Assembly (NCBI RefSeq): GCF_006345805.1
Contig: NW_021833210.1
Coordinates: 1 to 31,973, forward strand
Direction: 5' to 3'
Length of the DNA stretch: 31,973 nt
From: Octopus sinensis
Taxonomy: Eukaryota
Shown here: positions 1-31,973 of the stretch, in pieces
Layout: each line of letters starts with the position of its first letter
How positions within the stretch are numbered: position 1 is the first letter of the stretch
Translations under genes and position numbers: made by a program
Notes under the pieces: model-generated
Databases searched by the model: none
What the model was told of the DNA's origin: nothing
What the model saw: only the letters and a program-made list of their open reading frames with translations

Positions 1-12
1 TTATTATTATTA

Positions 13-60
<48 letters not shown>
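1..60. repeat. (TTA)n microsatellite; tail/target of Dong-like LINE
   Basis: Near-perfect TTA run abutting the 3' end of the minus-strand element at 61. Confidence 0.95.
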
Positions 61-61
<1 letters not shown>

Positions 62-656
62 GAGTAGTTTTATTTTTATAGCGTGCTTGCACTTCACTAC
101 CGAGCGCAGTTCTGTGTGCCTTAGGCATGTGCTGGGATTTGTTGTGATGCTCTGATGGTTATTGTATGGAAAGTATTCTGCGTAGGATGTGTGCAGTACT
201 TAGTAGTGCAATTTTCTGTATGTTATATGTGTTTGTAAGTCCTGGTGTTTTTGTTATGTATTTGTCTGAATATATTTTTTATCATGCCTAATGCGCCTAC
301 TATGATATGAATTGTTTCTGTTTTTAGATTCCACATTCTGGTTACCTCTATTTCCAGGTCTTTGTATTTTAAAAGTTTCTCCATTTCTTTTAGAGACACG
401 TTGTCATCTGCCGGTATTGATACATCAATTAGAAAGCATTTTTTTCTTCATGATCTCTGACAACTATATCTGGTCTGTTGGCCTTAATTTCTCTATCTGT
501 GTGTATCGGCATATCCCAGAGTATGGTTGCTTTCTCGTTTTCTGTGACCTTTTCTGGTGTGTGCCTATACCATCTTTTTTCTGTTGTTATTCCATAATGT
601 TGGCATAGCTTCCAATGTATGTAGGTTCCAACTCTGTCATGTCTGTGAATATATTC
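61..656 (-). mobile_element. Dong/R4-clade non-LTR retrotransposon, 5'-truncated 3' fragment (REL endonuclease remnant), family B
   Basis: Manual minus-strand translation with 2 frameshifts: KEYIHRHDRVGTYIHWKLC..ILWDMPIHTDREIKANRPDIVV..FLIDVSIP..KYKDLEIEVTRMW..IIVGALG..ILRRILSIQ*; then ~100-bp 3' UTR and (TAA)n. Confidence 0.9.
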
Positions 657-698
657 CTTCTTCTTCTTCTTCTTCTTCTTCTTCTTCTTCTTCTTCTT

Positions 699-773
<75 letters not shown>
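657..773. repeat. Compound (CTT)n-(TTA)n microsatellite
   Basis: CTT run 657-728, TTA run 729-773. Confidence 0.95.
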
Positions 774-774
<1 letters not shown>

Positions 775-956
775 TATGTTTGACTTTTGCTTTATGTCTG
801 TACAAGTTGGCTCCAAGTCTCACCCAGGGACCACAAGAGACAACAGGTTGGAAGTTCTCTGCCATATATTTGGGGTTTTTTTGTGTTGTACTAGTCAATG
901 TCTAATACATAAAAATAAAATTTAAAAAAATAAATAAATAAATAAAATAAAATACA

Positions 957-987
<31 letters not shown>

Positions 988-3022
988 AATAAAAAGTTTG
1001 TTTTAAACCTTGGGATTACATAGAGAGTATTTTGCGTAGGATATGAGCAGTTCCCATGAGCACTATCTTTTGAATTTCTGCCATTTTGGGGTTTCCTGGT
1101 ATCTGAGTTAGGTAGCAATCAGTCCCTTTCGCTATCATTCCCAGGGCACCTATGACAACAGGTATTGTTTTAGTCTTCAGCTTCCACATTTTGCTGATTT
1201 CTATTTCAAGATCTTTATATTTGCTCAGTTTTTGGTAGGTCTTGACAGATACGTTTATATCGATTGGGACAGTCATATCAATGAGGAGGCATGTTCTTTG
1301 TCTGAAGTCTTTCAATATGATGTCTGGTCTATTTGCATCTGTCTTCCTGTCAGTTTGGATGGTGAAGTTCCAGAGGAGTGAGATGTGGTCATTTTCAAGC
1401 ACTGGAGGTGGATTGTGTTCCCACCAGTTTTTATTATGGGGCAAATCCAAGTTTTTGCAAATTACCCAGTGAATATATTGTGCAGCTCTATCATGCCTGT
1501 TGAGGTACTCTGTAGTCGCAAGAAGACTGCATTTGGAGACAACATGATCAATGGTTTCATTTTGTTGTCGGCATACACGACATGTTGGGCTACTGCCGTT
1601 CTTTAATATGTTGGCCTGGTAGTTTCTTGTTGGTAGGCATTGATCTTGAGCTGCTATGATAAACCCTTCTGTTTCAGATTTTAAGCCAGAGGCCATTAGC
1701 CATTGATGGGTCAGGGCTTTGTCAATATCTGCATTATTCGCTCTCTTTGGGTATTTGCCATAGAGAGGTTTTTCTTGCCATTTATTATTCAGAATATCTA
1801 AGGCCGCAGTTTTGGCACGGGTTTTCATGCGCTTAGCTTTTTCTGTGCTTGTTTCTTGTATGTTTATCTCTAATTCCGAAATTGGTTGTATTCGGAATTC
1901 ACTTAGATATTCCTTTGCCTATTTTGTGACTGAGTTTGATGCTTTCTTGTTTTCATGTTTTGAGACAAGTTTTAACATCCAGTCCTCAGAGTTTTTCAGG
2001 TAGGTGTCTAGGCCAATTGTAGCAATCTTCATTGTTATTGCAAGGTGTAAAAGACCACGGCCTCCCTCTTTTCTTGGCAGATAGAGTCGTTCTGTATCTG
2101 CCTTAGGGTGGTGCATTCTATGCAGTGTCAACAGTTTCCTTATTTTTCTGTCGAGCTGACATATTTCAGTAATTGACCAGTTAACAATATTGAAACTGTA
2201 AGTCACGACTGGTATGGCTAAAGCATTGATCGCTTCGATCCTGTTTCTTGCATTCAGCTCTGTCTTGAGTATTGCTCTCACTCTTCGATAGCATTCTCTC
2301 CTGGTCCTTTCCTTCATCTCTGAATGCCTTATTCCGTTCCCTTCAATTACCCCTAGGTACTTGTAGCTCTCCGCTGGGTCTAGTTCTTTATGACATTCTG
2401 CTGGTCAAGGTTAACGTTAGATGTTTCTGTCAGTTTTCCTTTGATAAAGGTAGCTTTTGCACATTTATCGAGGCCGAATTGCATTCTGATGTCGTCACTG
2501 AATTGTTTGACTATCGCTACTAAGCCCTTGAGTTGTTGGTCATTTTTTGCAACAAGCTTTAAATCATCCATGTAAATGAGATGATTTATATTTTTATCAA
2601 ACATTTTATACCCATATTGCGCATCATTGAGCAGCTTTGAGAGAGGTATTAAGGATAAACAAAAGAGGAGTGGTGACAGTGAGTCACCCTGGAAAATGCC
2701 ACACGAAATTTTTACATCACCAGCATTTAGGGATTCATTGTCACTGTTCAGAGTTAGTGTGGTTCTCCATGATCTCATACTTACAGTCAAGAAGTTTCGC
2801 AGAGTAGGTGCTATTTTATACATTTCCAGGCATTTCCTAATCCAGCTATGTGGTAGGCTATCAAAAGCCTTTTTATAGTCTATCCAGGCTATTGATAAGT
2901 TTTTGTGTCGTTTGTGACAATCTTCTAAGATCATCTTATTGATGAGTAGTTGGTCTTTACAGCCGTAGGATCCACGTTTACATCCTTTCTGTTCATTAGG
3001 GAATATGCTGTTGTCTGTTAAA
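774..3022 (-). mobile_element. Dong/R4-clade non-LTR retrotransposon, 5'-truncated, family A
   Basis: RT motifs EQKGCKRGSYGCKDQLLINK, IDYKKAFDS, GIFQGDSLSPLLF, YMDDLKL; CCHC knuckle CRVC..ETIDHVVSKC; REL motif RPDII..LIDMTVP..K; 3' UTR 774-1015 ending in (TAA)n. Confidence 0.95.
1016..3022 (-). pseudogene. Frameshifted RT-CCHC-REL ORF of the Dong-like LINE (pieces 2380-2934, 1919-2317, 1016-1828)
   Basis: Consecutive ORF-track pieces give a collinear RT, thumb, zinc knuckle and PD-(D/E)xK endonuclease. Confidence 0.9.
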
Positions 3023-3024
3023 AA

Positions 3025-3098
3025 ACTATAGGTATATACCGTCAGGACAGATGTTAGCGTTACTATAGGTATATTCCGTCAGGACAAATGTTAGCGTT
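3025..3098. repeat. 37-bp direct tandem duplication at the LINE 5' junction
   Basis: actataggtatataccgtcaggacagatgttagcgtt / actataggtatattccgtcaggacaaatgttagcgtt (2 mismatches). Confidence 0.9.
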
Positions 3099-3102
3099 TT
3101 AA

Positions 3103-3163
<61 letters not shown>
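3103..3163. repeat. (TTA)n microsatellite
   Basis: Perfect TTA run. Confidence 0.95.
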
Positions 3164-3699
3164 GAGTGAGAGAACAGTGCATGTCATCAAAGTGACACTG
3201 GTGTAAAATATACGAAGCCCAGTATACCCATCATGATTACCCGTCTGATAAGGGTGCTGCAGGCCCATATCCATATGTGCGCGACATGGCGATCTTATAT
3301 CAATATAAACAGTGCATAACTCTACAGATGGGTTCGAGTTAGAATTTTCTTCAATTTCAGTAACCCATCCCGCTCAAAATTACCCTGAATTAAGTTTGTT
3401 TAAAGATGAACAAAATACCCAAGTTTCCGGAGAGGTAATATTGAAAACCCAAAGAATTCCTCGCAACACATGGCTATTGTGCTCCCCAACTACTTCTGCT
3501 CGTGATCAGAGATGCACATATCGTCAGCCACTAAGGGACATGGCTAACTGGTTAAAATCAAGCAAATGACAAGCAAATCTGTGGTATTGAGCAGAATATT
3601 TGCCGTAGGCCATCTTTTATACCAAAACAAAACAATATATATGATAATACTTCCAATCACTTGAGATCAGCAGCCATGAAAGTCACTGCCTGGTATTGC
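3164..3699 (-). mobile_element. ~536-bp non-coding (TAA)n-flanked interspersed element, putative non-autonomous retroposon
   Basis: Complex sequence bracketed on both sides by (TTA)n; minus-strand 3' end ...CTCTCACTC-AATAAT resembles the Dong B end ...ACTACTC-AATAAT; no coding motif recognised. Confidence 0.6.
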
Positions 3700-4235
<536 letters not shown>

Positions 4236-4267
4236 TTAGTTTATTTAAATTCTTGCGTCACACATAC

Positions 4268-4312
4268 TATGATCTCCTCATCGACTCTCTGCTCCACCTG
4301 TTTCTTCTTATC
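4268..4312 (-). other. Candidate isolated 45-nt exon (DKKKQVEQRVDEEII)
   Basis: Minus strand CAG acceptor (4313-4315), purine-rich open 45 nt, GTATGT donor (4262-4267), in non-repetitive-looking sequence. Confidence 0.2.
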
Positions 4313-4632
4313 CTGCTTAATGCATTATTAAAAATTGTATTTAATATCTACTTTTCTACTGTTTGTCAAGTGGATTGTTTCTCAAATAATTTTTACTCGG
4401 AACAATTGTACATTTTTCCCTGGTTAAAACGGAATTTCCCACTTGGTGCAGCTACATATTTTAGTAATTGTTTGCAAGTGCTATGATACTTGTGAAGCTT
4501 ACTTTCAACGACGCAAATGTCTCGTTTTCACAAATGCAAGTTTATGGTTGCATGAAAAATTCGGACAAGCTGAAGTAGACGGGGTGGGCAGTGAGGAGAG
4601 GAGAGAAGACAGAGAAATAGACACACACACAT

Positions 4633-4730
<98 letters not shown>

Positions 4731-4748
4731 GTGTGTGTATATATATAT

Positions 4749-4949
4749 AAACATTATTTTATATAATTAGGGTTCAGCAAAAAAATTTACCTATTCTACT
4801 GTAGTAGAATTTTTTTGCTGAACCCTAATTATATAAAATAATGTTTAAGTTTACCGTAAATGGTCCTTTTACATTTTACATACTGAACACTGCTTGGTAA
4901 AATTGTTAATTACAAATCAATTAATTAAATTTACCCTTATTATTATTAG

Positions 4950-4950
<1 letters not shown>
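4749..4950 (+). mobile_element. Short fold-back insert in (TA)n, related to the terminus of the 580-bp array unit
   Basis: Perfect 39-bp inverted repeat (4749-4787 / 4808-4846); 3' part taaatggtccttttaca..ttggtaaaattg..aattaattaaatttaccct aligns to the array-unit end. Confidence 0.7.
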
Positions 4951-4981
<31 letters not shown>

Positions 4982-4984
4982 AAT

Positions 4985-5057
<73 letters not shown>

Positions 5058-5213
5058 GCAGAGAGAGAGAGAGAGAGAAATATCTTTCTGCTTATCAAAA
5101 TGTTTATCTAATTATTAATCTGTCTCGTTACCGTTCTCTCTCCCTCCCTCTTTCTTCCCTTTCTCCCTCCATCCCTCCCTCCCTTACTCTCTCTCCTATC
5201 TATCTATCTATCT

Positions 5214-5259
<46 letters not shown>

Positions 5260-5332
5260 CATCTGTCTGTCTATCTCGCTTTCTCTCTCTTTCTCTTGCG
5301 CTCTCTCTTTTTCCATATACATACATTCCGAA

Positions 5333-5383
<51 letters not shown>

Positions 5384-5509
5384 TATATATAATATATATA
5401 TATATATAATATATTATATATATATATATTATATATATATATATATGTATGTATGTATGTATGCATGTATGTATATATATATATATATATATATGTATAT
5501 TTATATACA

Positions 5510-5596
<87 letters not shown>

Positions 5597-5600
5597 GTAT
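4951..5600. repeat. Microsatellite cluster (TA)n, (TG)n, (GA)n, (TCTA)n
   Basis: Direct inspection. Confidence 0.95.
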
Positions 5601-5835
5601 TTATGGATAAAACCATTATGTGAAATATCGATCTTATCCGATGGCTTGCATGGGAATAAAAATCTCAACGTTAATGATTGATTATTGAAATTATAATTAA
5701 GGGTATCTAAGAGATACCACCACGCCAGAAATAGCACCCAAAACTTGACACTGAAACCGCATTAATGTGGTTTTAGAGTAAAGTTTTGGCTGCTATTTCC
5801 AGCGTCGTGTTATCTCTTAGAAACCATTAAATAAA
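5601..5835. mobile_element. Fold-back insert between (TA)n tracts
   Basis: 40-bp inverted repeat 5707-5746 / 5781-5820 (35/40); aattaagggt and gaaatagca motifs shared with the array unit. Confidence 0.55.
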
Positions 5836-5866
5836 ATTTATATATATATACATATATATATATATA

Positions 5867-7347
5867 TTTTCTAGTTTCAGCTCAGAGCTGCGGCCATGCT
5901 GATGGATCGCCGTTTTGTGCTACACTGTTCTTACGAAGAACCTCGTCTAATATGTGGCACTTGGTGAAGAATGGAGTTCGATATAGCTACTCTCATTTGC
6001 ACCTCTTGCCGTGAGGTAGGTTCATCTGGGACTCTTGACAGGAAGATGTCCAGCTTTGATTTAAAAACCGCTACATCTACTTTGTGCAAGTTCCTCAGAC
6101 TCTTTGTGAGAATATTAAAAAGTTGTGAGCCCTTGAATCCCAGGCTTTTGCAGAAGCTGGTCCTGAAGCGTGATGGCACTATGCAGTGTCGTCCCGCTCT
6201 AGTATTGGTGTAGCTTACAATGCCAAAATTTGGCACAATTCCTTCCAGGATCTTCCAAACATATATTGCTGCATACCTCTCCCGTTTTCTCTCCAGGGAG
6301 TAGAGTCTTAGCTGTTTCAACCTTTCCCAGTAGCTGAGCTGTTGCAAAGAGACGATCCTCTTTGTGAATCTTCTCTGGATTGCTTCAAGGTCCGCTGTTA
6401 ATTTCACACTGGTGGGTGACCATAGCTGTGAGCAGTAATCCATGCGGCTGAGGACGAATGTCCGCCAGAGGACCAACATCGTTTCCTTATCTCTGGTTCT
6501 GAATGTTCTTAGGATCCATCCATCCAGTCGTCTGCACTTTGTCGCAATCCTGGTAATGTGCACTTGGAAAGAGGTATCATCACTCATGTCGATACCCAGA
6601 TCCCTCACAGACTTAGGCTCTGGGATTGAAATTCCCTGTGGACCGGTGTATCCTGTAAGTTTAATATTCAGTTTTGGATGCTGGTAGCGCAGGGCCTGGA
6701 ATTTTTCAGCATTAAGCTGCATATATTATCTTCAGCCCATCTGTAGATTGAGTCCAATTCCTGCTGCAGGTGTGCAACATCGCTGGGGTTCTGTATTTTC
6801 TGCGAGAATTTCGTATCGTCTGCATAGCTTGCCAGAGTGGCTATCCGGGCATATCTGAGAGGGCCACTATAAAAAGCAGTGGTCCCAAGACAGTGCCCTG
6901 TGGAACACCGCTCACTATTTGTGTGTTCATAGAGGTGGCTCCATTAACCACTACTGCCTGACTCCTATCTTTCAGGAAGTCATGTAACCACACTCCAAGT
7001 TTTCCAGCTATGCCTAGGTCACGCAGTTTGTGGCATATCATACCATGATCCACCTTGTCAAAAGCTTTTGAAAAATCAAGGTAGATTACGTCCACATTTG
7101 ATTTGTTGAGTAATTGTCTCAACACCCAGTCATAATGTTGTAAGAGCTGGGTCAGGCAGCTCCTACCTGGTCGAAAACCATGCTGGGTATCACTCAGCAA
7201 GTTATTTTCCTCAAGGAATGCGATTAGTTTCTTTCTGACTATCCGTTCCAGGAATTTGCTGATGTGTGAAGTCAGAGAGATAGGCCTATAGCTTTTGTCA
7301 TCTGCTCTACTTCCCCCTTTATGTATTGGGCATATTATTTCTCCCTT
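5867..7347 (-). mobile_element. CR1-group LINE, 5'-truncated, frameshifted RT
   Basis: CPIHKGG..YRPISLTSH, QHGFRPGRSCLTQL, YLDFSKAFDKV, SGVPQGTVLGPLLF, YADDTK (frameshifted), VRDLG, EAIQRRFTK, YSLERKRER; short 3' UTR ending gctgaaactag. Confidence 0.92.
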
Positions 7348-7875
7348 CAGCTTGTTATATATATATAACGGAAGTTAATTAGTCCGATGGGGATTTCCAA
7401 AGTTAAAACGCTGACGAAAATGCGAACTTTGGTAATTAACGATTAACGGTTTCGTGCCTAGATTTATATTTGTTTTTGTTTTGGTTTTTGTGAATTCTCC
7501 CTATATAGATATTAGTTATTAATATTTGAGAGAATAAAATCCAAAAGATGGTGTAATTTAAATGTTCATTTTGAATTGGTAAAAGGTGTTTTTTTTTAAA
7601 ATCATATATATATATATATATAAGTTAAATTAGAGATAAAACCACTATTAGGCAAATCAAACTGTGAAAAACATAAACGAAAACATAGAAATAAAAACAA
7701 TTAATATAATATACAAAATATATAAAATATAAAATTTTAATTATTTAAATTGAAAGTTAAAAATTTAAGATTATTAATTTATATTTATAAATTTATATAT
7801 ATATATATTTATTTAATTTTTTTTATTAAATATATATAACTATCAAAAAGTATAAAAAATTTAATATAAGATAAA

Positions 7876-7963
7876 TATATATGTATGCATGTATGTATGT
7901 ATGTATGTATGTATGTATGTATGTATGTATGTATGTATGTATGTATGTATGTATGTATGTATG
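7876..7963. repeat. (TATG)n microsatellite
   Basis: Perfect run; mirrored by (CATA)n at 8440-8472. Confidence 0.95.
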
Positions 7964-8439
7964 TGCAAGCCATTCAAACACAACTCTAATCCGATTTTCA
8001 CACATACACAAAAAAAAACATTTTCTGCATTAATCGAACAGTAAAGAACGAAAGCCAAAAAATCTCTTATGATAGTATAAATATAATTACTAACATGCGT
8101 GGTATTCGCTGTTTATTTCTCATCATGGCTTAGATACAATTGTAAAACTTTAAAATACGACAGCCAAGATAAGATGGACGGTAAAACTGTACTTATTATA
8201 GATACTTGAACAGGGATCGGAAAGGCAGTGGCAGAACATCTATCACAAGGAACTAAGGTTATATTAACATACTGTAACTTAACTAAAGCGAACACAGCAG
8301 CCGATGAAATGCTTTCTTCAACTGGTGTTTATTGGAAAATGATCAAATTTTCGTTCTTAATTGTCCGGTTGATGCAGAAAAAGTTTTTTTTTTGTGTATG
8401 TGTGAAAATCGGATTAGGGTTGTGTTTGAATGGCTTGCA
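7964..8439. mobile_element. Long-TIR fold-back / Pack-TIR-like element
   Basis: ~90-bp inverted arms 7964-8053 and 8349-8439 (tgcaagccattcaaacacaa...), about 90% identical by eye. Confidence 0.75.
8069..8326 (+). pseudogene. Decayed 5' fragment of a membrane-anchored short-chain dehydrogenase/reductase (RDH11-14-like)
   Basis: One frame: MIV*I*LLTCVVFAVYFSSWLRYNCKTLKYDSQDKMDGKTVLIIDT*TGIGKAVAEHLSQGTKVILTYCNLTKANTAADEMLSSTG; hydrophobic anchor, beta1 (GKTVLI), degenerate TGxxxGIG, helix, KVIL; three stops. Confidence 0.75.
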
Positions 8440-8473
8440 TATACATACATACATACATACATACATACATACT

Positions 8474-8630
8474 GGCACAGGAGTGGATGTGTGGTAAGTA
8501 GCTTGCTAACCAAGAACTTGGTTCCGGGTTCAGTCCCACTGCGTGGCATCTTGGGCAAGTGTCTTCTGCTATAGCCCCGGGCCGACCAATGCCTTGTGAG
8601 TGGATTTGGTAGACGGAAACTGAAAGAACC

Positions 8631-8664
<34 letters not shown>

Positions 8665-8899
8665 TATATATATATATATGTATGTGTGTTTGTCCCCCTA
8701 GCATGCTTGACAACCGATGCTGGTGTGTTTACGTCCCCGTCGCCTAGCGGTTCGGCAAAAAGAGACCGATACAATAAGTACTGGGCTTACAAAGAATAAG
8801 TCCCGTGGTCGATTTGCTCGACTAAAGGCGGTGCTCCAGCATGGCCACAGTCAAATGACTGAAACAAGCAAAAGAGGAAAAGATAGAGTAAAGAGTAAA
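8474..8899 (+). mobile_element. tRNA-headed CORE-type SINE
   Basis: A-box-like tggatgtgtgg, B-box-like ggttcagtccc, CORE-like ttgggcaagtgtctt, internal (TA)n, tail ggcggtgctccagcatggcc..ctgaaacaag; homologues at 12651 and 15629. Confidence 0.85.
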
Positions 8900-8910
8900 T
8901 TAAAAAATAG

Positions 8911-8992
8911 CAAGTTCTGGGGTTCGATTCATTCGAAGCACATTTCTTCAAGGAATTGCTCCAGCATTGCCGCAGTCTAATGATTGAAATAA
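8911..8992 (+). mobile_element. Degenerate SINE 3' tail
   Basis: ttgctccagcattgccgcagtctaatgattgaaa resembles the tail at 8830-8865. Confidence 0.5.
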
Positions 8993-9034
8993 ACCCGGAT
9001 TCGCCGGATATTTATTTCGGTACTGTAATATAAT

Positions 9035-9462
9035 GGATGGACTTTTTTGGTTTGAACGGCAGTTTTTAAGATAATTTCTAGGTAACTAAAAACTTTTAAA
9101 CTTCGTATACTGGTAGAATTTGTTAATAAAACATCTTTTTCTCTTGACTTTATTGAGACAATTCTACAGTTTGTAAGATATTTGTTGTTTTTTTTCTTCA
9201 ATTTCTGCAATTTCAACCAATCAGTGGCGTCCAGTGAGGTAAAAAAAACATTCTGTGCCGTATGAATATGTCCCTCGTTTAAGAAGCAACCTGGGTATAT
9301 TTACATTTGTGAAGAAAAAAAGATACACTTCCCCCACCCCTAACCCTAACCCTAACCCTGAAATAGATTGAAATGCAATAGATCGATACTAGGGTCAGAA
9401 TTATGGGTGACATTTTCATATGACACCGCTAGAAAAATCTGCCGTTCAAACTGAAAAGATCC
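9035..9462. mobile_element. MITE with ~29-bp TIRs (GGATCTTTTCGGTTTGAACGGCAG consensus) and internal (CCCTAA)3
   Basis: Ends ggac(t)ttttggtttgaacggcag / ctgccgttcaaactgaaaagatcc; inverted homologues at 14951 and 17975. Confidence 0.8.
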
Positions 9463-9786
9463 TAATGGTTATAAACCCAAACTCGACCATCAAAGTTTAA
9501 AAGGTTTTTATCGAATAAAAATAGAGCAAAACCAAACTTGAACGCAATAACAGTTTTATGCAGCGAGTTGCTACATTCTCGACGAACTGAAATCAAAGCT
9601 GCACACGTCGTGCCGCAAACAGAACAGAACTCCGCGCAGCCGCACTGGAAGGTACATGATGGCAATCGAGACGATCAAAATCACGTGATCAAAGCTACAC
9701 TCAAAATTTGTCTCTTTTTTAAGCTTCACTCGTCATTCTGTGGCCACTCTGGGGCACCGCTTTGAAGAATCGACCTCATTCCTTGA

Positions 9787-10797
<1,011 letters not shown>

Positions 10798-10798
<1 letters not shown>

Positions 10799-11170
10799 GG
10801 AGAAGAGAATTAATACATTCGAGCTTTGGTGCTGGAGAAGACTTTTACGGATTCCATGGACAGAGAGACTCACCAATGGAGAAGTTTTTAAGCAGATTAG
10901 GCCGAAAATGTCGCTAGAAGCTAGGATCACCAAGCATAGATTGGCATATTTCGGTCATATTATGCGGAGAAAATCCCTGGAGAAGGACATCATGCTCGGA
11001 ATGGTCAGTGGCAAGAGAGGAAGAGGCCGACCAAGAACCCGCTGGCTTCACACCATCAAGAGTGATACCGGAATGGACATGGCCAGTCTGAAAGAAGCGG
11101 CCCAGGAGAGAACTGACTGGAGGACACTGAGCCAACGAGTGACCGAGAGTCGACTTCCACTGAGCGGATA
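10798..11170 (+). mobile_element. RTE/BovB-type LINE 3' fragment
   Basis: RRINTFELWCWRRLLRIPWT..LAYFGHIMRR..SLEKDIMLG..GKRGRGRPRTRWL..W..RVTESR; typical RTE-BovB C-terminus. Confidence 0.9.
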
Positions 11171-12332
11171 TCCATATATATATAAAACTGAGAATGTGTG
11201 TCTGTCTGTCGGTCTTCTGTCTGTGTGTTTCCCTAAAACTTGAGAACTACACAACCAATTTCATTCACATTTTACACAAGCCTTACTTAGGGTCCGGGGA
11301 GTGTCATCGGCAAAATTTTGTTTACTTTTTGCCGAGGGCGAGCCCACAGCAATATCATATCTTCTCCACTACGATTCCCTAAAATTTGAGAACTACACAA
11401 CCAATTCCATTCAAATTTTACACATGCCTTACTTAGGGTCCATGTAGTTTCATGGGCAAAGTAAATGTTCACATTCTTGCCTAGAGCGAGCCCATAGCAA
11501 CATCATATCTTCTCCACTATTTCAGTATTACGTGTTAAAAGTGAAACAAAAACGTTTCTCTATTTTATGTCAGATACTTTCACTTTAACAATAAAAATAA
11601 TAATTACAATTGAATTGAATGTAGTAAGTAATAATTAAAATCAAACTAAAGTAACATAACAAAAGTAAATTTGCATCAATGATTTGAACTTGAATAAGTG
11701 GTTTCACATGAATGGGAATAAATTAAAAATAAAATTAGTGTGAAGAAATGGAATAGTCCAGATGGATAATACAAAACTAAATTAAAGAAAAGACTATTGT
11801 CTATAAAGTATACAATGTAGAGAAAAAAGGAGATTTGAACACATGGAGGAAAGCACCTTCGAAAAGTGTCGTGGTGCGACTATGAAAGGTATCTAATCAG
11901 AGGCGGAAAATTCGCCACAATAGAAGCAAGGTTTGAGTCAACGGAGCGTGCAAGGGAGTACTCGACTCGAACTTGCAAAGTGGAAATATTCTATCTTTAC
12001 CTTTATATCTGGGACGTAGGACGTCCCGGAAAAAAATTTAAATGCACCCTCCCCCCACCAGAAGTAGAGATAGGCTGGATTGTAGCCACACTTCTATACA
12101 AAACGGAGGACAAGATACAATTGATCGAAAGTACAAGAGACGGGCTAACAATTCCAGTCTGTTATATATTTTGTGTATTGTTATCACTAGCGATATCAAA
12201 ATATAACTTTGTATTTTGTATTTTATGTGTAAATGTATACATATAGATGTACATAGTACATGTACACATACATATGCATATATATACATGCACTAGAACT
12301 ATAACCCGGCAACGACGGGTCTTTAATGCTAG
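11171..12332 (+). mobile_element. Non-autonomous Helitron
   Basis: A|TC 5' end (TCCATATATATAAAACTG), subterminal hairpin acccg-gcaacga-cgggt, CTAG|T 3' end, no TSD. Confidence 0.85.
11231..11519. repeat. ~146-bp x2 internal tandem repeat of the Helitron
   Basis: cctaaaa(c/t)ttgagaactacacaacc...atcatatcttctccacta occurs twice. Confidence 0.85.
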
Positions 12333-12366
12333 TAGATATATATATTATAATATGTATATATGTATA

Positions 12367-12421
<55 letters not shown>

Positions 12422-12428
<7 letters not shown>

Positions 12429-12628
12429 CATATTAAAAGGGCTTAGTAAAATAAATTATTTTGCCACATACTGAACTTTGCCACATGTACACACTGGCAA
12501 AGTAATTTATTTTACTAAGCCCTTTATAAAATGTAATATTTTGAATTCGCCTTAAATGGTCCCTTTACATACTGAATACCTGGTGAAATTGATTAATAAT
12601 TAATTAATTTTACCCTCAATTGTTGAAA
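12422..12628 (+). mobile_element. Short fold-back insert in (TA)n related to the array-unit terminus (duplicate at 15398-15606)
   Basis: 30-bp inverted repeat 12437-12466 / 12495-12524 (1 mismatch); 3' end tggtgaaattga..aattaattaattttaccctcaattgtt then (TA)n. Confidence 0.7.
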
Positions 12629-12650
12629 TATATATATATATACATATATA

Positions 12651-13053
12651 CTCTTTTACTCTGTTACTTGTTTCAGTCATTTTACTGTGGCCATGCTAGA
12701 GCACCGACTTTAGTCGAGCAAATCGACTCCAGGACTTATTCTTTGTAAGCCTAGTACTTATTCTATCGGTGTCTTTTGCCGAACCGCTAAGTTACGGACG
12801 TAAACACACCAGCATCGGTTGTGAAGCGATGTTGGGAGACACACAGACACACAGACAACATACAACACACACATACATTTATATACATATATACGACGGG
12901 CTTCTTTCAGTTTCCATCTACCAAATCCACTCACAAGGCTTTGGTCGGCCAAAGACTATAGTAGAAGACACTTGCCCAAGGTGCCACGTAGTGGGACTGA
13001 ACCTGGAACCATGTGGTTGGTAAGCAAGCTACTTACCACACAGCCACTCCTAC
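12651..13053 (-). mobile_element. tRNA-headed CORE-type SINE
   Basis: Reverse-complement homologue of 8474-8899. Confidence 0.85.
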
Positions 13054-13140
13054 CTTCATCTTTATTCCAGTTGTTGGGCCGTGGTTATGCTGGAGCAGCA
13101 CCTCGAACAAATTTAGTCGATTTATTCGACTGAAAACCAG

Positions 13141-13210
13141 CTGGAAACCGTTCAGCGACGTGCAACCGAGAGAAAACCCTCCTTAGGCATTTGCCATATT
13201 CTGGACGCCT
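13141..13210 (+). mobile_element. Tiny CR1-like RT C-terminal fragment (duplicated ~16120-16187)
   Basis: LETVQRRAT..PSL/RHLPYSGRL with frameshift. Confidence 0.55.
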
Positions 13211-13212
13211 TA

Positions 13213-13730
13213 CCGTAAATCCTCGAATATATTCCGCCCTATAATACGTAGGGGATTTTTAGGGGACTGTACCTCTGAGAAACCTAAACCTTGTGTATAA
13301 CTTGAGTCAAGGAGGTCTATAAAATGTCCTTGCTTTGTAAAAAGGTATATGGTAACGTCCTTAATTATTATTGTATACATAACATAATGCAAACATGTAG
13401 CTTTTTTGTGCATTTTGTTTGTAGAAAATAAAGAAATAACAGTAATAACGTCAGTGAAAAATAAATATTAAGTAAATTGCCTTTACATATTTATCACTAT
13501 CAGTTACAAAAGCAAAGTCATTTATTCAAATCCTTCAAATTCAACCTCTCTTTCAGCATCAAATAACTGTTCTATTTGTTCCCCCGTAAACATGTCAGCA
13601 TCATTGTAGTGTAAATCTCCGTCATCGTCAGATTCATAGTCAACATCAGACGATTCCCTATCATTTATTTCATCTTTCCATACAACGTCATCCAGTGCAG
13701 ACGACATACATTTGATAAAACTTTCCTAAC
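13213..13730 (-). mobile_element. pogo/Tc2-type DNA transposon 3' end (TIR plus transposase C-terminus)
   Basis: TA|CCGTAAATCCTCGAATATATTCCGC TIR; ORF remnant (RK)SFIKCMSSALDDVVWKDE..acidic..LFDAEREVEFEGFE*. Confidence 0.75.
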
Positions 13731-13814
13731 ACCAACCACTCAGCAGAATGGACCGAGTGCTTTTATGTGGCACCAGCACCGGCAGGGTCACCAAATAACT
13801 TGGAAGACAAGGAA

Positions 13815-14740
13815 TTCTGAGAGGGGGAGGGGACATTTAAGGAGGGGATCTTGTGTCGGATGAGGAAAGGTTAGAGTGAGACAGAAAGACAGAAACAGGT
13901 GGGTAGCATGTAGGGGAGGTACAAGGTTACTCAGCCAGATAGAGTGAAGGTGACAGTGAAGGAAAGAGGGAGAAATAGTGAAGGAAAGAGGGAGGGAGGG
14001 GTGTGAGTAAGAGGGGGAGAGGGTGGGAGAGATGGAGAAAGGGAGAAAGGGCAGGGCGGAAGTAAGAGTGAGAGAGGGTGGGAGAGGGAGAGGGAGAGAG
14101 GGTAGGAAAGTGAATGAGAGGGATAGAGTGAGAGAGCAGAGGCAGAGAGAGGAAGAGGGAGGGAGAGAGGAGATGAGACAGAGTGGGAGGGAGGGTGAGA
14201 GAGAGGAGAGATGGAGAGAGAGAGGGGAGACGGAGAGAGACGGAGAAAAGAGCGGAAAGAGGGCGAGGGGAGGGGGCGAAAGGGCGAGAGACAGAGGGAG
14301 AGAGGGGAAAGACAGAGGGAGAGAGAGAAAATGAAAGATGGAGAGGGGAGAGAGAGGGAGAGAGAACGAGGACGGAAGCAAGTGTGTTGCTGTAGAGGAG
14401 ATGCATGGTTAGAGAGAGAGAGAGGAGGGGAGAAAGAGGAAGAGTGAGGAAGAGAGAGAGAGTGCTAGAGAGAGCAGGAGAACGATAATGGTGAAGTGTC
14501 GGGGGAGGGCAGAACATAGAAAGGGTGATAGAGTAAAGGAAGAGAGAGAGAGAGAGAGAGAGAAATGGCAGCAAGTGGGAGGGGAATAGCGTGGAGGTAG
14601 AGGGAGGCTACGATATAAGTGGCAGGACATTGCCAAGGAAACGCGAGAAGGTAGCGGGAGGCAGAGACTAGTGAGATCATGGGTATATAGAGGGAGGGAG
14701 GGAGGGATAGGAATGATAGAGAGAGCAGAGCGGGGGGGAC
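13815..14740. repeat. ~0.9-kb GA-rich purine tract (duplicate 16795-17765)
   Basis: Low complexity; source of L/S/P and R/E/G ORFs. Confidence 0.9.
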
Positions 14741-14950
14741 AGCATTCGTCACTGCGGCGTATAAGGGACTTGCTTACTGGACTGGTCAAAGGGAGAATAC
14801 TCGAGCTTGCCGATCGACAAGGTTTATTATTTGTTTACTAATTACCTGCCCCTAATGGATTTCTACCGCCAGCTTCAAGAGGTATATGCCCCCCCCCGTC
14901 ATTAAGGGTGCTGAGTCGTTCATAGGGTTAAGTGTCTTATATATGCGAAT

Positions 14951-15336
14951 GGATCTTTTCGGTTTGAACGGAAGTGTTTTCTAGCGGTGTCATATGAAAT
15001 TGTCACCCATAATTATGACCCTAGTATTTTAGGGTTAGGGGTGGGGGAAGGGTATCTTTTTTTTCAGAAATGTAAATAAACGCAATCTGTTTCTTAAACG
15101 AGGGACATATTCATACGGCACAGAATGTTTTTTTTTTACCTCAATAGACGTCATTGATTGGTTGAAATTGCATAAATTGAAAGAAAAAAACAACAAATAT
15201 CTTAGAACCATAGACTTTTCCCAATAAAGCCAAGAGAAAGATGTTTTATAAACACATTCTACCATTATACGTAGTTTAAAAGTTTAGTTACGTGGAAATT
15301 ATTTTTAAGAAACTGCCGTTCAAACCGAATGTATCC
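14951..15336. mobile_element. MITE, same family as 9035-9462, opposite orientation
   Basis: TIRs ggatcttttcggtttgaacgg / ccgttcaaaccgaatgtatcc. Confidence 0.8.
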
Positions 15337-15628
15337 CACTCTATGAGGGTACATATGCTGAACTGCATATCAATATATATATATAATATATATATAATAA
15401 AATATTACATATTATAAAGGGCTTAGTAAAATAAATTATTTTGCCACATCCTGAACTTTGCCACATGTACACACTGGCAAAGTAATTTATTTTACTAAGC
15501 CCTTTATAAAATGATATTTTGAATTCGCCTTAAATGGTCCCTTTACATACTGAATACCTGGTGAAATTGATTAATAATTAATTAATTTTACCCTCAATTG
15601 TTGAAATATATATATATATACATATATA

Positions 15629-16032
15629 CTCTTTTACTCTGTTACTTGTTTCAGTCATTTTACTGTGGCCATGCTAGAGCACCGACTTTAGTCGAGCAAA
15701 TCGACTCCAGGACTTATTCTTTGTAAGCCTAGTACTTATTCTATCGGTGTCTTTTGCCGAACCGCTAAGTTACGGAGACGTAAACACACCAGCATCGGTT
15801 GTGAAGCGATGTTGGGGAGACAAACACAGACACACAAACACATACACACACATACATTTATATACATATATACGACGGGCTTCTTTCAGTTTCCATCTAC
15901 CAAATCCACTCACAAGGCTTTGGTCGGCCAAAGACTATAGTAGAAGACACTTGCCCAAGGTGCCACGTAGTGGGACTGAACCTGGAACCATGTGGTTGGT
16001 AAGCAAGCTACTTACCACACAGCCACTCCTAC
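15629..16032 (-). mobile_element. tRNA-headed CORE-type SINE (duplicate)
   Basis: Copy within the 3-kb duplication. Confidence 0.85.
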
Positions 16033-16189
16033 CTTCATCTTTATTCCAGTTGTTGGGCCGTGGTTATGCTGGAGCAGCACCTCGAACAAATTTAGTCGAT
16101 TTATTCGACTGAAAACCAGCTGGAAACGTTCAGCGACGTGCAACCGAGAGAAAACCCTCCTTAGGCATTGCCATATTCTGGACGCCTTA

Positions 16190-16710
16190 CCGTAAATCCT
16201 CGAATATATTCCGCCCTATAATACGTAGGGGATTTTTAGGGGACTGTACCTCTGAGAAACCTAAACCTTGTGTATAACTTGAGTCAAGGAGGTCTATAAA
16301 ATGTCCTTGCTTTGTAAAAAGGTATATGGTAACGTCCTTAATTATTATTGTATACATAACATATGAAAACATGTAGCTTTTTTGTGCATTTTGTTTGTAG
16401 AAAATAAAGAAATAACAGTAATAAAACGTCAGTGAAAAATAAATATTAAGTAAATTGCCTTTACAATTTATCACTATCAGTTACAAAAGCAAAGTCATTT
16501 ATTCAAATCCTTCAAATTCAACCTCTCTTTCAGCAATCAAATAACTGTTCTATTTGTTCCCCCGTAAACATGTCAGCATCATTGTAGTGTAAATCTCCGT
16601 CATCGTCAGATTCATAGTCAACATCAGACGATTCCCATCATTTATTTCATCCTTCCATACAACGTCATCCAGTGCAGACGACATACATTTGATAAAACTT
16701 TCCTAACACC
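16190..16710 (-). mobile_element. pogo/Tc2-type 3' end (duplicate)
   Basis: Same TIR and C-terminus, with an extra 1-nt insertion. Confidence 0.75.
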
Positions 16711-17974
16711 AACCACTCAGCAGAATGACCGAGTGCTTTTATGTGGCACCAGCACCGGCAGGGTCACCAAATAACTTGGAAGACAAGGAATTCTGAGAGG
16801 GGGAGGGGACATTTAAGGAGGGGATCTTGTGTCGGATGAGGAAAGGTTAGAGTGAGACAGAAAGACAGGAAAGGTGGGTAGCAGTAGGGGAGGTACAAGG
16901 TTACTCAGCCAGATAGAGTGAAGGTGACAGTGAAGGAAAGAGGGAGAAATAGTGAAGGAAAGAGGGAGGGAGGGGTGTGAGTAAGAGGGGGAGAGGGTGG
17001 GAGAGATGGAGAAAGGGAGAAAGGCAGGGCGGAAGTAAGAGTGAGAGAGGTGGGAAGGGGGGAGAGGGAGAGGGAGAGAGGGTAGGAAAGTGAATGAGAG
17101 GGATAGAGTGAGAGAGCAGAGGCAGAGAGAGGAAGAGGGAGGGAGAGAGGAGATGAGACAGAGTGGGAGGGAGGGTGAGAGAGAGGAGAGATGGAGAGAG
17201 AGAGGGGAGACGGAGAGAGAGGGACGGAGAAAAGAGCGGAAAGGGGGCGAGGGGAGGGGGCGAAAGGGCGAGAGACAGAGGGAGAGAGGGGAAAGACAGA
17301 GGGAGAGAGAGAAAAGGAAAGATGGAGAGGGGAGAGAGAGGGAGAGAGAACGAGGACGGAAGCAAGTGTGTTGCTGTAGAGGAGATGCATGGTTAGAGAG
17401 AGAGAGAGGAGGGGAGAAAGAGGAAGAGTGAGGAAGAGAGAGAGAGGTGAGAGAGAGGAGACGAGGAGTGCTGAGAGGGCAGAGAGAGAAGGGTGAAGAG
17501 TGGGGGGAGGGAGGGCAGAAAACATAGAAAGGGTGAAGGGGTGAGTAGAGAGGGTGTAAAGGAAGAGAGAGAGAGAGAGAGAGAGAATGGCAGCAAGTGG
17601 GAGGGGAATAGCGTGGAGGTAGAGGGAGGCTACGATATAAGTGGCAGGACATTGCCAAGGAAACGCGAGAAGGTAGCGGGAGGCAGAGACTAATGAGATC
17701 ATGGGTATATAGAGGGAGGGAGGGAGGGATAGGAATGATAGAGAGAGCAGAGCGGGGGGGGGGACAGCATTCGTCACTGCGGCGTATAAGGGACTTGCTT
17801 ACTGGACTGGTCAAAGGGAGAATACTCGAGCTTGCCGATCGACAAGGTTTATTATTTGTTTACTAATTACCTGCCCCTAATGGATTTCTACCGCCAGCTT
17901 CAAGAGGTATATGCCCCCCCCCGTCATTAAGGGTGCTGAGTCGTTCATAGGGTTAAGTGTCTATATATGCGAAT

Positions 17975-18361
17975 GGATCTTTTCGGTTTGAACGGAAGTG
18001 TTTTCTAGCGGTGTCATATGAAATTGTCACCCATAATTATGACCCTAGTATTTTAGGGTTAGGGGTGGGGGAAGGGTATCTTTTTTTTCAGAAATGTAAA
18101 TAAACGCAATCTGTTTCTTAAACGAGGGACATATTCATACGGCACAGAATGTTTTTTTTTACCTCAATAGACGTCATTGATTGGTTGAAATTGCATAAAT
18201 TGAAAGAAAAAAACAACAAATATCTTAGAAACCATAGACTTTTCCCAATAAAGCCAAGAGAAAAAGATGTTTTATAAACACATTCTACCATTATACGTAG
18301 TTTAAAAGTTTAGTTACGTGGAAATTATTTTTAAGAAACTGCGTTCAAACCGAATGTATCC
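17975..18361. mobile_element. MITE (duplicate)
   Basis: As 14951-15336. Confidence 0.8.
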
Positions 18362-18702
18362 CACTCTATGAGGGTACATATGCTGAACTGCATATCAAAT
18401 AATATATATATATATATATGAGTAACAATGAAGGTGAAATTAATTTTTGGAACAATTATCAATTACACCAAGTAGTCTTCGGCATGTAAAAGCCTCATTC
18501 GAGGAAAATTTAAGTAATACTAAGCAATTAAGGGTTTAGCAACGAATTGCCTTACCACACACCGAATTTAGAAATAGCAGTCAAAGAGATTATAGCTATT
18601 TCTTCTACTAAAGGAGATCACAGTAAAGGCACAGCATTTGAAAGGCAAACACAAACAGGTAAAAGAGAATGAATTAACGGCACTATCATACAGTTTTAAG
18701 TC

Positions 18703-18795
18703 ACCTACGGACGTACGTTTCGAGATCAAGTCTTAGGAAAGCATAAGAATTAGATAACTCTACTTTACCCAGACTTCTTCTTTCATCAGCGCAGA
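18703..18795 (-). ncRNA. Type I hammerhead ribozyme motif, copy 1 (weaker stem I)
   Basis: CTGATGA (18789-18783)...C-GAAAC-GTAC-GTC^; cleavage predicted at 18710/18709. Confidence 0.65.
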
Positions 18796-19289
18796 ATACA
18801 AACAATCATGAATGATTGAATATTGAATTTTGAGATACTAGAAGGCACCAACTCAACCCAGTATCAGAGCGAGCTAGAAGCCACAGCTAGTATCACCAAA
18901 TTCAAAGTATGAATGAAAGCTTGTGTCACCAGTCCCTTGCCACCCGCGTGTAGCCAAGACAAAGTGCTGTGGTCATTTACTGGGATGGATATGGTTTATG
19001 AGTAACAATGAAGGGTGAAATTAATTAATTTGGAACAATTATCAATTACACCAAGTAGTCTTCGGCATGTAAAAGCCTCATTCGAGGAAAATTTAAGTAA
19101 TACTAAGCAATTAAGGGTTTAGCAACGAATTGCCTTACCACACACCGAATTTAGAAATAGCAGTCAAAGAGATTATAGCTATTTCTTCTACTAAAAGGGA
19201 CATCACAGTAAAGGCACAGCATTTGAAAGGCAAACACAAACAGGTAAAAGAGAATGAATTAACGGCAATCTATCATACAGTTTTAAGTT

Positions 19290-19383
19290 CCCTACGGACG
19301 TACGTTTCGAGATCAAGTCTTAGGAAAGCATAAGAATTAGATAACTCTACTTTACCCAGACTTCTTCTTTCATCAGCGCAGGA
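19290..19383 (-). ncRNA. Type I hammerhead ribozyme motif, copy 2
   Basis: tcctgcg-CTGATGA-long stem II-C-GAAAC-GTAC-GTC^cgtaggg; stem I 6-7 bp; cleavage 19297/19296. Confidence 0.75.
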
Positions 19384-19867
19384 TACAAACAATCATGAAT
19401 GATTGAATATTTAATTTTGAGATACTAGAAGGCACCAACTCAACCAGTATCAGAGCGAGCTAGAAGCCACAGCTAGTATCACCAAATCAAAGTATGAATG
19501 AAAGCTTGTGTCACCAGTCCCTTGCCACCGCGTGTAGCCAAGACAAGTGCTGTGGTCATTTACTGGGATGGATATGGTTATGAGTAACAATGAAGGTGAA
19601 ATTAATTAATTTGGACATTATCAATTACACCAAGTAGTCTTCGGCATGTAAAAGCCTCATTCGAGGAAAATTTAAGTAATACTAAGCAATTAAGGGTTTA
19701 GCAACGAATTGCCTTACCACACCGAATTTAGAAATAGCAGTCAAAGAGATTATAGCTATTTCTTCTACTAAAAGGGACATCACACAGTAAAGGCACAGCA
19801 TTTGAAAGGCAAACACAAACAGGTAAAAGAGAATGAATTAACGGCATCTATCATACAGTTTTAAGTT

Positions 19868-19961
19868 CCCTACGGACGTACGTTTCGAGATCAAGTCTTA
19901 GGAAAGCATAAGAATTAGATAACTCTACTTTACCCAGACTTCTTCTTTCATCAGCGCAGGA
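19868..19961 (-). ncRNA. Type I hammerhead ribozyme motif, copy 3
   Basis: Same core and stems; cleavage 19875/19874. Confidence 0.75.
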
Positions 19962-20449
19962 TACAAACAATCATGATTGATTGAATTTGAATTTGAGATA
20001 CTAGAAGGCACCAACTCAACCCAGTATCAGAGCGAGCTAGAAGCCACAGCTAGTATCACCAAATTCAAAGTATGAATGAAAGCTTGGTCACCAGTCCCTT
20101 GCCACCCGCGTGTAGCCAAGACAAAGTGCTGTGGTCATTTACTGGGATGGATATGGTTATGAGTAACAATGAAGGGTGAAATTAATTAATTGGAACAATT
20201 ATCAATTACACCAAGTAGTCTTCGGCATGTAAAAGCCTCATTCGAGGAAAATTTAAGTAATACTAAGCAATTAAGGGTTTAGCAACGAATTGCCTTACCA
20301 CACACCGAATTTAGAAATAGCAGTCAAAGAGATTATAGCTATTTCTTCTACTAAAAGGGACATCACAGTAAAGGCACAGCATTTGAAAGGCAAACACAAA
20401 CAGGTAAAAGAGAATGAATTAACGGCAATCTATCATACAGTTTTAAGTT

Positions 20450-20541
20450 CCCTACGGACGTACGTTTCGAGATCAAGTCTTAGGAAAGCATAAGAATTAG
20501 ATAACTCTATTACCCAGACTTCTTCTTTCATCAGCGCAGGA
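20450..20541 (-). ncRNA. Type I hammerhead ribozyme motif, copy 4
   Basis: Same core; 2-nt deletion in the stem II loop region; cleavage 20457/20456. Confidence 0.75.
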
Positions 20542-21060
20542 TACAAACAATCATGATTGATTGATATTGAATTTTGAGATACTAAGGCACCAACTCAACC
20601 CAGTATCAGAGCGAGCTAGAAGCCACAGCTAGTATCACCAAATTCAAAGTATGAATGAAAGCTTGTGTCACCAGTCCCTTGCCACCCGCGTGTAGCCAAG
20701 ACAAAGTGCTGTGGTCATTTACTGGGATGGATATGGTTTATGAGTAACAATGAAGGGTGAAATTAATTAATTTGGAACAATTATCAATTACACCAAGTAG
20801 TCTTCGGCATGTAAAAGCCTCATTCGAGGAAAATTTAAGTAATACTAAGCAATTAAGGGTTTAGCAACGAATTGCCTTACCACACACCGAATTTAGAAAT
20901 AGCAGTCAAAGAGATTATAGCTATTTCTTCTACTAAAAGGGACATCACAGTAAAGGCACAGCATTTGAAAGGCAAACACAAACAGGTAAAAGAGAATGAA
21001 TTAACGGCAATCTATCATACAGTTTTTTTGAAATATTATATTATATAATATTATAATATT

Positions 21061-22060
21061 AGTCGATCAGTTTGTCTACCTGGGAAGCACTATTAATAGA
21101 TATGGCAATGTGGATGATGAAATTCCATATAGAATTAGGAAAGCAAGTGTTGCTTTCGGAAGGCTAGAAAAGCGCCTCTGGAGTCGGCGAGATATATGCA
21201 GAAAGACAAAGATAAAGGCGTACAAGGCATGTGTGCTCCCTTTTATTCTCTATGCCTGCGAGAGGTGGGTCGCATATCGATACCACCTTAAACAGCTGGA
21301 CCGTTTCCATCAGATGTGCCTCAGATGGATCTATGGCATTAAGTGGAATGACCGCATCAGTGATCTTGAAATACTCGAAGGCTCTCGGTGTGAAAGTATA
21401 GAAGATCTCGTGTTAAAGCAAAGGCTCAGATGGATTAGCTAAAGGAGAACGACCTCCACATTAACCAAAAAAGAGATATAAGGACTTGCTGAAGGCTTAC
21501 TTAAGAGATGCTTGCATCTCTCCTGACACATGGGAAGGCATTGATCGTAGCAGGTGGAGAAGGATTGTGCCTGAGGGGACAGCCACTTTTGAGAAATCTC
21601 GAGTTGCACATGAGAAAGTAAGGAGATATGTCAGGAAAGGCATCGCTGTTACACTTCCAGAAGGGAAGGGTCTTCCTTTGATTCTGACATGCAATATTTG
21701 TGCAAGACCCTGCCTCAGTAAAGCTGGACTCATGAGTCATCTTCGTAGTCATAAAACGAGACAGATGAGTGACAACCTGGCCACTGGTGGTGGTGTAACA
21801 AACCATACTAATCATATCTGTCGGGCATGTGGAAGAGAGTGTAATTCAGCAGGAGGACTTAAACGACATGCAAAGGTACATGAAGCCCAGTTACAACTAC
21901 AGCCGACTATTACCAGAAAAGGTTATAGCTGCCAATTCTGTACAAGACATTGTAGATCTTTGGCTGGGCTGAAAAGTCACATTCGATCACAGAACCAGTA
22001 ACAGTTAGGCTTCGTGCTATGGCCATACTCGATAAAAAGGGGGCTGCCATAAAAAAGGGG
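21061..22060 (+). mobile_element. RTE-clade LINE 3' part with three C-terminal C2H2-like zinc fingers, internally deleted
   Basis: FVYLGSTI..DDEIPYRIRKASVAFGRL..TKIKAYKACVLP..LYACE.W..LDRFHQMCLR..RLRW; CNIC..GLMSHLRSH, CRAC..GLKRHAKVH, CQFC..GLKSHIR; tail ggccatactcgat. Confidence 0.9.
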
Positions 22061-22069
22061 GCTGCATTT

Positions 22070-22889
22070 ATATATGTAAGTATGTGTGTATGTATGTGTG
22101 TATATGTAGAAATGCATGTGTGTATGTATATATGTATAGATGCATACTTGCATGTAGGTACCTATGTATGTATGCATGCTCGTATCTATGCATCTATGAG
22201 CAAATGTATGTGTGTATGTATACATGTATGTACATATATATGTGTGTACGTATGGATGTATATATGCATGACTGTGTTTATGCATGTATGTTTAAATGTA
22301 TGTATCTATGTATCTGCGTACGTATGTCTGTGTGTATGTATTTATGTATGTATGCATGCGTGTATATACATATGTGTGTGTGTTTATGAATGTATGTGCG
22401 TATGTATGTATATATGTATGTGCGTATGTACGTATGTATGTAGCAAGCGTATATGTATGTACGTATATACGTCCGTATATATGTATGTGTGTACATATGT
22501 GTGCATGTATGTGTGTATGTAAGATTGTATGTTTTTGTGTATATGTATGTGTGTGTATGTATATGTGTATGTATTTGTGCATATGTGTATGTGTGCATAT
22601 ATGTATGTATATATATGTGTATATATACATGTATTTGTGTATGTATGAGTGTATGCATCTATATGTGTATGTGTATGTACGTATGTATGCATGTGTATAT
22701 GTATGTGTGTATATATGTTTGTATGTATATGTGTATGTATATGGGTATGTGTGTACGTACTTATGTATGTATGTATGTATGTGTGTATGTATGTTTGTAA
22801 GTATGTATGTACGTACGAGAGTGTGTCAAAAAGTATTGCCATTTTGTTTAGGAAAGGTATAATTACCAACACAGGAACATGTATGTATG

Positions 22890-22923
<34 letters not shown>

Positions 22924-23461
22924 TGTATGTATGTATATAGGAATGTATGTATGTAAATATGTTTGCATGTAACTATTTATGTATGTATGCATGTATGCAT
23001 AATTGAATGTATATATGAATGTATGTATGTATAAATGTATTTATGGATGTAAGAATGTATGCATGTATAAATTTATGTACCTACAGACATACATAGGTAC
23101 ATACGTACATATACATGTACATAAAACATACATACACACATACATATATATACACATATATATATATATGTACACATATATATATACGTACACGCATAGG
23201 TATATATATACACATACGTGCATATATAAGTACATTCACACGTACATACATACACACATGTATGTATGTGTGTATGTATGAAATGTGTGTGTGTATGTGT
23301 GTATGTTTGTATGTGTGTATGTATGTCTCTATGTATGTATGTGAGTATGTGTGTATGTATGTATGTATATATGATTTTATATATGTATGCATGTATGTAT
23401 GTAAGTATGTTTGTATGTATGTATGTATGAGTGTTTATGTGTGTATGTGTGTATGTGTGTA
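22070..23461. repeat. Degenerate (TATG)/(TG)/(TA) alternating purine-pyrimidine sea (continues 24575-25910, 26180-26720, 28070-28885, 30599-30710)
   Basis: Source of all M/Y/V/C and H/T/Y/I ORFs. Confidence 0.95.
22816..22883. mobile_element. mariner terminal fragment (TIR end)
   Basis: TA|CGAGAGTGTGTCAAAAAGTATTGCC..aggaaaggt..accaacacaggaacatgtat matches 30712-30780. Confidence 0.7.
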
Positions 23462-24100
23462 TTTGAAAAATCGATTTGCGAGTTAAAGAACATTTGAAAT
23501 GGAGTCCAGCAGATTGGACGAATGTGTTGTGGTCGGACGAATCAAAGTCCATCTTGTTCGGTAGTGATGGCAGGAAGTATTAAGAAGGCGTATAGGCGAA
23601 GAATTCCATGTAAAATGCGTTCAACCTTCAATTAGGCACTCTGGCGGAAGTGTGATGATGTAAGGGTGTATGTCTGGAAAAGACGTCAGTTCTATAATCC
23701 AAATGGATAGTAAGTCCTATCTAGAAATATTGAATAATAATATGCTTCCATACGCCCGAAAGCATTTGGACTTTCCAGCATGACAACCACCCGAATGTCA
23801 CCTCGTACCTAGTCAGAAATTACATTATACGTAAGAGATTTCGGTTGATATAGTGACTAACGCCGTCGCCCGAGCTGAAACCCATGGAAAATCCTTGAGA
23901 ATGGTTGGGTAGAGCTTTGAAAAGTATTAAGACAAAAAGAAGGAGAATTTAAAAAAAAACATTTTTAGCCGAAAGTGGGAAAAATCTGCGCAACAGTGAT
24001 AAATGATCTGAACATTTGTATGTTTCGCAGATGCAAAGCTGTATTAAGTAATTTTGGGTTCCCAAAATACTGACTCTGTGATTTTATTGCTTTTTAGGGA
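23462..24100 (+). mobile_element. Degenerate Tc1 (DD34E-type) transposase fragment
   Basis: W..VLWSDES (23530), RHSGGSVMM*GC, YLEIL, FQHDN (23773), SPELKPMEN, RRCKAV..FP.KY. Confidence 0.85.
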
Positions 24101-25914
24101 TTTCAGAATGAAGTTTAAGAGCAAAAAACATCAAAATATGAAATGTTACACGTTGTCCTTAAGTTAAATGGTACTCTAAATTATGATAATTAAGATTTCT
24201 TTTTAATCTAAAATTAACATATTGATGTTACGCTGTAAAGCTGTATACCCTATTAAAGCTCGTAAGAGTTTCTTTATTTAGATATACAAATTAATTCACA
24301 AGTTACAAGTTGAATATATATATATATATATATATAAATGAAATTTGAACATTAGTAACTTAGGGTTCTTAAGTTCGATGACGCCACTGCAATTGTTTGG
24401 AAAATGTGGATTTAGTGTCAAAAAGGAAAGAAGGATGTAAAAAGAGAACAAAGGGACACTGTTCTTCAGCTGTATATAGATGAGAGATTACTAATCAAGA
24501 CAGAGCAACGAAGAACACTTTAGTTGTGGAGTGGTTAATTAGCGAAGGCGTAGAGATTCTCAAACACATTTGTGCATGTGTGTGTGTACTTATGTGTGTA
24601 TATATGTATATGCGTGAGTATGAATGTATGTATGTGTGCAGCATGAATTTGTGTACGTAAATGTGTATGTATGTGTGTGTGTATGCATGTATGTATGTGT
24701 ATGCATGTAAGTGTGTGTATGTGTATTAAGTAAGTGTGTATGTGTGTATTTTTGAGTGTTCTTATATATATGTGTGTGTATGTATCTGTGTAATTATGTA
24801 TGTGCGTATGTGTATAAATGTGCGTATTTATTGTATGTGTATGTAAGTATATGTGTATGTATATATGTGTACATGCGTGTATGTGTGCTGCATGTATGCT
24901 ATGTGTGTAAGTTCACAAGTTTGTCTGTCTGCATACATGTGTACGCATAAATACATACACACACACATACATATATACACACATACACATGTATATATAC
25001 ATATAAATATATTCATACATACATGCTTAAATATCTACAAAGATACAAAAACGCATACATACATCCACACACACATATATACGAATGTGGATATGTATGT
25101 ATATATTTTTTTATATATGAATGTATGCGCGTATGTTTGTGTGTATGTGCGTGTGTATGTGTGTTTGTACGTATGTGATTAAGTATGGAAATATGTATGT
25201 GTGTGTATGTGTGTATGTATGTATTTACGTATGTGTATTTGTATGTCTGTATGAATGTATGTGTGTGTATGTGCGAATGTGGGTGTATGTAAGTATGTGT
25301 GTACGTATGTGACTACATATGTGTGTATGTATGCATGTATGTTGGTATAGATGTAAGTGCTTATATATGTATGTGAGTATGTACGGATGTGTATATGTCT
25401 GCGGGCATATGTGTATGTATAATATGTGTGCATGTATATATGTATGTAGTGTGTATGCAATGTATTATATGTGCATGTATATGTGTTATATATGTGTCTA
25501 TGTGTGTTCATGTATATGTATGTGTGCAAGCATGTGTGTATGTATGCATGTATATATGTGCGTATGTTTTTGTGTGTGTGTTTTTAAATAGCTATGCATG
25601 TATGTATGTGCTTATTTCGTATGCATGTTTGTGCGTATGAGTGTATGCGTATATTAGTGTATGTATGCATGTTATATGTGTGTGTGTATGTATATACCTA
25701 TATATGGGTGTGTATGAATATATATGTGCATGTATGTATGAATATGTGTATGTATGTCTTCATGTATATATGTATGTATGTGTGTATAATGTGTGCATGT
25801 GTATATGTATGTATGTGTGTATGTATGTGTGCATGTATATTTGTATGTATGTGTGTATGCATGTATTTATATAAGCATGTGTATGTGTATATATGTGTCT
25901 GTGTGTGTATTTGT

Positions 25915-26180
25915 TGTGCCTTTGTTAGGGCATCCTTCTAGGAGAAGGTAACTCAGGTAACTGGGATAAGTCCGACATAAAACCTGCGGCTCAGTGGTTA
26001 CCGATGATGTTCACTTGTTCTTCTTTTCGGATTATGGCTGCTGTTGCTTAGTGAGTGGGATTGACTAAGTGCACAGCCTTTCCTTACTTTAAAAAGACGT
26101 CTTGCACAGGCATTGCACGATAACAACATTGATTAAGCTTTTGCGCAATGGCCATACTCGATAACGAGGGGGCAGCCACC
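25915..26180 (+). mobile_element. Short RTE-tailed non-autonomous element
   Basis: ctaggagaaggtaactc (RTE 5'-UTR-like) and tail atggccatactcgat..ggggcagccacca shared with 22018-22050. Confidence 0.55.
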
Positions 26181-26512
26181 ATGTATGTATGTGCGTATGC
26201 TTGTGGGTATGTATGAATGTTTGTATATACATGCACACATGCATAGATACACGCATACATTTATACATACGTACACATACATATGTACGTAAACAAATAC
26301 ACACATACGCACATGTATATATGTATGTATGTGTGTATGTATGCACGTATGTATGTATGCATGTGTGTATATATATGTATGTATACATGAATGAAGGTGT
26401 GAATGTGTATGAATGTGTATATATGTGTGCATGAATTTGTGCATGTATGGAGGTATGCTTGCATGTATGTATGCATTCATCTATGTCTGTATGAATCTAT
26501 GACTGTATCTAT

Positions 26513-26565
<53 letters not shown>

Positions 26566-26721
26566 TGTATGTATCTACGTATGTGTACGTGTAACTGTTT
26601 AAGTATGTATTCTTGTATGTATGAATGTATGTGGGTATGTGTATTTGAATAAATGTATGTACGTATGTATGTATGTATGTATGTATCTGTTTGTTGTATG
26701 TATGTATGTATGTGAGTATCT

Positions 26722-26790
26722 GTACAAAGCTGTAAGAAGCAATTCTGAATGCCCAAAATACTGACCGTGCGATTTTATTGCTTTTTGTTG
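26722..26790 (+). mobile_element. Second fragment of the Tc1 3' end
   Basis: caaagctgta..cccaaaatactgac..gattttattgcttttt matches 24034-24095. Confidence 0.65.
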
Positions 26791-26824
26791 ATCAGATATG
26801 CTTTGACAGTGGAGATGTGTGTGT

Positions 26825-28070
26825 GCAGTAGGTGTTCGACATAAACCCACCGGTCAGCAATACTCGGGCACTGGACTAGGGCGTGCAGAACAGTTTCACC
26901 TTTCTGGGCGCACCTCACGTGGGCCCGGCTGACGGCATTTCCGTGCCTATAAATTTTATCCCAAACAGTCAGCGCCCCTCGGTAGCACTGTCAGGCAAGG
27001 GATTTCTTGAAGTTATCCATAGGCTCAGGCTCGAAAGTGCTGCGAAACAGATCGGTTAGTTGATCTTCATCGACACCCAAAGTTTCCCTGAGGACGTCGT
27101 CGCACTTTCCCTTCACTAGCACTCTTTAGAACTTTAGAGTGGAAGTATTACCGACCGTATTGCCCGCCTGGTGGAGGACTGTGAGTGCTTGACGGCACTC
27201 AAGGTGCCAAGCGCCTTCTTCGGACTACGCCCAGTCCAGGATTGCCGCTCAGTCAAAAAGACGAGCTGTGGAAAAGTGCCTCTTACAAACGGTGATCACA
27301 CCTGCTCACCGTCAAGGAAAGGCTGGAGATGACGCAACCTCAGCGCACGTCTGCGCATCAGTAACCAGGGCATGCCCACTCCTCCACTCAGCAGCTATTG
27401 ACAACAGATAGAGCGCCTGACCAGTGGAATGCGCATCTGCCACAGAAAACGGAAGAGTAAGCGCACAAGCTTGGTCAACCAGGAAACGGGACAAGGGACG
27501 ACAGTGAAGCGGTAGGAGATGATGGGTGTCATGTACGCGTTCGTCACCTCCGCCCAATCTTTCAGGTACAGCTTCCTCTTGGTCTATTTCTGGGTGAGAT
27601 TGGCTACCCTTCTCGTCACTTCTTCGTCCCAGTTCTTCTCCACTTGGATGTGCGGACCAAACAGACTCCGAGCAACTTGTTGGGACCGTCTGTCCAGCGC
27701 AGCATGACGCTGTTGGACCGCATGGCCTTGCCTCTTCATGTGCCGAGCTGCAAGTCCACTGACTTTTCCGGTTTCATTTTTGCTGTTGTTTTCGCTTCAT
27801 ATTCCTGTAGTATTTCGACTGTCAGGTCTATATGCCTGTGGCTCGACACTATGACGGTGACATCATCAGCGTAAGCAGATACATTTCTCTCAGATACTAG
27901 ATCACGCGAGACACCCATCAACGCCCCCAGCTTCCGCAGTAAATGGTTCAATAGTCAGTACATACAGAAGGGAGGAGATAGAGATAGATAGAGAGAGAGA
28001 GAGAAGGAGAGAGAGAGAGCACCCTTGAGGGACGGAACGCACGATGCGGAATGGCTCAGACAGGATTGTA
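26825..28070 (-). mobile_element. Tx1/L1-clade LINE fragment
   Basis: PFRIVRSVPQGC[microsatellite]PLLYVLTIEP, SAYADDVTV, FRFLW, GGVGMP, C-terminal ETVLHALVQCP. Confidence 0.85.
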
Positions 28071-28119
28071 ATGTATGCATGCATGTATATGTATGTGTGT
28101 ATGTATATATATATATGCT

Positions 28120-28158
<39 letters not shown>

Positions 28159-28885
28159 GCGTATATATGTTGTGTGTTTCTACGCGTGTACGTACGTACG
28201 TATGCATGCATGTATGTGCGTGTACTGATGTATGTAGTTATGTAAGTATGTACGTGTGTATATGTACATATTCCATGCGCGTATGTATATAGGTATAGTT
28301 GCATACTTGCATGTAGGTGCCTATGTATGTATGCACGTATATGCATCTACGACGTACTATGTATGTGTGTATGTATGTAAGTGCACGTATGTACATGAAT
28401 ATGTGTGTACGTATGTATGTATATATACATGATTGTGTTTATGCATGCATGTTTATACGTATGGTTTTATGTACGTGTCTATGTAGGTGCGTACGTATGT
28501 CTGTGTATATATTTTATGTATTTATGCATGTGTGTATGTACTTATGTGTGTATATATGTATATGAGTGTGTATGAATGTATGTATGTGTGCAGCATGAAT
28601 ATGTGTACGTAAGTGTGTATGTATGTGTGTGTATGCATGTATGTATGTATGTATGAATGTAGTATGAATGCAAGCTTATATGTATGTACGTATATATGTT
28701 CGTATACATGTGTGTACATATGTGTGTGTGTATGTGTATATGTACGCATGCACGTTTGCATGTATATGTATGTCTGTGTGTATGTATATGTGTATGTATA
28801 TGTGCATATACGTGTGTGTACATATATGTACGTATATGTACATGTATTTGTGTTTGTATGAGTGTATGTATGTATATGTGTGTAT

Positions 28886-30598
28886 GTTAGTTAGTTAGTT
28901 AGTTAGTTAATTTGGCTCAAAAGCAAATAGCAAGGCCATGTAGGGGGACATGGAGTTATGTTCAGGGTGGTGTTCATGTAAAGAGTTCAGGCCACTTGAA
29001 GTCAAGGTAGGCTTTGAACAAAGCGGTCGTCGGCATCTTCACCATCTCGTCTGGCAGCTTGTTCCACGGATCCGCAACCCGGACGGAGAAAGCTCCTCTT
29101 CTTCGATTGAGATGAAATCGTCGCAGGTAGAGCTTTTCGGAATGACCCCGCAGCCGACGCTCTGGAGCAGGAGTGAAGAACTGCTCTTTCGAGAGGTTAC
29201 ACTTTCCGCTAATGATGTTGTGGGCGAGAATGAGATCACCACGGCGGCGGCGTTTTTCTAGAGAATAAAGGTCGAGCGTCTTCAGCCTTTCTTCGTAGGA
29301 CAAATTTTGGAGACCATCAATCATGTGGGTAGCCAGCCTCTGGACTCCTTCGAGATGCTGAATGTCTTTGAAGAGATAAGGAGAAGAGGCTTGAATCCCG
29401 TACTCCAATATGGGTCTCACCAGCGGAACATAGAGTGGTAGGAATATGGCTGCTGTGAGCATTCCGAATGACCGTCGAATCAAGAACAGAATTCCGCGTG
29501 CTTTGTTGGCAGCATGGACGCACTGGGCCGAAGGCGAAATGGAGGAATCCACCAAGATACCCAGGTCCTTTACCTGATCGGTCCTCTCCAGAAGCAGACG
29601 GCCCAGCTCGAAATCAAGTTGAGTTGCAGGAGGAGAGCCAACAGGCAGATGACAGCACTTTGACACGTTCAGACACAGGTCCCATTCGTTAGACCACCTC
29701 CAAATTTGGTGGAGGCATCCTCTATATCACCGCGAGGAGCGACCAATTTGACATCGTCGGCTAATAGAAGGGTGTGTTGCGTGAGGTCGTCGGGCAAGTC
29801 ATTTATGAAGACTAAGAACAATAAGGGTCCAAACACTGAACCTTCAGGCACGCCACAGCTCGCACTGGAGACGTCGGACCGCGAACCATTAACTTCGACT
29901 TGGAAGGAGCGATCTGAGAGGAAGGCACCAACCCATCGTACAATATCCGGATGGAAACTATATGCTTGAAGCTTGACAAGTAATAGGCGGTGGTTTACCG
30001 AGTCAAAAGCTTTGGCAAAGTCCAATAAAACGATGTCAACAGCATCACTATCATCGAGGATGCGCGTCACCAATTCTTCCATTACCAGTAAGTTGGTCAA
30101 GCATGATCTCTTCGGCACGAAGCCGTATTGGGAATCAGAGATAGAGGCTGCGTTTTGGAGGTGGAGCATCATACTTTTCTTAAGGATGGTTTCGAACATC
30201 TTGCTGATTATTGATGTAAGGGAAACCGGTCGGTAGTTAAGCGGGCCTTCGCGGCTCCCTTTCTTCGAAATTGGGCAGATTATCGCTGTTCTCCAGTCCG
30301 CAGGTATAACACCCGTCGCCAATGACATATTGAATAGACGTGTTAAGGGCTCGCAGATGACCGGAGCCAACGCTTTGATAACCTGTGTTTTTATGCCGTC
30401 AGGCCTTGACCCTTGTTGACATCGAGGCCTTGAATAACACGTTTGACTTCGTCCCGCGTGATGACAAATCGGAGCATTGGAGGTACCGATCTATCAAATG
30501 GAGGGGGTTCACGACCATCATCTTGTTTGAAAATAGTTGAAAAAGCCTCGGCAAAGAATTGACACTGTTGATAAGGGTCCTCAATCGATACGCCTTTT
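28886..30598 (-). mobile_element. CR1-group LINE, 5'-truncated, with (TAAC)n tail
   Basis: NYRPVSLTS, QYGFVPKRSCLTNLL, LDFAKAFDSV, GVPEGSVFGPLLF, LADDVKL, KDLG, YSLEKRRRRGDLI, LRGH, RVADPWNKLP; tail 28886-28909. Confidence 0.93.
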
Positions 30599-30711
30599 GA
30601 GTATGTATGTACGTATGTATGAATGTGTTTATGCATGTGTGTATATATGTTTGTATGTATATATGTATATATGAGGGTATGTGTGTACGTACTTATGTAT
30701 GTGTGTACGTA

Positions 30712-31206
30712 CGAGTGTGCGTCGAAAACTAATGTCATTTTGTTTAGGAAAGGTAGAATTACCAACACAGGAACATGTATCATACATCAAAATGAATCTT
30801 GGCCCCAGTGGATCACATCCCTACTCTTTAATATAGTTACCGTTTCTCTCAAAAGCAATGTTTCTTCTTCGAATGAGAGCATGTATTCCTGCCCTGTAAA
30901 ATTCTGTTGAATGTTCTTTGAGCCACATCTTCACCACAGTTCTTACTTCTTCGTCACTGGTATAATGTTTGTCTCTCAAACCCTCTTTTGTTGCGCCGAA
31001 GGGATTATAGTCTGAAGTGCAAAATCTGGTGAGTGTGGAGGTAATGAAGAAATGGCTCAAAGAACACTCAACGGAATTTCACTGGCGGGGATACATGCAG
31101 TCATTCGAAGGTAGACCATTGCTTTTGAGAGAAACAGCAGCTATTTTGTGGATAAGGGATGTGATCCACTGAGGACCAGCTTCATTTTGATGTATGATAC
31201 ATGTTC
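30712..31206. mobile_element. mariner remnant made of two 3' ends in inverted orientation
   Basis: TA|CGAG TIR; minus strand PHSPDFA.SDY..EEVRTVVKMWL..FYRAGIHALIRR..NGNYIKE*; plus-strand copy 31039-31206. Confidence 0.8.
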
Positions 31207-31519
31207 ATGGACGGCCGTCATCTCTCTCTGTCTGTCTGTCTGTCTGTATGTATGTATGCATGTCTCCTTTGAGTGCTACTGGGAACATGTAACCCAGTAC
31301 ATCCTGCTTCATGATCGGGTCGTCGGCGACTAAACCGGCAACCCCACCAGGCTTGCTTGGTGATGAGAGTGTTGTTGGACACTCTGCTGGATGCAACATA
31401 AGACTCGTGAAACGGCGCATGTAGTCCTGAACTGTCAATTTCTTTATTAACCATATAAGGTAAAGAAAATGGGGTGATGATGCAAGGAGAGACAAAACAA
31501 ATATTGGGGTGAAGGGATC

Positions 31520-31762
31520 GAATGATCACCTGACGAACTTATGAAGATTGCAAATCCAACGGCGGCCTCAAGCGACATTTTAAGACCTACAAACTGCAGA
31601 ATTTATCTGCAGGTCTTGGTTGCCCAAATTGGAGGATCAATCTATGTGGGTGTCTTTTCAGAATATTCTTTCTTTTGAAAAGTCACATCAGGCACCATAA
31701 TGGTGCTAAGGTGTCGGTAAGGAGTTGTTCAAACTTTGTATAAGGAGTAGGCAACCACCATG
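31520..31762 (+). mobile_element. Degenerate 3' end of the multi-zinc-finger RTE family
   Basis: CKSNGGLKRHFKT and LKSHIRH remnants; tail ggcaaccaccatgtatg. Confidence 0.55.
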
Positions 31763-31850
31763 TATGTATGTATGTATGTATGTATGTATGTATGTATGTA
31801 TGTATGTATGTATGTATGTATGTATATATGAATGTATGTATGTATTTATT
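31762..31850. repeat. (TATG)n microsatellite
   Basis: Direct inspection. Confidence 0.95.
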
Positions 31851-31973
31851 TATTTATGCATGTATGCATAATTGAATGTATATATGAATGTATGTATGTA
31901 TGAATGTATTTATGGATGTAAGAATGTGTGCATGTATGAATCTATGTACCTACAGACATACATAAGTGCATAC

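What the first reader, a model, noticed from the sequence alone, without database searches (positions are those of the whole stretch)
7876..8472. Long-TIR element carrying a captured dehydrogenase gene fragment (Pack-TIR-like)
Seen: ~90-bp inverted arms, extended outward by mirror-image (TATG)n/(CATA)n, enclose ~295 bp that are almost entirely one reading frame (8069-8326): hydrophobic N-terminal anchor, then MDGKTVLIIDT*TGIGKAVAEHLSQGTKVIL. Single-base reversions (ata>aca, gat>ggt, act>gct, tga>tca) restore TGASTGIG, the SDR Rossmann motif; the pattern matches RDH11-14-like enzymes. The ORF track misses it because of the stops. Inference: a non-autonomous TIR element captured a host 5' coding exon, or an inverted duplication trapped a pseudogene piece. 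The arms could pair in a transcript or extrude as a cruciform.
Basis: partly seen in the sequence, partly recalled or inferred. Interest (0 to 1): 0.72.

Follow-up and report, generated by a model that had tools for sequence, protein, structure and literature searches.

The report
Decayed dehydrogenase exon with fold-back repeat
This is a dead, cut-short copy of the first exon of an octopus retinol-dehydrogenase-like gene whose upstream flank was copied backwards onto its other side next to a SINE, which is ordinary genome decay and not a gene-capturing transposon.

Summary
The two arms (unique part 7965-8056 and 8349-8438, about 92% alike) are mirrored outward by (TATG)22 and (ATAC)8. They enclose about 295 bp that are a decayed SDR fragment.

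The fragment matches residues 1-94 of Octopus bimaculoides XP_052834074.1, a retinol-dehydrogenase 11/14-like paralogue, at 63-65% identity. It has three in-frame stops and a broken glycine motif. It ends 57 nt before the real exon-1 donor site.

The Pack-TIR reading is not supported:
- There is no target-site duplication outside the arms.
- The only other copy of the arm (O. bimaculoides RDH cluster, L001 5108-5187) is solo. It lies directly upstream of the same truncated pseudo-exon, which there runs straight into the downstream sequence X.
- In the window, the inverted arm plus a full SINE sits exactly at that junction, between two AAATT copies.
- The two arms are each other's closest relatives.

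Best reading: a break at the exon|X junction, a fold-back of the 3' end on ATT/AAT microhomology, and copying of the 5' flank into the microsatellite. The end was then joined to the SINE, either during retrotransposition or by template switching. No function is expected. Interest is low.

The parts
7876..7964 (+). (TATG)22 microsatellite. Its inner ~34 nt form the outer part of the left arm.
   Evidence: TRF. Inverted-repeat pair I1. An AT/GT-rich microsatellite sits at the same place in the paralogous copy L001 5017-5100.
7965..8056 (+). Left arm A, the 5' flank of the pseudo-exon and the original copy.
   Evidence: Homologous to L001 5108-5187 (79.8% over 89 nt, E = 6e-17; local alignment score 90 against a null of 17 +/- 2.6). 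In L001 it is also directly upstream of the pseudo-exon.
8057..8068 (+). Short leader between the arm and the former start codon.
   Evidence: Colinear with the leader of the L001 copies.
8069..8347 (+). Pseudo-exon E, a decayed copy of codons 1-94 of an octopus RDH11/14-like SDR exon 1. It covers the start Met, the hydrophobic anchor, and Rossmann strand 1 to helix 2. Stops are at codons 4, 6 and 47, and it carries a 3-bp deletion.
   Evidence: tblastn of P0001 residues 1-94 gives 62.8% identity, E = 4.8e-30, and no other SDR piece in the window. The real exon 1 runs to residue ~113.
8345..8349 (+). AAATT, left copy. This is the end of E plus the first bases of X, the break and fold-back point.
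   Evidence: L001 has one AAATT at the uninterrupted E|X junction.
8349..8438 (-). Right arm A', an inverted copy of A.
   Evidence: The three-way alignment shows A and A' share a TAATCC insertion and an A-run that L001 lacks, and each arm has private changes.
8439..8472 (+). (ATAC)8, mirroring (TATG)n. It is the junction between A' and the SINE head.
8473..8896 (+). Full-length SINE copy with a (TAAAAGAG)-like tail.
   Evidence: Two further copies in the window at about 85% identity, and many in the octopus loci. Heads and tails were compared.
8897..9030 (+). X, the 3' domain of an older SINE variant. It begins with the right AAATT copy (8897-8901). In the paralogue it follows E directly.

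Best explanation
The locus is a non-functional relic built in two steps.

Step 1 (shown). A DNA-level duplicate of the 5' end of an octopus retinol-dehydrogenase 11/14-like SDR gene was joined to X, the 3' domain of an old SINE, giving microsatellite-A-E-X. The duplicate comprises the upstream flank A plus the first 94 codons of exon 1. The same unit, with the same end point and the same 3-bp deletion, lies in the O. bimaculoides RDH gene cluster, where exon-1 pieces are amplified locally.

Step 2 (inferred). The DNA broke in the A-rich site AAATT at the E|X junction. The free 3' end ...TCAAATT folded back on its own strand and paired ATT with AAT at the inner end of A. It was then extended leftward through A into the (TATG)n array, producing the inverted arm A'. 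That end was then joined to a SINE followed by X.

The join to the SINE could have happened in two ways:
(i) The break was the target nick of a SINE retrotransposition, and the folded-back end primed second-strand synthesis on the SINE cDNA. The AAATT pair would then be the target-site duplication.
(ii) The end switched template through the microsatellite onto a paralogous SINE-X-Y copy.

The arms have since diverged by about 8%. Nothing suggests a present function. If transcribed, the region would form a ~125-bp hairpin with a 295-nt loop.
For: The pseudo-exon and its parent family are established. The closest relative is XP_052834074.1, LOC128251279, of O. bimaculoides.

Evidence that the fragment is not a clean exon capture:
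- It is truncated inside exon 1.
- No other SDR exon lies in the 32-kb window.

Evidence from the paralogous unit L001 5017-5621:
- It contains the microsatellite, A and E, 79% identical over 477 nt, followed directly by X.
- It shares the 3-bp deletion GAACATCT---ATC.
- It has only one arm. The window's right arm matches the same L001 segment in reverse.

Empty-site test. The window flanks 8290-8349 and 8902-8960, joined, align to the L001 E|X junction at 101 of 116 identical with no gap at the joint. The 547 bp of A' + (ATAC)8 + SINE are bracketed by AAATT and AAATT.

Evidence that A' was copied from the local A:
- A and A' share derived characters against the L001 arm: a TAATCC insertion and an A9-10 run.
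- Each arm has private substitutions.
- The inner end of A' reads ACGAAAAT, as in L001. This gives a 3-nt ATT/AAT overlap with the end of E.

The SINE is full length with a tail that ends at the right AAATT.

Precedent from the literature:
- L1 target sites show inversions and inverted duplications from self-annealing of the nicked ends (PMC11702581).
- Fold-back templated inverted duplications form at double-strand breaks through microhomology (PMC11724301).
Against: - An O. sinensis locus (L005 19055-18263) carries the same SINE|X junction and the same X-Y junction without A' or E. Upstream of its SINE is a partial SINE 5' half plus (TA)n. The SINE|X junction may therefore be older than the rearrangement, which weakens sub-variant (i) and the reading of AAATT as a target-site duplication.
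- Five bases are too few to prove a target-site duplication.
- Mismatches between the arms are concentrated in the inner 25 nt (6 of 7). A single copying event does not predict this.
- Only one outgroup copy of the arm was available, from what may be another species. A closer paralogous source for A' in the window's own genome cannot be excluded.
- The right (ATAC)8 may be SINE-associated and not copied. Two of the four other SINE heads examined are also preceded by microsatellites.
- The outer ~70 nt of the arm could not be shown to be homologous to the upstream regions of the intact-looking RDH exon-1 copies. Its ultimate origin is unknown.
Confidence: 0.62

Rival explanations
1. Pack-TIR-like element. 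A non-autonomous DNA transposon with ~90-bp terminal inverted repeats captured the 5' exon of an SDR gene and is, or was, mobile as a unit.
For: Long, well-matched inverted arms enclose a gene fragment. DNA transposons and MITEs do exist in octopus genomes (PMC13282606). A MITE-like element lies 570 bp away.
Against: - There is no direct repeat outside the arms. The flanks are GATAAATATA on the left and TGGCACAGGA on the right.
- The only other arm copy is solo and contiguous with the same pseudo-exon.
- The empty-site comparison places the right arm inside an insertion together with a SINE.
- No further arm copy was found in the window or in the ~69 kb (non-overlapping) of octopus RDH loci fetched.
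Confidence: 0.04
2. 5' transduction. An antisense read-through transcript started near the inner end of an A copy, ran through the microsatellite into a SINE lying in that orientation, and was retrotransposed as A'-(ATAC)n-SINE into the AAATT site.
For: A'-(ATAC)n-SINE-tail has exactly the layout of such an RNA, and it is bracketed by AAATT/AAATT with the tail at the right end. In L001 a SINE variant does lie in that orientation about 1.3 kb to the left of the arm.
Against: - No SINE lies to the left of the local arm in the window, so the source would have to be another copy.
- Landing 295 bp from a paralogous arm would then be a coincidence.
- A' is closest to the local A among the copies seen.
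- The same SINE|X junction in L005 has no A'.
Confidence: 0.1
3. The palindrome is ancestral. A-E-A'-SINE-X is the older state, and the O. bimaculoides copy lost A' and the SINE by deletion between the two AAATT repeats.
For: Deletions between short direct repeats occur, and palindromic DNA is unstable. The data do not polarise the change directly.
Against: - It needs an exact reversal of a 547-bp segment ending at a SINE tail.
- The A/A' divergence of about 8% is much lower than the ~20% between the window and L001 copies of A and E. A' is therefore younger than the split of the two copies, unless gene conversion acted.
Confidence: 0.08
4. Assembly or library artefact, such as a chimeric palindromic read.
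For: Inverted duplications can be created by amplification or by missed adapters.
Against: The arms differ at 7 positions plus one indel, with private changes on both arms relative to an outgroup. There is a 295-bp spacer, and the microsatellites have different lengths.
Confidence: 0.02

Closest known systems
Fold-back (hairpin-primed) templated inverted duplications at DNA breaks, including those at LINE/SINE integration sites
   Same: - An inverted copy of adjacent sequence starts at a break point with 3-nt microhomology.
- The spacer is short.
- The junction to a retroelement has its tail at the far end.
- Inverted duplications and fold-backs at L1 target sites are described in PMC11702581. 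Microhomology-primed fold-back insertions at double-strand breaks are described in PMC11724301.
   Different: - This is a germline-fixed event in an octopus that has since diverged by about 8%.
- The copied tract is ~125 nt, longer than the 5-34 bp typical in the yeast assay.
- Whether reverse transcription was involved is not settled.
Gene-fragment pseudogenes from tandem or segmental duplication in the octopus RDH11/14-like cluster
   Same: - It has the same exon-1 sequence family.
- It has the same truncated unit as L001 5017-5621.
- O. bimaculoides has six exon-1 copies or pieces within about 15 kb.
   Different: The window holds no other SDR exon within 32 kb, so this copy is either at the edge of such a cluster or dispersed. 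Its genomic position relative to the cluster could not be determined.
Pack-MULE / Pack-TIR elements (DNA transposons carrying captured gene fragments)
   Same: Inverted arms flank a host gene fragment.
   Different: - There is no target-site duplication.
- The arms are not shared with other cargo.
- The arm is contiguous with the gene fragment in a one-armed paralogue.
- The right arm arrived together with a SINE.
Retinol dehydrogenase 11-14 / DHRS13 group of classical SDRs
   Same: N-terminal membrane anchor followed by the GKTVLITGAxxGIGK Rossmann motif. It is 63-65% identical to the octopus paralogue and 35-49% identical to RDH-like proteins of other animals.
   Different: Only residues 1-94 are present, with three stops and a destroyed glycine motif. 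The NNAG and YxxxK regions, encoded by the rest of exon 1 and by exon 2, are absent.

Membership tests
Pack-TIR / Pack-MULE-like gene-capturing DNA transposon | Target-site duplication of fixed length directly outside both terminal inverted repeats | tested here: not met
   The flanks outside the mirrored microsatellites are GATAAATATA and TGGCACAGGA, the latter being the SINE head. No direct repeat is present. The microsatellites themselves are inverted, not direct.
Pack-TIR / Pack-MULE-like gene-capturing DNA transposon | The same terminal inverted repeats recur as a pair in other copies, with the same or different cargo | tested here: not met
   The arm occurs only at these two places in the window. 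In the ~69 kb (non-overlapping) of octopus RDH loci fetched it occurs once, solo. A metagenome scan gave only chance 18-mers. The source genome itself could not be searched.
Pack-TIR / Pack-MULE-like gene-capturing DNA transposon | The cargo is foreign to the termini, that is, the termini do not come from the captured gene's own locus | tested here: not met
   The left arm is contiguous with the same pseudo-exon in the paralogous copy L001 5108-5481.
Pack-TIR / Pack-MULE-like gene-capturing DNA transposon | An autonomous partner element with matching termini and a transposase | not testable with these tools
   No octopus genome or repeat library is searchable here.
Classical SDR (adh_short), RDH11-14-like | N-terminal Rossmann fold with the TGxxxGxG motif | tested here: inconclusive
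   Homology to this region is clear. The motif itself reads IDT*TGIG, broken by two substitutions and a stop.
Classical SDR (adh_short), RDH11-14-like | Catalytic Ser...YxxxK and NNAG motifs, that is, a complete enzyme | tested here: not met
   The fragment ends at residue 94. No further SDR-coding piece lies in the window. Exon 2 of the real genes carries LINNAG onward.
Fold-back templated inverted duplication at a break | The inverted copy is derived from the adjacent sequence, so the arms are sister to each other relative to paralogues | tested here: met
   The three-way alignment shows a shared TAATCC insertion and A-run, with private changes on both arms.
Fold-back templated inverted duplication at a break | A related site lacks the inverted copy and is colinear across the junction | tested here: met
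   The joined window flanks align to the L001 E|X junction at 101 of 116 identical, with no gap at the joint.
Fold-back templated inverted duplication at a break | Microhomology at the fold-back junction | tested here: inconclusive
   A 3-nt ATT/AAT overlap is inferred only if the ancestral arm read ACGAAAAT, as both the L001 arm and A' do. The present left arm reads ACGAAAGCC.
Retrotransposition (TPRT) insertion of a SINE | Full element with a 3' tail, flanked by a target-site duplication at an A-rich site | tested here: inconclusive
   AAATT lies on both sides, and the tail ends at the right copy. However, the same SINE|X junction exists in O. sinensis L005 in another left context.
Processed pseudogene (retrocopy) | Spliced mRNA copy with an intact 3' end and a poly(A) tail, usually 5'-truncated | tested here: not met
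   The fragment keeps the 5' flank and start codon, lacks the 3' part of exon 1 and all of exon 2, and has no poly(A).

The most novel reading that the evidence does not exclude
The microsatellite-A-exon-X unit is not just a local duplicate. It would be a dispersed, repeatedly copied module that SINE and LINE activity moves around octopus genomes. The hairpin made here would be transcribed into a long double-stranded RNA, a possible ADAR or small-RNA substrate, with sequence identity to the 5' ends of the RDH11/14-like paralogues.
Probability: 0.07. Interest if true: 0.55.

Novelty: new member of a known kind. Interest (0 to 1): 0.2.

Why it matters
It matters little beyond annotation. The locus should be labelled as an RDH11/14-like pseudogene fragment with a local inverted duplication, next to a SINE and a MITE-like element. 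It should not be labelled as a gene-capturing transposon family.

It is a tidy fossil example of a fold-back inverted duplication at a retroelement junction in a cephalopod germline. It also shows how such events create long hairpin-forming repeats in a genome known for heavy RNA editing. That link is speculative and untested here.

Tried and rejected
1. The word-indexed protein search with the pseudo-peptide found no candidate. The exhaustive search was needed.
2. A word-indexed search with the first 112 residues of P0001 returned only distant RDH-like proteins and no octopus paralogues, not even P0001 itself. Searching with the exon-2 translation did find them.
3. Exact look-ups of two LINE ORFs from the window, meant to place the window in an assembly, found nothing on record. 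The species and position of the window remain undetermined. Repeat identities are slightly higher to the O. sinensis loci than to the O. bimaculoides loci.
4. I tested the idea that the arm is simply the native promoter region of the intact-looking RDH exon-1 copies. Local alignments were not better than shuffles, except against the one A-type copy, so I dropped the claim.
5. I tested the idea that RDH upstream sequence resumes after the MITE-like element. It was not significant.
6. My first reading was that the AAATT pair proves a de novo SINE insertion. I weakened it after finding the same SINE|X junction in O. sinensis L005.
7. Rfam found no family in the window, and ARAGORN found no tRNA.
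8. A metagenome scan with an 18-mer shared by all three arm copies gave 45 hits, none extending beyond 28 nt.

Full report
**What is there**

The window is repeat-rich animal DNA. It holds LINE reverse-transcriptase fragments, three copies of a ~420-bp SINE and many (TATG)n arrays. At the reported coordinates the inverted repeat is real.

- Arms 7931-8024 and 8379-8472 are 94 nt and 96% complementary. They continue inward as 8010-8053 / 8349-8392 at 86%, with a one-base offset in an A-run.
- Without the microsatellites, the arms are 7965-8056 and 8349-8438 and are about 92% identical.
- Arm probes match nowhere else in the window, with zero matches expected by chance.
- The single strand folds with z = -17.8.
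- (TATG)22 lies outside the left arm and (ATAC)8 outside the right arm.

**The interior**

Frame 8069-8347 reads MIV*I*LLTCVVFAVYFSSWLRYNCKTLKYDSQDKMDGKTVLIIDT*TGIGKAVAEHLSQGTKVILTYCNLTKANTAADEMLSSTGVYWKMIK.

- Pfam adh_short matches profile positions 1-45 weakly, E = 0.009, below the cut-off.
- The PDB search gives 108 hits with E <= 10, mostly SDRs among the 60 listed, aligned at their N-termini. The best is E = 1.3e-6.
- The exhaustive search against 1.84 billion representatives gives one strong hit, P0001, at E = 5.9e-24.
- P0001 is XP_052834074.1, "uncharacterized protein LOC128251279" of Octopus bimaculoides. BLASTP gives 65% identity over 86 residues, starting at the initiator region.
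- Other hits, and the octopus paralogues found later, are named retinol dehydrogenase 11, 12, 13 or 14.

The closest relative reads TGASSGIGK where the window reads IDT*TGIGK.

**It is a truncated pseudogene piece, not a clean exon**

- In O. bimaculoides the real exon 1 encodes residues 1 to about 113 and ends ...DSVRKCAKE before a GT.
- Exon 2 encodes the rest, from LINNAG onward.
- The window fragment stops at residue 94, which is 57 nt short of the donor site.
- It carries three stops and a 3-bp deletion.
- tblastn with five RDH-like proteins finds no other SDR piece in the 32-kb window.

**Comparison with octopus RDH loci**

I fetched DNA around P0001 and its paralogues:
- L001-L003 are O. 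bimaculoides CM046630.1, about 6.706-6.744 Mb.
- L004 and L005 are O. sinensis CM016887.1, about 4.281-4.311 Mb.

The O. bimaculoides cluster holds six exon-1 copies or pieces within about 15 kb.

One of them, L001 5017-5621, is the key comparator.
- It aligns with window 7876-8349 (microsatellite, left arm and pseudo-exon) at 79% over 477 nt.
- It shares the 3-bp deletion.
- It ends its exon homology at the same base.
- It then continues directly into a 135-bp sequence that I call X, the 3' domain of an older SINE variant. X corresponds to window 8897-9030.

This copy has the arm only once. The window's right arm matches that same L001 segment in reverse, and no partner lies downstream. The arm therefore travels with the gene fragment as its 5' flank and is not a transposon terminus.

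I could not show that the outer ~70 nt of the arm are homologous to the upstream regions of the intact-looking exon-1 copies. The deeper origin of the arm is open.

**Where the right arm sits**

- L001 reads ...GGTCAAATTAAAACATAACAAG... across the E|X junction.
- The window reads ...GATCAAATT, then 8350-8896, then AAATTAAAAAATAGCAAG...
- Joining the window flanks gives 101 of 116 identities to L001, with no gap at the joint.
- The intervening 547 bp are the inverted arm, (ATAC)8 and a full-length SINE whose (TAAAAGAG)-like tail ends at the right AAATT.

A three-way alignment shows the following:
- The two window arms share a TAATCC insertion and an A9-10 run that the L001 arm lacks.
- Each arm has private substitutions.
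- The inner end of the right arm still reads ACGAAAAT, as in L001.

The right arm was therefore copied from the local left arm, and both have drifted since. The junction ...TCAA[ATT]TTCGTTC carries a 3-nt overlap, consistent with the 3' end ...AAATT pairing with AAT at the inner end of the arm.

**Mechanism**

The simplest account has four stages:
1. A break occurred at the A-rich E|X junction.
2. The 3' end folded back on its own strand.
3. DNA synthesis ran through the arm into the (TATG)n array.
4. That end was joined to the SINE.

Two versions of the final join fit the data.
- In the first version, the break was the target nick of a SINE retrotransposition, and AAATT is its target-site duplication.
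- In the second version, the end switched template through the microsatellite onto a paralogous SINE-X-Y segment.

The second version gains weight from O. sinensis L005 19055-18263. That locus has the same SINE|X junction and the same X-Y junction, but a different left context: a partial SINE 5' half plus (TA)n. Identity to the window is 93-95% in the SINE and 88-89% in X and Y. I cannot decide between the two versions.

Both kinds of event are documented. Inversions, inverted duplications and fold-backs occur at L1 integration sites (PMC11702581). Microhomology-primed fold-back insertions occur at double-strand breaks (PMC11724301).

The arm divergence of about 8% can be roughly dated. The octopus repeat paper equates a Jukes-Cantor distance of 0.09 from consensus with 25 million years (PMC13282606). 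On that calibration the event is on the order of ten million years old. This is a rough inference.

**Why it is not Pack-TIR**

- There is no target-site duplication outside the arms.
- No second two-armed copy was found in the window, in the ~69 kb (non-overlapping) of octopus RDH loci fetched, or in metagenomes, which hold no octopus DNA.
- The arm is contiguous with the cargo in a one-armed paralogue.
- The right arm lies inside an insertion together with a SINE.

The remaining weakness is that the source genome itself could not be searched.

**Other rivals**

- A 5' transduction by an antisense read-through transcript would give the same layout. It needs a source locus that is not seen locally.
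- An ancestral palindrome with later precise loss in L001 is less parsimonious. It is also contradicted by the arms being much more alike (92%) than the two copies of the unit are (about 80%).
- An assembly artefact is unlikely, given the private substitutions on both arms.

**Function**

None is expected. The coding fragment is dead and truncated. If the region is transcribed, it would form a long hairpin. Whether that happens needs RNA data.

**Verdict**

This is an ordinary product of gene-cluster duplication and repeat-associated rearrangement.

Noticed in passing
window 9039-9462: A MITE-like element with 29-nt terminal inverted repeats, 83% complementary (GGACTTTTTTGGTTTGAACGGCAG... / ...CTGCCGTTCAAACTGAAAAGATCC). 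It is flanked by TAATGGAT and TAATGGTT, a possible 8-bp target-site duplication, which from memory is hAT-like. Two more copies lie at about 15029-15329 and 18053-18354 on the minus strand, and others in O. sinensis L004 and L005. Those copies show no clear target-site duplication.
   Followed up: partly
window 9335-9360 (inside the MITE-like element); also the copies near 15040 and 18065: A short interstitial telomere-like run, CCCCTAACCCTAACCCTAACCCT, is carried inside the MITE-like element. It is therefore spread by that repeat and does not mark a chromosome fusion.
   Followed up: partly
window about 12630-14800 and about 15610-17820: A roughly 3-kb tandem duplication. SINE copies at 12652-13051 and 15630-16030 match each other, as do the (GGAGAGAG)n arrays at 13983-14365 and 16957-17349 and the ORF sets. 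The offset is about 2.98 kb.
   Followed up: no
L001 10001-13460 (O. bimaculoides LOC128251279, XP_052834074.1): This annotated 234-aa protein joins a genuine RDH exon 1 (residues 1 to about 113) to two tandem repeat-like segments (...SRDxGSxPEEIxxAADxxAAS...) and has no catalytic half. It looks like a gene model built on an orphan exon 1, not a real enzyme.
   Followed up: partly
L003 10001-25246 (O. bimaculoides CM046630.1, about 6.716-6.731 Mb): Six copies or pieces of RDH exon 1 lie within about 15 kb, on both strands. Several are preceded by the same SINE-tail fragment X plus an upstream region. The O. sinensis counterpart has just a head-to-head gene pair. Exon 1 has therefore been amplified locally in O. 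bimaculoides.
   Followed up: partly
window 8441-8475; L001 16303-16340; L005 about 19055-19090: Three of five SINE heads examined are directly preceded by a microsatellite: (ATAC)n, (ATAG)n and (TA)n. This suggests that SINEs insert into microsatellites, or that microsatellites grow at SINE 5' junctions.
   Followed up: no
window 25918-26031: A 114-bp segment between two long (TATG)n arrays is 96.5% identical to O. sinensis L005 386-499. That is far above the 84% typical of repeat matches here. It may be a young repeat or a conserved non-coding piece.
   Followed up: no
window 1016-2934, 5931-7200, 10908-11243, 21110-22001, 28974-30783: Several open frames read like fragments of LINE or Penelope-type reverse transcriptases on both strands. 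None was characterised.
   Followed up: no
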